This document shows positions 1-64,000 of a stretch of DNA of 64,000 bases, piece by piece. Source of the DNA: Betaproteobacteria bacterium. GTDB taxonomy: Bacteria > Pseudomonadota > Gammaproteobacteria > Burkholderiales > JACQAP01. Each line of letters begins with the position of its first letter. The first letter of the stretch is position 1. The DNA is taken from assembly GCA_016194905.1 (NCBI GenBank), contig JACQAP010000005.1, forward strand, positions 205,114-269,113, written 5' to 3'. Made by a program: the position numbers and the translations under genes. Under the pieces are notes generated by a model. The model had not been told where the DNA came from, searched no databases, and saw only the letters and a program-made list of their open reading frames with translations.

Positions 1-1983
1 TGGATTCTCGGCCGACCCGCCGGCAATGCGCGCATGCAGGAAATCGCCGCTGCCATACAACAAGGTGCGCAGGCCTATCTGAACCGGCAGTACACGACCA
101 TCGCCATTGTTGGCGTCATCCTGTTCGTGGTGCTCGGGTTCGGGCTCGACTGGTACTCCGCGATCGGTTTCCTGATCGGCGCCGTGCTGTCGGGGTTGAC
201 GGGCTTCATCGGCATGAATGTCTCCGTGCGCGCCAACGTGCGCACCGCCGAAGCCGCCAACAACGGCATCAATGCCGCTCTCCAGGTCGCATTCCGCGGC
301 GGCGCGATCACCGGCATGCTGGTGGTTGGGCTCGGCCTGCTCGGCGTGGCTGGCTATTACGGCATTCTGCTGACCATGATCGAGCCCGACAAGGCGCTGC
401 ACTCACTGGTCGGGCTGGCCTTCGGTTCTTCATTGATCTCGATTTTCGCGCGCCTCGGCGGCGGCATCTTCACCAAGGGCGCCGACGTCGGTGCCGACCT
501 GGTGGGCAAGGTGGAAGCTGGCATTCCCGAAGACGATCCGCGCAATCCGGCGGTGATAGCCGACAACGTCGGTGACAATGTCGGTGACTGCGCCGGCATG
601 GCGGCCGACCTGTTCGAGACCTACGCCGTCACTATTGTCGCCACGATGCTGCTCGGCGGCCTGATGCTCAGCCAGGTGGGTCCCAACGCCGTGCTCTATC
701 CGCTGGTCTTGGGCGGCGCTTCGATCATCGCTTCCATCATCGGCACGTTCTTCGTCAAGGCGAAAGAGGGCGGCAAGATCATGAACGCACTCTACAAGGG
801 CGTGATCGTGTCGGGCGTGCTCGCTGCCATCGCCTTTTACTTCATCACCAACAAGATGATGGCCGACAGCCCGCTGGGTGCGATGCATCTGTTTTACGCA
901 TCGCTCGTCGGCCTGATCCTCACCGCGTTGATGGTGGTCATCACCGAGTACTACACCGCTACCGAATACGCGCCGGTACGTCACGTCGCCGCGGCTTCGC
1001 AGACCGGTCACGCAACCAACATCATCGCCGGCCTGGGCGTGTCCATGAAGTCCACCGCGCTGCCTGTGCTCGCCGTCTGCGCCGCGATCTGGGCTGCTTA
1101 CACATTCGCCGGACTGTACGGCATCGCCATTGCCGCCACCGCAATGCTGTCGATGACGGGCATGATCGTAGCACTCGATGCCTATGGCCCGATCACCGAC
1201 AACGCCGGCGGCATCGCCGAAATGGCTGGGCTGCCCGCGAAGATCCGCGACATCACCGACCCGCTGGACGCGGTGGGCAACACCACCAAGGCCGTGACCA
1301 AGGGCTATGCAATCGGCTCCGCCGGCCTCGCTGCATTGGTGCTGTTCGCCGATTACACACACAACCTGGCAGCCCTGCATAAGCTCGGTCCCGACACGCT
1401 GGTCAAGGGCTTCGAACTCTCCGACCCGGCGATCATCATCGGCCTGTTCATCGGCGGACTGGTGCCCTACCTGTTCGGCGCCATGGCGATGGAAGCCGTC
1501 GGACGTGCCGCTGGTGCAGTGGTGAACGAAGTGCGCCGCCAGTTCCGCGAGATCAAGGGCATCATGGAAGGCACCGCGAAGCCGGATTATTCACGCGCAG
1601 TGGACATGCTGACCAAGGCCGCCATCAAGGAAATGCTGATTCCGTCGCTGCTGCCGGTGCTGGTTCCGGTGATAGTCGCCTTCGGCATGAACTGGCTGAT
1701 GGGTCCGGGCGCCGGCATTCGCGCGCTCGGCGGCCTGCTGATCGGCACCATCGTCACCGGCCTGTTCGTCGCCATCTCGATGACGACCGGCGGCGGTGCC
1801 TGGGACAACGCCAAGAAATACATCGAAGACGGTCACTACGGCGGCAAGGGTTCCGATGCTCACAAGGCAGCGGTGACAGGCGATACCGTGGGCGACCCTT
1901 ACAAGGACACGGCCGGCCCAGCCGTGAATCCGTTGATCAAGATCATCAACATCGTGGCGCTGCTGCTGGTTCCATTGCTGTAG
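1..1983 (+). CDS. hppA: Membrane-bound H+-translocating pyrophosphatase, 5' end outside window
   Basis: Reading frame is open from base 1 (listed ORF 34..1983). Multi-TM protein with hallmark motifs [33 protein letters not shown] and [14 protein letters not shown]. Confidence 0.95.
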
Positions 1984-2003
1984 CGCGCGCCTGACGTTCT
2001 GCC

Positions 2004-2042
2004 AAAAAATCCCGCGGCGCGAAGGTGCCGCGGGATTTTTTT
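2004..2042 (+). terminator. Rho-independent terminator after hppA
   Basis: Perfect GC-rich hairpin aaaaaatcccgcggc...gccgcgggattttttt with a T-run, about 20 nt after the stop codon. Confidence 0.6.
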
Positions 2043-2099
2043 AAGGTGCATCAGACTTTCCCGTAGGTAGAGACAGGCCGGTGGGTGGCAAGACTCAAA

Positions 2100-2282
2100 A
2101 ACCACTCACCGCAAAGGACGCAAAGGACGCAAAGGACGCAAAGGTAAAGTCAAAGGCGAAGAAGGATACAAAAGCAATTTCCGTGAGCCAAAACCAACAG
2201 GCATGGTATTTTCCCGTCGAGGGTTGTCTCTCCCTGGTTTTCCTTCGCGTCCTTGGCGTCCTTTGCGGTGAATGTTTTTCCT
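2100..2282. repeat. Palindromic MITE-like element, copy 1 (arm unit gcaaaggac)
   Basis: Left arm tcaccgcaaaggacgcaaaggacgcaaaggacgc pairs with right arm gcgtccttggcgtcctttgcggtgaatg. The centre matches copies 2 and 3 in reverse orientation. Confidence 0.8.
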
Positions 2283-2356
2283 TCGTGACGTTGACCCTAT
2301 CCCGCAAGTCAGTGAAAATTAACCTCCGACCCACACGAAAATTGGATGAACATTTT

Positions 2357-2752
2357 TTAACGGCCAACGGGAATTACGCAGCGTCCGTTGATACATGCGG
2401 CCACCGGTTCCGGTAGTGCAACGCATGCGGCGACGGGAACTCCCCGCTTCTGCGCATCCTCGAGCGCAAAGTTGTATTCGGCGATCTTGGTTTCGAGCGC
2501 GGCCTTGTCGGTCGACCGCCAGGAATACGCGATGTATTCGGCCGGGCCGCCGCAGGCATTCGCGCCCAGTGCGGCGATCCGGCAGTTCACCAGATTCGCG
2601 CAAACTGCCGACCCCAACAGCACCGTGATGTCATTGCGCAGCCGCGCGAGTTCCACTTCCGCGCCGACGGCGGCCTTTTCATCTGCGCACACACCGCCGT
2701 TCAGGCCGGCCACCAGGACAATGCCAACCAGCAACCGAACCATCGGATTCAT
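2357..2752 (-). CDS. Small secreted Cys-rich hypothetical protein
   Basis: 131-aa ORF with an N-terminal hydrophobic signal-like segment (MNPMVRLLVGIVLVAGLNGGVCA) and GGGGAGG upstream of the ATG. No family recognised. Confidence 0.55.
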   Translation of the reverse strand: MNPMVRLLVGIVLVAGLNGGVCADEKAAVGAEVELARLRNDITVLLGSAVCANLVNCRIAALGANACGGPAEYIAYSWRSTDKAALETKIAEYNFALEDAQKRGVPVAACVALPEPVAACINGRCVIPVGR

Positions 2753-2889
2753 GCCAACCTCCCCGACTCGTCGGCTGCCACTATTTCACGTGAATGGCAG
2801 ACAGCGCAAGCTGCCGGCGGATTCGACTCGGACGCCGCTTTCTGAGAAAGTACCGGCCCTCGAAGCTTTTCGCAGTCCTCAACAAACCC

Positions 2890-3447
2890 ATGGCCCTCAA
2901 GGCAACCATTTTCAAAGCCGAGCTGCGCATAGCGGACATGGAGCGCGGCTACTACCACGATCACGCGCTCACCGTCGCGCGCCATCCGTCGGAGACCGAT
3001 GAACGCATGATGGTGCGGCTGCTGGTGTTCGCGTTGAACGCCGATGAGACCTTGGCATTCGGCGCCGGACTGAGCACCGACGACGAACCCGACCTGTGGC
3101 GCAAGGATCTGACCGGCAGCATCGAAACCTGGATCGACGTCGGTCTGCCCGACGAGAAACGCATCCGCAAGGCCTGCGGCCGCGCCGACGAGGTGTTCGT
3201 CTACAGCTACGGCGGCCATGCCGCGGAACTCTGGTGGCAACAGGTCGGCGACAAGCTCGCGCGGTCGAACAAGCTCACGGTCATCAATCTTCCGCAGACA
3301 GGTACGCAGGCCCTGGCCGGCCTGGCGGCGCGCAACATGCAATTGCAAGTCACCATCCAGGACGGACAGGTATGGGTGGCGGACGATCACGACTCGGTAC
3401 AACTGGACCCGAAAACGATTCTGGCGGCAAAACCCGAGTGGAGCTGA
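2890..3447 (+). CDS. yaeQ: YaeQ family protein
   Basis: N-terminus MALKATIFKAELRIADMERGYYHDHALTVARHPSETDERMM is typical of YaeQ. Start placed at the internal ATG of ORF 2794..3447. Confidence 0.85.
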   Translation: MALKATIFKAELRIADMERGYYHDHALTVARHPSETDERMMVRLLVFALNADETLAFGAGLSTDDEPDLWRKDLTGSIETWIDVGLPDEKRIRKACGRADEVFVYSYGGHAAELWWQQVGDKLARSNKLTVINLPQTGTQALAGLAARNMQLQVTIQDGQVWVADDHDSVQLDPKTILAAKPEWS

Positions 3448-3554
3448 GGTCGGCGTTGCCGCCAGCGCGGGATTATTCGAACGAATGCTGGTGAGGAGCC
3501 ACACCAAGTGGCATCGTAGTTTGCAAAAGTCCCGAATTGGGACTAACATGACTC

Positions 3555-3857
3555 ATGCGCGTCATTGCATTATCGACCCTCAAGGCATTCTGGGAGAACT
3601 CTTCAAAATATGACGACGCGGAACAGCCGACGTTGGTCTGGTACCGACACGTCCTTAAGGCCGATTGGGCATCGCCAGCAGACGTGAAGTCCCAGTTTGG
3701 TAGCGCCACTATCCTTGCGGATGGGCGTGTCGTGTTCAACATCGCCGGGAACAAGTATCGGGTGGTGGTGTGGATCAACTACGCGTACCGCGTCATTTAT
3801 GTCCGCTTCATTGGAACGCACGCGCAGTACGATCGGATCGACGCACAGACGATTTGA
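3555..3857 (+). CDS. higB: Type II toxin HigB (RelE-fold mRNA interferase)
   Basis: 100 aa with FNIAGNKYRVVVWINY and VRFIGTHAQYDRID, characteristic of the HigB_toxin family. The antitoxin gene follows after 13 nt. Confidence 0.85.
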   Translation: MRVIALSTLKAFWENSSKYDDAEQPTLVWYRHVLKADWASPADVKSQFGSATILADGRVVFNIAGNKYRVVVWINYAYRVIYVRFIGTHAQYDRIDAQTI

Positions 3858-3870
3858 AGGAACGTAGAGT

Positions 3871-4245
3871 ATGGAAATCAAGCCGATCAGGACCAAAGCA
3901 GACTATAAGGCCGCTCTCAAGGAGATCGAGTCGCTGATGGGCGCTCGCCGCAATTCCCCGGAAGGCGAGCGCTTGGATGTGTTGGTTACCCTTGTGGAGG
4001 CACACGAGCGCAAACACTTTCCGCTTGAGCTACCGGATCCGATCGAGGCCATCAAGTTCGCGATGGATCAACAGGGCCTGAGCGTGAAGGATCTCGATCC
4101 GATGCTGGGCCGCTCGAACCGGGTCTATGAAGTCCTGAACCGCAAACGACCGCTGACGCTCAAGATGATCTGGCGACTGCACAAGGAGCTCGGCATCCCC
4201 GCCGAGTGTCTGATCAGACCGCCGCAGCAGAGCGAGGCTGCCTGA
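3871..4245 (+). CDS. higA: Type II antitoxin HigA (HTH domain)
   Basis: 124 aa. Starts MEIKPIRTKADYKAALKEIESLM and carries a C-terminal HTH-like segment (NRKRPLTLKMIWRLHKELGIP). Adjacent to higB. Confidence 0.85.
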   Translation: MEIKPIRTKADYKAALKEIESLMGARRNSPEGERLDVLVTLVEAHERKHFPLELPDPIEAIKFAMDQQGLSVKDLDPMLGRSNRVYEVLNRKRPLTLKMIWRLHKELGIPAECLIRPPQQSEAA

Positions 4246-4288
4246 ATCACCGCGCTGGCAAATCGTATTGATCCAGAAGTTCTTCAGG

Positions 4289-4408
4289 GCACCATCCAGG
4301 ACGGACAGGTATGAGTGGCGGACGATCGCGCGTCGGTGCAACTGGATCCGAAAACCATTCTGGCATCGAAGCCCGAGCGGAGCTGAGGTCGGGGCTGCCG
4401 CCAGCGCG
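4289..4408 (+). pseudogene. Displaced yaeQ 3'-end fragment, copy 2
   Basis: Hand alignment to 3351..3470 (caccatccaggacggacaggtatg.gtggcggacgatc...gagctgaggtcgg.g.tgccgccagcgcgg). Includes the stop codon plus ~20 nt. Diverged. Confidence 0.8.
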
Positions 4409-4500
4409 GCAGATCACCATAGTTAAAGCCCTGATCCCCAACGTGTTCGCCTTCCCGCGGTTGTCGTGCATCGCTGCCGGGAGCGTAATACAATGGCCGG

Positions 4501-4755
4501 ATGAAAACTCTTACTGTGCGACTTCCCGAGGCGTTGGTGGCCGAGATTGAGGCGGAGTCTCGTGAACGCCGGCGCTCCAAGTCCGACGTGATTCGCGAAC
4601 GCCTGACCCGTGCAGAGAAACCGCGGACAAAAGCGCGATTGCCTGACTCGATTGCCGACTTGGTCGGTTCAGTGCCCTCGTTGTCTGCGGACTTGAGCCA
4701 GCGGAAGAAGGCGTATTTGAAGAGCACGGATTATGGCCGGAAACGTAATCGTTGA
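4501..4755 (+). CDS. Ribbon-helix-helix (CopG-like) antitoxin
   Basis: 84 aa starting MKTLTVRLPEALVAEIEAESRERRRSKSDVIRERL, an RHH pattern. Overlaps the downstream PIN gene. Confidence 0.75.
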   Translation: MKTLTVRLPEALVAEIEAESRERRRSKSDVIRERLTRAEKPRTKARLPDSIADLVGSVPSLSADLSQRKKAYLKSTDYGRKRNR

Positions 4756-5143
4756 TGCCGGCTTCCTCATCGCTTTACTGAGCCGCCGCGATACCCACAA
4801 CGCTTGGGCAGTGGCTGAATCGCCTAATTTTCCCTTGCCGTGGCTAACTTGCGACGCCGTTCTTTCGGAAGCCTTTCACCTGCTCGGAGCGCGCGGTTGG
4901 AGCGCTTTGGCCGCGCTTCTCCGGCGAGGCGCGGTAATCCCGACATTTGATCTTGGTGGTGAACTCGACAGAGTCCTGACTTTGATGCAAAAGTACTCGA
5001 GCGTTCCCATGAGCATCGCGGACGCTTGCCTGGTCAGGATGACGGAAACACTGTCCAATCCAATCATTCTCAGTACCGATAGGGACTTCCACGTGTATCG
5101 TCGCCACAGCCGGCACGTTGTGCCTTGCAGAACTCCCTATTGA
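4733..5143 (+). CDS. vapC: PIN-domain toxin (VapC-like)
   Basis: 136 aa with an N-terminal VIVDAGFLIAL acidic motif and a C-terminal ILSTDRDF motif typical of PIN nucleases. Overlaps the RHH gene by 23 nt. Confidence 0.8.
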   Translation: MAGNVIVDAGFLIALLSRRDTHNAWAVAESPNFPLPWLTCDAVLSEAFHLLGARGWSALAALLRRGAVIPTFDLGGELDRVLTLMQKYSSVPMSIADACLVRMTETLSNPIILSTDRDFHVYRRHSRHVVPCRTPY

Positions 5144-5205
5144 TGGTGGCGCATGACGGCAACCTCGCGGAGCATCGAGAGAGAGGGCATGGATAGCAAT
5201 GAGCG

Positions 5206-5446
5206 ACGGCGGCCACGCTGCGTGGGTCTGGTGGCAACAGGTCGGCGACAAGCTCGCGCGGTCGCACAAGCTCATGGTCATCGATCCTCCGCAGGCGGGC
5301 ACTGGCCGGCCTCGCCGCTCGCAACATGCAATTGCAAGTCACCGTCCAGGACGGACAGGTGTGGGTGGCGGACGACCGCGACTCGGTGCCACTGGATCCG
5401 CAAACTATTCTGGCGGCAAAACCCGAGTGGAGCTGAGATCGGCGTT
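5206..5446 (+). pseudogene. Displaced yaeQ 3'-end fragment, copy 3
   Basis: Hand alignment to about 3209..3458 of yaeQ (tggtggcaacaggtcggcgacaagctcgcgcggtc ... caattgcaagtcacc.tccaggacggacaggt). Contains a 9-nt deletion and many substitutions. Confidence 0.8.
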
Positions 5447-5618
5447 ACAGCGGCGTGTAGGATTCCGGCGTAATTTGATGGCCGAGATATGGCGGCGTAC
5501 TATCGTGGAGATTAAAAAAAGGAACTAACCCGGTTCCGGAGTGGGTGTGTGTTTCTATGCTCCCGTGTTACTTGAACGGGGGCTTCCTTTCTGAACTGAC
5601 ACGTGAGGTCCGATCAAA

Positions 5619-6335
5619 ATGCCAATATTGAGACGCCAAGGTTGGAGCCGGCTAGCCGTCGTCTTGACGTTGGCATGGATCGTCGGAGTAGTTGCATATA
5701 CGGCCGTTGTTTATCAACTGCGGTACTCTGAGTTGTCGGCACTGGGAAGCGGTATCAGCCCGAGCACCCGCCAGGCAGTAGGCCACGAAGGGTTTTTGGT
5801 GAAGTGCACTGAGGCTGAATCACAGGGCTTGTCGTGCGGACTTCGCTACAAAAACCTTCTGTGGCTTATCCTCGCGCCCCTTGGCGGCGCGTGGATTCTT
5901 GTGCCGGCGACGGTCATTGCCGTGAGATGGATCCAAGAAGGATTTCGCCCAGGCGACAAAGCAATTCACCCCGACGCCACACCACTAGAGCTTGGCGAGT
6001 TCATTACTCAAAGCCTCTTCGCGATTTTTCACGGCCTTGATCAGGCGAACCAGCGTGTTATCGCTGAAGGACAGACGCCCGAGTCTCTATTCTTTCTGAG
6101 ATACAGTCCAGACAAGAGCACGGGATCGGCCATAGAGTTCGATGTCGGAGTCATAGCTATGGCCGACACAACGAGTTATGCCAAAGCAGCGTTTAAGGTC
6201 GCAGTGTTTGAGGGAGCCCTCGGGCAAGCGTCTGCAACAAGCAGAGGGGCAGTGTCACGCATGAAATTTATCGTCTACGCCAAGCACTGGGACGGCTTGA
6301 ATGGCCCGCGGTCCGCCGAAAGAAAAAATGTATAG
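5619..6335 (+). CDS. Hypothetical membrane-anchored protein
   Basis: 238-aa ORF in a visibly lower-GC segment with two hydrophobic helices in the N-terminal half and a soluble C-terminal half. No firm family. Confidence 0.5.
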   Translation: MPILRRQGWSRLAVVLTLAWIVGVVAYTAVVYQLRYSELSALGSGISPSTRQAVGHEGFLVKCTEAESQGLSCGLRYKNLLWLILAPLGGAWILVPATVIAVRWIQEGFRPGDKAIHPDATPLELGEFITQSLFAIFHGLDQANQRVIAEGQTPESLFFLRYSPDKSTGSAIEFDVGVIAMADTTSYAKAAFKVAVFEGALGQASATSRGAVSRMKFIVYAKHWDGLNGPRSAERKNV

Positions 6336-6386
6336 CTTTACCCGTTGTTAACGAGCATCCGCCCCGCAGTCGGCGCAGGAAGAAAC

Positions 6387-6812
6387 ATGATGCACTCTCC
6401 AATCAGGGCACGTTCATTCGTCGCAACTCTTGGCATCCTGGTGGTATGGCTCAACATAGCCGCTGGCTGTGGAGGGCATTATGAGGTGCGAGAGAAAATC
6501 GATAGGACGCGCTACAAAACGGTGTACGTCGAGAAATTTGAAAATGATGAGTTTGACATGAGGCCGCGCCTCGAACAGCAAATGGTGGTTCTCGGTTTCG
6601 AGACGACTGGGGAAAAAGCGAAGGCAGATCTGACGCTCGTGTGGCGCTACACTCATGCCATGTTGGGCACCAATGCGTCAGTTCGTTTGGTGAACGCGGA
6701 AGGCAGGACGGTCTACCTTGGCGAAGGGGACAACCCGGGATTCGGCACTGCATTGAACAAGACGGGCGCAGTCTGGGGGTGCTTCGAGAGAGCCCTTGGC
6801 GGGTTAAGGTAG
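6387..6812 (+). CDS. Hypothetical lipoprotein
   Basis: Signal peptide with lipobox-like LNIAAGC, and AGGAAG before the ATG at 6387 (internal start of ORF 6345..6812). Confidence 0.5.
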   Translation: MMHSPIRARSFVATLGILVVWLNIAAGCGGHYEVREKIDRTRYKTVYVEKFENDEFDMRPRLEQQMVVLGFETTGEKAKADLTLVWRYTHAMLGTNASVRLVNAEGRTVYLGEGDNPGFGTALNKTGAVWGCFERALGGLR

Positions 6813-6921
6813 CAGCACGCATAGAACTCGGGTATCCCCCAGGGGGGGCTAGGGACAGGTGCTTACCTGCTAAAGCGACCGTACTCCGAAAATTGTGATC
6901 AAAAGATATTCGTGAAGTCAG

Positions 6922-7779
6922 TCAGTCTGAATTGGTGTCGGTGTTTTTTGCTTGCGCTCGTCGATCTTCCCATGCGTTCTTGATTACTGCGGCAATCCAT
7001 CCGAGTTCCCTTCCGATCATAGACCCGGCCACGACAAAGGCGATAAAGACGATGAAAGCCATGACGTAGTTGAAGGCGAAGAGAATCCCGCTGCCCAAAA
7101 TCCACAGCAAGATTGCGTAAACGAAGAAAGCGGCGTAACGCGGGAAGACGGTACCGGCTACGATGAAAGCGACTATGGGGGCAAGAGGAAGAATCCAAGG
7201 TCCCCACCCGGTCCCGACGATTCCGCCCACCCAGTTATCAATCCAAGTAAATATGCTTGCCCCGATGGCTTCAACCCATTTATCCAAAGGTCGCAAGAGG
7301 TTGGAAAATGCAGGCGCGTACACGATAAATAATATGACGCCCCCGATAATGCCGAAAGGATTTCCACTCTCCCTCGCCATCCAGCGGTCGATGCGAGTTT
7401 GTCTTAAGCGCTCACTTTCTCGGAGTTTGAATTCCGCCCATTCACTGGGATTCAGCTTGGTCTGGGTTCCGTCCCAGTTGGTAACAGTGGGGTCACGCCA
7501 ATTTGCGGGCGCCCAGCGTTTGAATGCTTGCAAACCGAGCAACACGAATATGAAGATGTACCCCATGGTGTCGAGCGCTCGTCCCCAAGTACCCCAGCGC
7601 CAGCTATCCGTTAACTCGAATAGATAGTCCAGCGGCAAAAACAAGAGGAACAGAACTGCTGCTACCAGCGCACCGCCCACGACCATGTAGACAGGGACGA
7701 GCAATGCCAGCCCTAGCCATTTGAACAGGCCAAGAAGTTGCGCCGGGAACCCGCGAATCCTTTGCAGGCGAGTATTCAT
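6922..7779 (-). CDS. Hypothetical polytopic membrane protein
   Basis: Start placed at MNTRLQRIRG, with GGAG 9 nt upstream, inside ORF 6922..7923. Many hydrophobic helices. Lower-GC segment. Confidence 0.55.
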   Translation of the reverse strand: MNTRLQRIRGFPAQLLGLFKWLGLALLVPVYMVVGGALVAAVLFLLFLPLDYLFELTDSWRWGTWGRALDTMGYIFIFVLLGLQAFKRWAPANWRDPTVTNWDGTQTKLNPSEWAEFKLRESERLRQTRIDRWMARESGNPFGIIGGVILFIVYAPAFSNLLRPLDKWVEAIGASIFTWIDNWVGGIVGTGWGPWILPLAPIVAFIVAGTVFPRYAAFFVYAILLWILGSGILFAFNYVMAFIVFIAFVVAGSMIGRELGWIAAVIKNAWEDRRAQAKNTDTNSD

Positions 7780-8030
7780 CGCGATTTTCTCCAAGGTCTC
7801 CGGTTCACTAAACACTCGCTGCTCGTGATGGTAAAGCGCGTTCAAGCTACTCGCTGGCGGCTGTGTGGTCAATGCCAGTGACTTCCCAGGTTGCGGAGTA
7901 GTTGCGTTGCCGGTAGCGTGCAAGAGCCAAGCAAATAGGGGTTTTAGCTTCCACCAGTTTCAGTGGAGTTGTATCAGCGCCGTTCAAGACACTGAAACAA
8001 CCTCAATCCAGTGCCCAGATTCATCCTGTC

Positions 8031-8062
8031 TGGCACTCTTGAGGGGATTCGAACGCCTCCCT
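8031..8062 (-). other. tRNA 3'-end-like fragment (T-arm, acceptor strand, CCA)
   Basis: Minus strand reads aggcGTTCGAATcccct-caagagt-g-cca: T-loop consensus, a 5-bp stem with one mismatch, a 7-nt acceptor strand, a discriminator and CCA. No D or anticodon arm found upstream. Confidence 0.35.
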
Positions 8063-8159
8063 CTCTCTTCGCGCCGCAACAGAACATGCTATGAAAAGCG
8101 TCATGCTGCATCCGATATTCCTGTGGATAGGGGAGGCATCTGCGGCTTAAGACTCAACA

Positions 8160-8337
8160 AGTATTCACCGCAAAGGACGCCAAGGACGCGAAGGAATACC
8201 GGGAGAAAATAGACCACGACGGGAGAGTACATAGCCTGCCAGCTCGGGCTCACGAGAACTGTCGTTTGTACCCTTCCTTGCTTTTGACCTGGACATTCCT
8301 TCGCGTCCTTGGCGTCCCTTGCGGTGAATGTTTTTCT
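8160..8337. repeat. Palindromic MITE-like element, copy 2
   Basis: Arms ttcaccgcaaaggacgccaaggacgcgaagg and ccttcgcgtccttggcgtcccttgcggtgaatg. The centre is similar to copy 3. Confidence 0.85.
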
Positions 8338-8428
8338 TTAGTGGACACCACCCGCCAGGGCGACTGTTAGACGCCTGCGATGTTCCGCGCCATAATGGCC
8401 GCTCCGCTTCGATCCAGGCCAACCGATC

Positions 8429-9253
8429 ATGAGCGCAACTTCCCTGACTTCCCTCGATACGCTCGCAGCGTCAATTCCCGACGGCGCAGTGCTTGCCGTG
8501 CCAAAGGATACTTCCGGCGTGGCGATGGCCGCGACACGGGCGCTGGCGCGCCGCGGCGTGCGCAATCTGCATCTGGTCTGCGTGCCGCAAAGCGGCTTGC
8601 AGGCGGATCTGCTGATCGGCGCCGGCGCGGTGACGACATTGGAAACTTCGGCGGTCACCATGGGAGAGTTCGGCGCCGCACCGTGCTTCACCGCGGCGTT
8701 GCGCAACCGCTCGCTGCGTATCATGGATGCGACCTGCCCCGCGATTTACGCCGCACTGCAGGCCGCCGAGAAAGGTATTCCCTTCATCCCGCTGCGCGGC
8801 ATCATCGGCACCGACGTGTTGCGCCATCGCACGGACTGGAAAGTCATCGACAATCCGTTCGCCGCCGGCGATTCGATCGTCGTGCTTCCGGCAATCCGGC
8901 CCGATGTCGCGCTGTTCCATGCACGCTGCGCCGATCGCGAGGGCAACGTCTTCATCGGCAGGGAACGCGAGGTGCTGCTGATGGCGCATGCCGCGAAGAC
9001 CACGCTGGTCACGGTCGAGGAAATCGTCGACGGCAACCTGCTCGACGACCCGGCGCGCGGCGGCGCCGTGCTGCCTTCCATCTACGTATCGGCCGTCGCC
9101 GTCGCGAAACGCGGCGCCTGGCCGCTGGCTTTTGCCGATCTGTATCCGATGGACGATGCGGCGATCGATCATTACATGACGCTGGCACGCAGCGCGGAAG
9201 GCGTCGCGCGGTTCCTCGCCGAGTGGGACAGCGGCGTGCAAGCCGCGGCATGA
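8429..9253 (+). CDS. CoA-transferase family, subunit A-like
   Basis: 274 aa resembling glutaconate/3-oxoacid CoA-transferase alpha subunits. Translationally coupled to the B-like subunit. Confidence 0.8.
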   Translation: MSATSLTSLDTLAASIPDGAVLAVPKDTSGVAMAATRALARRGVRNLHLVCVPQSGLQADLLIGAGAVTTLETSAVTMGEFGAAPCFTAALRNRSLRIMDATCPAIYAALQAAEKGIPFIPLRGIIGTDVLRHRTDWKVIDNPFAAGDSIVVLPAIRPDVALFHARCADREGNVFIGREREVLLMAHAAKTTLVTVEEIVDGNLLDDPARGGAVLPSIYVSAVAVAKRGAWPLAFADLYPMDDAAIDHYMTLARSAEGVARFLAEWDSGVQAAA

Positions 9254-9978
9254 GCGAATTCAGCCGGACCGAGCTGCTGATCGCCGTCATCGCACGCCTG
9301 TTGCAGGGTTGCGCCCATGTGGCGGTCGGCGCTTCTTCGCCGGTAACCGGCGCGGGCGCACTGCTTGCGCGTTCGCAATCCGCCGGCGCGATGCGCGTCA
9401 CCGTGCTCGGTTCGCTGAAAAACAATTTCTTCACCAGCGGCGGCGTCGAACTCTTCGATCTTGCCGCGCAGGGCAGGATCGACGCGTTCTTCCTCGGCGG
9501 CGGGCAGATCGACGGCCAGGCCAACATCAATCTGGTCGGCACCGGCGACTATCCGGATACAACGGTGCGCTGGCCGGGTTCCTTCGGGTCGGCGTATCTG
9601 TACTTCCTGGTGCCGCGGGTCATCCTGTTCCGCGAAGAGCACACGCGCAGGGTCATGGTGCCGAAGGTGGATTTCATCAGCGCGCCGGGCGTGAGCGACG
9701 CCGGCGTGCATCGGCCCGGCGGCCCTCACGCGCTGCTCACCGGACTGGGATTGTTTTCCTTCGACCGCGCGCGCCGCCGCTTCCGGCTGGAGAGCGTGCA
9801 CCCCGGGCACAGCATCGAGGAAATCCGCGACAACACCGGCTTCGAATTCGACTGCCCGGCGCAAGTCCCGGCCACGCCGGCCCCGGATGCTTCCATTCTG
9901 GCGGCCATCCGCAACCGCATCCGCGGCGACATAGCGGAAACCTATCCGCACTTCGCAGCTGCCCTCTCGGCCGCCTAG
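9250..9978 (+). CDS. CoA-transferase family, subunit B-like
   Basis: ATG at 9250 overlaps the stop of subunit A (ATGA). MSEFSRTELLIAVIARLL... and GGGQIDGQANINLVG are typical of beta subunits. It is the downstream part of ORF 8380..9978. Confidence 0.8.
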   Translation: MSEFSRTELLIAVIARLLQGCAHVAVGASSPVTGAGALLARSQSAGAMRVTVLGSLKNNFFTSGGVELFDLAAQGRIDAFFLGGGQIDGQANINLVGTGDYPDTTVRWPGSFGSAYLYFLVPRVILFREEHTRRVMVPKVDFISAPGVSDAGVHRPGGPHALLTGLGLFSFDRARRRFRLESVHPGHSIEEIRDNTGFEFDCPAQVPATPAPDASILAAIRNRIRGDIAETYPHFAAALSAA

Positions 9979-10081
9979 CTGTTTTTTTTGGATCGGCCGA
10001 CTTTCATGTGGATCGAAAGTATGTTTGCATTGGCTTCCGGGATAGGCGCAGCAACGCGATGAGTATCCTCATAAATCTAAA

Positions 10082-10248
10082 ACATTCACCGCAAGGGACG
10101 CCAAGGACGCCAAGGAAAACGAAGTAGAACAGGCCTCGACGGAAGTATGCAGTGCCCGCCGCTTCGGGTTCACGGGTGGCTCTTTGTACTTTCCATGTCT
10201 TTGACTTTCCCTTGCGTCCTTGGCGTCCTTTGCGGTGAGGTCTTTTTG
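10082..10248. repeat. Palindromic MITE-like element, copy 3
   Basis: Arms cattcaccgcaagggacgccaaggacgccaagg and ccttgcgtccttggcgtcctttgcggtgagg. Confidence 0.85.
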
Positions 10249-10304
10249 ACTCTCACGCCCAACTTGCCTGTCTTCAATCTCGGGAAAGTCAGACGCACCT
10301 CTTT

Positions 10305-11045
10305 TTAATGGGCGAGGACCGCCGCACCCAGCATGGTCAGCCCGGACACGAGCAGCAAGCCTTCGATCAGCAGACTGAACTGTTCGGCCTTCAGTTTGAG
10401 CACCAGCCGCTTTGCCACGAAAGAACCGACCATCAGCGAGCTGCCGATGATCAGGCCCTTGGAGAATATGTCCATGGGCAGCGCCCCGAAGCTGCGAAAC
10501 ACGATCGCCTTGCTCGTATAGACCGCCAGCGAGCCCAGCGCCTCGGTCGCGAGGTAAGCGCCCTTGACCAGGCCCAGCGCCAAAAAGAAAGGGGCGTTGA
10601 TCGGACCGGTCGACACCACAATGCCGGTGATGTAGCCGACCAGCGCCCCGGCCAGCGCCAGTTGCCAGAGATTGATGCGCAGATTGTGCCCGGCCAGCCA
10701 GCGCCGTGCCGGAATCACCGCCAGGAAGAACAGGCCCATGGCAATCTCGATCCAGCGCTGCGGGATGGCCAGCAGCGTGGACGCTCCCAACGCTGCCGCC
10801 GGAACACCGGTCGCGGAATAGGCGGCGAACGCGCGCCAGTCAACGTCCCGCCACCACACCAGCGCGCGCGACGCGTTCGCCAGCAGCGCCGCCACCGCCA
10901 TGATCGGCACCGCTTCGCGCGGACCGAACAGGATCACCAGTACCGGCATCAGCATGATCGACGAGCCGAAGCCGATGACCCCGCCGAGCGTGCCGGCCAC
11001 CACGCCCAGGAGCAGTACCGCCAGCAGATCCAGGTGCAGGAACAT
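10305..11045 (-). CDS. TauE/SafE (TSUP, DUF81) family anion exporter
   Basis: 246-aa polytopic membrane protein with the Gly-rich repeated helices typical of TSUP transporters. Divergent from a LysR gene. Confidence 0.8.
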   Translation of the reverse strand: MFLHLDLLAVLLLGVVAGTLGGVIGFGSSIMLMPVLVILFGPREAVPIMAVAALLANASRALVWWRDVDWRAFAAYSATGVPAAALGASTLLAIPQRWIEIAMGLFFLAVIPARRWLAGHNLRINLWQLALAGALVGYITGIVVSTGPINAPFFLALGLVKGAYLATEALGSLAVYTSKAIVFRSFGALPMDIFSKGLIIGSSLMVGSFVAKRLVLKLKAEQFSLLIEGLLLVSGLTMLGAAVLAH

Positions 11046-11192
11046 TGCGTCCTTTTCGTCCAGGCGAGCCGAATCCGTCGCTGGAGTAAAATGAAATCAT
11101 CTTAACGTTTGTGCAACGACTCGCAGGCGCAATCGAGCTTGCGCCGCGGCCCGATTCCAGGCGCAGCGTTCACCGACCGAACCAGGCGCGCC

Positions 11193-12116
11193 ATGGAACT
11201 GCGGCAACTCGAATACTTCATCGCCATCGCGGAAACCGGTGCGTTCTCGCGTGCGGCCGTTCGCCTCTCGGTCGGCCAGCCGATCCTGAGCCGGCAGATG
11301 AAGGCGCTGGAACAGGAACTGGGCACCGAGCTCTACCATCGCACTGGCCGCGGCATCGTGCTGAGCGAAGCCGGAAAAATTCTCGAACAACATGCGCGCG
11401 GCGTCCTCGAAACCACCGCCGGTGCGCGGCGTGCGATCAATGCGCTGGGTTCCGCACCGGCCGGCCGCGTGGTGATCGGCATGCCGCCTTCGGTCGGTGC
11501 GGTATTGACGGACTCGCTGGTGCGCCAGTTCCGCGCCGAATTTCCGAAAGTCTCGCTCGGCGTCATGGAAGGCTTCAGCGGCCATGTTCTGGAATGGCTG
11601 ACGACCGGGCGTATCGACGTCGCCGTGCTGTATAACGCACCGCGCACCAGCGCGCTGGTGACCGATCCGCTGCTGACCGACGAGTTGTTCCTGCTCGGCC
11701 CGGTCGGCGATCCGGCCGGGGCCGGCAACGGTGACGTCGCCGCGTCGCATCTCGCCAGGATTCCGCTGATTCTGCCGAGCCGGCCTCACGGTTTGCGCGT
11801 ACTGGTCGATGATTTCCTTTCGGGAATCGGTGTCGCACCCAACGTGCAGGTGGAGATCGACGCGATGCCGTCCACGCTCAGCCTGGTCGAGGGCGGCATC
11901 GGCTATACGATCCTGTCGTATTCCAGCGCACACCATTTGATCGAAGCGGGCCGCATCAGGAAGTGGTCGATCGTCGACCCGACGATGACGCGATCGCTGG
12001 TGGTCGCGACCTCGACGCAACGGCCGGTGACCAAGGCCGCCAGGGCCCTGGTCGGTTTCGTGCGCAAACAGGTCGACACGCTGGTCGAAGAAGGACGCTG
12101 GGCGCCGAGAAGTTAG
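11193..12116 (+). CDS. LysR family transcriptional regulator
   Basis: N-terminal HTH MELRQLEYFIAIAETGAFSRAAVRLSVGQPILSRQMKALEQELG. Start placed at the internal ATG of ORF 11109..12116. Confidence 0.9.
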   Translation: MELRQLEYFIAIAETGAFSRAAVRLSVGQPILSRQMKALEQELGTELYHRTGRGIVLSEAGKILEQHARGVLETTAGARRAINALGSAPAGRVVIGMPPSVGAVLTDSLVRQFRAEFPKVSLGVMEGFSGHVLEWLTTGRIDVAVLYNAPRTSALVTDPLLTDELFLLGPVGDPAGAGNGDVAASHLARIPLILPSRPHGLRVLVDDFLSGIGVAPNVQVEIDAMPSTLSLVEGGIGYTILSYSSAHHLIEAGRIRKWSIVDPTMTRSLVVATSTQRPVTKAARALVGFVRKQVDTLVEEGRWAPRS

Positions 12117-12123
12117 TTCGGGC

Positions 12124-12306
12124 TGAACCACGGAGGGCACGGAGAACACGGAGAGAAAAATATCGGGATTTTTATTGGGCACCAATCGATGTATCGACGA
12201 CAATATTTTTATTCGCGCCCCGATGGGTTCGTCCCGTCTGTTCATTTGTTCTTTATCTGCCTCGCTGTTGCTTTTCCTCCGTGTCCTCCGTGGTGAATGG
12301 TTTTGA
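12124..12306. repeat. Palindromic MITE-like element, copy 4 (arm unit cacggagg)
   Basis: Left arm accacggagggcacggagaacacggagag pairs with right arm cctccgtgtcctccgtggtgaatgg. Same architecture as the other copies with a different arm sequence. Confidence 0.75.
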
Positions 12307-12309
12307 CTT

Positions 12310-13107
12310 TCATCCGATAGGATCGGCGTCGAGCCGCACGATCCAGTCTTCCATGCCGGCACGCGCGGCAGGATAACGGTCCATCACCAGCGGGTCGTGC
12401 CCGGGAATGATGTGCCGGGGCGATGTCGCCAGCCGGCGCAGGGTGTTGAATCCTTCGAGCATGTCGTTGAGATTGTAGAGAATCGGGAAAGCGCGATCCT
12501 GCTCCATGTGCGCATAGAAATGGCTGGCGTCGGAAGCCAGCACAACCCATCCCCTGCGCGTGCGCACGCGCACCGACTGCATGCCTTTGGTGTGCCCGCC
12601 GATATGATGTACCTCGATGCCCGGTGCGATCTCGGCCGGTCCATCGTGGAACTGGACGCGCTGGTCGAACACGCACCGCACCATATGCACCACGTCGTCG
12701 GCCTCGTAGCCGTGGCGCATCATGCCGTGGCACATGCAGCGGCCGGTGGCGAAATCCATCTCCTTGTCCTGCAGATGGTAGCGGGCGTTGGCAAACAGCG
12801 GAATATTGCCGGCGTGGTCGTAGTGCATGTGGGTGATGATCACGTCCTTGACCTTCTCCGGCTCGATGCCCAGCGCCTTGACGCCTTCCGCGACCGGCCG
12901 GACGATCTGGCGGTTGCGCTTCTTCGCCATGGTCTCGTTGAAGCCGGTGTCCACCACGATGCTGCGCTCTCTGTTCGAGACTACCCAGACGTAGTAGTTC
13001 AGCGGCATCTCCGTGTCGTGCGCATCACCGCCGATGAAGTTATCCGGCGAACGGCGCATCAGCCGGGCGTATTTGATCGCGTAGATTTCGTAAGATTCTT
13101 CCGTCAT
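12310..13107 (-). CDS. MBL-fold metallo-hydrolase (lactonase-like)
   Basis: HxHxDH motif ITHMHYDHAGN. Start placed at MTEESYEIYAIKY inside ORF 12310..13176. Confidence 0.8.
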   Translation of the reverse strand: MTEESYEIYAIKYARLMRRSPDNFIGGDAHDTEMPLNYYVWVVSNRERSIVVDTGFNETMAKKRNRQIVRPVAEGVKALGIEPEKVKDVIITHMHYDHAGNIPLFANARYHLQDKEMDFATGRCMCHGMMRHGYEADDVVHMVRCVFDQRVQFHDGPAEIAPGIEVHHIGGHTKGMQSVRVRTRRGWVVLASDASHFYAHMEQDRAFPILYNLNDMLEGFNTLRRLATSPRHIIPGHDPLVMDRYPAARAGMEDWIVRLDADPIG

Positions 13108-13144
13108 CGTCCTGCTCTCCCGCGTCTGTTGCGTCGATGGCAGT

Positions 13145-13534
13145 TTACTTCTTCTCGTTGCGATCGAATTCGGCAAAGGTTTCCTTCGCCACGCGGAAGG
13201 CGTCCACTCCCGCCGGGATGCCGCAGTAGATCGCGACCTGCAGCAGCACTTCGCGGATTTCGGCCCTGGTCACGCCATTGCGTAATGCGCCGCCGATGTG
13301 CATCTTCAGTTCGTGCGGCCGATTCAGCGCGGAGAGCATCGCCAGGTTCAGCATGCTGCGGGTTTTCTTCGGCAGTTCCTCCCGGCCCCATACCGCGCCC
13401 CAGCAGTATTCCGTAGTGAGCCTCTGCATCGGCATGTTGAAGTCGTCGGCGGCGGCAATGGATTTTTCCACGAACTCGGCGCCGAGCACGGACTTGCGGA
13501 TTTCGAGACCCTTCTTGAACAAATCGTCATTCAT
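13145..13534 (-). CDS. Carboxymuconolactone decarboxylase family protein (PcaC-like)
   Basis: 129 aa with TRSMLNLAMLSALNRPHELKMHIGGALRNGVTRAEIREVLLQVAIYCGIPAG, typical of the CMD family. Confidence 0.85.
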   Translation of the reverse strand: MNDDLFKKGLEIRKSVLGAEFVEKSIAAADDFNMPMQRLTTEYCWGAVWGREELPKKTRSMLNLAMLSALNRPHELKMHIGGALRNGVTRAEIREVLLQVAIYCGIPAGVDAFRVAKETFAEFDRNEKK

Positions 13535-13616
13535 TTCTAATCTCCTGAATTAAAGAACTACAGCCAAAACAAATCTCAACGCAGATACCCTACGTGCGTA
13601 GCACGTCGGAGTACCC

Positions 13617-13768
13617 TTTTAGGCGCAGAGAACGCGGAGGACGCAGAGGAAAGGAAAAAGAACAACGAGAATTGCATGCGGTTCATACCGATACTCCACG
13701 ATACCCGTATTTCATCGCTTTCTCCGCGTTCTCTCTCTTCCCTCTGCGCCCTCTGCGTCAACGCTCTT
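13617..13768. repeat. Palindromic MITE-like element, copy 5 (arm unit cgcagagg)
   Basis: Left arm aggcgcagagaacgcggaggacgcagagg pairs with right arm ccctctgcgccctctgcgtcaacgc. Confidence 0.7.
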
Positions 13769-13784
13769 GATCTTGCATTTTGCT

Positions 13785-15029
13785 TTACGGTTTTGGCCAG
13801 ATGGGCGCAGAGATAGCGTCCTTGGCCGGATACACGGTGATGGGCACGCCTTTCTGCCATTGCACGATCAGCAGGCTGGCGCCTTCGCGCCGGCCGTTGT
13901 CGTCGAATTTCAGCTTGCCATTGCCCGGAAAAAAGCTCGCAGGTCCCCCGGTCAGGTTCATCGCGTGCAATGCGTTTGCCACGGCTTCGCGATCGGCCTT
14001 TCCTGCGGCTTCCAGCGCGGCCTTGAAGATCCACATGTCCCCGTACGTCGTCACGAAGTGCTGGGTCGGCCATGGCTCGGCGGTCTTCTTCTTCACTTCG
14101 GCGACGAAATCCTTCTGTGCGCCGGTGGTCCAGTTGGCGACCACCGCCATCACGCCTTCGAGTTGCTCGATGTTCATGTTGTTGCGCAGATCCGGATCGA
14201 GGATCGCCGCGCCGTTGGAGATCGTCGGCAGCTTGCCGCGCCCGAGGCCGAATTCGTTCATTTTTTCCAGCAGCAGCTTCGCATCCGGAATCGCCGTCGG
14301 CAGCAGCAGCAGGATATCCGGCCGCGCCGAGCGCAGCTTCTGGATCAGCGGCGTCGCATTGGCCAGGGGCGGCGTGAAGGTCTCGTCCACTACCAGCGAC
14401 AGCCCCAGCTTGGCGAGCTGGTGATCGCGCATCGGTTTGACGAATGCCACCGAGGCGGCGGTGTTGTCCATCACGATGCCGATGGTCTTCGGTCGCTGCC
14501 CGGACGCCTTTTCCGCCATTTCCAGCAATGCCGGCAGCGAACCTTCGGCCTGCTGCACGCCGGTCGCGGAAGTCTGGAACACATATTTGAAGCCGCGCGA
14601 GGTGATCAGGTCCGAATAGGAAAAGGTGACCACCGGCAACTGGGCGCGCTCGGTAACCTCGGTGACGGCCAGTGTAAACGAACTCAGATACGCACCGGTG
14701 GCCACGACCAGGTTCGGCGAGTCGGCGACCATGCGCTGTGCGGCGTTCTTCGCTTTCTCGACGGTATCGCCCGCGTCGAATACGCTGAGCTTCAGTTTCG
14801 CGCCACCCAGCGACTTGATGCCGCCCTGCTGATTGATCGATTCGATCGCCATGTCGGCGGCTATTTTCATTACCTGGCCTTGGCGAGCCCACGGGCCCGA
14901 CATCGGTGCGATCAGCCCGACCTCGACCTCCCTGGTCTGCGCAGAAGCATCGAACATCGCGACCAGTGTCGCCGTTGCCAGCACCAGGCCGAGCGCCCGC
15001 TTTCCCTTCGAGATGATTGTGTTTCGCAT
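13785..15029 (-). CDS. ABC transporter substrate-binding protein (LivK/branched-chain amino acid type)
   Basis: 414 aa with a signal peptide and a type I periplasmic binding fold pattern. First gene of a Liv-like operon. Confidence 0.9.
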   Translation of the reverse strand: MRNTIISKGKRALGLVLATATLVAMFDASAQTREVEVGLIAPMSGPWARQGQVMKIAADMAIESINQQGGIKSLGGAKLKLSVFDAGDTVEKAKNAAQRMVADSPNLVVATGAYLSSFTLAVTEVTERAQLPVVTFSYSDLITSRGFKYVFQTSATGVQQAEGSLPALLEMAEKASGQRPKTIGIVMDNTAASVAFVKPMRDHQLAKLGLSLVVDETFTPPLANATPLIQKLRSARPDILLLLPTAIPDAKLLLEKMNEFGLGRGKLPTISNGAAILDPDLRNNMNIEQLEGVMAVVANWTTGAQKDFVAEVKKKTAEPWPTQHFVTTYGDMWIFKAALEAAGKADREAVANALHAMNLTGGPASFFPGNGKLKFDDNGRREGASLLIVQWQKGVPITVYPAKDAISAPIWPKP

Positions 15030-15056
15030 GCTGTCCTCCTCCGTTCTTGTTGACTG

Positions 15057-15764
15057 CTACATGCCGAGATACGCCTGGCGTATCCGGTCGTTGCTTTTCA
15101 GTTCGTCGTGGCTGCCTTCGAGTACGACGCGTCCGGCCTCGAGCACGTAGCCACGGTCGGCATAGTGCAGCGCCTCGGCCACGCGCTGCTCCACCAGCAG
15201 CACGGTCAGGCCCGAGTTGGAATGGATGGAAACGATGCGTTCGAATATTTCATCGGCGGCGGCCGGCGCCAGTCCCATCGAGGGCTCGTCGAGCATCAGC
15301 AATTTCGGCGACGACGCCAGGCCGCGCGCAATCGCCAACATCTGCTGCTGTCCGCCCGACAACGCCCCCGCCTGTGCCTTCGCGCGCTCCGCAAGCACCG
15401 GGAACCCGCTGTAGATCTTTTCCAGATTCTCTTTCCACGCGCGACGGCCCGCTTCGGTGTACGCGCCCATCTCCAGGTTTTCCAGCACCGTCAGCGACGC
15501 AAACACCTGGCGGCCTTCGGGAATGTGCGCAATGCCCAGATGCGGCCGCGACGACGGCGCGACCGCCAGCAGATCCCTGCCTGCGAATCGGATGTGGCCT
15601 GAAGTCGGCCGGACGATACCGGAGATGGTTTTGAACAGCGTCGTCTTGCCGGCCCCGTTGGGGCCGACGATCGCCGCGAACTCGCCCGGCTTCACGCGCA
15701 GCGTGACTGAGTTCAGGACCGGCACCGATCCGTAGCCGGCACTTAAGGAGTCGATCTCAAGCAT
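15057..15764 (-). CDS. livF: ABC transporter ATP-binding protein (LivF-like)
   Basis: Walker A GPNGAGKTT, signature LSGGQQQML and Walker B LLMLDEPS. Start at MLEIDSL overlaps the upstream gene end. Confidence 0.9.
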   Translation of the reverse strand: MLEIDSLSAGYGSVPVLNSVTLRVKPGEFAAIVGPNGAGKTTLFKTISGIVRPTSGHIRFAGRDLLAVAPSSRPHLGIAHIPEGRQVFASLTVLENLEMGAYTEAGRRAWKENLEKIYSGFPVLAERAKAQAGALSGGQQQMLAIARGLASSPKLLMLDEPSMGLAPAAADEIFERIVSIHSNSGLTVLLVEQRVAEALHYADRGYVLEAGRVVLEGSHDELKSNDRIRQAYLGM

Positions 15765-17535
15765 TCGCGATCCTCCAGCGCTTGCCGAGATAAGCATCGA
15801 TCACCGCGGTATTGCGCGTGATGTCTTCGGGCAGCCCTTCGGCCAGCAGCGCGCCTTCGTTGAGTACCACGAAGCGATCCACCAGACGCACCATCGCCTG
15901 CATGGTGTGCTCGATGATGACGATGGTGATGCCGTGCGCCGCGAGCTTGCGGACCACTGCAATGACTTCCTCGACTTCGCCCGCCCCCAGGCCGGCCAGC
16001 GTTTCGTCGAGCAGCAGCAATCTGGGTTTGCCGGCCAGTGCGCGCGCGATCTCCAGCAGCCGCAACTGCTTGTTGGTCAGCGCTCCCGCCGGTTGCTGCG
16101 CCTCGCCTTGCAACCCGACCTGGACCAGGGCCTCCTCCGCCACGATACGTGCCTTTGAGTCCGACGCCGCATTGACGTAAGCACCGACCACCACGTTTTC
16201 CAGCACGCTCATGCGCCGGAACGGCCTGACGACTTGAAAGGTGCGGCCCACTCCCGCCGCGCAGATTTCGTAAGGCCGGCGGCCGACGATGTCCTTGCCC
16301 TCCAGCAGGATCTGACCGTGGTCGGGCCGGATGAAGCCGTTCAGCAGATTGAACAACGTGGTCTTGCCGGCGCCGTTCGGTCCGATGATGCCGAGGATCT
16401 CGCCATGCATGACCTGGATGCTGACGTCGCGCACCGCCTTGAGCCCGCCGAAAGCCTTCGACGCATTGCGCACTTCGAACACGATTGCGCCGTCCGGATT
16501 CTTTTTCCTCGCCGGCAGCGCGACAACGATCGCGCTCGTCCGGCCGGCGACCGGTGCCTCCTGCGTGCGACGGCGCAACACGATGTCCTTCACCTTCCAG
16601 AACACGCCCTCCGGCGCCAGCAGGATCACGGCGACGATCGCCACGCCATAAACCACGCCCTGGATGCCCGGAATCACATTGCCGAGTTTCGCGTGCAGGA
16701 ATTCGCTCAGCGGAACCAGCACCAGCGCGCCGATCACCGGCCCCCACAGCGTGCCCACGCCGCCGAACATCGCGACGATCAGCGCCTGCGCCGAGACCAG
16801 CATGCCGAACACCGCCGGTGGCGTCACCACCAGCAGCACGACTGCGTAGAATCCGCCCGCTGCGCCGGCCAGTGCGCCGCTCAGCGTGATCGCCTTGAGC
16901 TTCCACGCCAGCGTGCGAATGCCGGCGGCTTCGGCGGCGGCTTCATCCTCACGGATCGCCACCAACGACATGCCGAAGCGCGAGCGTTCGACCAGGCTGG
17001 TCAGCACCATCGCCCCGATCATCAGCGCCAGTGCAAACCACACGTAGATGCGGTGATCCTCGAATTGCATGTAAGCGAAGGCATGCTCGCGCTGCATCGG
17101 CAGCGCCAGTTCCTGGTAACCCAGCCACTCGAACACGTAGAGCAGCGCAAGCGGGTACGCCAGCATGGCGAGCGCGAAATAGTGGCCGCGCAGGCGGAAG
17201 GTCGGAATGCCGACTACCAGGCCCGCGAGAGCCCCGACGACCGCGGCACAGGGAATGCCGAGCCAGGGCGACAGGCCCCAGTGAATCTGCGCCAGCGCGA
17301 CGAAATAGGCGCCGAGGCCGAAGAACGCGGCATGGCCGAAGGACACGAAGCCGCTGTATCCGCTCAACAGGTTCCACGCGAGTCCCATCACCGCCCACAC
17401 CGGCACGACCGCGAGGATCAGCAGATAGTAGGAATGCTCGACGAACGCAGCGAGCAGGCCATACGCCACGGCAAATGCCGCAATCAGCAACGCCTGGCGG
17501 CGCCAGTTAGTTGCGAGAGAATCCGTGCCCGGCAC
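15757..17535 (-). CDS. Fused ABC permease (LivM-like) and ATPase (LivG-like)
   Basis: 592 aa. The N-terminal ~330 aa are polytopic; the C-terminus has GPNGAGKTT, LTNKQLRLLEIARAL and LLLLDE motifs. Confidence 0.85.
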   Translation of the reverse strand: MPGTDSLATNWRRQALLIAAFAVAYGLLAAFVEHSYYLLILAVVPVWAVMGLAWNLLSGYSGFVSFGHAAFFGLGAYFVALAQIHWGLSPWLGIPCAAVVGALAGLVVGIPTFRLRGHYFALAMLAYPLALLYVFEWLGYQELALPMQREHAFAYMQFEDHRIYVWFALALMIGAMVLTSLVERSRFGMSLVAIREDEAAAEAAGIRTLAWKLKAITLSGALAGAAGGFYAVVLLVVTPPAVFGMLVSAQALIVAMFGGVGTLWGPVIGALVLVPLSEFLHAKLGNVIPGIQGVVYGVAIVAVILLAPEGVFWKVKDIVLRRRTQEAPVAGRTSAIVVALPARKKNPDGAIVFEVRNASKAFGGLKAVRDVSIQVMHGEILGIIGPNGAGKTTLFNLLNGFIRPDHGQILLEGKDIVGRRPYEICAAGVGRTFQVVRPFRRMSVLENVVVGAYVNAASDSKARIVAEEALVQVGLQGEAQQPAGALTNKQLRLLEIARALAGKPRLLLLDETLAGLGAGEVEEVIAVVRKLAAHGITIVIIEHTMQAMVRLVDRFVVLNEGALLAEGLPEDITRNTAVIDAYLGKRWRIANA

Positions 17536-17536
17536 G

Positions 17537-18490
17537 TCAGGTCCTCCTCATCGCCGTGCCGAACAACCCTTGCGGACGCAGCAGCACGATGAACAGGAAG
17601 ACGACGAAGATCGCGGTGTTTTGCAACTGGTTCGGCAGGAACAGTGTCGACATCTGCTGCACCAGGCCGATGGTCAGGCCGCCGAGGAAAGCGCCCGACA
17701 CGCTGCCCAGGCCGCCGAGCACCACGCCCGCGTACATCACGATGACGTACTCGAGACCGACGTAAGGCTGGAACGACGTGCCGGATGCCAGCAGTCCGCC
17801 GCCGATGGCGGTGATCGCCACCCCGAACCCGAACGCGAGCCGATGGGACTGGGCGACGTCGATACCCATGTAAGTCGCCGCCTCGGGATTGTCGGCCGCG
17901 GCGCGCAGCGATTTCCCCAGCCGCGAACGGCTCATGATCATGACGAAGGCGAGCACCACGACGACGGCGATGGCCGCGGCGACCGTCTGTCCCTGGTTGA
18001 CGAAGACTTCGATCCTGTCGCCGTACAGCGGGCCAAGCGCCCAGGCGTTGGAGGCGAGCGGCGTCGAAATCGAAACCGGCGTCGAGCCGAACAGGTAGAG
18101 GCCGCCGTTCTGCAGGATCAGGGCCAGGCCGAGCGTCAGGATCAATTGCGCGTAATGGCCTTCCGACTGCAGCGTGCTGCCGTGCATGCCGGTGACTTTG
18201 CTGATCAGCAGCCGGTGCACCAGTACGCCCGCGAGGAAGATCACCGGCCCCGCGATCAGGGCGGCGACGTATGGTCCGACCGTTGCGCCGAACATCGCAT
18301 GGATGCCCAGCACGCCGAAGACATAATAGGCTACGTACATGCCGAGCATCATGAAGTCGCCGTGGGCGAAATTGATGACGCGCATGACGCCGAAGATCAC
18401 GCTCAGGCCCACGCACATCAGCCCGTAGATCGACCCGGTCAGCAGCCCCGCGATCAGCGCCTGCAGGAAGTTCTCCAGGAACTGCGACAC
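17537..18490 (-). CDS. livH: ABC permease (LivH-like)
   Basis: GTG at 18490, just downstream of the upstream gene's stop codon (18493-18495). Begins VSQFLENFLQALIAGLLTGSIYGLM, typical of LivH. It is the downstream part of ORF 17537..19264. Confidence 0.8.
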   Translation of the reverse strand: MSQFLENFLQALIAGLLTGSIYGLMCVGLSVIFGVMRVINFAHGDFMMLGMYVAYYVFGVLGIHAMFGATVGPYVAALIAGPVIFLAGVLVHRLLISKVTGMHGSTLQSEGHYAQLILTLGLALILQNGGLYLFGSTPVSISTPLASNAWALGPLYGDRIEVFVNQGQTVAAAIAVVVVLAFVMIMSRSRLGKSLRAAADNPEAATYMGIDVAQSHRLAFGFGVAITAIGGGLLASGTSFQPYVGLEYVIVMYAGVVLGGLGSVSGAFLGGLTIGLVQQMSTLFLPNQLQNTAIFVVFLFIVLLRPQGLFGTAMRRT

Positions 18491-18492
18491 GC

Positions 18493-19893
18493 TCAACCGT
18501 TCCCGCGCAACAGCGAACTCAACCGCCCGGCGTCTTCGCTGCGGTCCAGTGCCTCGATGCAATCTTCTATTTCCTGCGCGCGCGTCTTGCCAACCGCGCC
18601 TTCGACGGCCAGGCGGAAGCGCTCCCGCACTTCGGATGGCGTGGCATTGACGACGTCTTCCAGCCGCAGCCGCTGCGTCGCGCCACCGGTCTCGCGAACT
18701 TCCACTTCGCCGCCCTGCTTGCCCGGATAGGCCCGTGTCATCTCGTCGTCGACTTCGAGCGTCATCAGGCCGATCAGCTTGTGCAGCCGCGCGTCGTTCA
18801 GTAGGTTGAAGTTCTTCTCCGATACCCCGCCTTCGATCAGCGCGGCCGCGACGTTGTACTGGATGCTCATCTTGGCCTGCAGGATGTGCGCGAACGGCCC
18901 CGTGTAATCGCAGCCCGGATACAGCGCGCCGGCGCGCGGCACCCGCACGGTGATCGACGCGATGCGATCGATCGCCGATTTGCCGGCACGCGCAATCCTG
19001 AGTGCCGCCTGGCTTGCGGTCTGCGCGAAATTGCAGGCGGGTACCGGCTTGTGATAGACGGACAGGATTTCCGGCGCGCCCTGGAACAACTCCACCTTCG
19101 ATGCCGCCGAACGCTTCTTCAATGCGGCGAACAGCCCTGCCTCGCCATCCAGCGCGGACGGCGACGCGAAGGCGCCGTTTTCGGCGAGACGAACCGCGGT
19201 CACCGCATTGCGCGCAGCAAAGCCGGCATGAAAGAACATCTCGCTGCCGCCGGTGTGCGCCCATTGATTGAATCCGACGGTGGTATTGGCGCCGAGCGCG
19301 ATCGCGCTGGTCGCCTGCTCGATGCTCAGTCCGAGCAGGCGCGAACCCGCCGCCGCGGCCGCGACCGGACCGGTGATGCCGGTCGGGCGGTGGATCTTCG
19401 CCACGTCCGCATCCATCACGGCACGTCCGACCTGCCCGCCCACTTCATAGCCGGCTACCGCGGCGGCGATGAAATCGCGCCCGCTGACGCGGCGAACCTG
19501 CGCCAGCGCCAGCAAGGCAGGCAGCACGACGATACCCAGATGGCTGATGCTGCCGGCGTGCATGTCTTCGCGTACCAGGCCGTGTCCCATCACGGCGTTC
19601 GCGAACGCAGCATCACCGCAGGTCACGGAGCCGGACGAACCGATGATGGTCGCGCCGCCGGCTTTGCCGTCCACGTGCTCGGCGAGTTGCGCCGCCTGCC
19701 GGCTCCAGGGCAGATCGCGCGACTCGAAAGCGCAGCCGATCAGATCGACCAGGCACAACTTCACCTTGTCCGTCACTTCGGCCGGCAGATTTTCCGCCGA
19801 CACGGCAATAACGGATCGCGCGATGCGCGCGGCGAGCGGCTCGTGGGCTTCGAGGATGACGGGGTTATTCATCGATCGGGTGGCAGGCGGCAT
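18493..19893 (-). CDS. MmgE/PrpD family protein
   Basis: Start at 19893 (GGGAG upstream). Sequence resembles 2-methylcitrate dehydratase-like proteins (KLCLVDLIGCAFES, GITGPVAAAAAGSRLLGL). Confidence 0.8.
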   Translation of the reverse strand: MPPATRSMNNPVILEAHEPLAARIARSVIAVSAENLPAEVTDKVKLCLVDLIGCAFESRDLPWSRQAAQLAEHVDGKAGGATIIGSSGSVTCGDAAFANAVMGHGLVREDMHAGSISHLGIVVLPALLALAQVRRVSGRDFIAAAVAGYEVGGQVGRAVMDADVAKIHRPTGITGPVAAAAAGSRLLGLSIEQATSAIALGANTTVGFNQWAHTGGSEMFFHAGFAARNAVTAVRLAENGAFASPSALDGEAGLFAALKKRSAASKVELFQGAPEILSVYHKPVPACNFAQTASQAALRIARAGKSAIDRIASITVRVPRAGALYPGCDYTGPFAHILQAKMSIQYNVAAALIEGGVSEKNFNLLNDARLHKLIGLMTLEVDDEMTRAYPGKQGGEVEVRETGGATQRLRLEDVVNATPSEVRERFRLAVEGAVGKTRAQEIEDCIEALDRSEDAGRLSSLLRGNG

Positions 19894-19951
19894 GGCAGTC
19901 TCCCTCGGCAGGGTGGAATCGACGTTTGAATGATGAAGCGCAATGCACTCG

Positions 19952-20845
19952 CTAGCCGCGCACTTCGACACCGGCCCACGACTCGACGACTTTGCACATC
20001 GAGGTGAAATCCGAGTCGGCGCCGTACATCGCGTTGGTGACCGCGAGCATCTCGCGCACGGCGGCGCCGCAGACCATCGGCACGCCGAGCGCCTCCGCTT
20101 CGTCGATGCACAGGCGCACATCCTTGTACGACAGGCCGGTGGCAAAACCGAAATCGAAGGTCCCCGGCAGCACCGACTTGGGGAATTTGTCCTGCGAGGC
20201 GCTGTTGCGTCCCGATCCGGCGTTGAGTACGTCGAGCATCACCTTCGGATTGAGTCCCGCCTTGACGCCCATCACCATCGCCTCGGAAGTCAGCGCGATG
20301 GCGGCGGCGGCCAGCAGATTGTTGGCGAGCTTCATGGTCTGCGCCTGGCCGGCGCTTTCGCCGAGATGGAAGGGCTTGCCGAAAGTCTTGAGGATGGGCT
20401 CCAGCTCCACGTAAACATTTTTCGGGCAGGACACCATGACCGCCAGCGTGCCCTCTCGCGCTCCCTTCAGGCCGCCGCTCACCGGGGCGTCAACGTAGAC
20501 GATCTTGCGTTCCGCGAGACCTTTGGCGACCAGGCTCGCCGTTCGCGGTCCGATGGTCGAGAAGTCCACCACGCGCTTCACCCGGGTGCCTTCGATGACG
20601 CCGCCGGTTTGCAACGCCGCCCGCTGCACGATCTCCGGATTCGGAAGACTGAGAAACACCGTGTCGGCCTTGCCCGCGACTTCTGCTGCGGAGCCGGCGC
20701 GCCGTGCGCCCTGTTCTTCCAGCGCCGCGACCGCTTCCTCGGCTACGTCGTAGACGACGACCTTGTGTCCGTTGTTCAGCAGCCGCGCGGACATCAGTCC
20801 GCCCATGCGACCGACACCGATGAAGCCGAAAGTCTGTTGTTCCAT
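19952..20845 (-). CDS. NAD(P)-dependent 3-hydroxyisobutyrate dehydrogenase-like oxidoreductase
   Basis: Rossmann motif FGFIGVGRMGGLMSARLL at the N-terminus. Start placed at MEQQTF inside ORF 19952..20986. Confidence 0.85.
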   Translation of the reverse strand: MEQQTFGFIGVGRMGGLMSARLLNNGHKVVVYDVAEEAVAALEEQGARRAGSAAEVAGKADTVFLSLPNPEIVQRAALQTGGVIEGTRVKRVVDFSTIGPRTASLVAKGLAERKIVYVDAPVSGGLKGAREGTLAVMVSCPKNVYVELEPILKTFGKPFHLGESAGQAQTMKLANNLLAAAAIALTSEAMVMGVKAGLNPKVMLDVLNAGSGRNSASQDKFPKSVLPGTFDFGFATGLSYKDVRLCIDEAEALGVPMVCGAAVREMLAVTNAMYGADSDFTSMCKVVESWAGVEVRG

Positions 20846-21040
20846 GCCGCCCCCCGCTGATTTTATGCATGCCATGTTAACGGGACGCGCCGCGTTCAGC
20901 ATCCCCGCTGCAGACATAACTGACTGATCATTCCGCGCATAACACGGGCGCTGCGGCGCAGCATCGCAGAAACCGGTGCGGGGCAATGCTTATCACGGGA
21001 AACGGGGGAAACGGATGCCGGGCAGGCCGGCGGGCGCACG

Positions 21041-21631
21041 CTACTGCGCGGAAGACTGATTCATGCCTGGCATCTGCAGCGACGGCGGCACGATCGAGGC
21101 GCCGAAGGACGGCGCTGCGTTGCCCGCTGAGGTTGTCGCTTGCACCGGCGGTGCCGCCGGGAGGTACACGAACTTCCAGTCCGCATAAGTCGACGCCGTA
21201 TCGAAGTCGGGTCCCTGTGCTGCGGAACCTGAAGTTTTGATCGGCTTGCCGGTCGACAGGCTGTGAACACCCATGATGCCGCCGTCGGGTGCCGTAATCG
21301 TGCCCCAATCCGCGTCTGCATTCATCGGATCCCGATAGATGCGGCGTAAATAGCGGCGCGTGTCGGGATAGCGCGGATCTTTCAACAGGTCGCCCAGGCG
21401 TTTCGGAAACTCCTGCAGTCCTCCGGGCGAACGGTTGTAGTACAGCGCGATCGCTTCGCGAAAGGCGGCGCCGGCGAACAGCAGCTGCGCTTCTTTCTCA
21501 CGCTGGCGCGTGGTCTGCCAGGATATGGCTACCGCCGCCAGACCGACACTCAGCACCGCCACGAAGAAAAGCAGCGACAGATAGGTGAATCCTCGCGGCA
21601 ACCCGTTACCAGTCCCGGTATGCAGTCCCAT
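21041..21631 (-). CDS. Pseudopilin-like protein lacking Glu+5
   Basis: Prepilin-like N-terminus GLPRG/FTYLSLLFFVAVLSV, with Ser where Glu5 is usual. Last gene of the filament cluster; start uncertain. Confidence 0.5.
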   Translation of the reverse strand: MGLHTGTGNGLPRGFTYLSLLFFVAVLSVGLAAVAISWQTTRQREKEAQLLFAGAAFREAIALYYNRSPGGLQEFPKRLGDLLKDPRYPDTRRYLRRIYRDPMNADADWGTITAPDGGIMGVHSLSTGKPIKTSGSAAQGPDFDTASTYADWKFVYLPAAPPVQATTSAGNAAPSFGASIVPPSLQMPGMNQSSAQ

Positions 21632-22070
21632 CCTTGCCGTTTCCCGCAGCACCGCTCCTGACATCGAAGACGCCGCCCTTGTCCGTATCGCGCGGTGGCA
21701 CCACCAGCCAGGTCGTCGTGCTGCCGGTGACCGGATCAATGGGCGCCGAACGCAGGTAGTGCCGCGTGACCAGATCCTCGATCTTGTCCGGATACTTGCC
21801 GGTATCGGAAAAATACTGGTCCAGCGACTGCCGGACCTGGAACAGGTTTTCCCTGAGCACGGTTTCCTTCGAGCGGTCGAGGCTGCCGAAGTAGCGCGGC
21901 ACCGCAATGCTCAGGAGAAACGCGAGGATGGCGAGAACGACGAGCAATTCCACGAGCGTGAACGCTCGTGAGGGGCGAGTAAAAGCCCCAGAGCGTTTGA
22001 CGTTGCCTAGCCCCTCACCCCTAGCCCCTAGCCCCTGCCTTTCCTCACCATTCCCTATACGCAATCCCAT
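21606..22070 (-). CDS. Pseudopilin (prepilin-type N-terminal methylation domain)
   Basis: FTLVELLVVLAILAFLL prepilin helix. The only in-frame start gives a 36-aa leader partly encoded by a ggggcta heptamer repeat. Confidence 0.65.
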   Translation of the reverse strand: MGLRIGNGEERQGLGARGEGLGNVKRSGAFTRPSRAFTLVELLVVLAILAFLLSIAVPRYFGSLDRSKETVLRENLFQVRQSLDQYFSDTGKYPDKIEDLVTRHYLRSAPIDPVTGSTTTWLVVPPRDTDKGGVFDVRSGAAGNGKDGTAYRDW

Positions 22071-22527
22071 TCAATCCCCTACTATTCGACAGCGAATACA
22101 CGTCGTACACGTCCTTGCCCTCCTTGGGCGCATTGGGCGGGCTTGCGTAGCTGCGCTTGCCCCAGGTCTGCTCGGACGGCGCGGCGGGATCGGAGAAGAA
22201 CGGATCGCGCACCAGCCGGCGCAGGAAATAGAGCTTGCCACCGCTCGCGCTCTGCGCGTCATCGATGCCATCGACCAGCGCCCGCAAGGTTTTCGGATAG
22301 CCGGAATCCCCGGCCTCGCGCTTGATCCTGCCTTCGTCGAAGGCCCGCCGGTAGGCATCGAGCGCTCCCCGGATCTGGCGCAGCGCGATGCGCAGGTCCT
22401 CCTCCTTCTTGCGCTGCACCGATACTTCCGCGAGCGGCAGGCAGATGCTCGTCAGCACCGCGATGATCGCCAGCGAGACGACGATCTCCATGAATGTAAA
22501 ACCGCGCTGGCTTGCGCGAACTCGCAT
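22045..22527 (-). CDS. Pseudopilin (prepilin-type N-terminal methylation domain)
   Basis: Canonical leader MRVRASQRG/FTFMEIVVSLAIIAVL. Confidence 0.8.
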   Translation of the reverse strand: MRVRASQRGFTFMEIVVSLAIIAVLTSICLPLAEVSVQRKKEEDLRIALRQIRGALDAYRRAFDEGRIKREAGDSGYPKTLRALVDGIDDAQSASGGKLYFLRRLVRDPFFSDPAAPSEQTWGKRSYASPPNAPKEGKDVYDVYSLSNSRGLNGIAYREW

Positions 22528-22530
22528 GGA

Positions 22531-24795
22531 TCACTTCGCGATCGAGACCGCGAATGCTCCCGGAACCGCGACATTCGCCGATGTACCCGAGGGCGACAGG
22601 GCCGCGACCGACAGCACCCGCACTTCCGACCTGGGTCTCGACACCCGGGCGCGGAAAGTGATGGTTGCCAGTTCGCCCTGTCCCGTCGAGCCTTCCTTGT
22701 CGGAGCGCGAACTCCCGACGGAAATCCGTCCGCCCGGCGCATCGACTCGATTGGCAAAGTTGCTGCGGCCGTTGCCGAGCTTGAAGAAATCGCCCTCGGT
22801 AACGCTCACCACCTCGAGCGCGCTCGGATCGAAAGCCAGTTGCATCGGCACGCTTTTCAGCGCACTGCCGGACTTCATGACCAGAGTCAGATTGAACTGC
22901 TCGCCGACCCTGGTCTCACGGGGGCCGCTCCAGGTGAGCGAGACGCCCTCTCCGGCGGGCACCGCTGTTTCGGTAGCCGAGGTTGCCGCTGGAATCTCCG
23001 TCTTCACGTTCGTCACCTTGCGTGCCGATATCGCTGCCGAACTGACCGGATTCTTCGGCGTCGTCTCGCTGCCGGAAAGGAATGCCGATGCCGTTGCATG
23101 CGGCAGCGTCATGTTGCGCACCAGGTGCGGTGTGATCAGCAGCATGATTTCGGTCTTCTGGATGTCGTCCTTCTGGCTCCTGAACAAACGACCCACGACC
23201 GGAATGTCTCCCAGGCCCGGCACGCCGCTCGAGTTGCGCGTGTCCTGGTCGTTGATGAGGCCCGCGAGCACCTGGGTCTCGCCGTCGCGCATGCGCAATA
23301 CCGCCGAAGCATTGCGCGTGCCGATCTGGTAAGTCAGCACGCCCGCGCTCTGAACCTGGCTGGATATGCTGGATACCTCCAGCGCCAGCCGAATCTCGAC
23401 TTCGTCCTGGAGATGAATCGAGGGTTCGACCTCGAGCTTGAGACCCACGTCGAGATACTGCACGCTTTGCGAAGCGAATCCAGTCGCCGACGCGGTGGTC
23501 GTCACAACGGGCACCTTGCTGCCGATCAGGATATTGGCCTTCTGATGATTCAGCGACCGGATGCGCGGATTCGCCAGCAGGTTGGCCACCCCGGTTTCCT
23601 TCCTGAGATTGATGATCATGCTCGCCAGCTGCGCGCCGGTGGCGGCGGACGTAATCCCGGTAATGTCCCGCAGCGTCGTGATCTGGCCGTTCGAGGGCAA
23701 TGGCGAAAGCGTCAACTGATTCGGCCACTGGATGCCCATCTCCTGGAGCTTGCTGCGCTGGACTTCGAGTACCTCGACATCGAGCATGACCTCGGGGGCG
23801 ACGAGATCGTGCATCGCGATCAGCTTCTCCGCGATGGCGATGGCCTCCGGGGTGTCGCGCAACACGATCATGTTCATCTTGTCGTCGACGAACATTTCCG
23901 TGGGCTTGAGCACGGCTTTCAGCAGCTCCGCGGTCTGTTTCACGTCCGCGTAAGTGAGATAGAAACCCTTGACCGCAAGGTCCTGATACTGGCGCAGCTT
24001 CTCCGCAGTCACCGGATAGATCAGCACGGTGTTGCGATTGACGATCTTCTTCTCCAGTTGGTTGCTCATCAGCAGCAGGTCGAACGCGTCCTCGAACGCA
24101 ATTTCGCGGGCGACGATGGTGGCGCGCAAGTCCGGCCTGACGTCACGGTCGAACACCACGGTGACGCCGCTCTCGCGCGATAGCACGTCGAATACCTGAC
24201 GCAGGTCGGCATCGCGAAACTTCATGTTCAGCGGCGGCCCGTCGTACATCGAGCGCAGGGTCGGAATCGACGCCAGTTCCCGGGCGCGTTGCTCCTCGAT
24301 CTGGCGCTTCAACTCCCGCGCCTGCCGGTGGCCAGGATCCTCCCTCAGTACCGTCTGGATTCGCAGCCAGGCGCCTTCGATGTCACCCTCGTCCCACAAC
24401 TTGCGCGCCTGCGCAATGCTCTCGGCGTGGGCGCGGTCGCGGTCGATTTCGGCCAATCCGCTGCGCGCCCGCTCGTTGCCGGGGTCGATGCCCAGCGCAC
24501 GCCGGCAGAGCTGGGCGGCAGGTTCGATGCCGCCGGCGGTTCGCTCGTCCGCCGCCTCGGCGAGCAGGCGATTCAATGCCCGTTCGCGCGCGTTGATGAG
24601 GTCGGTCCGAAGCTTGTAGTTCCCCGGCTGGTCCTTTATCTCCTGTTCGAGTTGCGCGATGCCTTCCTCGTATTGGCCCTGTGCCATCAGCGCCAATCCG
24701 TCCTCGTGCCTGGCGCGTTGGGTCGCGCAGCTGCCGAGTGCCAGGACCAAAAACACCAATGCGCTCGATCCTGCGATGCGTGCAATGGGATTCAT
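22531..24795 (-). CDS. Secretin (GspD/MshL-like) with N-terminal TPR-like region and C-terminal cohesin-like domain
   Basis: Start MNPIARIAG with possible lipobox LALGSC, then a TPR-like helical region. Secretin core: NPRIRSLNHQKANILIG, GVPGLGDIPVVGRLF, TEIMLLITPHLV. C-terminal ~140 aa fit a cohesin pattern (GEQFNLTLVM...LAFDPSALEVVSV...GELATITFRA). Confidence 0.85.
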   Translation of the reverse strand: MNPIARIAGSSALVFLVLALGSCATQRARHEDGLALMAQGQYEEGIAQLEQEIKDQPGNYKLRTDLINARERALNRLLAEAADERTAGGIEPAAQLCRRALGIDPGNERARSGLAEIDRDRAHAESIAQARKLWDEGDIEGAWLRIQTVLREDPGHRQARELKRQIEEQRARELASIPTLRSMYDGPPLNMKFRDADLRQVFDVLSRESGVTVVFDRDVRPDLRATIVAREIAFEDAFDLLLMSNQLEKKIVNRNTVLIYPVTAEKLRQYQDLAVKGFYLTYADVKQTAELLKAVLKPTEMFVDDKMNMIVLRDTPEAIAIAEKLIAMHDLVAPEVMLDVEVLEVQRSKLQEMGIQWPNQLTLSPLPSNGQITTLRDITGITSAATGAQLASMIINLRKETGVANLLANPRIRSLNHQKANILIGSKVPVVTTTASATGFASQSVQYLDVGLKLEVEPSIHLQDEVEIRLALEVSSISSQVQSAGVLTYQIGTRNASAVLRMRDGETQVLAGLINDQDTRNSSGVPGLGDIPVVGRLFRSQKDDIQKTEIMLLITPHLVRNMTLPHATASAFLSGSETTPKNPVSSAAISARKVTNVKTEIPAATSATETAVPAGEGVSLTWSGPRETRVGEQFNLTLVMKSGSALKSVPMQLAFDPSALEVVSVTEGDFFKLGNGRSNFANRVDAPGGRISVGSSRSDKEGSTGQGELATITFRARVSRPRSEVRVLSVAALSPSGTSANVAVPGAFAVSIAK

Positions 24796-25289
24796 TTGGG
24801 CTCGGGGTTCAGGGTTTGCCGTTCGTTGAATGGCAGGTAGACGATCGTCAACGTTTCGCCTGTTACGGATTCCAGTCGATACTCGTTGTCGATCGGCTCG
24901 CCGGCTCTTACCGAGAATGCCTCCTCGCCGCGCGACAACAGCACGGTCGGACCTTCCCGGCCTTCTATCTGGCCGACGTACTGGAAGGGCATCGGCGGAG
25001 CGACCGGCTGCGGCGCGATCGTTTCCCGCACCACGGATGGCTTGTTCCGGGACTTCGGCGCGAAAACATCGACACCGTCCGCGGCGGGCGGCACGCGCAC
25101 GAGTTTCGCGACTTCGATGCGCGCCGGCGTCTCTGCGATGGCCACGGACGTCGCCTGGGTTTGTCCCACCGGCGCTGGCTTCGGCTCCTCGACCTGAATC
25201 GATCTGCCGTCGCCTATCACGGTCAACCCAATCGCGAGCAGCAGAGTGAAGCCCAAACCAATCCGTCGCTGAGTGACGGTCAGCATCAT
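24792..25289 (-). CDS. PilP/GspC-like small inner-membrane-anchored protein
   Basis: 165 aa with one N-terminal TM, a Pro-rich linker and a beta-rich C-terminus. ATGA overlaps on both sides; call rests on position in the cluster. Confidence 0.45.
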   Translation of the reverse strand: MMLTVTQRRIGLGFTLLLAIGLTVIGDGRSIQVEEPKPAPVGQTQATSVAIAETPARIEVAKLVRVPPAADGVDVFAPKSRNKPSVVRETIAPQPVAPPMPFQYVGQIEGREGPTVLLSRGEEAFSVRAGEPIDNEYRLESVTGETLTIVYLPFNERQTLNPEPK

Positions 25290-25828
25290 GTTCTCTGCCG
25301 CAGGTAGAGCGTGAACTGCATTTGCACGTCGACCCTGGCATCCGCGATTGCATGTCGTTGCAGGCTGATCTGGTCGAGCGACAGGTTCGGCATCTCCGTC
25401 AGCACCGCAGCCAGGAAATGCTTGAGCTGCGGATAGGTTGTGGTGGCGGGGACGGAAATGCGGTACTGGCCGAGTCGCGGACCGCGTTCGTCAATGGCGC
25501 GATAGTCGGCCTGCTGCAACGCCATTCCGTTCTTCTCGCCGATGCCGTGCAATTTCGCCAGCAGGCCGGTCAGCGCATCGTCGCCGGGGAAGGCTCGATA
25601 GAACGCATCGAGTTCGGCGGCAGGATCCGGCGCGCGCAGGGCATTCGCCGTGTCCCGGCGCGCCTTCGGCAAGGACATCTTCGCCTTGAACTCCGAGATC
25701 CGACTATCCAGCGGCGCAATGACGCCCGCGCAGAATGCGCAGGTCGCAATCAGCAGCCCGAGGCCGGCGACGCCCTGCCAGCCCAGCCGTTGCACGGCGA
25801 GCCGTGCCAGCCAGCGCAACCGGATCAC
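25286..25828 (-). CDS. GspM/PilO/MshJ-like assembly protein
   Basis: 180 aa, single TM after a basic N-terminus, GTGA overlap with the upstream gene. Assigned by topology and position. Confidence 0.5.
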   Translation of the reverse strand: MIRLRWLARLAVQRLGWQGVAGLGLLIATCAFCAGVIAPLDSRISEFKAKMSLPKARRDTANALRAPDPAAELDAFYRAFPGDDALTGLLAKLHGIGEKNGMALQQADYRAIDERGPRLGQYRISVPATTTYPQLKHFLAAVLTEMPNLSLDQISLQRHAIADARVDVQMQFTLYLRQRT

Positions 25829-26352
25829 GGCGTGATCCTCCAGTTGGCGGCGATGGCAAATGCCAGCGGATGCCGCGGATCTTCGCGCTTGACCTTGTGG
25901 CTCAGCAAGCGCACGTGCGCGAATGCCTCGCTCGCATCGAGGCGTTCCATGTATTCGAGCACGTCGGCGTAAGTTTGCGCCTCACCGTTCAACGTGATCA
26001 GGCGCTGCTGCGGTTGCGGTTGCACGCTCAGCAGCGCGACCCTGTCGATCGCCGAATCTTCGATACCCTTGAACAGTTCGTGCCATGGCAACGACAGCCT
26101 GCCGATGACCTCGTTGGCGTCTTCGACTTGCAGCAGCAGTCGGTTGCGATCCTCTGCGTTAGCGCGGACCGCGACGGCTGCCGCGCTCTGCCGTGCGGCC
26201 TTCACTGCGACTTGCTCCCACTGCCCCGCCCGGTCCGCCAATCCCGCGTAAAGGGTCGCCGCGGCACTGACCGCGAGCACGCCGATGCCGAGCAGGACCC
26301 ATCCCAACCGCGATTTGCGCGCGCAGTAGTCGAGATCGATCTTTCGTATCAT
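25825..26352 (-). CDS. PilN-like (fimbrial assembly) protein
   Basis: Start at MIRKIDLDY, one TM (LGWVLLGIGVLAVSAAATLYA), then a periplasmic domain. Assigned by topology and position. Confidence 0.5.
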   Translation of the reverse strand: MIRKIDLDYCARKSRLGWVLLGIGVLAVSAAATLYAGLADRAGQWEQVAVKAARQSAAAVAVRANAEDRNRLLLQVEDANEVIGRLSLPWHELFKGIEDSAIDRVALLSVQPQPQQRLITLNGEAQTYADVLEYMERLDASEAFAHVRLLSHKVKREDPRHPLAFAIAANWRITP

Positions 26353-26368
26353 CGTCTGCTCCGCGCGC

Positions 26369-27193
26369 TCATTGGACGGATTCGGGAATGCGCGTGCGCG
26401 TCGGCGACATCCACGCTTTCGTCCTGGTACGGAAGAACGAACTGGTGGTGGGGCCGACAGCCGCGACAAAGAGATATTCCGGCAACCCATCCGGGTCCAC
26501 CGATTTCAGTTCCTGCGCCAGCACCGGCACCAGTTCGTCCGGCTTGAGCGTGCCGATCCGGCGCGCGCTCAGGGTGCGCCAGCCGGCCTCGTCGAAGATG
26601 CCGAGCGCCACGCGCCCGGGTTCGAGCACCGCAATGCAACCGCTCCGGTAACCGCCCAATTCGCGGCGGAAGCGGTTGCAGGCCGCCATGAAGTTCGGCT
26701 GGATCGATACAATCCGGACGCTGTGCTCGACCAGCAGTTTCTCTACGGCCCTCAACATCTCCGCGTCCACAGCGCAAGCCAGCGCGTTGCGCCGGAAGCC
26801 GCCGCTGCTCATCCTGATCTCCCAGTCCGCCACCGCTTCGCCGTAAATGTTCTGGAAGCAGTGGCGGGCAAACTCAGCCTGCTCCGGTACGCTGACGACG
26901 TTGTCGCGCCAGGGAACGACGGTGTAGCGCACGAAACGGCTCGACACGATGACGGTGGCCGGAGTGCCCGGCGCCGCGAAACCGGCCAGGTTTTTTTCCA
27001 GCGCCGCGACGGTCACCCTCCATGCTGGACTGGAGCCTGCCGGATTGGAATTCGGCGGATCTGGACCTGGGTCGGCCGTTTCCACAACGCGCTTGTCGAT
27101 CAAGCGCGTGCGCCAGCCGCGCTCGATCTTCGCGGCGATGACCCGCGCGGGAAACAGCGCGATGAGCAGGTTCTCAGGCGACCAGCGTGACAC
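26369..27193 (-). CDS. PilM/GspL-like cytoplasmic assembly protein
   Basis: GTG start overlapping the gspE stop region, soluble, ~274 aa. Sits between the ATPase and PilN-like genes. No motif-level proof. Confidence 0.45.
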   Translation of the reverse strand: MSRWSPENLLIALFPARVIAAKIERGWRTRLIDKRVVETADPGPDPPNSNPAGSSPAWRVTVAALEKNLAGFAAPGTPATVIVSSRFVRYTVVPWRDNVVSVPEQAEFARHCFQNIYGEAVADWEIRMSSGGFRRNALACAVDAEMLRAVEKLLVEHSVRIVSIQPNFMAACNRFRRELGGYRSGCIAVLEPGRVALGIFDEAGWRTLSARRIGTLKPDELVPVLAQELKSVDPDGLPEYLFVAAVGPTTSSFFRTRTKAWMSPTRTRIPESVQ

Positions 27194-28874
27194 GGTTGAT
27201 CTCCTCCAGAGTGGTCTCGCCGCTCCTGACCAGTGCCACCGCCTGGTCGCGCAGGAATACCGTGCCGTTCTTGCGCGCCGCGACGCGCAGCTCGCGGAAC
27301 GGTGAGCGGGCAACGATCAGTTCGCGAATCTCCTCGTTGAGGTTCAACACTTCGGCGATCGCTTTGCGTCCCTTGAACCCGGTGCCGCGGCACTCACCGC
27401 ACCCGGCGCCTTCACGGAAACCGAACTCCGCGGTGCGCTCCGGCCCTATACACGAAACCTCGAGCAGTTCCGCGGACGGCGTCGCATCGCGCGCGCAATG
27501 CGGGCAGATCAGGCGCACCAGCCGCTGGGCCATGATGCCGTTCAGCGCCGAGACGAAGCTGTAGGGTTCGACCTGCATGTGCACGAAGCGGCCGATCACG
27601 TCGAACACATTGTTGGCATGCACCGTCGTGAACACGAGGTGGCCCGTCAGCGCCGCCTGCACTGCAATCTGCGCGGTTTCAGGGTCGCGAATCTCGCCCA
27701 CGAGAATCTTGTCCGGATCGTGGCGCAGGATGGAGCGCAGCCCCCGCGCAAAGCCCAGTCCCTTCTTTTCGTTGACCGGGATCTGCAGCACGCCGTTCAA
27801 CTGGTATTCCACCGGATCCTCGATGGTCACGATCTTGTCGCGTCCGTCGTTGATCTCGTTGATCACCGCATACAGCGTGGTCGTCTTGCCGCTGCCGGTG
27901 GGTCCCGTCACCAGCAACATGCCGTAAGGCTCGCGTGCCAGGCGTCTCAACGCGGTTTTCGACTCCGCATCGAATCCGAGGACGTCGATTTGCAGCCCCG
28001 CTCCGCCTTCGGCCAGATACTGCTTGTCGAGTATGCGCAACACCGCGTCCTCGCCATGAATGCTGGGCATGATCGATACCCGGAAATCGACTTCGCGACC
28101 GTTGATCGCGGCACGAAAGCGGCCGTCCTGCGGAATGCGGCGTTCGGCAATGTCCAGTTCGGACATTACCTTGATGCGCGACAGTACCTGGTCGGCGCTT
28201 TCCTGCATGCGCGGCGCATTGATCGGCACCAGCACGCCGTCGATCCGGTACTTGACGCTCAACCCGCGTGGCGAAGTCTCGAAGTGGATGTCACTCGCCG
28301 CGCTCTTGATCGCGTCGTACAGCGTGGAATTGACGAAACGCACCACCGGGCTGGAATCTTCGCTGATGCGCCGCAGGGAAATGTCCTCCGCCTGCGAGCC
28401 CGCGCGCGGCCGGGTGTCGTCGTCCTTCGCAAGGCCTGCGACGGCCGTCAGCGATTCTTCATGCCGCGACAGGATCGCGGCCAGGTCGGCCGGATGGATC
28501 AGGCCCCATGCGAACGCGGGTTCGATGTGCTCTTCGGCCCAGGCACGCAACATGGACGACCAGGGGTCGCAAACCGCAACCAGCAAGGCACCACGCGCAT
28601 CGCGCAAGGCGAGACATTTGCGCATGCTTGCGTCCGCATAGGAAACGACGTCGAATGCCGGCGTGAGGCCGCCGAGCGTGGCCGGTGTAATCGCCCGGAA
28701 TCCGAAGGCTCGGGCCAGCGCCCCGATGGCATGCACACGCGGAAGACCGCTCTTCTCTTCGAGCAGTTCAAGCGCCGGCCGGCCGCCGGCGGCGGATTCA
28801 AGGCGCGCCTGCGCGATGAGGTCCGGAGAAACGCGGTCGGAGGAAGCGTATATGGCGGCGCGGGCGCGGTTCAT
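27174..28874 (-). CDS. gspE: Type II secretion / type IV pilus assembly ATPase (GspE/PilB/MshE family)
   Basis: Walker A VTGPTGSGKTTTLYA, Asp/His boxes, tetracysteine motif CPHC...CGEC. ATGA overlap with gspF. Confidence 0.95.
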   Translation of the reverse strand: MNRARAAIYASSDRVSPDLIAQARLESAAGGRPALELLEEKSGLPRVHAIGALARAFGFRAITPATLGGLTPAFDVVSYADASMRKCLALRDARGALLVAVCDPWSSMLRAWAEEHIEPAFAWGLIHPADLAAILSRHEESLTAVAGLAKDDDTRPRAGSQAEDISLRRISEDSSPVVRFVNSTLYDAIKSAASDIHFETSPRGLSVKYRIDGVLVPINAPRMQESADQVLSRIKVMSELDIAERRIPQDGRFRAAINGREVDFRVSIMPSIHGEDAVLRILDKQYLAEGGAGLQIDVLGFDAESKTALRRLAREPYGMLLVTGPTGSGKTTTLYAVINEINDGRDKIVTIEDPVEYQLNGVLQIPVNEKKGLGFARGLRSILRHDPDKILVGEIRDPETAQIAVQAALTGHLVFTTVHANNVFDVIGRFVHMQVEPYSFVSALNGIMAQRLVRLICPHCARDATPSAELLEVSCIGPERTAEFGFREGAGCGECRGTGFKGRKAIAEVLNLNEEIRELIVARSPFRELRVAARKNGTVFLRDQAVALVRSGETTLEEINRVTLVA

Positions 28875-30061
28875 TGAATGCTCCCGGCAAGTTCGAAGAT
28901 CGGCATGTAAAGGAACACCACGATCAAGCCGATCACCACTCCGATTGTCGCCATCAGCAGCGGTTCGAACAGGCGCGTGAACCATTCGACCCAGCGCGCA
29001 ATCTGCTCTTCATGGAATGAGGCGATGCGATCGAGCATCTCCGGCATCTCGCCGCTGTGTTCGCCTACGCGCAGCAGGCGATAGGCGATCGGCGTGGTCA
29101 GCCGATTGTCGCGCATCGCATCGGAAAATGCGATTCCTTCGCGCACCGCGCGGCCGGCATTGCGCATCGCCGGTAGCAAGGCTTCGGTCAGCAGCGCCGC
29201 GGCGATCTCGAGCGCACCTGCAAGCGGAACGCCGGAGCGCTGCAGCATGCCCAATGTCCGATAGAAGCGCGCGTACTGATAGATGCGCAGGTGCTCGCCG
29301 ATCGCCGGCAGCGCGAGGAAACGCAACATGAGCCGCCCGCGTATGCCCGGTCTCGATAGCGCACTCCCCACCCCGAAGATCAGGCCTGCAAACAGCAGGG
29401 CGATGAGCACGCCGTGATTCTCCACGGCCGCCCCCCAGTCCACCAGCATCCGGGAGAAGAACGGCAGATTGGTGCCCATGTCCTCGAAGATGCGGCGGAA
29501 CTTCGGCACCACATAGAACAACAGGAACAACGCCACCAGGCTACCGACGATGAATAGCAGCGCAGGATAGATCAGTGCACTGCCCAGCTTGGAGCGCACC
29601 TGGTCCATTTGAATGCGGTATTTCGCGTAGCGCGTCAACGATTCGGCGAGGCCGCCGGTCTTCTCATTGCTGCGTACAGTCGCCACGTACAGAGGCGGAA
29701 ACACATGAGGAAATTCTTCCAGCGCATCGGAAAACGCCGTGCCGCGATGCAGGCGTTCGAGAATCCGTGAGAGGACCTGGCTCGTCTGGGACGACTCCTC
29801 CTTTTCCGCAAGCGTTTCTATCGCCGCGACGAGATTCAGGCCGGCTTCAAGCAGCGCAACCAGTTCCTGCGTGAAGGCCAGTACGCGCAAGCTGCTTCGT
29901 CGGAATGCCGTGCGGTTGCCAAAGCCGGTGGAGCGTTTCACAGCCAGCACGGCGTAGCCCTGCTCGCGCGCGTGACGCGCGGCGTTCTGCGCATCGAAGG
30001 CCTCGATCGCGAGATCGACGACATCCGCGTGGCCACGCACCGCTTTTACCCGGAATCGCAT
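28871..30061 (-). CDS. gspF: Type II secretion system platform protein (GspF/PilC family)
   Basis: 396 aa with two repeated GspF-type domains and three TM segments (ALIYPALLFIVGSLVALFLLFYVVPKF). Confidence 0.95.
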   Translation of the reverse strand: MRFRVKAVRGHADVVDLAIEAFDAQNAARHAREQGYAVLAVKRSTGFGNRTAFRRSSLRVLAFTQELVALLEAGLNLVAAIETLAEKEESSQTSQVLSRILERLHRGTAFSDALEEFPHVFPPLYVATVRSNEKTGGLAESLTRYAKYRIQMDQVRSKLGSALIYPALLFIVGSLVALFLLFYVVPKFRRIFEDMGTNLPFFSRMLVDWGAAVENHGVLIALLFAGLIFGVGSALSRPGIRGRLMLRFLALPAIGEHLRIYQYARFYRTLGMLQRSGVPLAGALEIAAALLTEALLPAMRNAGRAVREGIAFSDAMRDNRLTTPIAYRLLRVGEHSGEMPEMLDRIASFHEEQIARWVEWFTRLFEPLLMATIGVVIGLIVVFLYMPIFELAGSIQ

Positions 30062-30063
30062 GG

Positions 30064-30501
30064 CTAGTTGGCCCAGTTCGTAATGTCACCCTGTTCGCCG
30101 GTGCCGCCGGCGACACCGTCCTTGCCGAGCGTGTACAAATCAAAGTCACCATGCTCTCCAGGACAACACTTGTAGAAATAAGGCCTGCCCCACGGATCGG
30201 ACGGGACGGCCTTGGACAAGTAAGGCCCGCTCCACTTCGGCTCGCCCGAAGGTGCGGCGATCAGCGCCATGAGCCCCTGCTCGGCTGTCGGAAAATGACC
30301 GACGTCGATGCGATATTGTGCAAGCGCCTTGTCCAGCGCGTCCATCTGCGCGCGGGCAACCTTGATCTCGGATTTGCCGATCTGGCCGAAGTACTTCGGT
30401 CCGACGTAACTGGCCAGCAGACCTATGATCACCATCACCACCAGCAGTTCCAGCAGCGTGAAACCGGGCGGCGGACGCGGCCGTCGACGCAATCCGGACA
30501 T
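30064..30501 (-). CDS. gspG: Major pseudopilin GspG
   Basis: Leader ...PPPG/FTLLELLVVMVIIGLLA, followed by KVARAQMDALDKALAQYRIDVGHFPT and SDPWGRPY, typical of GspG. Confidence 0.9.
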   Translation of the reverse strand: MSGLRRRPRPPPGFTLLELLVVMVIIGLLASYVGPKYFGQIGKSEIKVARAQMDALDKALAQYRIDVGHFPTAEQGLMALIAAPSGEPKWSGPYLSKAVPSDPWGRPYFYKCCPGEHGDFDLYTLGKDGVAGGTGEQGDITNWAN

Positions 30502-30516
30502 GCCCCCGTTGCCCGA

Positions 30517-31980
30517 TCACCGCGAACGCAGAAAATTGAGTACGTCCTGCTTCTGGTTCTCCCTCAGATTGTTGAAATTGGCGACGACCAGGTTCGCTTC
30601 GGAAGCATTGTTGGTGCGCGTGCTTCCGCTCGCATGCGCCTGGATCGCATCCAGCAAATCCGATGCCCTGCCGTCATGCAGGAAGAAGAGGCGCTGCCCC
30701 AGTCCCCACAGCGGCGCAGTACGGAAGTCGCGTGGACCGGCCTGTCCCTGCGAAACCCCGTCCGCGAGGCCCGGACCCATGTCGTGCAGCATCAGGTCCG
30801 AATAGAGATTCACAGGCTGATTGCGCAATGCCGCGACTGAAGAGTTGCCGGTGCGCATCATGGGCGTATGACAAGTCGCGCAACCGACCGTATTGAACAA
30901 CCCCTGCCCACTGGTGATCGAGGGGGCCCCTCCCGGCGTGTCGGCGGACGGCGCCGGCGGCGCCAGGAAGCGCATGAAGATCGCGAATTTCTCGATAGCG
31001 CTCAGGGTGCCGACCATATCGGCCGCTTCGCTGTTGGTGGTGTCGTTGGGCGTCCCCGTGTACTGACAGGTGTCCGATTCACTGCGCTCGGTCTGGAACA
31101 ATTCGTTGGTGATGCCCATCTCGACGTTATAGGCCTCGCCCGAAAACAGCAACAGCGACTTGTTCTGCGCCTTCCATCCGAAGCGGGCGATGGTGCCGTC
31201 GTTGCCGTTGGTGTTCGGCTGGCCCGAGATGGTGTTGCCCGCCAGCACGATATTCGGCCGGCCGCGGATGCCGAACGTTCTTCGCTGCGGCGCATTGACG
31301 GTCTGGTTCGCCAGGATGGCGCTGTCCGGAATGATTTCGATCAGTCCCGTGCCGAACAGTGGCGTGGGAATGCGGAAGATCGCATTCCTATTTGCCAGCG
31401 CAGTCGCGAAATCCGGCTGTCTCTTGCCGCAACCCGGCGCGTCCGACCGGCCGGCAATCGTGAACAAGTCGTGTACGCCGCCGTCGGGGGTTCCGTCGGG
31501 ATTCTTCACGAAGCGCACCTCGCGCACGGGTCCGTTCGCCCTGATGAAAGAGGGAAGGCTATTGGTCGCTCCCAGTTTCTTGGCGAAGGCGACCTGCGGA
31601 TTGACCGGCGGACTCGACCCGCCGATTGCCGGTTGCGAGTGGCAGCCTGCGCAACTGTCGAGGTTCATGGTGGGGCCCAGCCCCTCCTCGACCGTTTCCT
31701 GCTCTGCGAAGTCGAGCAACCCCGCCTGGAAGAATTTCACCTGGTTGGGGGTCAGATTCGCAATCGCCCCGCCGGCGGCCCCGGCGCCCGGACGTGCGCC
31801 CGGATCCTTGGCTTTGGTGACTGCAGCGGTTGTTGTGGCAGGCGCAGAAGTTGCTCCAGAAGTTGCGGGCACGGCTGCGGCAGCCGTGGGATCCACCGAT
31901 GAGGCGAACTCGATGGTGATCAGAAACAGTCCGGCGACTGCAAGAAGTGCGGACAGCAGGACAGCGGATTTCTTGTTCAT
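30517..31980 (-). CDS. DUF1111 family di-haem protein (putative thiol oxidoreductase/peroxidase-like), secreted
   Basis: Two CxxCH motifs (CAGCHSQ, CATCHTP) and a signal peptide MNKKSAVLLSALLAVAG. GGGGGG before the ATG at 31980. 16 nt upstream of gspG on the same strand. Confidence 0.75.
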   Translation of the reverse strand: MNKKSAVLLSALLAVAGLFLITIEFASSVDPTAAAAVPATSGATSAPATTTAAVTKAKDPGARPGAGAAGGAIANLTPNQVKFFQAGLLDFAEQETVEEGLGPTMNLDSCAGCHSQPAIGGSSPPVNPQVAFAKKLGATNSLPSFIRANGPVREVRFVKNPDGTPDGGVHDLFTIAGRSDAPGCGKRQPDFATALANRNAIFRIPTPLFGTGLIEIIPDSAILANQTVNAPQRRTFGIRGRPNIVLAGNTISGQPNTNGNDGTIARFGWKAQNKSLLLFSGEAYNVEMGITNELFQTERSESDTCQYTGTPNDTTNSEAADMVGTLSAIEKFAIFMRFLAPPAPSADTPGGAPSITSGQGLFNTVGCATCHTPMMRTGNSSVAALRNQPVNLYSDLMLHDMGPGLADGVSQGQAGPRDFRTAPLWGLGQRLFFLHDGRASDLLDAIQAHASGSTRTNNASEANLVVANFNNLRENQKQDVLNFLRSR

Positions 31981-32213
31981 GGCCGTTCCCCCCTCGTGTG
32001 TGGAGCGTGGTGATCCGAAGACCATTGCGAACGAATTGCGCGAATGAATTGAACTCAGACCCCGTCCGCTGTCGAATACCGATGAGGTTCCAAATTAAAA
32101 TTATTTTGATTTTGAAAAATAGCGACAGCAGCCGAAGCGACATCCGTGCCCGGGGATTTTCGGAAGACGGGCTGGCATAGATCAAGGAAAACACAGAGGT
32201 TACATGAAGGAAA

Positions 32214-32873
32214 ATGAAGCTTAGGCGCTCGCGGCTGAGCAGCGCGCAGACGCGGCGATTACTCGAACACTTCGTGGCCGGGACACCGGCTCGCACGGCT
32301 GCGGAACTCGTCCAGGTCAATCGCAACACAGCCACCCACTTCTATCACCGCCTGCGCGAGGTCATCGCGGTGCGGCTGGCGCATGCCGGTCCATCGGGCA
32401 GCAGAGGCGAAGTGGAAGTTCACGAGTCCTATCTGGGCAGCGCCCGTAAGGGCCAGAAGGGGCGCACGCCAAAGGGAAGTGCGCCCGTGTTCGGCATGCT
32501 CACCCGTGGCGGCGAGATCCACACCGTCATGGTGCCGAATACACGGCAGGACACTCTGTTGCCGATCCTGCGTACGCGGATCAATCCCGAGTCGCTGGTC
32601 TACACCAACGCATTGCACGTTTCAGATGCGTTGAATCGGCTCGGCGTGCGCCATCGCAAGGTCGCACCCCGCGATCGCTTCGCCCCCGGCCCCGCGCACA
32701 TGAACGGGATCGAGAATTTCTGGAACCAGGCCAGGCGGCACCTGCGAAAATATAACGGCATCCCCAGCCATCACCTGCATCTGTATCTGAAGGAATGCGA
32801 GTGGCGCTTCAACTATGGATCCGCGGGTCAGTTGCTGAAGACGCTGGAACACTGGTTGATTCAGGAACAGTGA
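32214..32873 (+). CDS. IS1595-family (ISXO2-like) transposase homologue, possibly inactive
   Basis: MKLRRSRLSSAQTRRLLEHFVAGTPARTAAEL and NGIENFWNQARRHLRKYNGIP are typical of the family. The expected acidic residues appear as EVHESY and YTN. Confidence 0.75.
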   Translation: MKLRRSRLSSAQTRRLLEHFVAGTPARTAAELVQVNRNTATHFYHRLREVIAVRLAHAGPSGSRGEVEVHESYLGSARKGQKGRTPKGSAPVFGMLTRGGEIHTVMVPNTRQDTLLPILRTRINPESLVYTNALHVSDALNRLGVRHRKVAPRDRFAPGPAHMNGIENFWNQARRHLRKYNGIPSHHLHLYLKECEWRFNYGSAGQLLKTLEHWLIQEQ

Positions 32874-33075
32874 AGTTCCGGCGTTATCTGTGCCAGCCCC
32901 AAATGTCCAGTCCATGGCGACATGCGAGCGGACTGTCGTCGATGTACGACGCAATTCCACGACAAATTTTCAATGCGCTGTTTCTTGGGAAATTCATTGT
33001 CGCCGATCGGCGACCCGGGCTCGCAATGAAGGTTCGCCGATGACAACGCGAGTGCAAGAACACGAATGAGACGAA

Positions 33076-34965
33076 TCAGGTCATTCTTCTTGTGGCACTA
33101 TCGGTTGCAGCCAGGTGGCGCACAACGGCATGAAGCGCTTCCGGAGTCGCCGTCGCGGGACTGAGCGCCGGTCCAACGCTCAGGGAAACAGCGGGAAACA
33201 GCGTCGCGACTTTCCACTTGTCGCGATTGCGCGAGAAAATGCTGCGCCACAGCCCCGACAACGCCATCGGGACCACCGGCACCGGCGTGCGCTCGAGGAT
33301 TCGCGTCACGCCCGGACGGAAAGGACCGGTCTGACCATCGCGAGTCAACTGCCCTTCCGGAAAAATACAAACCAGTTGTCCATCTTCCAGTGCCGCGGCA
33401 ATCTCGTCGTAGGCCCGGTCCAGCACTTCCGGCGCTTCTTTCGCGCCGGCGATCGGAATTGCCTTCATCGAACGAAAAATGAATCGGAGCACTGGAACGT
33501 TGAAGATGGCGTAATACATGACGAAGCGAATCGGCCGCCGGCATGCCGCGGTGACGACGAGCGCGTCGGCGAGGCTCTGGTGATTGCATACCAGAAGTGC
33601 CGGCCCTTCTTCGGGAATGTGTTCAACGCCGGAAGTCTTCAGCCGGTAGATCGAGTGCACCAGCATCCAGTCGATGAAGCGCAACAGAAATTCCGGCACC
33701 AGTGCGTAAATGTAGACTGCCACCGCCACGTTGAGCGATCCGGTCAGCAGCAGCAATTGCGGGATCGTCATACCGGCATTCAGGGTCACTACCGCGAGGC
33801 CGGCCGCGACCACCATGAATAGCGCGTTCAGAATATTGTTTGCGGCAATCACCCGCGAGCGATGGCTGGGCGGGCAACGCGTCTGGATCAGCGCATACAG
33901 CGGCACAATGTAGAAGCCGCCGAACATGCCGATCAGGAACAGATCCAGCGCAATCCGCCACGCATCGGGCTGCATCAGGAATTGCCATGCGCCGACGTCT
34001 GCGCGCGCAACACTGCCCGGCGTGGCGAAGAACAAGTCCACGGCGAAGACGCTCAGGCCGATCGATCCGAACGGAACCAACCCGATTTCCACCTTGTGTC
34101 CAGACAAGCGCTCGCACAGCAGCGATCCCGCTGCAACGCCGACAGAGAACAGCGCCAGCAACAACGTGACCACATGCTCGTCGCCGCCGAGCACGACCTT
34201 GCTGTAATTCGGAAACTGCGACAAAAACACCGCGCCATAGAACCAGAACCAGGAGATGCCCAGCAGCGACAGGAACACCGTACGGTTTTGCCTTGCGAAT
34301 TTCAGGTTCGACCAGGTCTCGCGCAACGGATTCCAGTCGAAGGCAAGCGACGCGGCGGCCGCCGGCGCCTTGGGAATTGCAAGGCTCGCAAGAAAACCCA
34401 GTACGCCGATGACCAGGATCAATGCGCTGACCCAGGCAGTGCCACCGTCGAGAGCGACCAGTACGCCGGCGACCAGCGTGCCGGCAAGTATCGCGACAAA
34501 GGTCCCCATCTCCACGAGGCCGTTGCCGCCGATCAGTTCCGCGGGGGTCAGCGCCTGCGGCAGGATTGCGTACTTCACCGGACCGAAAAAAGTGGAATGC
34601 AGCCCCAGCAGAAACAGCGCGGAAAATAGCAGCGGCAGACTCCGCAGCAGCAGTCCCGCGCCGGCGATCACCATGATTCCAATTTCGATCGCCTTGATGA
34701 TCCGGATGATCGCGGATTTCTCGAACTTGTCGGCAACTTGGCCGGCGCTCGCGGAGAACAGCAGGAAGGGAAGGATGAAAATGCCGGCCGCGGCGTTGGT
34801 CAGCAGATTCGGATCGAGGCTGGAATACGTCGCGGCGTGATACGCCACCAGAATGACCAGCGAATTCTTGTAGAGATTGTCGTTGAACGCGCCTAGGAGC
34901 TGGGTCAGGAAGAAAGGCCCGAAACGGCGTTCGAAAAGAAGTCGAAACTGGTTTTTGTTTTCCAT
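33076..34965 (-). CDS. MFS lysophospholipid-transporter-like domain fused to 1-acyl-glycerol-3-phosphate acyltransferase domain
   Basis: 629 aa. N-terminal 12-TM MFS (LplT-like start MENKNQFRLLFERRFGPFFLTQLLGAFNDNLYKN); C-terminal PlsC-type HxxxxD motif NHQSLADALVV. Confidence 0.85.
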   Translation of the reverse strand: MENKNQFRLLFERRFGPFFLTQLLGAFNDNLYKNSLVILVAYHAATYSSLDPNLLTNAAAGIFILPFLLFSASAGQVADKFEKSAIIRIIKAIEIGIMVIAGAGLLLRSLPLLFSALFLLGLHSTFFGPVKYAILPQALTPAELIGGNGLVEMGTFVAILAGTLVAGVLVALDGGTAWVSALILVIGVLGFLASLAIPKAPAAAASLAFDWNPLRETWSNLKFARQNRTVFLSLLGISWFWFYGAVFLSQFPNYSKVVLGGDEHVVTLLLALFSVGVAAGSLLCERLSGHKVEIGLVPFGSIGLSVFAVDLFFATPGSVARADVGAWQFLMQPDAWRIALDLFLIGMFGGFYIVPLYALIQTRCPPSHRSRVIAANNILNALFMVVAAGLAVVTLNAGMTIPQLLLLTGSLNVAVAVYIYALVPEFLLRFIDWMLVHSIYRLKTSGVEHIPEEGPALLVCNHQSLADALVVTAACRRPIRFVMYYAIFNVPVLRFIFRSMKAIPIAGAKEAPEVLDRAYDEIAAALEDGQLVCIFPEGQLTRDGQTGPFRPGVTRILERTPVPVVPMALSGLWRSIFSRNRDKWKVATLFPAVSLSVGPALSPATATPEALHAVVRHLAATDSATRRMT

Positions 34966-35076
34966 GGAGCCGATGGGACCCGACTAGCCGCACAGCTTAT
35001 GAAAAGGGTGCACACAACGCAACATCCTCGAGTCCCCGCGGCCGCGCACGGTCCGGCGCCCTGCGTGTCTCGCCGG

Positions 35077-35361
35077 CTACCGCGCCCGGCGCGGAGTCAC
35101 GCGGGTAACTCTTTTTCCCGAGGAAAGTTTTTCGAGCCAGAAACGAACGCGGTTGCGCGCGTCGATTTCCTCGATCGGTCCCATGTTCAGGTCTTCATGC
35201 TGGGCCTGTTTTACATAAGCGAGGAAACGCTCTCTGCGCTCCACTTCATGCTCGATTGCCTCGAGCATCCAGCGCCGCGTGCTTTTGCCCTTTTGTTTTG
35301 CTGCCCGGGCTATTCGCACCTTGAGTTTGGCTGGAAGCTTGAGGGTGACGGATATAAACAT
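35077..35361 (-). CDS. Ribbon-helix-helix-like small protein (orphan antitoxin-like)
   Basis: 94 aa. N-terminal beta-strand/helix pattern ISVTLKLPAKLKVRIARAAKQKGKSTRRWMLEAIEHEV. No adjacent toxin ORF seen. Confidence 0.45.
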   Translation of the reverse strand: MFISVTLKLPAKLKVRIARAAKQKGKSTRRWMLEAIEHEVERRERFLAYVKQAQHEDLNMGPIEEIDARNRVRFWLEKLSSGKRVTRVTPRRAR

Positions 35362-36282
35362 GCTGTCTCCCTTTGACCGCAGTCCGGGACAACGCTAACC
35401 GAGCACGCATGGCGCGTCAAATCTATCAAATGACAGATTTAAGATTTAACCTTTTTTTCAGCAGTTTAAGGTCCTTCATCAGATGCTAGAACCACCGCTT
35501 TCCACGTGATCATGGCTCGATAAAATCGGAGTTCTCCGATCGCCCTGACGGAGCAATTTCGACACGCGGTGGAAATCCGGATGCTGCATCGCAAAGGCGA
35601 TTTTGAGGCATCTTCCTCACCAGTTGAACGGGCTTTTGATCGACTGGGGCGTTCAGTGACGCTTTGCGCGTATCCCGGCTGTTGATCCTTCGTCAGTGCA
35701 AGCGTCAGCATTCAGGCACTGCCCTTTTTCCCTAAAAAACAGAGCACATTCGAGCAATAGTGCGATTGTCATTTTTTCAACATACGCTGCTGGCATAGCC
35801 ATTGCGACATGGAGAATGCGCCCGGGGATCGTGGAGCAAAGGGAGGTCGGGGGTCTTTTGGCATCCGACTCGCGCAAACCCTGGGCGCACCTTTTTACCA
35901 GTACACGGGAACACGCAGCAATGCATTTGCATTCGGTTTCAGATGACTCCGCGGATTCGCCTTCCCTGCTGGCGAGGAGCCTCGACAAGCCTCGGCAGGC
36001 ACGGATACGCCGCTATTTGAATAGGATCGCGACAACCTTTCTGACGCTTTTCGCCCATAAAAAAAACAAAGACACGGAGTACGACATTCCGTTGGGTGAT
36101 CAGGTCAAACTGCCAGAAGAATTTTTGGAGACCGTATCCCGGATACCCGAAAGCCAAAGTCGAAAATAAGCAGGCTTGGTCTATTACTTCGGATGCCCCG
36201 GTGGCCTTTGCCGTCCAGTCGCGTCTTCGCCCGCTGAAAGGGCACCGCTCGGAGCTCTGGTCACCCAACGTAGTTCGCATGG

Positions 36283-36798
36283 CTACTCACTTCTGATACG
36301 GGAGAAAATCAGAGCAAAGCTCTCCACCATGCGATCAATCTGTTGACGAACTATCGCAGCCACCTTGTCTTTTGGGCCGTAACCGAGCGATGCGTCTCCA
36401 ACAATATTCAAGTGATCCGACGTCGATATCTGGCACTTGACCTGATACGCGACCGGTGAATCGTCACCCTCTATCCATACCCGGCATGAAAAGCGACCCA
36501 TTGCCCTTCTGTTCTCCTCGTCAGACCAGTGAGAGGCGTCGATACCCTGAAATGGAACACCGGAGAAGTACCTGGCGAATTGAAGCCGCATGAATTGCGT
36601 CAATTCTTCTGACGAAAGCCCACTCGACTTGGCTGGCTTGGCCGAATCGGCAGTGTGAACGCTGACGGAAATCGAACCAAAAAATGAAATCGGTTTCAAG
36701 TCTTTGTAGTCTTGCAGGGAATCCTCTGCGACGCACGCGTTGTTCAGTCCGAGAAATAGTACAAAACTGAACCACAACACTTCCTTCGCTGCATTCAT
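36283..36798 (-). CDS. Hypothetical secreted protein
   Basis: Start at MNAAKEVLWFSFVLFLGLNNACVA (signal peptide) inside ORF 36283..36984. Lower-GC region, no family recognised. Confidence 0.4.
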   Translation of the reverse strand: MNAAKEVLWFSFVLFLGLNNACVAEDSLQDYKDLKPISFFGSISVSVHTADSAKPAKSSGLSSEELTQFMRLQFARYFSGVPFQGIDASHWSDEENRRAMGRFSCRVWIEGDDSPVAYQVKCQISTSDHLNIVGDASLGYGPKDKVAAIVRQQIDRMVESFALIFSRIRSE

Positions 36799-37169
36799 GC
36801 CCCTCCTGATTGACACACGAGTCCTGCGGAAGGGTGTGGGCGGTAATGAGCATTGGCTTGCTGCCTGACATCGAACATCGCCGACGCGCCCTCGCGTGCA
36901 TCCGCTCTGGATTGAGTCGTCAGGCCGTATGGTGTCTCTATGGTAAATCAGCAACAAAGGGAAACTCCAGGAAATGCGACCCAATGTGCACTATTCATCG
37001 TTGCAATACCGGCCATTCCAAAAAAACAGTCCGTCGTTTGCAAAAAAAAGAGGGGCGGAGACCTGAAACCACCGCAGTTGCGGCAATGGTCGCAATGAAT
37101 GCGCCATTGAAAATGAATCTGCGGGAACCGGATTGCTTGCGAGCGGCAGCATTCGCGTCCAACTCTGTC

Positions 37170-37560
37170 AGAGGATCGTGCTTGGATGTGTCTGCAGGAC
37201 GACGCCGACGTAGCGCGCCTTGAACCCGGCTATTGGCACGATCGCAAGCGCATCAGTTTTGCCCGAAGAAGACCATGCGGTCTTCTTCGACGCGCGATAT
37301 AAAAGGCGAGCCGCAGGCCGGGATACCCCCGGGTCCAGGGAGGCAAGACTTGCGCGGAAGCACCGCGACCTTGGTGCGGCTCGCGAACCGGTTAAGCAGT
37401 ACGACAAAGGCGCCGTCAGCGCTGTCCAGCCAGCGCGCTGACCGATCATTTCGGCCTGCGTGCGCAGCTGCGTCGAATTCGTATGGGGGATGAAAGCTGG
37501 CCGGTTGCCAGCCCCTTATCGAAGGGAACACCGCCGTACCGGTAGAGCACTCACACCGGC
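37170..37560 (-). pseudogene. Decayed N-terminal (C39-like domain) fragment of a T1SS ABC transporter gene
   Basis: Split over two frames. PPYEFDAAAHAGRNDRSARW, AFVVLL, SPFISRVEEDRMVFFGQ and ALAIVPIAGFKARYVGVVLQ parallel PPYDFESVARAAGSLGLRAGW, PFVVLL, LAFVLRLEEDRVAFFEQG and HTILPLAEFELRYAGRVLQ of ORF 55236..55967. Confidence 0.55.
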
Positions 37561-37764
37561 AACTGATGAACGAGCACATACTTCCGCGCCCAACCCTCCT
37601 TCTGCTGCAGCCGTCCCGCGGAAAGCGGCTGCACCGCTCGCGGACCCAATTGCAGTCTCCCTTTTTATTTCATACCATTTCTGTTTTTATATGCTGGACG
37701 CATGTGCTCGCCATCTTTGTTTTTAACTTTATCTTGTATTTTGCTTTCTACGGCATCTGGAAAA

Positions 37765-37782
37765 TTTGTCAAATCTGACAAA
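37765..37782. promoter_or_regulatory. Conserved palindrome TTTGTCA-N4-TGACAAA upstream of the T1SS ABC remnant
   Basis: Perfect 7-4-7 palindrome within the block ttacggcatctggaaaatttgtcaa.tctgacaa, which is also found at 56070..56105. Confidence 0.3.
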
Positions 37783-38147
37783 ACGACAAGTTTGCACAGT
37801 CAACGGATCGGACGCCATCCGGACAAACTCTGCGGAGACCCTTCTAACATACTCAATTAAAATAAATATTGCGCCGAATCCATGAGCGATTATTTGATTG
37901 GGCGCACAAAATCTGTGCGACTCCCTCGCTTTGGACCTCTTAAAAATATTTTCACGCTGGTCTCGCCCTGTAGGACAAAAACCGATGCGCTGGTCGGAAA
38001 TAGGCGGCTGGCTGTCGAACTGAGATCAAAAAACGGCGGCCAAACGGCCACCCTCTTCGAATACATCGAGACCATCTGCATCCGATTGCCGCCTGCATGT
38101 CGACGCGCCACGCATGCATATCGCTGCCGGGGGCGCGACTGAAATAT

Positions 38148-38675
38148 TCAACGCTCCTGCCGTTTTGCTCGTCTCCACTCCCACGGCGGCATCGGCTTGG
38201 GGTCAGCCCACAGTCCGGCACGTCTCGCCCGCGCATCCCATTCGGCGAACCCATACCGCTCGCGCTCCTCGGGCGTCTGCTCTTCAGCATGCTGCTTGCG
38301 ATGCCACGCCAGACCCACAGCGATTTGAGCCAGTCCGACGTCCAGTGTCTTCGGGCATTCCAGTTGTACAGCGGGACAGGCGTCCGGCGCCGCAACCATC
38401 ACTTTGCCAACGATGCGTCCGTAACGATCGTACTTCTTGTAGCCCACCGTGACAGGCTTACCGTAGACCAGGCGGGAAAGATGTTGCTCCGATTGTTTAC
38501 CGAACGGTTGCACCTTCTCGGGCGCATCGATCCCGGAGAGTCGAACCTTGTGCTGTTTCTTTCTGGCGCCCTCGACGGTAATCGAGTCGCCGTTTTCGAC
38601 AGAAAGAACGCGGCCGCTCAAGGTTTCAGCGTGGGCGGCCGACGTGAACAGCAAGAGGACGAGGATCCAACGCAT
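38148..38675 (-). CDS. Secreted thermonuclease (staphylococcal nuclease homologue)
   Basis: Signal peptide MRWILVLLLFTSAAHA, then SNase motifs VRLSGIDAPE and DRYGRIVGKV. GGAGG before the ATG at 38675. Confidence 0.85.
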   Translation of the reverse strand: MRWILVLLLFTSAAHAETLSGRVLSVENGDSITVEGARKKQHKVRLSGIDAPEKVQPFGKQSEQHLSRLVYGKPVTVGYKKYDRYGRIVGKVMVAAPDACPAVQLECPKTLDVGLAQIAVGLAWHRKQHAEEQTPEERERYGFAEWDARARRAGLWADPKPMPPWEWRRAKRQER

Positions 38676-38728
38676 GAAAGCCTCCTTCCTGCTGGGCGAT
38701 ACAGCACATTTTTGATTAATATGACGAT

Positions 38729-39001
38729 ATGAGCACAATTAAAGGCCAGTCCGCAAGACGGCCGCGTCCGGTCGCAAGTTGCGTGCGTTGCGGCCGGCCG
38801 TATCAGACCGATCCGACAAAGACGAGTCTCTGTCTCGAGATCGATGCGAACGGCAAAGTTTGCGGCGGCCGCATCACGTGGCACTTTGACCAGAATGCCT
38901 GGATTGCGTGCGACGCCTGCGGAGCTACCGGAAGGCAAGACGAGATGCAATGCCCCGTTTGCTTCGGCACGGGCTGGTTGACCCGAAAGTCCACGGCATA
39001 A
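38729..39001 (+). CDS. Small Cys-rich zinc-finger-like hypothetical protein
   Basis: 90 aa with CVRCG, CGG, CDACGATG and CPVCFGTGW (DnaJ-type CxxCxGxG-like repeats). Confidence 0.4.
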   Translation: MSTIKGQSARRPRPVASCVRCGRPYQTDPTKTSLCLEIDANGKVCGGRITWHFDQNAWIACDACGATGRQDEMQCPVCFGTGWLTRKSTA

Positions 39002-39117
39002 TCCCGTTCCTGATGCAGCGCGAAGACGGGCACTGAAGCGCCACATCGGAAAATTGACCTTGCGCTTGATCAGACAAGACTGTATCCGGCCCTGTTTACT
39101 CGCCGTTTACCCGCCAA

Positions 39118-39149
39118 CAAAAACGGCCGGGACAATCCCGGCCGTTTTT
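39118..39149. terminator. Bidirectional rho-independent terminator
   Basis: aaaaacggccggg-acaa-tcccggccgttttt lies between convergent genes 38729..39001 (+) and 39156..39824 (-). Confidence 0.55.
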
Positions 39150-39155
39150 CATCGC

Positions 39156-39824
39156 TCAACCGTTTTTCTTGAAAATGCGGTCCAGGTGCTCCATGTCGTT
39201 CACCACCTTCCAGTCCGACGCGCCGGCGGTACGGGTACGCTTCTCCCACCACTCCAGCCGGTCAAGGTAGCGGCGCGGATCGACGTTGTCGGTGTTGAGC
39301 TTGGTGACATTCAGCGCAACAACGCGGATGCCATCGAGCTTGATCGGGATATCCCGCACCGTCTTGTAATCGAGTTCTTCCTGCATGTCGGAGAAGATGA
39401 CGATGGTCTTGCGCCCAGCCTGGGTCTCGTTCAAATACTCCGCTGCCTGGATGATGCCGCCGGTGATGTCGGTGTAGCGGCTTCCCTTTGCTTGTTGTTC
39501 GGCCTTGGTGAAGCTGGCGAACTGCTCGCTGAATGCGCGCTTCTGGGCATTTGCGGCGAGCGGGTCCTTGCCCAGGCTGACCTTGGCGATGATTTCCTTT
39601 TCGCTGAAGCTGCGGCTCTTCACCCGTCCGACCGCCAGCGCATCGCCGGGGTTGATCGTGCCCAGCAGGTAATTCATCACTGCTTGTGCTTTGTTCATTT
39701 CCCTGACGTAAGTGCCGGAGGTGTCGATCAGCACATACACCGCCTGGTTGTGGTTGACCTGCGGTCCGCAGGCGACGACAAACAGGAATGCCCCGAGTAT
39801 TCCAAGCGTCGATGCCGCTTTCAT
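39156..39824 (-). CDS. VWA-domain lipoprotein
   Basis: Lipobox FLFVVAC. VWA/MIDAS-like start VYVLIDTSGT and later TIVIFSDMQEE. ATGA overlap with the upstream membrane-protein gene. Confidence 0.65.
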   Translation of the reverse strand: MKAASTLGILGAFLFVVACGPQVNHNQAVYVLIDTSGTYVREMNKAQAVMNYLLGTINPGDALAVGRVKSRSFSEKEIIAKVSLGKDPLAANAQKRAFSEQFASFTKAEQQAKGSRYTDITGGIIQAAEYLNETQAGRKTIVIFSDMQEELDYKTVRDIPIKLDGIRVVALNVTKLNTDNVDPRRYLDRLEWWEKRTRTAGASDWKVVNDMEHLDRIFKKNG

Positions 39825-41296
39825 ATGGCCTCCTCGGATCCGGACGCGCGCTTGAGCGGCGGCACCGGCCGCAGCTTGTTGCGGCGCGCCGCCCCTTCGC
39901 GATAGCTCCCCACCCAACGCTCGATCGCGAGCGGCGCAAAGATCAGCACATCGTAGAGCATGATCACGAATCGACCTATTTCCTTCGCCATGTTGGAGGC
40001 GAAGCGCAGCACGAAAGCGAGTCCATGCAGCGCCAGCTCCAGGCCGGCGCCAAGCACCGTGCGGCCCGAATTGATGAAGGTCTCCAGCGGGATCGCCACG
40101 AACGCAAGCGCAAACGGCAGCGTGAAACCCAGGATCATCTGACCGAAGGTCGGGATGCGGGTCACCCAGCCGGCTTCGGCGTGTGCCGCGCCCGCAACCG
40201 AGCCGAGTTGCTGCTTGAGCGCCACGTCGGCGGAAATGATCGTGTCACGCATCACCGCCAGCGCGACTTCGACGCCGGCCAGTACCAGCAGGATGGTGAG
40301 CGACGCCCACATCAGGCGGCGGCGCATCTTCTCGGTAATGCTGCCGAACGGGAAGAGGCTGGTAAAGCGCAGCGTTTCCATCAGGAAGAGGCCCATCAGG
40401 GTTTCGAACAGGATGATTACCAGCGCCGCCACTTCCGATGCCTGAAGGGTATCGGTGATGTAATCGCCGCCGCCGACCATGGCCGACATCGGCAGCGCGA
40501 TCAGCTTGAAGTTGACATAGGCGCCGCCGAAAGCGATCAGCATCACCATGCCGGCGACGAAGAACTGCGTGGACGCCGACGACGCCAGCGCATGCGCAGC
40601 GTCATTGCCCCTGGCGGCGATGTTTTCCAGCTTCAGCACGTTGGCATCGATCTTTGCCGCGCTGACCTGCAGGCTGGTGATGTTGCGGTCCACTTGCGTC
40701 AGCGTCTGGCTCACGGAACGCCAGAAAGGCAGAAAGCCCTTCAGAATATGATGTCGCTCCTGGTAAGCGCTGCGGTACTCGGATACCACTTTCTGGTAGA
40801 TGTTGCCGAGCGCATCGCGGATTTCGATAAGAATGTGCTCGACCACCCCGTCACCGGATGCCTTGATCTTGGCGATCGCCTCGATCGCCTTCACCCAATC
40901 CGGCGGAGGCAGTGGCACTTCGCCTGACTTCTTGTAGTCCTCCTCAATGCGGGTGATCTCGTCCATGAGTTTCCGCTGCAGCACCGGATAGCCCTCCAGA
41001 TCGCGCTGCACCAGCATCGTGACGCGTTCGAACTCGCGCTCGATGGTCTGCTTCACTTCATGGCTGCCGTGCGCGAACAGCACTTGGCGGTTGCGGTTGC
41101 GCAGCCGGACAGCCGCGTCGGCAAGCCAGCGCGCGCCCAGCCGCAGCGGATTCGACACCGACCGCGACGCACTCCTGATCAGCGCATGCATGGGCCCGCG
41201 CGCCACGTAGAGGAACGGTACGGCGATCAGCAGCAGTATCAGCAGCGATGGCAGTACCCGGTCCGGCCAAATCAACAATGATTGTAGAAGCGACAT
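39821..41296 (-). CDS. Hypothetical large membrane protein (N-terminal TM, long helical soluble region, C-terminal polytopic domain)
   Basis: Start at MSLLQSLLIW with GGGGGAG upstream, inside ORF 39821..41398. No family recognised. Confidence 0.55.
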   Translation of the reverse strand: MSLLQSLLIWPDRVLPSLLILLLIAVPFLYVARGPMHALIRSASRSVSNPLRLGARWLADAAVRLRNRNRQVLFAHGSHEVKQTIEREFERVTMLVQRDLEGYPVLQRKLMDEITRIEEDYKKSGEVPLPPPDWVKAIEAIAKIKASGDGVVEHILIEIRDALGNIYQKVVSEYRSAYQERHHILKGFLPFWRSVSQTLTQVDRNITSLQVSAAKIDANVLKLENIAARGNDAAHALASSASTQFFVAGMVMLIAFGGAYVNFKLIALPMSAMVGGGDYITDTLQASEVAALVIILFETLMGLFLMETLRFTSLFPFGSITEKMRRRLMWASLTILLVLAGVEVALAVMRDTIISADVALKQQLGSVAGAAHAEAGWVTRIPTFGQMILGFTLPFALAFVAIPLETFINSGRTVLGAGLELALHGLAFVLRFASNMAKEIGRFVIMLYDVLIFAPLAIERWVGSYREGAARRNKLRPVPPLKRASGSEEAI

Positions 41297-41817
41297 GTCT
41301 CCCCCCTTGGGGTCTGGTTTATGCATCGGCAAAAAAAGCGCATTGACCCGTCTGCTACGTGCAACCGATGGGCCAGCAATCGCCCGCGCGCACCACATCC
41401 GGGCGGCATAGTTGCGGCGTGCTTACATCGCTGTTATTGCGCGGGTAAATCACGCAGAAAGTTGATGCAGGAAGCTCAACGGGGAACCGACTTGTCGTCT
41501 TTGAGCGACGAGCGGTGCCGCAATTGGGTATTCCATGGGCAGCCGGATGAAAGCACTTCCTATTTGCGGGCTCTACACGACCGGAGTCGGGTTATCGAGG
41601 TCTGGCGGTTGCTCGCATGAAACGGTTTCGAAGAACCGGAAAATGTCGGCAGTGATTACTGATGCATCGGTCGAGAAATAGTAGATGTGCTCGCCATCGG
41701 GAAGGTTCTGCAGAGAGAGTTTTGCGGAATTTTGGAGAGTCGGCGTTGGGGGGAAATGCGATCAGGCCTGCAGTGTGCATAAGTACTTTGCTCGATCAGC
41801 GAACTTGCGACAAAGCT

Positions 41818-43179
41818 CTACATCTCCCGCCCGGCTTCGTGTGCGACTTTTTGCACGGGTGACAACAGATACTCCATCACCGTGCGGCTGCCGAGATTGA
41901 CCTCGGCCGATACAAGCATGCCGGCGGAGACCCGGAATTGTTTGCCGTCGCGCTCGAGATAAGGCGAATCCAGCGCCACCAGCGTGCGGAACCCGGAGGG
42001 CGGCATGACATGTTCGCGGGTGTCCTTGCGGTCGCGCTCGCGCGTGTCGGGCAGTTCCGCCGCATCGGGGCTGATGGTTTCGACGTGGCCGTTGATCATG
42101 CCGTACTTGTTGAACGGGAACGCGGCGAGCTTGATCTTGACCGGCTGATTGACTTCCACCCATCCGGCATCTTCGTTGGTGACCCAGACTTCCGCCTTGA
42201 CCGGATCGTTGCGCGGCACCAGGGTCAGGAGAATGGTGCCGGGCGAGACCACGGTACCCGACGTATGCGTGGCGAGATCCTTCACGATGCCGTCCTGCGG
42301 GGCTTTGAGTTCCAGCAACTCGCGGCGGTAAGCCTGCTTGCCGGATTCCTGCTCCAGCCTTAAGCGTTGCCCGTTCGCCTCGCTGCGTTCATTCTGGAGT
42401 TGTTGCCGGTAGCTCGAGGTAATTTGCGCGAGCCGCTTGCGCGATTGTTCGATGCTGGCGCGCAGGCTGGCGACCTGGTGGGTCTGGGCTTTAAGTTCCT
42501 GCTCTTTCTCGATGCGCTCGCGCCTCTTGTCCAGCATCGCCAGCCGGGAGATGAAGCCATCCTTGGCGAGGTTCTGATGCGCGGCCTCCGTTTCCAGATA
42601 GATGGGTACGATCTGCTGGAGCCGGGATTCCATCTCCAGTGCGCCATTCAGGTCTTGCGCAGCTTTCGCCAGGGCCGCTTGCTCGCTGTCGAGCTGGCTC
42701 TCGTACGCCCTGCGGTTGGCCAGCGACTGCGCCGTAACCTGCTGAATGAGATCCACCCGATCCCCGGGTCTCGCGGTGAAGGGGACGCCGGCCAGTTCAG
42801 ATTCAATCCGGCGCAGTTGCAGGCGCCGGAGCATCAGATCCGTTTCCACGGTGGCCCGATCGGCGTCGGTGACTTCCGTGTCCATGCGCAGCAGCACCTG
42901 GCCCGCTTTGACTTCCTGCCCGTCCCCGACGAGGATTTCCCGCAGCACGCCGGAGTCGGCCGGCTGCAGGATCTTCACGTAACTGCTGGGAATGAGCTTG
43001 CCCTGTGCGACCGCGATGATGTCCAGCCGCCCGAAGCAGGCCCACGCCAGCATCACCGCGAAGAGCGCGATATAGAGAACGATGCGCGACAGCGGTGGCG
43101 GGTTCTCATGCTGAGCGCGCAGGATCGCGGGCGCGAAATCTAGTGCACCGGCCTCGGTGGAATGGATGCTCTTCGCCAT
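41818..43179 (-). CDS. hlyD: HlyD-family type I secretion membrane fusion protein
   Basis: 453 aa with one N-terminal TM, a long coiled coil and typical HlyD ends (GKLIPSSYVKILQP, RTVMEYLLSPV). AGGAGG before the ATG. Confidence 0.9.
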   Translation of the reverse strand: MAKSIHSTEAGALDFAPAILRAQHENPPPLSRIVLYIALFAVMLAWACFGRLDIIAVAQGKLIPSSYVKILQPADSGVLREILVGDGQEVKAGQVLLRMDTEVTDADRATVETDLMLRRLQLRRIESELAGVPFTARPGDRVDLIQQVTAQSLANRRAYESQLDSEQAALAKAAQDLNGALEMESRLQQIVPIYLETEAAHQNLAKDGFISRLAMLDKRRERIEKEQELKAQTHQVASLRASIEQSRKRLAQITSSYRQQLQNERSEANGQRLRLEQESGKQAYRRELLELKAPQDGIVKDLATHTSGTVVSPGTILLTLVPRNDPVKAEVWVTNEDAGWVEVNQPVKIKLAAFPFNKYGMINGHVETISPDAAELPDTRERDRKDTREHVMPPSGFRTLVALDSPYLERDGKQFRVSAGMLVSAEVNLGSRTVMEYLLSPVQKVAHEAGREM

Positions 43180-43199
43180 GCCCCCTCCTGGCCATCAGT

Positions 43200-43405
43200 T
43201 CACGACAGGCGGATCTGCCCTTGTTGAAGCTCAGCGAGCGTGCGCAGTGTCTGCGCGCTGCTGCCGAATTGCGCGGAATTGATGACGTCCTGCGCCGGCG
43301 TGAGTCCGATTCCGGTCAACGGTCCGCTCTTGCCGTATTGATAGGCCAGATCGCCGCCAAGGGCCGCCGTGTCGCTGCCCGACAGATGCGCGCCCTCTGT
43401 CGCTA
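43200..43405 (-). pseudogene. Probable C-terminal remnant of the T1SS ABC transporter ATPase
   Basis: The last ~65 codons of ORF 43200..43466 (GAHLSGSDTAALGGDLAYQYGKSGPLTGIG...FGSSAQTLRTLAELQQGQ) loosely fit the AHRLS...D.I.V...G....G end of T1SS ABC ATPases. Stop is 20 nt before hlyD. Upstream codons are AT-rich junk. Confidence 0.4.
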
Positions 43406-43431
43406 CAAATAGTCTATACCAGAGGGAAAAT

Positions 43432-43953
43432 TCACTTTTTCTTCTTGAGGTCGAAAAAATAGACATATTCTTTGGTCCAATCTGGCCGCAGGAAGATCAC
43501 GCGGCCTTCTTCCAGCGTCATAGCGCCACGGCATACAGCGCGACAAACTGACGCCTCTAGCTGATCCTTGAACTTCGCCGCCCACTGCCCATTACGCGGC
43601 TCTGGCCACAGATTGCGATGGTCGGTAGGGTGCCCGCCGAGGCATAGCGGGACCAAATGATCCTCTTCGTAGTCCGACGCTTTGCTGGATAGGCGCATTT
43701 CGCGCATCTGCTGCGCCTTCAGCCGGTTAGTGTATGAAGTCGGCGGCCGGACGGTGGCCGTCCAGCCGGGAACGCATATGGTCTGAGCAATATTGTCTGC
43801 CGTGACGTATTGACTGATGGCGCCTGGCGTTCGATCGCGATCCGGAACAAAGAATGCGGGCCCATGAGAATCGAGTTCGCTCTGGTCCGCAGAAGCGAAC
43901 TCCATCGCTGCAATGCACAGCAACCCAAGAAATCGACCCTGTGGCATTCGCAT
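43432..43953 (-). CDS. Secreted HNH-type nuclease-like protein
   Basis: Signal peptide MRMPQGRFLGLLCIAAMEFASA. HNH-like core EEDHLVPLCLGGHPTDHRNLWPEP. Confidence 0.6.
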   Translation of the reverse strand: MRMPQGRFLGLLCIAAMEFASADQSELDSHGPAFFVPDRDRTPGAISQYVTADNIAQTICVPGWTATVRPPTSYTNRLKAQQMREMRLSSKASDYEEDHLVPLCLGGHPTDHRNLWPEPRNGQWAAKFKDQLEASVCRAVCRGAMTLEEGRVIFLRPDWTKEYVYFFDLKKKK

Positions 43954-43986
43954 ATCATACTGAAGCCCAACGTTCAGGGATTTGCC

Positions 43987-44262
43987 ATGTCCGAAGCCAT
44001 AGCCCGATTCGCCGCCTTCCTGCAGTTATCAGACGACATGCTCATCCGTGCGGAGTGCGAGGATCTTGAGGAGTGCGTGAGGATTCTGGCAGTCCAGTGC
44101 GCTCACTATCAATCGAAGTTCGGGAAATTGCCGATGTCGGACACGCTTGAAGTCCTCTCAAGCGAGACGATGAATGACGAGCAAGCCAAGTGGATCGGGG
44201 ACGGTCTGGAAATGGTAGTTGGCGTTCTGGGGATGCTGGAGCAGGAGCATGCAAAGCATTAG
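43987..44262 (+). CDS. Small hypothetical acidic protein
   Basis: 91-aa ORF from the internal ATG of 43810..44262. No recognisable family or strong RBS. Confidence 0.3.
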   Translation: MSEAIARFAAFLQLSDDMLIRAECEDLEECVRILAVQCAHYQSKFGKLPMSDTLEVLSSETMNDEQAKWIGDGLEMVVGVLGMLEQEHAKH

Positions 44263-44780
44263 GCTGCTTCATGAAGTCACTGTTATGGCGAGATGCCTAA
44301 GTCATGTTGATATCGATTTTCTGAATGCCTGTTTTCGACCTATTCTGTTGAAAAACTCCAATTTGCATGCACCCGGAATTATTGCGAGAGTGCATTGCAA
44401 TTGACAATTCATTCGACGAATCGTCGAAGCGTTTGTTAGAAGGCTCGTGGTCGCGCGCAGCAGTAGATCGCATGCCCCCCACGTCCGAGAAGGACCGACG
44501 CCCCTGCGGGCCTGAAATTTTTCGGGTAGCTCCTGAAAAGGTGTTTTTCAACAGATATAGACCCTAAGCTGCCGGTCAGGTGTTCGGAAAGCAGCCGTTC
44601 AACGTACTGCGCGTAGTCGGCTCGCAAACGGCAAGCGAAGCGCCGCTGTTCGCGAGTCCGTGCTGACGCGCAGGTTAGAGGGCATGGTTTCTTTGAGAGC
44701 GATGTGCCGGCCAGACACGCATCGACCCCTCCCCGGCTTCGTCCCGTCGTGACTTGCCTGGAGCGTTATTGTCGTATCGA

Positions 44781-44868
44781 TGATGACCAATCATCTTCAC
44801 CTCGCCTTGCAGATGGGCGATGTGAACTCTCGGCGGGCATGCAGAACCTGTCGTTTCGATATACCCGC
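44781..44868 (+). pseudogene. Internal fragment of a RAYT/IS200-like transposase gene
   Basis: Hand alignment to 50282..50370 of the intact gene (HUH region SNHLHLALQ.GD...SAGMQNLSFRYTR): about nine mismatches and one 1-nt indel. Confidence 0.75.
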
Positions 44869-44913
44869 CGTGTCCTATCCGTGATCAAGTGGTGCAGTTA
44901 AATGCTGAATCCA

Positions 44914-47868
44914 CTACCCTTGAATTGAAGGCTCCCTTGCGAGCTTCATGCGAAGCAGGTCCATTGCGCCGTTCTTAGCTAACAGAGCGAAGTCAACTCC
45001 CAAGACCTCCCGGGTAAAACGCTGATCGAGTTCTTTACGCACGTCGTCTACATCCATTTCATTTATGGGACGCAACGCTTTATCGCGCATCTGATCAAAA
45101 ATATTAACGGCGGCGGAAAGCTGCTTCGCGTTCAGCTTGGTGACATCAAGGATGACGAAATCTTCAAGCGCCGATTTACCAATGTTTCCTCTGCCCGCTT
45201 GCTGCTTGTTTGCCTGCCACCAATGCAAGAGCAGTCCGAGCGACGTGTTCGCCCATAGCACGAGTGCTTTCTCATGGTCTTCAGACGCCATCTGTATGGA
45301 GGCCCAAGCACGGCCGCCGATACTGCGCCTCGGCGTGAACTGCATCCCTGTGGATTGGCTGTTGAATCGAAAGTTGATGTTGAAGTGACAATGTGAAGCG
45401 GTCGCAGCCACTCGCGGAATTCTTTCTGCCACCAAATCTTCCTCCGCTGGGGTTGCGCCCATGCGAGCAATGCCTTCGCTATCCGCATCAAACGCCATAG
45501 TTCGCTCACGCGCAGCATCGTGTGACCACAATACGGGATAGGTTGGCACCGCCCCTGGAGTTACTGGCGACACCGTGAATGGCCCACGAACACCACCGGA
45601 TGAAGTAGATCCTTCAATATCACTGTGATAGGGGCCGATTTTACCTACGGCCCCAACCGCTGCGATCGGGATGCCCAATGCTTGCGATTTCTGCATGCCC
45701 GGGAGCCAGACTTTCCCATTATTCCGCAACTGAAAAGCACTCTGCGCCAATGATAGATCGGCTACGCGCGACAGGTACCACCCGTCCGTTGCTGAGATGG
45801 GCGCATCCAACACATGGCCAATCACGTCGCTTCCAAACATAATTGCGGCGCCGCCGACTGGCCCATCTTCCAGACGTCTGAGGGCCTTCGTGTCAATTAA
45901 GCGTCTCACCTCGCGCGCGACACCAGCGCCAAGCATTGGAAACGCGGGGCGCTCCTTCAGAACGACAAAGGTAGCCCTATCGCTGGGTGTTCCTGACTTG
46001 CTCCCAACGACTAAGCATTCGCCCATTCCCGTGTCGGCCGAGAAAGACATGTCACCGCTGCCGCCGCCTGTGATGGAAACCAAAACCAAGTCGGTGTAGT
46101 TCTTCACCAAAAGTGCGCGCGACTTCTCCCAAGCCTCGCCAGACATAAGGCTCAGCGGCATTACCAATGCAAGGGTCCCGTTCTTCGTGAGTTTTCGATC
46201 TGCCAGTACAAGGAAGATCGACGCCTCGCCAGCATTGCCGTGCGCGCTGGTGCCATCAGTAAGGCGCTTGGTGGCAGCACCCATCAAGCGTTGTTCTTCC
46301 ACAGTTGAACTGAATGCCGCAAACATCGGATTAGGAACACCGATCTTTGAGCTTTCATGTCCTGTAGCGCGCGTAAATGGGGGATTCATAAAAACCATGT
46401 CGAATGAAGCGTGCGGAAGGTGCGACCAAATCTCCTTTTCCTTTTCGCCCATACCTTCGGCGGCATGGGCGGTGATGGCGAGAATGCCGAATGTTCGTTG
46501 CGGGTCAAGAAGATCCAGCGAACCAAGCGCAATACCGCCGTCCGGTTGCTTGCCATAGGCGACAGTCATGATCGAGCTTTGGGTGTATTTGACTGTCGGA
46601 TGTGCACCGGAAAGCATTGATGCGGTGAGGTGCGCTGCTGCTGGTAGGACATCACATCCGATCAGGCCATGCGCCATCATTTCAGGATGTAGTGCTTCCG
46701 AGTCCCCACCCGCCAACTCGTGCAATTGTCCGATGCGTTGATACGCAGTCGACAATAGGGTGCCCGTGCCACAGGCAAAGTCCGCAACTCGCAGCTTCTG
46801 AACATCCTTTGAGTTGGACCAAGAACCGCCTGACGCCGGTTTATTCGGTGCGATCGCCAATCCCACAAGGAGCGCAGCCGAAGCTGGTGTCGTGTAATAC
46901 GCGGCGAGGAATTTACGGTCGGCGATAAGTCGCTGGAACACTGACCCGGTCAGGTCATGCGACCGCATGAGCTGATTCTTGAGCAAATTGTCAGCCGTAA
47001 CCGCAAGACTCTCTATGATCGCCTTGCTGCTCGCGGCCGGTAGCACCTCAAGGATGCGGCGCGCGATGTCAAAGATGGGCCAATAATTGACCTTAAGAAT
47101 CTTGCGCCACTCAGCCAGGACTGAGGTTTTGGTGAGCGCTCCAGTCGTACCGCGCAGTTCATCTAACGATCTGACGCTGGCAAGTTCACCAGGCCCACCC
47201 GCTAAACTCTCCTGAAAAACGAAGGCATTGGCAAGGATGGTTGCCGCCATGCGACGGGTTTGCTCCGATTCTTCTTGCCGGAGCTCTTCACAAATCTTCT
47301 TGATTGCTCCCGATCCCGGCGGTGCGACTTCGCCAAGGAGACCGGCTACCTCGCTAACACCGCTCACGAGTTGGTCAGCCGCGGCGTCAATTACTTCTGG
47401 TGGAACCGAAGCCGACTGCACAAGTATTGAGACATCCGCCACCGTTCCACGTACCCACCCGGCGTGAGGATAGCGCGTGAAGTTGGATGAATCGCTGCCG
47501 GTGAAAAGCGCCATTTCCAGATCGTCGGCGTTTTCCAGTTCGGAAGCTAACTTCTTGCCAGATTTGGTTCGTAGCCGGAGCGGTAGGCGAATCGCCACTA
47601 CTGAAAGTATCGTGCGGCCCGTATGGCGCAGATGTTTTCCGAGCCTTGCTAGTGCGTCCGCCTCTACAGTTGGAGCAGGTAGTACCTCGGTTTCAACTAC
47701 TACCGGGGAAACGTTTGGTTCGATGACCAATATGTCTGGGCGCTCGCTGGTGCCCTTCAACATTCCTGTATTCTCGGAACTAACCACCTTGTCTGACCGC
47801 CACATTTGACGCTTAGTACGTAAGACTTCCGCGAGAGCGTCGTTGATGGTGTGTTCGGTCACCGGCAT
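44914..47868 (-). CDS. Large fused N6-adenine DNA methyltransferase / putative restriction enzyme (type IIG-like)
   Basis: 984 aa. SAM motif I VADFACGTGTLL and catalytic motif IV MNPPFTRA. The N-terminal ~130 aa carry a PD-(D/E)xK-like string RPDILVIEP..PVVVETEV. Long C-terminal region consistent with a target-recognition domain. Confidence 0.75.
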   Translation of the reverse strand: MPVTEHTINDALAEVLRTKRQMWRSDKVVSSENTGMLKGTSERPDILVIEPNVSPVVVETEVLPAPTVEADALARLGKHLRHTGRTILSVVAIRLPLRLRTKSGKKLASELENADDLEMALFTGSDSSNFTRYPHAGWVRGTVADVSILVQSASVPPEVIDAAADQLVSGVSEVAGLLGEVAPPGSGAIKKICEELRQEESEQTRRMAATILANAFVFQESLAGGPGELASVRSLDELRGTTGALTKTSVLAEWRKILKVNYWPIFDIARRILEVLPAASSKAIIESLAVTADNLLKNQLMRSHDLTGSVFQRLIADRKFLAAYYTTPASAALLVGLAIAPNKPASGGSWSNSKDVQKLRVADFACGTGTLLSTAYQRIGQLHELAGGDSEALHPEMMAHGLIGCDVLPAAAHLTASMLSGAHPTVKYTQSSIMTVAYGKQPDGGIALGSLDLLDPQRTFGILAITAHAAEGMGEKEKEIWSHLPHASFDMVFMNPPFTRATGHESSKIGVPNPMFAAFSSTVEEQRLMGAATKRLTDGTSAHGNAGEASIFLVLADRKLTKNGTLALVMPLSLMSGEAWEKSRALLVKNYTDLVLVSITGGGSGDMSFSADTGMGECLVVGSKSGTPSDRATFVVLKERPAFPMLGAGVAREVRRLIDTKALRRLEDGPVGGAAIMFGSDVIGHVLDAPISATDGWYLSRVADLSLAQSAFQLRNNGKVWLPGMQKSQALGIPIAAVGAVGKIGPYHSDIEGSTSSGGVRGPFTVSPVTPGAVPTYPVLWSHDAARERTMAFDADSEGIARMGATPAEEDLVAERIPRVAATASHCHFNINFRFNSQSTGMQFTPRRSIGGRAWASIQMASEDHEKALVLWANTSLGLLLHWWQANKQQAGRGNIGKSALEDFVILDVTKLNAKQLSAAVNIFDQMRDKALRPINEMDVDDVRKELDQRFTREVLGVDFALLAKNGAMDLLRMKLAREPSIQG

Positions 47869-48141
47869 ACGCGAGATATTACCGGCAACATCACCAGTCG
47901 GGGAAAAATAATGGAGTACAAGACAAACCTTATTGAATTCCTCTCAAAGGAGGAAAACAACCTGCTAACAACCATCGTGAATTGTCGGAGCGACCTTGAC
48001 GCGTTTTCTCGGATTGACGGAATATTTCAAGCGCCATTTGAGCGCATCGACGTAAAAGCAACCGATAACTATAGCCGCATGTTGGTTGGCCTCTGTGCAT
48101 CCTGTGGCTAGGTTAGCGATGGCACTGGGGCGGTGACAGCC

Positions 48142-48714
48142 TCACACCGGGAGCAATGCGTTGGCTGACTTGAACGCGGCCTCGAACATGTCGAGGGTAG
48201 CTGCCAAATACTTGCCCAGAAGTTCAAGCGTAAGCTGTTTTAATGCCTGCCCCTTGATATCGGATGGAAGGTCAAAGCTCTCCACGAGGTTCTTTGCAAG
48301 TGTGGCCTCGACGACTGGAACACTGACATAGAGATAGCAACCATTTGCGCTTTTTGAATAGCTCTTGGAAAGGACAATCTCAGGTTTTGAAAGGACATTG
48401 CTTCCGAACTTTTCTTTTATTGCATTGAGTTCAGCCTCGTCTAGCGCAAAAGTTGCCTCGATAACTTTGGCGTGCATCCGCCGCTTCGTCTCGATGTCCT
48501 GCTGGTAGTTCTCCACTTCAGACCTTGGATAGTCATCTGTTACGTCAAAGTTTCCGTCGCTAGCAACAATGGGATTGAGCCGATACAGGGCTTGCAAGAT
48601 AGCCGTCTTGCCCGCTTCATTCTTACCTACCAGACACGCAACCCGATCCACCTCAAACGGATTCGAGTCCCACACAGACTTGAATTCCCGAACATGAACC
48701 CCGCGCAATTTCAT
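48142..48714 (-). pseudogene. N-terminal fragment of an ABC/OLD-type P-loop ATPase (truncated)
   Basis: 190 aa with Walker A LVGKNEAGKTAILQAL but no Walker B or signature motif. Relatives that I recall are several hundred residues longer. GGGAGG before the ATG. Confidence 0.55.
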
Positions 48715-48825
48715 CTAAACCTCCCGTGCTAGCTCATGCTCATTTGGACGCTAAAGCTACTTTCCAATGAATTGCAATAGTGCATACGTTTCTATGACTT
48801 TACAAAGTTGACATCCACACTCTTG

Positions 48826-50034
48826 TCATGCGCGCCGGCTTGTGCGATGAGCTGTTTCTTCCGACTCTTCAGCAACTTTTCGGAAGGGGTGTGGAATTGA
48901 CTTCTCTGGTTCTTTAGTTGCATTACGCAGGTAATCGGTTACGCTCTTGCGCAATCTAGGGGCCCACTCTGGCTCACGAATATCGTAAATGATTACCCTG
49001 AGATGCCTAAGGTCGAAAGGGACGTCGCCAACCTCGGAAGCTGTGAAGACAACTGGCTTACGTGCCGCATGAGCTAAACCAAGTTCGTAGAAGACATTCG
49101 GATTCTTTCCAGATAGATCTGCTAGCAATAGTTTCGATTTCTCAATCTGCTCCCAAATCTGTTCAACCACACTGCCAGTTGTAAATAGCTCATCGGCGCG
49201 TACCGGTTCGAATCCCGCTTCCTTGATGGCAGGCATATAGATTTCTTGATAATAGCGATCAAACCACGCGCCGAAGGGCATCATTACAAAACAGGTGTCC
49301 AAGAACTCTCGCACGCGAGGCTCCTTGGAAACTATCGGACTCGGTACCTTTTCCGGCGGAGTCGGAGTAATTGCGGTGTCCGCCGAACCGGCTCTTTGGT
49401 CAGACGGCACAGTCGTCGGAGTAAAAGCTCGGAGAAATTTGAGGTTTTCGAGAAAAATTTTGGCGAACTGCTCTACGCGATCACGAGGAATATTAAACTC
49501 TCGAGTAAGTGTATTGAGAAAGAACTCGTCCTCAGGTATGCGCTTACCACTATAGAATTTCTCAACCCCTTCGAAATCCTTCACGTTTCGAAAGACTCGT
49601 AGGAGTGCCTCAGACCGCTGACTGGGCGAACTTGGAGCAACGACATCTTGGCCTAACTGCGAGAGATGAATCGTTCCGGTAGCGCCAGTACCCGTGACTA
49701 AACCATATTGGTTGGCGGAGCGAAGGAGATCGAGAAATCTCCAATCAGACGATTGGCGAAAACCTACGGCGACCGCGATTTCCTGTGCAGGCATTGGATT
49801 ACCCGCGTTCTTCTCCTCGATCGCTTTAGCAAGTGCAATAGCATCTTCAAGACTATTTTTTGGAAAAGTCCAGGGCTTTCCCTTGGCAGTAGTCAACAAC
49901 TCCGCGGCTTTTTTCTGCTTCCCTTTCTTAGCTTTCTTCTTGGTTTTCTTTTTTGGGAGATCAGCCTTTTTCGGGACATCACCCTTTTTTAAGGCATCGG
50001 CCTTTGGCTTGGTTGTTTCCTTATCTTCTGCCAT
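48826..50034 (-). CDS. Lys-rich N-terminal tail + helical (wHTH-like) region + nucleoside 2-deoxyribosyltransferase-like (TIR/SLOG-related Rossmannoid) domain protein
   Basis: 402 aa. N-terminus KKADLPKKKTKKKAKKGKQKK. C-terminus CFVMMPFG...YQEIYMPAIKEAGFEPVRAD...LLLADLSGKNPNVFYELGLAHAARKPVVF matches the pattern I associate with Nuc_deoxyribosyltransferase-like domains. AAGGAG RBS. Confidence 0.6.
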   Translation of the reverse strand: MAEDKETTKPKADALKKGDVPKKADLPKKKTKKKAKKGKQKKAAELLTTAKGKPWTFPKNSLEDAIALAKAIEEKNAGNPMPAQEIAVAVGFRQSSDWRFLDLLRSANQYGLVTGTGATGTIHLSQLGQDVVAPSSPSQRSEALLRVFRNVKDFEGVEKFYSGKRIPEDEFFLNTLTREFNIPRDRVEQFAKIFLENLKFLRAFTPTTVPSDQRAGSADTAITPTPPEKVPSPIVSKEPRVREFLDTCFVMMPFGAWFDRYYQEIYMPAIKEAGFEPVRADELFTTGSVVEQIWEQIEKSKLLLADLSGKNPNVFYELGLAHAARKPVVFTASEVGDVPFDLRHLRVIIYDIREPEWAPRLRKSVTDYLRNATKEPEKSIPHPFRKVAEESEETAHRTSRRA

Positions 50035-50077
50035 TCTCGAACTCCTTTGGGTGACTTTTAGTGCGTCCAGGGTCAGG

Positions 50078-51126
50078 CCTGCATAATTGGATAATCTTCA
50101 TGTATCCTCCGTCCTATGGCTCGCAAACCCCGCCTGCACGTTCCCGGTGGTCTGTATCACGTCATCTTACGCGGCAACGCCGGGCAGGATGTGTTCTTCT
50201 CTGCGGGTGACCGGCGCTTCTTCTATGAATTGCTCGCCGAAGGCGTAGTCCGCTTCGGCTACCGGGTGCACGCCTTCTGCCTGATGAGCAATCATCTCCA
50301 CCTCGCTTTGCAGGTGGGCGATCTTGCACTGTCGGCGGGCATGCAGAACCTGTCGTTTCGCTACACCCGCTATCTCAATACGCGACTCAAGCGGTCAGGA
50401 CATGTATTCCAGGGACGCTTCAAGGCTTTCCTGGTGGATCAGGATCGCTATGGGTTGGCATTGGTGCGCTATCTCCATTTGAATGCGGTGCGCGCGAGAA
50501 TGGTCAGGCAACCCCGTGCCTACGCCTGGAGCAGTCACCGCGCTTACCTCGGCGAAGAGGACTTGCCCTGGCTCACGACGGATTGGGTGCTGGGACAATT
50601 CGGCGAACGGGTCGAGCCGGCCCGGCAGCGCTTTGCCGCCTTTGTCGACGCCGGTGCTCGCGACGGCCATTCGGAGGTGTTCTACGGCGGGCAGGCGGAT
50701 GGCCGGGTGGTCGGGGAGGAAGCTTTCCTGAAGAAGGTGCTGAAGGTGCTCCCCAAGCGAGAAGCGAAGCGCAAAGCCCCATCGCTCAGGCAGATCGTGG
50801 CCTATGTGTGCGACGGTTACGGACTCACGGAAGGGGCGCTCAAGGCGCCGGGCAAGGGCCGGCAAACGGCGCAGGCGCGCGCACTCATCGGCTGGCTTGC
50901 GGTCCGGTTTCGTTCGTGCACGCTTGCAGAAGTCGCCGAGCATTTCTCGCGCTCCCCTTCCACGCTAAGCCATCTTGTCGCCAACCTGGAGAAGCTTTCG
51001 CACAGTTCCGGCCAACCCGCCGATGCGCTGCGAAAACATCTATTCACACTGCAGGTCTGACATCCTTTTACTTTTCTTTCTTTTACTGAGGCCTAGATCT
51101 CACTTCCGTTTATGCAATTATGCAGG
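50078..51126 (+). mobile_element. RAYT unit: Y1 transposase gene bracketed by a 17-bp imperfect inverted repeat
   Basis: cctgcataattgGataa (50078..50094) is the reverse complement of ttatGcaattatgcagg (51110..51126) with 16/17 matching. Confidence 0.55.
50116..51060 (+). CDS. REP-associated tyrosine transposase-like protein (IS200/IS605 Y1 HUH family) with C-terminal DnaA-C-like HTH
   Basis: LYHVILRGN, HUH motif SNHLHLAL, RYLHLNAVRARMV. C-terminal RALIGWLAVRFRSCTLAEVAEHFSRSPSTLSH resembles the DnaA domain IV-like HTH seen in this transposase family. Confidence 0.8.
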   Translation: MARKPRLHVPGGLYHVILRGNAGQDVFFSAGDRRFFYELLAEGVVRFGYRVHAFCLMSNHLHLALQVGDLALSAGMQNLSFRYTRYLNTRLKRSGHVFQGRFKAFLVDQDRYGLALVRYLHLNAVRARMVRQPRAYAWSSHRAYLGEEDLPWLTTDWVLGQFGERVEPARQRFAAFVDAGARDGHSEVFYGGQADGRVVGEEAFLKKVLKVLPKREAKRKAPSLRQIVAYVCDGYGLTEGALKAPGKGRQTAQARALIGWLAVRFRSCTLAEVAEHFSRSPSTLSHLVANLEKLSHSSGQPADALRKHLFTLQV

Positions 51127-51182
51127 TCCATTTACTCTCCGCGTTGGTTCCCCTATCACTTTGCGGATGGTGAACCAGCTTT

Positions 51183-52598
51183 TTAGCGGTGCCCCCTGTC
51201 GTACACCGAAAAGACGTCCGCCACTGGACTGACTCCTGCCTCGCCTTCGACGGTGCAGCGATACACGCCGGCGGGCAACGGGGGTACCTCGGCGCGCAGC
51301 CATCCTTCCTTACTCGGCGGAAATGCGATACGTGCCACTTCGGCGCCAGAATCGGCCTCGACGACCGTCGCATAAAGCGCCGGCGAAGCCGCGGAGTCGG
51401 CCAGAACACGTAACGACACCGACTCGTCATTCCAGTATGCATCCTCCAGGTGCAGTGCGACCTTGACCGGGCCAGCCGATATCGCCCGGTATTGCCACGA
51501 CGACAGATCGAGATCGAGCGCCGTGATCGCATCGCACACGTGGTGCTGGACGGCGGAGGCGTTCTGCAACGAGGCATGGCAGGTCGAGACATAGGCCTCG
51601 CGGCCCGCATTGGATAGCTCGACCGGCGTAGCGGAGATTCGCGGCACCGTGCCGTCGCCTCCGAGGTCGTGCCCCGCATGCTCGCTGGCGAACTCGATGT
51701 TTTCGCCACCGGTCATGCGCGCCGATTGGAGCGTTTCCTGATGCGTCCCGACCACCGGAATTACGCGATAACGCCCACGGCGATAGATGTCGTCGTCGAG
51801 ATGACGATCGATGGCCTGTCGGATTTCGGCGTGGAAATCGCGGGCGCCGAGCACCTTCCCGGCTTCGACATGGGCGATCGCGGGGCCATCGCTCAGATGT
51901 ACGAGTTGACCGTCGACTGTCTGCAGACAGGGATAGGTGGGCAGCAATTGATAGACTGAGGGGAGCGAGCGCACAAACGCCGACAGATCGACAATGCCGA
52001 AAGGTCCCTTGCGGATGCCCTCGACCAGCGTGCGCAGCGCATTGACCGAGCCGCGAAAGGGCGTGCCGAAGGTGACGAGCGCCTTTGCATCCGGCCAGCC
52101 CTCAAGCGCTTCGAGGAAGTAGCGGGCAACGAGCCCGCCCATCGAATGCGCAACGATGATGAGCTTCGCCCCGTTGTTACCGGAAGATTCGCGCCAGCGT
52201 CGGAGCCACTCCCGGCTCACGCGCTGGAGCTGCTTCGCCGCGACGCGGTTATCACGCCGCCAATCGTACGGGAACTCGAAGTAGTTGACACCGTGCTCGA
52301 CATCGAAGGTGCGACGGAGCGACTCGGTCAAGCTCGAGTACCCGTCGATCTTCCACAGATACGGGATCAGGTGGAGATCGGGCAGGATGCGTGTGGCTTC
52401 GACATCGTCGACGCGCTGTTCTGGGTCGGACGAATCCGCGGTGAGACGGAGCGCGCCGATGCTGTCACCGAGCGTGGTCAAGGCGTGCAATCCCGCGCCG
52501 GCAGAAAATCCCCACGCGTCACGGCCCTGCCGCTTCAATTCGCTGCCGAGGATCCCGGGTATCACCACCAGCACATCGGGCATCGGCTTTCGGATCAT
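51183..52598 (-). CDS. LCAT/PGAP1-like alpha/beta hydrolase (putative lipase/esterase) with C-terminal beta-rich domain
   Basis: 471 aa. N-terminal VVIPGILGSEL, YDWRRD, nucleophile elbow IVAHSMGGLVARYF. 38 nt downstream of the cyclase-caspase gene on the same strand. Confidence 0.7.
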   Translation of the reverse strand: MIRKPMPDVLVVIPGILGSELKRQGRDAWGFSAGAGLHALTTLGDSIGALRLTADSSDPEQRVDDVEATRILPDLHLIPYLWKIDGYSSLTESLRRTFDVEHGVNYFEFPYDWRRDNRVAAKQLQRVSREWLRRWRESSGNNGAKLIIVAHSMGGLVARYFLEALEGWPDAKALVTFGTPFRGSVNALRTLVEGIRKGPFGIVDLSAFVRSLPSVYQLLPTYPCLQTVDGQLVHLSDGPAIAHVEAGKVLGARDFHAEIRQAIDRHLDDDIYRRGRYRVIPVVGTHQETLQSARMTGGENIEFASEHAGHDLGGDGTVPRISATPVELSNAGREAYVSTCHASLQNASAVQHHVCDAITALDLDLSSWQYRAISAGPVKVALHLEDAYWNDESVSLRVLADSAASPALYATVVEADSGAEVARIAFPPSKEGWLRAEVPPLPAGVYRCTVEGEAGVSPVADVFSVYDRGHR

Positions 52599-52635
52599 CG
52601 GGACAGCCGCGCCAGCGTGAATGGAGATCGCGCGC

Positions 52636-54657
52636 TTACGCTTGCGCTCGCGGCGGAAGAAACAGGAACTCGCCCTCGCCGTCGAGCTTGGCGTATTGAG
52701 GCGTCTGCCGGTTGTCGGATTCCGCCAGCACGCGCTTCAGGATGTAATCCGCGAGCTTGAGCGCAGTTAACCCGGCGCCGTCGGGGTCCGCGAAGCCCTC
52801 GAGGCCTTTCAGGAAACTTCGCGTGAAAATGCCGTGGCCGCCATCCTCGACCGCTTTCTGGTTCCCTGTGCCTGCGGTGAGGAGTTGCACCACTGGTTCC
52901 TGGGTCAGCCCGGTCAGGTCCATCTCCACACCGGACGGGGCGGCGTCGCGCTTCGCCGCATAACCGGAGAAACAGCTGTCGAGCACGAACAGGATGTGCT
53001 TGGCCGGCAGGCTCTTTCCGTGACGCACGAAATCCACCATCGGCAGGGAGCTCAGCGGAAGATTGGCCGGATCCGCGTCATAGGGCAGAAGGTAACCTTC
53101 CTCTCCTTTGCGGTGCTTCAGGACCTGGCCGTGCAGCGCGAAGAATACCAGCAGCCGGTCCTCTCGTTGCGTGGTCTCGACCTTGCCGAGGATCGAGCGC
53201 AAGATCCCATCTTTGGTCGCCTTTTCGTTGACGAGGAGTTCGATGCGCTCCGCGGGAAAACCCGCTCTGGGGAGGGCTTCCGCCACCGCCTCGGCGTCGG
53301 CGACCGCATAGCTCAACCGGGCCACGGATGGCGATTGGTAGGTGTCGACGCCGACCACGATCGCCCATGAATTCTGGTAGTAGGCGCCCAAGCCCTTGGC
53401 AACGTCGGGATGCGTCTTCCGGCTCTTCACGGTGACGACGGCCTCGCCTGCAGCCGGCCGCAATCGGCGCACGTGATAGCGCTTGTATACGACGCCCATC
53501 GGCTGATCGGACTTGCGCATGTCGTACGTCTGCGGATCGTCGACTTCGGCGACAATGTCGCGTGCCACGTAGTACGTGTTCTGGTCGACCAGGATCCGTT
53601 TACCGCCGCGCGCGTCCTGCTCGAACGCCGCGGCCAGGTTCACCACATTGCCGAGCGCTGTGAAGTCCTTGATCTGCCCTCCGCCAATGGACCCGATGAT
53701 CACGTCGCCGGTCGCGATTCCAAAGCCAATGTCGAGAAAGCCCAGATCCTCGTTGCGTTTGCGGTTCCACTGGTTGCGCAGGTCCACGAACCCCGCGATG
53801 ATGCTGAAGGCGCAGCGCAGCGACCGCTCCTCCGTGCCGGTCTTGCCGCGGAACAGCGCCAATACCCCGTCGCCGAGGAACTTGTTGACGAACCCGTCGA
53901 ATTTGACTACCTGCGCCGCCAGCAACGTCAGGAACTCGTTCAAGTGCCCCGCTATTTCCTTCGGATCACCGAGCGTCTGACTCAACCGGCTGAATCCCCG
54001 CATGTCGGCGAACATCACCGTCATGCGCTCGTGATGCGCCGGGGCGGCGAGCTCGCCAAGCAGATCGCCGGTCTTGCGCCTGTGGGCTGCGGACGTAAAT
54101 AGGCCCTTGTGCGCGAGCAGATCGCGAATGTGGCGCGCATTGCGAATCGCGATGGCAGCGTGGCCGGCGAAATGCTCCAGTAGGCGCAAGTCGCGCGAGG
54201 TGTAGTCGCCCGACGCCTTGTTTAGAAGCTGGACGACGCCGCTCCGAAGTGACTCGATGGCAAGCGGCACGCAGATCATCGATTTGGTGCTGTAATTGGT
54301 CTGCTGATCGACGCCTTTGAAATGGTCCGTCCCCCTCACCACGGAGCGCTCGATCAGCGATTCGCCGGTCTTGTACACGCGGCCCGCAATGGAACCCATC
54401 GGGACACGGTCAGGGCCGAATTCGCCGAATTGCGTGAGCACGTCCTGCGCCTTGGGACCGGTTGCGGCGGCGAAATACATGCCATCGCGCTCGGCGTCAT
54501 GGAGTATGACGGAGCCGGACTCCGAGCTGGTCAGGTTTCCCGCTCGGGTTAGGATCGCCGCGACCAGATCGCCGTAGTCGATCTCGGAACTCAGCTCACG
54601 GGCGTTCTCGACCAGGGAGAGCAGGTCGGACCGGCTGAGCTCGTCATCGTCTGCCAT
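52636..54657 (-). CDS. GAF domain - class III nucleotide cyclase - caspase-like (peptidase C14) fusion protein
   Basis: 673 aa. GAF-like aa ~15-175. Cyclase aa ~210-385 (MTVMFADMRGFS, KFLGDGVLALF, GIATGDVIIGSIGG, GNVVNLAA). Caspase-like aa ~425-660 (WAIVVGVDTY, FFALHG, FVLDSCFSG). Confidence 0.8.
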   Translation of the reverse strand: MADDDELSRSDLLSLVENARELSSEIDYGDLVAAILTRAGNLTSSESGSVILHDAERDGMYFAAATGPKAQDVLTQFGEFGPDRVPMGSIAGRVYKTGESLIERSVVRGTDHFKGVDQQTNYSTKSMICVPLAIESLRSGVVQLLNKASGDYTSRDLRLLEHFAGHAAIAIRNARHIRDLLAHKGLFTSAAHRRKTGDLLGELAAPAHHERMTVMFADMRGFSRLSQTLGDPKEIAGHLNEFLTLLAAQVVKFDGFVNKFLGDGVLALFRGKTGTEERSLRCAFSIIAGFVDLRNQWNRKRNEDLGFLDIGFGIATGDVIIGSIGGGQIKDFTALGNVVNLAAAFEQDARGGKRILVDQNTYYVARDIVAEVDDPQTYDMRKSDQPMGVVYKRYHVRRLRPAAGEAVVTVKSRKTHPDVAKGLGAYYQNSWAIVVGVDTYQSPSVARLSYAVADAEAVAEALPRAGFPAERIELLVNEKATKDGILRSILGKVETTQREDRLLVFFALHGQVLKHRKGEEGYLLPYDADPANLPLSSLPMVDFVRHGKSLPAKHILFVLDSCFSGYAAKRDAAPSGVEMDLTGLTQEPVVQLLTAGTGNQKAVEDGGHGIFTRSFLKGLEGFADPDGAGLTALKLADYILKRVLAESDNRQTPQYAKLDGEGEFLFLPPRAQA

Positions 54658-55096
54658 GAAGGGCCGCCCAGAGTGTGTTGTGTACCACGAGGGTCTTCAT
54701 TGTTGATAATGCCCATGACGATGTCGAATTACAAGGGAGCGTCTTAGGGCGCCAGGCTCAACTAATCATAAATCGAGCGTGCCCCCCCCTTTCCCCTTCC
54801 TGAGCAAAGGGGAACGGTGGAGGGGAACGGGGTCTACCGTTTGAATTGTGCGGCAGACGGTATTGTGTCGGAGGCGTAGGAAGATACATGCAACGGGAAC
54901 GGTCGAGTTTTTTCGGTCGCTACGATATTACGCCAGCATCCTGCAGTCGACAATTCTGCAGGAAGGTCTCTCAGAGAGAGCCAGGCTAATGAGTCTGGGG
55001 ATATGACCGTAAAGTTGCGTGCCCTCTAAGGATTGTCGAATCCCCCCTGAGCTACTACTATTTTCTATTCTCCACGCCCCCTGCCTTTCTTTAACT

Positions 55097-55258
55097 ATGG
55101 CTAAACCCCTCACGGATAAGCAACGGAAGGAAAAGATCGAGAGTGCGCTCAGGAGCTTTAGGGGCGACTTCAACGACTACGAGCGAGCAGCGTTGAACCT
55201 AAGCAACGACGACCTTGTAGCTCCGGCCGCTGCGCTTAACCTGATGCGGCCAGATTAA
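55097..55258 (+). CDS. Very small hypothetical protein
   Basis: 53-aa ORF (MAKPLTDKQRKEKIESALRSF...) in the island-junction region. No support beyond the ORF itself. Confidence 0.2.
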   Translation: MAKPLTDKQRKEKIESALRSFRGDFNDYERAALNLSNDDLVAPAAALNLMRPD

Positions 55259-55294
55259 CCTTCACTGAAACACGCGATGAATCTTGCGTGTTTT

Positions 55295-55967
55295 CGATCA
55301 CGACCTTGGTGAACAACGGCGTGGCCAGCGCCATGAGCTGGATGGCAAGCGACGCCATGAGGACGTCGCGGAATACCTTGCGGTGCTTGAGAAGTTCGGG
55401 GATGAACCAGCCGAATCCGAAATGGGTGCCCGCAGCGGATTTCGCATCCGGATCCGCCAGAGGTTCATTTTTGGGCGCCGCCTGCAGGACCCTGCCCGCG
55501 TAACGCAACTCGAACTCGGCAAGCGGCAGGATGGTGTGACCGGCCGTGCCTTGTTCGAAGAAGGCGACGCGGTCTTCTTCGAGGCGCAATACAAAGGCGA
55601 GCCGCGGGACCGGCGCCTCCGGGTCTAGGGAGGGAAGACTTTGGCGGTCGACGCCGAGCCCCTGTTGATGCGGCTCGCTTATAACCGGAGCTAGCAGCAC
55701 GACAAATGGCGCTGAAAGTTTCTTCAGCCTTGAAACCGGCGGCGCCTTCCAGCCCGCGCGCAAGCCGAGCGATCCGGCTGCGCGCGCGACTGACTCGAAA
55801 TCGTAGGGGGGCGAAAGCTGCCCGGTTACCAGCTTCTCGTCAAAAGGAAGTCGAAAGTACTGGCTGAGCACGGACAGCACCCATACCAGCGTCTCATGGT
55901 CAAACGCATCGCTTCGCGCCCGTCTCCCCTGTTCGGCGGGAAGCAACTGCACCACTTGCGGACCCAA
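55295..55967 (-). pseudogene. N-terminal ~225 codons of a T1SS ABC transporter (C39-like domain + first TM helix), truncated
   Basis: FGFGWFIPELLKHRKVFRDVLMASLAIQLMALATPLFTKVVI matches the start of the HlyB-type TM domain. Homology stops there and the frame runs into unrelated sequence (ENTQDSSRVSVKVNLAASG stop). Confidence 0.75.
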
Positions 55968-56088
55968 TCCCCGATTCCTTTTCTTTTTCTTAGCGTCATG
56001 TTCTGTTTATTTTTTATGACAAGCGCCTGTGCTTGCGCCTTGACCAACGTCTTCTACACATCATGCTTTTTACGGCATCTGGAAAATT

Positions 56089-56104
56089 TGTCAATTCTGA
56101 CAAT
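56089..56104. promoter_or_regulatory. Conserved palindrome TTGTCA-N4-TGACAA upstream of the truncated T1SS ABC gene
   Basis: Perfect 6-4-6 palindrome about 120 nt upstream of the ATG at 55967. The same block occurs at 37749..37785. Confidence 0.3.
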
Positions 56105-56523
56105 TGATAGATTTGGAGAAGCAGGTACGTGATAGAGACGTGCGAAAGGCGCATCGACCCTCGTCTTAACTGACTCAATTGAAATGATTGTTGCGGAGCG
56201 TCGTCACACCTTTGGACGACGCGCCGTCCGTTCGGTTGGAGCCGAATGTCATAAGCTTATTCAAAAAAATTTCCTGGAAGCTCGGAATCGAGCGCCGTAT
56301 TACTCGCGCCGTGTAGGACGGAAACGGACAGCGCGTCGGGAGAATGTGATGCGCAACGAACGCAGACTTGGCGGAAACTCTCCCGGAACCGGGAGGCGGG
56401 TAAACCGCCGACGGTGATCAGCTAACAGTGAACGGTGAACAGGGAACAGGGAACAGCTAAGAGTGAACGGCGAATGCGATAAAGGACCAGCACGAATCCG
56501 GCTTCGTACTTCGGAAGATTCAG

Positions 56524-56556
56524 AAAAACAAACGGCGGCCCGTCGGCCGCCGTTTT
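56524..56556 (-). terminator. Rho-independent terminator after fbaB
   Basis: The minus strand reads aaaacggcggcc-gacg-ggccgccgtttgttttt, about 20 nt after the fbaB stop. Confidence 0.6.
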
Positions 56557-56574
56557 CATTTGCCTCTTTTTCTC

Positions 56575-57681
<1,107 letters not shown>

Positions 57682-57786
57682 GATGTGATCTCCTGAACAC
57701 TGTTGGCGGTATTATCTCCCAGCTCGGGTAGGGGCGTGTAAGCGTCCCTTATAATGAACCGATCCGGACTGCCAAACGACGAAAGC

Positions 57787-58311
57787 ATGATTTATTCCCT
57801 CGGTGACAGGAAAGTCATTACCCGCGGCGATTACTGGGTTGCGGACAACGCGACGATCATCGGCTCCGTGGTGCTGGAGCACAATGCCAGCGTCTGGTTC
57901 AACAGCGTGGTGCGCGGGGACAACGACCTGATCACCCTCGGCGACGGATCGAACGTGCAGGATGGCAGCGTGCTACATACCGACGCAGGCGTGCGGCTGA
58001 CCATCGGCAGGAACGTGACCATCGGCCATCAGGTGATGCTGCACGGCTGCACCATCGGCGAGGGCAGCATGATCGGCATCAAGTCGACGATCCTGAACCA
58101 CGCGAAGATAGGCAAGCACTGCCTGATCGGCGCGCATGCGCTGATCACCGAAGGCAAGGAGATTCCGGACCGCTCGCTGGTGGTGGGCTCACCGGGAAAG
58201 GTCGTGAGGCAACTGACCGACGAGGAAGTGGAGCAACTGCAGGAAAACGCCCTGCATTACGTGAAGAACTTCCAGCGCTACCGGCTGGATTTGAAGGTTC
58301 AGCCGGGTTGA
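57787..58311 (+). CDS. Gamma-carbonic-anhydrase-like hexapeptide-repeat protein (YrdA/PaaY family)
   Basis: Starts MIYSLGDRKVIT..., with left-handed beta-helix repeats and SVLHTD / IGHQVMLHGC histidines. Confidence 0.85.
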   Translation: MIYSLGDRKVITRGDYWVADNATIIGSVVLEHNASVWFNSVVRGDNDLITLGDGSNVQDGSVLHTDAGVRLTIGRNVTIGHQVMLHGCTIGEGSMIGIKSTILNHAKIGKHCLIGAHALITEGKEIPDRSLVVGSPGKVVRQLTDEEVEQLQENALHYVKNFQRYRLDLKVQPG

Positions 58312-58349
58312 CCGCCGTGTCCGCGCCCGCTCCAACCCTGCCACAGCAT

Positions 58350-58577
58350 ATGATCAAGTTCGGATTCAAGATCCGCACGCGCAGCGGCTTGCCGGTGGAC
58401 AACCTCGTTGTTCATGCCCGCGACCAGGCCGAGGCCGAGCGCAAGATCACGCAGATGTACATGCATTGCGAAATCATAGAGTGCAGACAGATCGCCGCAC
58501 CGGTTCGGGAAGAAGGCAGCGACCTCGAAGGCATCATCTCGCTTATATCGAGACAGCCGGACGAAGAAAAGCCGTGA
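58350..58577 (+). CDS. Small hypothetical protein
   Basis: 75 aa from the ATG (MIKFGFKIRTRSGLPV...). The listed ORF start at 58308 is a TTG. No family recognised. Confidence 0.35.
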   Translation: MIKFGFKIRTRSGLPVDNLVVHARDQAEAERKITQMYMHCEIIECRQIAAPVREEGSDLEGIISLISRQPDEEKP

Positions 58578-59373
58578 CGGGGGATTCCGTGACCACTTCG
58601 GGCTCGCGCCGCTCGATAAAACCGACATTCACCAGCTCTTCCAGCAGCGCCTCGTAATCCAGTGCGCCGCGGCTGTCGGGCGCATGCGCGAAGACATCCT
58701 TCTTTGACGCGGGGCTCTCGGCGATGCTGACATTCTCCGTGATCCGGGTGTTGCAGACTTCGTCGCCCAGCCGCGCCTTGAGCTCGTTGTAGATCTGGTG
58801 CGACATCTTGCGGCGGCTGTCGAAGCGCGTCATCACGTAGCGCCGCACCACCCGTTTTCTCAGCACATGCTCCAGCGCCTTCAATGTCTTCTCGACCTGG
58901 AACACGCTATGCACTGCCAGATAGTCGGTGGAGACCGGGATCAGCACGCGATCCGACGCGAAAATCGCGCTCAGACTGAGCACCCCCAGCATCGGGCAGC
59001 AGTCCAGCACGATCGGCCGGCCGGTATTGAGGTTTTCCTTGACGATGCCGACGTTGAGCCGGTTGAGGATGTTCGGGCCTTTGCCGAATTGCGTATCGAC
59101 CTTCGACAACTCCACGTGCGCGGGGATCACCAGCCAGCCGCCGGCCGCGGGGCGGATCAACTGCGTCAGGGCCTTGGTGCTTTCATAGAAGCCGAACATC
59201 GAATCGTCGGCATTGCCGACGGTACTGTTACATATATAGGAAAGATGGGCCTGCGGATCGAGATCGATCGACAACGGGTTATACCCCCGCCGCGCGAGCG
59301 CCGCCGTGAGGTTGAGTGAAGTCGTGGTCTTGCCGACCCCGCCCTTCTGATTGAAAACCGCGATTTTGGCCAT
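58543..59373 (-). CDS. ParA/MinD-family P-loop ATPase
   Basis: Deviant Walker A MAKIAVFNQKGGVGKTTTSLNLTAALA, with a C-terminal extension. Confidence 0.85.
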   Translation of the reverse strand: MAKIAVFNQKGGVGKTTTSLNLTAALARRGYNPLSIDLDPQAHLSYICNSTVGNADDSMFGFYESTKALTQLIRPAAGGWLVIPAHVELSKVDTQFGKGPNILNRLNVGIVKENLNTGRPIVLDCCPMLGVLSLSAIFASDRVLIPVSTDYLAVHSVFQVEKTLKALEHVLRKRVVRRYVMTRFDSRRKMSHQIYNELKARLGDEVCNTRITENVSIAESPASKKDVFAHAPDSRGALDYEALLEELVNVGFIERREPEVVTESPVTAFLRPAVSI

Positions 59374-59548
59374 TGACCACCCGCCCCCGACCTCCCGGGA
59401 AGGGGAAGTACAATACTAATAAAATCAGCCGCTTGTCAATCCAATTTGAGAGTATTTCAACTGTGATAAAGTTCCCGCCTCGCTTTCCGCACCAGGTGAT
59501 GCGCCATCATTGCGGCATCTGCCGAGTGCGGCGTTCTTCAAGATAACA

Positions 59549-60550
59549 ATGAGCAACGATCCCTTCCTCACTGCGCTCGGACGCATGGGGTTGCTTCAGC
59601 CCGGCGAATGTCCCGCCATTTCACCGCTCACGGGCGGCGTGTCATCAGACATCGTGCGCGTGGACCTCGCGAGCGGCCCGATCTGCGTCAAGCGCGCTCT
59701 GCCCAAGTTGAAAGTCCAGGCGGACTGGCAGGCACCGATCGAGCGCAACCAGTACGAGATCGAATGGATGCGAGTCGCGGCGGGCATCGATCCGCAGGCG
59801 GTACCGAAGGTGCTCGGCGAGGATCGCGACACCGGCATGTTCGCCATGGAATTTCTCGACGGGGACCGCTACCGCGTCTGGAAGAACCAGTTGCGCGACG
59901 GCGAAATTTCGATCGACACCGCCCGTGAAGTCGGCCGCCGCCTTGCGGCGATCCACGGCCGCACGGCGGGCAACATCGATATCGCAAGGAAATTCCCGAC
60001 GGATCACATCTTCTTTCCGATCAGGCTCGAGCCTTATCTTTCCGCCACCGCGAAGAAACATCCCGATTGCGCCGACCGCCTGGAAAGCCTGGTGCGCGTC
60101 ACCGGTGCGACCAAAAAAGCGCTGGTGCACGGGGACGTCAGCCCGAAGAATATTCTGTCGGGGCCGGACGGACCGGTGTTCCTCGACGCCGAATGCGCGT
60201 GGTACGGCGATCCGGCATTCGATCTCGCGTTTTGCCTGAATCATCTGCTGCTGAAATGCGTGTGGCGGCCCCAGTGGCAGACACGCTACCTCGAGTGCTT
60301 CGACGTACTCGCCGAGAGCTATCTTGCGAACGTCGCCTGGGAAGCCCGCGCCGACATCGAGGCGCGCACCGCGCATCTGCTGCCTGGGCTGTTTCTGGGC
60401 CGCGTCGACGGCAAGTCGCCGGTGGAATACATCACGACCGACGCAGAGCGCGATCAGGTGCGTCGCGTCGCGCGCGCGCTGCTGCTCCATCCGGTGGACC
60501 GCCTTGCCGGCGTGCGCGCCGCCTGGCAGCGCGAGCTCTCCCAAAAATGA
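59549..60550 (+). CDS. Aminoglycoside/methylthioribose-kinase-like phosphotransferase family protein
   Basis: Protein-kinase-like fold motifs LVHGDVSPKNIL and FLDAECAWYGDPAFDLAF. Start at MSNDPFL. Confidence 0.8.
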   Translation: MSNDPFLTALGRMGLLQPGECPAISPLTGGVSSDIVRVDLASGPICVKRALPKLKVQADWQAPIERNQYEIEWMRVAAGIDPQAVPKVLGEDRDTGMFAMEFLDGDRYRVWKNQLRDGEISIDTAREVGRRLAAIHGRTAGNIDIARKFPTDHIFFPIRLEPYLSATAKKHPDCADRLESLVRVTGATKKALVHGDVSPKNILSGPDGPVFLDAECAWYGDPAFDLAFCLNHLLLKCVWRPQWQTRYLECFDVLAESYLANVAWEARADIEARTAHLLPGLFLGRVDGKSPVEYITTDAERDQVRRVARALLLHPVDRLAGVRAAWQRELSQK

Positions 60551-60572
60551 CAGCGACGGAAGCGAACGTTTC

Positions 60573-61859
60573 ATGACCGACACCACCATTACCAAAGTTC
60601 ACGGCCGCCGCGTGTGGGATTCGCGGGGCCGGCCCACGGTCGAAGTCGAGGTCCATGTCGCCGGCGGTGCGCTCGGCCGGGCCATCGCGCCGGCGGGCGC
60701 GTCACGCGGATCGAACGAAGCCGTGGATCTGCGCGACGGCGGACCGGCGTTCGGCGGCATGGGGGTGTCGAAAGCAGTGGCGCACGTCAACAACGAGATC
60801 TCCCGCGTGCTGCTGGGACGCAATGCCTTGCGCCAGGCCGAAATCGACGACGAGTTGATCGCGTGCGACGGCACGCCGAACAAATCCAGACTCGGCGGCA
60901 ACGCCATGATCGCCACGTCGATGGCCGTCCTGCACGCAGCAGCGGGCGCGCATCGGATGCCTCTGTACGCCTATCTGGCGCAGGGCAAAAGGATTCGCAT
61001 GCCCCTGCCCGAAATTCAGATTTTCGGCGGCGGCGCACACGCGGGACGGCGCGTCGACATCCAGGACTTCATGGTGATGGCGCTGGGTGCGCGCAGCTTC
61101 GGCGACGCGGCTGCCATCACCGCCGAGATCTATCGCGCCGCGGGTGAGTTGATGAGAGAAGCAGGCAAGCTGCAAGGCGTCGCCGACGAAGGTGGATTCT
61201 GGCCGGCGTTCGATTCGAACGAAGAAGCGCTCACCATGTTGATGCGCGCGATCGAACGCGCGGGCTATCGTCCCGGCGAAGAGGTCGGCATCTCGCTCGA
61301 CATCGCCGCGTCGGAGTTCGGCCGCAGTGGTCGTTATCGCCTTGGTCTGGAAAGCCGCGAACTCGACAGCGACGGCTTGTGCGAATTGCTGCTCGGCTGG
61401 CTGGACCGCTATCCGATCGTGTCGATCGAAGACCCGCTGGCCGAAGACGACGCTGAAGGCATGAAGAAATTCACGGCGGCCGCCGGAAAGAAAGTACAGA
61501 TCATCGGTGACGATTTTCTGGTGACCAATGCCGCGCGCGTGAAGGATGCGGCTGCTTCCGGCGCCTGCAATGCCGTTCTCATCAAGCCCAACCAGGCCGG
61601 CACCGTGACCGAAACCAAGGCCGCGCTGGACGCCGGAAAGCGCGCCGGCTGGGGGACCATCGTCTCCGCGCGTTCGGGCGAAACCGAGGACGTCACCATC
61701 GTGCATCTCGCCGCGGGCTGGGATACGGGTCAACTCAAGGTCGGCTCCTTCGCACGCTCGGAACGCATGGCCAAATGGAATGAGGCGTTGCGCATCGAGG
61801 AAGCGCTCGGCGCCGAGGTCGCCTTCGCCGGGCGGACCGTTCTTCCGGGGCAGAAATAA
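60573..61859 (+). CDS. Enolase-family protein (divergent paralogue)
   Basis: RGRPTVEVEV, ADEGGFWP, SIEDPLAEDD, LIKPNQAGTVTET and SARSGETED align by eye to enolase motifs. SARS stands where canonical enolases have SHRS. Confidence 0.8.
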   Translation: MTDTTITKVHGRRVWDSRGRPTVEVEVHVAGGALGRAIAPAGASRGSNEAVDLRDGGPAFGGMGVSKAVAHVNNEISRVLLGRNALRQAEIDDELIACDGTPNKSRLGGNAMIATSMAVLHAAAGAHRMPLYAYLAQGKRIRMPLPEIQIFGGGAHAGRRVDIQDFMVMALGARSFGDAAAITAEIYRAAGELMREAGKLQGVADEGGFWPAFDSNEEALTMLMRAIERAGYRPGEEVGISLDIAASEFGRSGRYRLGLESRELDSDGLCELLLGWLDRYPIVSIEDPLAEDDAEGMKKFTAAAGKKVQIIGDDFLVTNAARVKDAAASGACNAVLIKPNQAGTVTETKAALDAGKRAGWGTIVSARSGETEDVTIVHLAAGWDTGQLKVGSFARSERMAKWNEALRIEEALGAEVAFAGRTVLPGQK

Positions 61860-61904
61860 GAAATGACGCGCCAGCCGCGGTGAGCGTTTTGACCGCAAGC
61901 GAAC

Positions 61905-62810
61905 ATGAACACTGACTCCCACCACCGCCGAACATTGCGCGGCATCGTGTTAACCATGTCGGCGGTGTTCATGTTCTCGGCGATGGACACGCTCGCCAAG
62001 TACATGCTCAAGTCTTACCCGATGTCCGCTCTGATGTGGGCGCGCTACATGGTTCACGTCGTGGTGATGCTGGCACTGCTGTGGCCGCGCATGGGCATCA
62101 AACTATTTCGCACCTCACACCCATGGCTGCAGATCCTGCGCGGCGTGTTGCTGGTGGGGAGTACCACTTTCTTTTACTTCGCGCTTCGCTATCTGCCGCT
62201 TGCGGAGGCGGCGGCCATCAGCTTCGTGGGCCCGGTGCTCACGGCCCTGCTGTCGGGACCCATGCTGGGCGACAAGGTGACTCGCCGCCAATGGTTCGCG
62301 GTCACGCTGGGCTTCGTCGGTGTGCTGATCATCATGCGACCGGGCGGCGGCGTGCTCTCGCTCGCCGCGGTGTTTCCGCTGGCGACCGCAATCCTGTTCA
62401 GCGTCTACCAGATCGTGACCCGCAAGCTGTCGGGACGCGAGCACCCCTATACCACGCTGTTCTATACCGCCATCGTCGGCGGTGCGATCACCAGTATTGC
62501 GGCGCCGCTGCATTGGATCACGCCGACTTTGAGTCAAGCGGGCTTCATCGTTTGCATCGGCCTGCTCGGCGGCTTCGGTCATCTGTTGTTGATCCGCGCC
62601 ATGGAGCACACATCGCCGTCGACATTGGCGCCGTTCGTCTATTCACAATTGATCTGGTCGACGCTCTTGGCCTACCTGGCGTTCGGCGATTTTCCGGAGT
62701 CCATGACTCTGTTCGGCATGCTGGTCGTCGTCGCGGCCGGACTGCTCGCGGTGAACTGGAAACAGATGCGACGATTAAGCGATGCCGCCGATCAGGCGGG
62801 CTCGCATTGA
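61905..62810 (+). CDS. DMT-superfamily (EamA-like) transporter
   Basis: 301 aa with ten hydrophobic helices in two EamA-like repeats. Confidence 0.8.
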   Translation: MNTDSHHRRTLRGIVLTMSAVFMFSAMDTLAKYMLKSYPMSALMWARYMVHVVVMLALLWPRMGIKLFRTSHPWLQILRGVLLVGSTTFFYFALRYLPLAEAAAISFVGPVLTALLSGPMLGDKVTRRQWFAVTLGFVGVLIIMRPGGGVLSLAAVFPLATAILFSVYQIVTRKLSGREHPYTTLFYTAIVGGAITSIAAPLHWITPTLSQAGFIVCIGLLGGFGHLLLIRAMEHTSPSTLAPFVYSQLIWSTLLAYLAFGDFPESMTLFGMLVVVAAGLLAVNWKQMRRLSDAADQAGSH

Positions 62811-62827
62811 TTTTTTCAGGGACTGAC

Positions 62828-63268
62828 ATGACTCGACCCGCACCCGATCCGCGCGACGCCTACCGTCACTTCCAGACGATTGCGACCCGCTGGATGGACA
62901 ACGACGTATACGGTCATGTGAACAACGTCGTCTACTACAGTTATTTCGACACGGTGGTAAACCAGTATCTGATCGAGCAGCGCGTGCTGGATATCGAAAA
63001 AAGCAAGGTGATCGGGCTGGTGGTGGAAACCCAGTGCCACTACTTCGCCCCGTTCACCTTTCCGGATGTCGTGCATGCCGGATTGCGGGTCGCCAAGCTC
63101 GGCAACAGCAGCGTGCGTTACGAAATCGGATTGTTCAGAAACGAGGAGAAAACGGCCTCGGCGCAAGGACATTTCGTCCACGTGTACGTGGATCGCACCT
63201 CGCGCCGATCAGCCGCGGTTCCCGCCGACATGCGCACGGCCCTGGAAAAGATCATCGCTAACCGATAG
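62828..63268 (+). CDS. Hotdog-fold acyl-CoA thioesterase (YbgC/4HBT-like)
   Basis: RWMDNDVYGHVNNVVYYSYFD is typical of 4HBT thioesterases. It is the ATG-initiated part of ORF 62036..63268. Confidence 0.85.
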   Translation: MTRPAPDPRDAYRHFQTIATRWMDNDVYGHVNNVVYYSYFDTVVNQYLIEQRVLDIEKSKVIGLVVETQCHYFAPFTFPDVVHAGLRVAKLGNSSVRYEIGLFRNEEKTASAQGHFVHVYVDRTSRRSAAVPADMRTALEKIIANR

Positions 63269-63331
63269 CTGCGGAAGGTAATCCGTCACACGTGCGTTTT
63301 CATTCCAGACCAGCTTCATTCCAGGCCAGCT

Positions 63332-63844
63332 TCATTCCAGATCAAAGAATTCATGACCGTAGCGCACCGTGCCTGAAACCCTGGCGAACGCGCCGGGTTC
63401 GAGTTCGATCGCCATGAAAGCATTGTCGGCTGCGGGGAACGGACACTTCAGCCCAAAACGCGCCGCCGGCACGAATCCGAACCGCGCGTAGTAGACCGGA
63501 TCGCCAAGCACCAGCACGCGCGCCTGCCGTGCCGACCGGCAGCGTTCCAGTCCGGCACTGACGAGCGCGCTGCCGATACCGAGACGCTGAAACGCGGGCA
63601 CCACCGCAAGCGGCGCCAATGCCAGCGCACTCACCTCGCCTCCTTCGGCATCCGTGACAATCTTCGAGAATACGACGTGTCCAAGAATGCGTTCTCTTTC
63701 TTCGGCCACGAGCGCCGATGCGATTTTGCCGGATGCGCGCAAACGATCGACCAACCGCGCCTCCGCTTCGCGCCCAAAGGACGCGAGCAGAAGCGCGCGA
63801 ACCGTATCGAAATCCCGAGACTGTTCCGGCCGGATCAGGGGCAT
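63332..63844 (-). CDS. GNAT-family N-acetyltransferase
   Basis: 170 aa. Acetyl-CoA binding motif FQRLGIGSALV and the overall GNAT pattern. Confidence 0.85.
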   Translation of the reverse strand: MPLIRPEQSRDFDTVRALLLASFGREAEARLVDRLRASGKIASALVAEERERILGHVVFSKIVTDAEGGEVSALALAPLAVVPAFQRLGIGSALVSAGLERCRSARQARVLVLGDPVYYARFGFVPAARFGLKCPFPAADNAFMAIELEPGAFARVSGTVRYGHEFFDLE

Positions 63845-63847
63845 GAG

Positions 63848-64000
63848 CTAGCCGCCCGGTCCGCCGCCGTTGACGAACACGATCTGCCCCGTCATATAAC
63901 TGGCGGCATCGGAAACCAGGAAGGCCACGGCTTCGGCGATTTCCTTCGGCTCACCCTTGCGTCCGAGGGGGACCGATTTGATGAATGCGTCGGCGCGCTC
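63848..64000 (-). CDS. Short-chain dehydrogenase/reductase, C-terminal part only (gene continues beyond window)
   Basis: The reverse translation ends ...[40 protein letters not shown]-stop, a typical SDR C-terminus. Confidence 0.7.

Follow-up and report, generated by a model that had tools for sequence, protein, structure and literature searches.

Gene and domain organisation

In the window, the whole 64,000-nucleotide stretch of DNA analysed here, a complete ATG-initiated open reading frame of 402 amino acids plus stop lies on the minus strand at 48826..50034. Because an identical protein (P0001, from a Betaproteobacteria MAG) and 1783 homologues at E<=1e-3 are on record, this ORF is a genuine gene. 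The peptides quoted in the original prediction (KKADLPKKKTKKKAKKGKQKK, CFVMMPFG, YMPAIKEAGFEPVRAD, LLLADLSGKNPNVFYELGLAHAARKPVVF and PFDLRHLRVIIY) were all found in its translation. The features of the gene, with the evidence for each, are as follows.

48826..50034 (minus): ORF of the wHTH/NDT-like protein (ORF list; identical protein P0001; 1783 homologues; dN/dS ~0.04)
50042..50048 (minus): Shine-Dalgarno-like AAAGGAG, 7 nt 5' of the ATG (read from the sequence)
49885..50034 (minus): predicted disordered, Lys-rich basic tail, aa 1-50 (composition; pLDDT 42-51)
49630..49872 (minus): predicted winged helix-turn-helix (wHTH), aa 55-135 (AF2 pLDDT ~97; weak Foldseek matches; invariant columns)
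49420..49629 (minus): predicted four-helix bundle packed on the wHTH, aa 136-205 (AF2; no similarity to aa 55-135 by hhalign)
49303..49419 (minus): predicted disordered, variable Pro/Ser/Thr-rich linker, aa 206-244 (pLDDT ~41; variable alignment columns)
48895..49302 (minus): predicted Rossmannoid NDT/TIR-like (DrHyd-class) domain, aa 245-380 (Pfam PF05014, PADLOC PDLC00733, Foldseek, phrog_3634)
49084..49086 (minus): GAA codon of the predicted catalytic Glu317 in NPNVFYELGLAHA (invariant in 91 sequences; profile alignment to Rcl/DNPH1)
48829..48894 (minus): C-terminal tail, aa 381-402, modelled with low confidence and mostly unconserved (pLDDT 46-64)

A KSIPxPFR motif, with P376 invariant in the 91 aligned sequences, marks the end of the catalytic domain just before the C-terminal tail.

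The C-terminal domain belongs to the NDT/TIR class

The C-terminal domain had been read as nucleoside 2-deoxyribosyltransferase (NDT)-like and related to TIR and SLOG domains. In the AF2 model (pLDDT ~90 for this domain), strands and helices alternate (E247-251/H256-272/E276-279/H289-299/E302-306/H312-323/E328-332/E347-349) to give a three-layer alpha/beta Rossmannoid fold with a parallel sheet. Employing Foldseek, we found NDTs as the first hits of the model (E 4e-4), followed by the TIR domains of SPARTA TIR-APAZ and SfSTING, then BcmB and DNPH1; the probability was 1.00, with E values of 4e-4 to 1e-2, for NDTs, DNPH1 and the CMP N-glycosidase BcmB, and the identity of the structural hits, NDT and TIR alike, was 12-18%. 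The folds recovered were thus related Rossmannoid folds (NDT, DNPH1, BcmB, TIR) and not an unrelated one.

Sequence profiles pointed in the same direction. The window protein scored 17.6 bits against Pfam PF05014 (Nuc_deoxyrib_tr; E 0.0044), below the gathering cut-off of 28.8, and all 91 family members scanned matched PF05014 weakly (best E 1.5e-5) and no other family consistently; some proteins of the sister subfamily carry a precomputed PF05014 hit. Judged by these scores, membership in PF05014 is at the level of the superfamily and not of the family. NCBIfam gave no match for the window protein, and no Pfam or NCBIfam model passed its threshold for the family. PADLOC model PDLC00733, the Pycsar 'Effector TIR', matched aa 259-346 (88 residues, E 3.7e-10); Pfam CAP12-PCTIR_TIR was unmatched. 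A search of PDB sequences with the single protein returned noise only; the family profile found Rcl/DNPH1 (E 0.0046) and placed NVFYELGLAHA opposite GVGYELGRAVA. Pfam, PADLOC, the family profile and Foldseek therefore agree on the TIR/NDT (DrHyd) class, as had been proposed.

In the profile alignment, E317 of NVFYELG, the Glu of a (G)xxYE(L)G motif after the third core strand, corresponds to the YELG Glu of Rcl/DNPH1, which we take to be the catalytic nucleophile in NDT and DNPH1. E317, N313, Y316, D281, R279 and D341 were invariant in the 91 sequences, which come from two subfamilies only about 33% identical to each other. Modelling and alignment together show a predicted NDT/TIR-class fold with a Glu at the catalytic position of DNPH1 and NDT.

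These relationships also bear on a role in nucleotide-pool sanitation or repair, in which a DNPH1-like N-glycosidase would hydrolyse modified or damaged (deoxy)nucleotides and, recruited to DNA through its tail and winged helix, possibly act on DNA bases. The best sequence-level PDB relatives, DNPH1/Rcl, are hmdUMP and dNMP N-hydrolases, NDTs and BcmB are among the top structural hits, and PF05014 is the nearest Pfam family for every member. However, the PADLOC TIR-effector model fits far better than the Pfam NDT model (E 3.7e-10 against 0.0044), and we know of no NDT-fold enzyme acting on polymeric DNA. On this and the evidence of distribution and neighbourhood below, we consider such a role rather unlikely.

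Wider relatives of the C-terminal domain

By far the closest relatives of the C-terminal domain were phrog_3634 (E 5.4e-29) and a large family of uncharacterised proteins of 220-300 aa in which the NDT-like domain comes first and is 45-55% identical to that of the window protein (>100 cluster representatives). The motifs CFVxMPFG, PAIxxAG, VRAD, NPNVFYELGLAHA and DVPFDLR are common to both, whereas these relatives have neither the wHTH-containing N-terminal domain nor the basic tail and end in coiled-coil or helical extensions that vary between them. Many of them are encoded by prophages; in Streptococcus and Staphylococcus phages, relatives lie in lysogeny or replication modules on the strand opposite to their neighbours. 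Relatives of the domain also occur in 170 IMG/VR viral stretches, next to SLATT and TIR genes on a Rhizobium plasmid, and in fusions to TIR_2, REC, XRE-HTH and PP2C. The whole set sharing the catalytic domain comprises >25,000 clusters at 50% identity.

The N-terminal region contains a basic tail and a single winged helix

The first 50 residues contain 18 Lys and have a net charge of +11. The tail is Lys-rich, as originally described, but "almost pure" K/A/P/D repeats overstated its composition, these residues making up 66%. Its basic charge is kept in homologues and its sequence is not: 112 close homologues had a median net charge of +6, and 112 proteins of the sister subfamily one of +9. The likeness to histone H1 is one of composition alone, as the Pfam scan of the window protein found no linker-histone (H15) or other histone family. 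In linker histone H1, long Lys-rich tails flank an H15 winged helix, whereas the tail of the window protein is ~45 aa long and unconserved in sequence.

The domain that follows (aa 55-205) was modelled confidently, with pLDDT ~97 for aa 55-135. Two similar wHTH-like segments had been proposed here. The AF2 model instead contains one winged helix (H62-76, H83-90, H98-110, strand 121-124, H126-132) and a four-helix bundle (137-149, 152-161, 170-180, 184-202) with no wing in aa 137-202. Alignment of aa 55-135 with aa 136-205 by hhalign detected no similarity (probability 0.65%), which ruled out an internal duplication of the wHTH. The conserved motifs of the wHTH are WTFPKN, IEEKNAGNP and SANQYGLV, and P58, G78, S106 and P134 are invariant columns of the N-terminal domain in the 91 sequences.

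In a Foldseek comparison with the PDB, the winged helix resembled MarR-type and other winged-helix structures weakly at best (E>=0.05). Searches of Pfam, Foldseek and PHROGs found no significant match of the N-terminal domain to any DNA-binding family, and in PHROGs the domain was unmatched. From the basic tail and the generic winged helix with its weak PDB matches, we infer that the protein may bind nucleic acid, probably DNA.

A protein of this layout might be a nucleoid-associated protein or a one-component regulator and not an immune effector. Its winged helix and basic tail would then bind chromosomal DNA, and its NDT-like domain would adjust that binding, mainly as a sensor of nucleotides or NAD derivatives or through slow catalysis. 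RpiR-type regulators have a comparable layout, with an HTH ahead of a Rossmannoid ligand domain, and NanR and MurR are among the Foldseek hits, though at an rmsd of 13-16 A. Some versions of the TIR-DrHyd-SLOG class are non-catalytic sensors (PMC9503650). Two observations argue against a regulator: neither the catalytic-type Glu nor the motif around it varies, and the N-terminal domain matches no DNA-binding family significantly. With the evidence on neighbourhood and evolution included, we regard a regulatory role as unlikely, although it is the strongest of the alternatives.

The gene stands alone in homologous loci

The gene was thought to sit in a defence-like cassette, and this holds for the window. 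A GajA/AAA_15-like ATPase fragment (a 190-aa ORF) begins 111 bp downstream and is followed by an N6-MTase-like gene of 984 aa with a weak match to mad2. A PycC-like cyclase domain (E 1.2e-19), part of a GAF-cyclase-caspase gene, lies at 52636-54657, 2.6 kb upstream on the same strand, and is separated from the wHTH/NDT-like gene by a transposase gene and a lipase gene. As a conserved feature, the cassette did not hold up, since none of these neighbours is kept beside homologues; it is a local accident of this island and not a conserved system.

Across ~45 homologous loci the gene is solitary: neither a partner gene nor a salvage operon, retron or cyclase is conserved beside it. All-against-all blastp of the flanking ORFs of 40 loci revealed no conserved partner, and the only neighbour cluster that reached 5 loci was spurious, different proteins having been joined through their GAF, cyclase and caspase domains. 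When the 130 genes closest to the homologues in 37 loci (two per side) were scanned with Pfam and PADLOC, no family occurred in more than 2 loci. Together these searches ruled out a conserved operon partner. No conserved small ORFs were found near homologues. Comparing the 800-bp flanks by blastn and tblastx, we found similarity confined to closely related hosts, which ruled out mobile-element ends and a conserved leader or trailer.

These data weigh on the proposal that the protein works in a multi-gene system with a partner in the window, as one half of a Pycsar-like pair with the GAF-cyclase-caspase protein, as a retron-type effector or as a module of the MTase/ATPase cassette. The same-strand PycC-like cyclase, the match to the Pycsar TIR-effector model and the downstream ATPase fragment and MTase-like gene speak for such a system, and the neighbour of one homologue also matches mad2. 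However, no neighbour family exceeds 2 of the 37 loci, small ORFs and flanking DNA are not conserved, the ATPase ORF is a fragment, and the cyclase is set apart by the transposase and lipase genes. A cyclase domain lies within 5 kb of a homologue at one locus only (L028), and no cyclase recurs adjoining homologues. A cNMP-binding domain is missing from the window protein. The window neighbours include no reverse transcriptase, the 130 neighbour genes contain no recurrent RT family, and Rfam gave no match, and thus no retron RNA family, at 40-58 kb of the window. Membership in a multi-gene system is therefore very improbable.

Among the 130 neighbour genes we noted MzaE (twice), type I R-M, Hma, AbiEi, caspase (twice), TIR_2 (twice), AIPR (twice), mad2, PDC-S34, PDC-S66 (twice) and IS elements; this is a rough count of defence-type genes and not a controlled statistic of enrichment. 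In a comparable study of NIR proteins, defence genes lay within +/-10 genes at a background rate of ~4%. Genes for AbiJ, ImmA/IrrE and toxin-antitoxin systems lie near genes of the sister subfamily. In many loci the neighbours are purely housekeeping genes. A solitary gene often amid housekeeping genes would suit a regulator, yet there is neither a conserved neighbouring target gene nor conserved upstream DNA. Genes for nucleotide salvage or metabolism were absent or isolated in 8 full locus tables and among the nearest genes of the 37 loci; among the best 25 of 113 Pfam families in the latter, the sole case was one ribonucleotide reductase (1/37 loci). That the gene was never found in nucleotide-salvage or repair operons in the loci surveyed argues against sanitation or repair. 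It also leaves the earlier reading standing, against which homologues mainly in salvage operons would have counted.

A slowly evolving, probably horizontally transferred family

The family of the window protein runs to thousands of sequences, most of which come from MAGs of soil, peat and sediment; among species-representative genomes, all carriers of the subfamily are MAGs. The sister subfamily occurs in cultured Bradyrhizobium, where NCBI labels the homologues 'nucleoside 2-deoxyribosyltransferase'. Members are 57-87% identical across ~10 phyla, and identity among them is incongruent with taxonomy. Searches of PLSDB, INPHARED and IMG/VR recovered the C-terminal domain but not the full-length architecture.

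The dN/dS ratio was ~0.04, and in 402 of 406 pairs dS had reached saturation. This saturation ruled out recent spread as the cause of the high identity; by this codon-level comparison, purifying selection on the gene is very strong, and with 57-87% identity across phyla the protein changes at a far lower rate than defence genes typically do. In 34 of 35 loci the gene had a lower GC content than its flanks, and the window copy sits inside a low-GC island. The GC difference therefore points to repeated horizontal transfer.

Selection of this strength is more typical of core cellular proteins, which speaks for a regulator, and slow evolution likewise fits a metabolic or repair enzyme. The gene is patchily distributed, at odds with taxonomy and found mostly in MAGs, and its GC looks foreign; neither a nucleoid protein nor a regulator with a regulon of its own would be expected to show this pattern, and patchiness driven by horizontal transfer likewise argues against sanitation or repair.

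A more far-reaching possibility is an enzyme resident on chromatin, whose NDT fold acts on nucleic acid, for instance excising or exchanging particular (modified) bases in DNA or ADP-ribosylating DNA, and not a NADase of soluble metabolites. Its active site would be carried to the polymer by the tail and the winged helix, and the EF-Tu-like conservation would reflect an invariant substrate, DNA. If so, this would be the first NDT/DrHyd-fold enzyme working on DNA. We give this idea little credence.

A putative single-protein conflict effector

Most plausibly, we infer, the protein is a DNA-tethered effector or sensor that processes NAD or nucleotides. In the specific form that we favour, tentatively and at somewhat less than an even chance, it is a standalone, horizontally mobile single-protein sensor-effector of biological conflict, probably anti-phage and of the abortive-infection type, whose nucleic-acid-binding N-terminus controls an N-glycosidase, probably a NADase. 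The C-terminal domain would cleave an N-glycosidic bond. By analogy with PycTIR, SPARTA TIR and NIR/DUF4062 effectors, the substrate would most likely be NAD+; a (deoxy)nucleotide, as with DNPH1 and BcmB, may be the alternative. The basic tail and the winged-helix/helical domain may anchor the protein to nucleic acid or serve as a sensor of foreign nucleic acid or protein, and this event would bring catalytic domains together. We propose this joining because the active form of NDT and TIR enzymes is a dimer or oligomer. Once switched on, the enzyme would deplete NAD+ or nucleotides.

The fold and active site, a layout like that of PycTIR, the retron precedent, the relatives in conflict contexts, the mobility, the defence-type neighbours and the conserved charge of the tail support a conflict effector. 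The slow evolution, the housekeeping neighbours, the weak wHTH matches, the wing free of Lys and Arg and the lack of plasmid or phage carriage of the full-length architecture speak against it, as does the finding that no single-gene candidate model of PADLOC covered the whole window protein.

If this main reading is correct, an abundant family of single-gene immune effectors, thousands of sequences with a new sensor module, is currently unannotated, and a gene that looks like a defence gene changes no faster than a core housekeeping protein yet moves between phyla. The catalytic-domain set (>25,000 clusters at 50% identity, including the Streptococcus and Staphylococcus prophage genes) is equally uncharacterised, and the biochemistry of one member would annotate all. 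With cultured hosts for the sister subfamily in Bradyrhizobium, the question is directly testable.

Comparison with known systems

PycTIR is a NADase activated by ligand-induced oligomerisation, with an N-terminal sensor and a C-terminal TIR-like domain (PMC11224242). The window protein has a similar layout, a putative N-terminal sensor followed by a C-terminal TIR-like domain of predicted N-glycosidase type, and the Pycsar TIR effector is the best-scoring characterised model for that domain. Unlike in PycTIR, its putative sensor is a novel wHTH/helical domain with a basic tail and not a cyclic-nucleotide-binding domain, and no co-conserved pyrimidine cyclase gene adjoins its own. The Pfam scan found no cNMP-binding family in the window protein, and PF10137 was unmatched there and in the 91 members also scanned. 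With neither a cNMP-binding domain nor a conserved partner cyclase, membership in Pycsar was ruled out.

The domain combination, which had been called unusual, has a precedent in retron type II-A effectors, which combine an NDT-like domain with a winged helix (PMC7736814; bioRxiv 10.1101/2023.08.16.553469). In the Retron-Eco1/Ec86 type, the effector binds msDNA and the NDT-like domains dimerise (same sources). Both domain types are common to the window protein, as judged by AF2 and Foldseek, but their order is opposite to that of the retron effectors (PMC7736814), its wHTH being N-terminal; it also has the extra basic tail and no RT or msr/msd RNA nearby. No retron effector structure was among the best 50 Foldseek hits. 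Because RT and msr/msd RNA are missing, membership in retrons was ruled out.

The Rossmannoid fold and the Glu at the YELG position are common to the window protein, NDTs and DNPH1/Rcl. In contrast to these enzymes, the window protein falls below the Pfam threshold, is encoded outside salvage contexts and has extra N-terminal modules of predicted sensor or DNA-binding type. In NDTs, the C-terminus completes a neighbouring active site.

Plasmid-encoded ASK-type proteins, which join an NDT-like domain to MAP3K_TRAF_bd/TPR-S, are 35-37% identical in the NDT-like domain and adjoin SLATT and TIR genes. Single-protein NADase defence by NIR (DUF4062) proteins, e.g. Vulcan, requires the catalytic Glu (bioRxiv 10.64898/2026.09.04.749371). 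Both types differ from the window protein in their sensor module and have the opposite domain order: the window protein matched neither DUF4062, MAP3K_TRAF_bd nor TPR-S, the latter two being present in the plasmid relative. With NIR/Vulcan, the window protein nevertheless has the logic of the superfamily in common, a small TIR/NDT-like domain and a sensor in one polypeptide.

Organization of the gene and its product

The ORF named in the original prediction is genuine. An AAAGGAG ribosome-binding site lies 7 nt 5' of the ATG in the window sequence, and all peptides quoted earlier were found in the 402-aa product. An identical protein (database entry P0001, HY067_02435) is encoded on a 384-kb contig of a Betaproteobacteria MAG; among the candidates examined, 1783 proteins matched the window protein at E<=1e-3. 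With an alignment of 91 sequences from two subfamilies (A2) as input, AlphaFold2 produced a model with a mean pLDDT of 81 and four distinct parts.

Features of the wHTH/NDT-like gene and protein (parts from AlphaFold2)
48826..50034, minus strand: ORF, 402 aa, ATG start
aa 1-50: disordered tail, 18 Lys, net charge +11, K/A/P/D 66% (composition, AlphaFold2)
aa 55-205: N-domain, pLDDT ~97
H62-76, H83-90, H98-110, wing strand 121-124, H126-132: winged helix of the N-domain
aa 137-202: four-helix bundle, C-terminal to the winged helix
aa 206-244: variable, disordered Pro/Ser/Thr linker
aa 245-380: beta-alpha-beta Rossmannoid domain (C-domain), pLDDT ~90

The tail is basic throughout, despite its varying length and sequence (median net charge +6 vs +9 in the two subfamilies); therefore, the basic property itself is under selection. 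The description of the tail as histone-like does not generalise, and the protein is no relative of histone H1.

The N-domain modelled on its own gave a pLDDT of 88.6 and a pTM of 0.81. Its best PDB matches were weak (E>=0.05) and comprised MarR regulators, the winged-helix dimerisation domains of O-methyltransferases, ROQ and SelB. Two similar wHTH-like segments had been proposed for this region; instead, there is one winged helix and a four-helix bundle, and since hhalign detected no likeness between the halves (probability 0.65%), the proposal is unsupported. No model in Pfam, NCBIfam or PHROG covers the N-domain, and tblastn found no match to it in the plasmid and phage collections.

The C-terminal domain

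The assignment of the C-terminus to an NDT (nucleoside 2-deoxyribosyltransferase)/TIR-type fold was correct, with four lines of evidence agreeing in class. The window protein matched Pfam Nuc_deoxyrib_tr at a sub-threshold E of 0.0044, and this was the only Pfam family matched by all 91 members scanned. The PADLOC model for the Pycsar 'Effector TIR' matched at E 3.7e-10. Searched against the PDB, the family profile matched Rcl/DNPH1 at E 0.0046, with AKVLVAELTGKNPNVFYELGLAHALKKPVV aligned to ADVVVAEVTQPSLGVGYELGRAVALGKPIL. Foldseek retrieved cyanobacterial and Leishmania NDTs, DNPH1 and the CMP N-glycosidase BcmB, together with the TIR domains of SPARTA, TIR-STING, MyD88 and TRAM. The protein is a member of the NDT/DrHyd-TIR superfamily, outside the PF05014 family proper.

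E317 coincides in the alignment with the YELG glutamate of Rcl/DNPH1, the nucleophile of NDT and DNPH1. Along with R279, D281, N313, Y316, H322, D341 and R346, it is invariant in A2, that is, over two subfamilies only ~33% identical.

The closest sequence relatives of the C-domain are uncharacterised: phrog_3634 (E 5.4e-29) and a very large group of proteins, 220-300 aa long, with the same domain at their start and 45-55% identity in it. Matching 50%-identity clusters numbered 25,353 at E<=1e-3 and 10,268 at E<=1e-10. Elsewhere, the domain is fused to TIR_2, an XRE-type HTH, a receiver domain, PP2C or a PMT glycosyltransferase. Its distant relatives occupy classic conflict contexts: one lies between repressor and cro in Streptococcus phage Javan37, another on the opposite strand in the replication module of Staphylococcus phage SA13, and a Rhizobium plasmid gene, encoding an NDT-like domain with MAP3K_TRAF_bd/TPR-S, adjoins genes for a SLATT protein and two TIR proteins; IMG/VR contained 170 stretches with C-domain relatives.

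Distribution and evolution

Proteins with the full-length architecture fall into two subfamilies, both abundant. The best 120 matches in the window's subfamily were all 70-100% identical, labelled 'hypothetical' and devoid of Pfam hits. The sister subfamily (~33% identity, 2880 matches) includes two cultured Bradyrhizobium strains, whose proteins bear the NCBI name 'nucleoside 2-deoxyribosyltransferase'.

With one representative genome per GTDB species, the window's subfamily was found at 41 loci, all in MAGs, from Alpha-, Beta-, Gamma- and Deltaproteobacteria, Acidobacteriota, Planctomycetota, Bacteroidota, Deinococcales, Ignavibacteriota, a CPR Taylorbacteria, Hydrogenedentales and Binatia. 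Identity was 57-83%, out of step with taxonomy. Synonymous sites were saturated: the same codon was used at 30-41% of conserved residues (52% in the closest pair), and NG86 dS was undefined for 402 of 406 pairs. The single close pair gave dN 0.076 and dS 1.80 (dN/dS ~0.04). The high identity is due to strong purifying selection; saturation rules out recent spread as its source.

In 34 of 35 loci the gene was lower in GC than its flanks (median gap 8 points), and its GC followed that of the host only in part (r 0.65), a pattern that suggests repeated horizontal transfer with partial amelioration afterwards. The search for a transfer vehicle found neither conserved flanking DNA nor a conserved small ORF around the homologues, and no plasmid, phage or IMG/VR contig in the collections searched carried a full-length copy. 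The most surprising trait of the family is evolutionary: EF-Tu-like conservation of a patchy, horizontally moving gene, mostly in MAGs.

Genomic surroundings

The gene lies inside a low-GC island (~43.2-50.1 kb of the window); the GC of the gene and its downstream neighbour is 0.48-0.51, compared with 0.60-0.65 for the surrounding genome.

Neighbouring features in the window
43432-43953, minus strand: 173-aa ORF at the left edge of the island, signal-peptide-like N-terminus, HNH-like motif DYEEDHLVPLCLGGHPTDHRNLW (by eye), no Pfam match at E<=0.1
44914-47868, minus strand: N6-methyltransferase-like protein, 984 aa, weak matches to Eco57I, MAD2, PglX and type IIG enzymes
48142-48714, minus strand: N-terminal fragment of a GajA/AAA_15-type ATPase, 190 aa
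50116-51060, plus strand: RAYT (REP-associated tyrosine transposase) fused to a DnaA C-terminal HTH, Y1_Tnp E 1.4e-9, NCBIfam REP_Tyr_transpos E 1e-14
51183-52598, minus strand: LCAT/PGAP1-like lipase, 471 aa
52636-54657, minus strand: GAF, class III nucleotide cyclase and caspase (Peptidase_C14) fusion, 673 aa, PADLOC PycC E 1.2e-19

The 984-aa protein may combine restriction and modification in one chain or be a MADS-like enzyme. It has a central N6-adenine methyltransferase-like region and, by eye only, an N-terminal PD-(D/E)xK-like motif, PDILVIEPNVSPVVVETEV. The 190-aa ORF (GC ~0.48, equal to that of the gene of interest) matches just the first 70-100 residues, the Walker A region, of AAA_15, GajA, OLD and AriA ATPases and stops 270 bp short of the next gene; it thus appears to be what is left of a truncated Gabija/OLD-type defence ATPase.

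The RAYT gene is divergent from the gene of interest, 81 bp away. At two loci from Acidobacteriota (L045 and L046), RAYT-like genes likewise lie beside or close to the homologue. A direct repeat of 46 nt, with copies 91% identical and 5502 bp apart, occurs at 44823-44868, as an isolated fragment, and at 50325-50370, within the RAYT gene, where it encodes ALSAGMQNLSFRYTR; the pair flanks most of the island, including the methyltransferase-like gene, the ATPase fragment and the wHTH/NDT-like gene. From this, the segment appears to have come in, or to have been rearranged, via recombination at a RAYT copy. Beyond RAYT and outside the island, the cyclase/caspase gene, directly upstream of the lipase gene, could make up with it a conflict module of its own, of cyclase, caspase and lipase. 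The homologue has caspase-domain genes as neighbours at two other loci (L023 and L024) too.

We inspected eight homologue loci with precomputed annotation and 37 species-representative loci. No neighbour family recurred in more than two of them. The description 'defence-like cassette' is fair for the window locally but does not hold as a conserved arrangement. None of the Pycsar-, retron- or MADS-like partners is conserved; therefore, dependence of the protein on such a window neighbour is very unlikely. Nucleotide-salvage operons were found at none of these loci. Neighbours included housekeeping genes (ThiC, Hsp70, RNR, PBP2/RodA, urease) as well as genes of a clear defence or mobile character (MzaE x2, type I R-M, Hma, AbiEi, AbiJ, AIPR x2, TIR_2 x2, caspase x2, HEPN, mad2, PDC-S34, PDC-S66 x2, IS110 x2, IS21, toxin-antitoxin pairs). 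By a rough, uncontrolled estimate, a defence-type gene lay no more than two genes away in a fifth to a quarter of loci, resembling the published figure for the NIR NADase domain, 20% vs 3.9% (bioRxiv 10.64898/2026.09.04.749371). At many homologues (L003, L007, L049, L134, L135), the upstream intergenic region was unusually long (470-1050 bp); comparison of these regions across phyla detected no conserved sequence.

Proposed function and relation to known systems

The analysis establishes how the domains fold, that the glutamate and the basic character of the tail are conserved, and that the gene stands alone, moves horizontally and is strongly constrained. Beyond this, we tentatively favour a standalone sensor-effector. 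The C-domain would cut an N-glycosidic bond. Immune effectors of the NDT-like, TIR and DUF4062 kinds act as NADases or deplete adenine nucleotides. For this reason, and because the nearest characterised model, PycTIR, is an NADase (PMC11224242), NAD+ would be the most likely substrate; a (deoxy)nucleotide, by analogy with DNPH1 and BcmB, may be the alternative. The tail and winged helix may bind nucleic acid, or the N-domain may detect a phage product; either event would gather the catalytic domains and switch the enzyme on, as in PycTIR, SPARTA, TIR-STING and the retron-Eco1 effector. As originally proposed, we still infer an effector or sensor that processes NAD or nucleotides.

The main argument against a sensor-effector is the unusually slow evolution together with the many housekeeping neighbourhoods. 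The same two observations keep alive a regulator or nucleoid protein, which we consider unlikely, and a role in nucleotide sanitation or as a DNA-directed glycosidase, which seems more doubtful still.

No whole-protein model exists in Pfam, NCBIfam, PADLOC or PHROGs. The family is genuine, abundant and unannotated, and its function is directly testable in Bradyrhizobium or by heterologous expression. The domain combination had been called unusual; it has precedent, since the effectors of type II-A retrons contain both an NDT-like domain and a winged helix (PMC7736814). Judged against the same four collections, the architecture is a new domain arrangement within a known effector type. Lacking a CNBD and a cyclase, the protein does not belong to Pycsar; lacking a reverse transcriptase and msr/msd RNA, it is not part of a retron. 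In its proposed way of working, it is closest to PycTIR and to the effectors of type II-A retrons.
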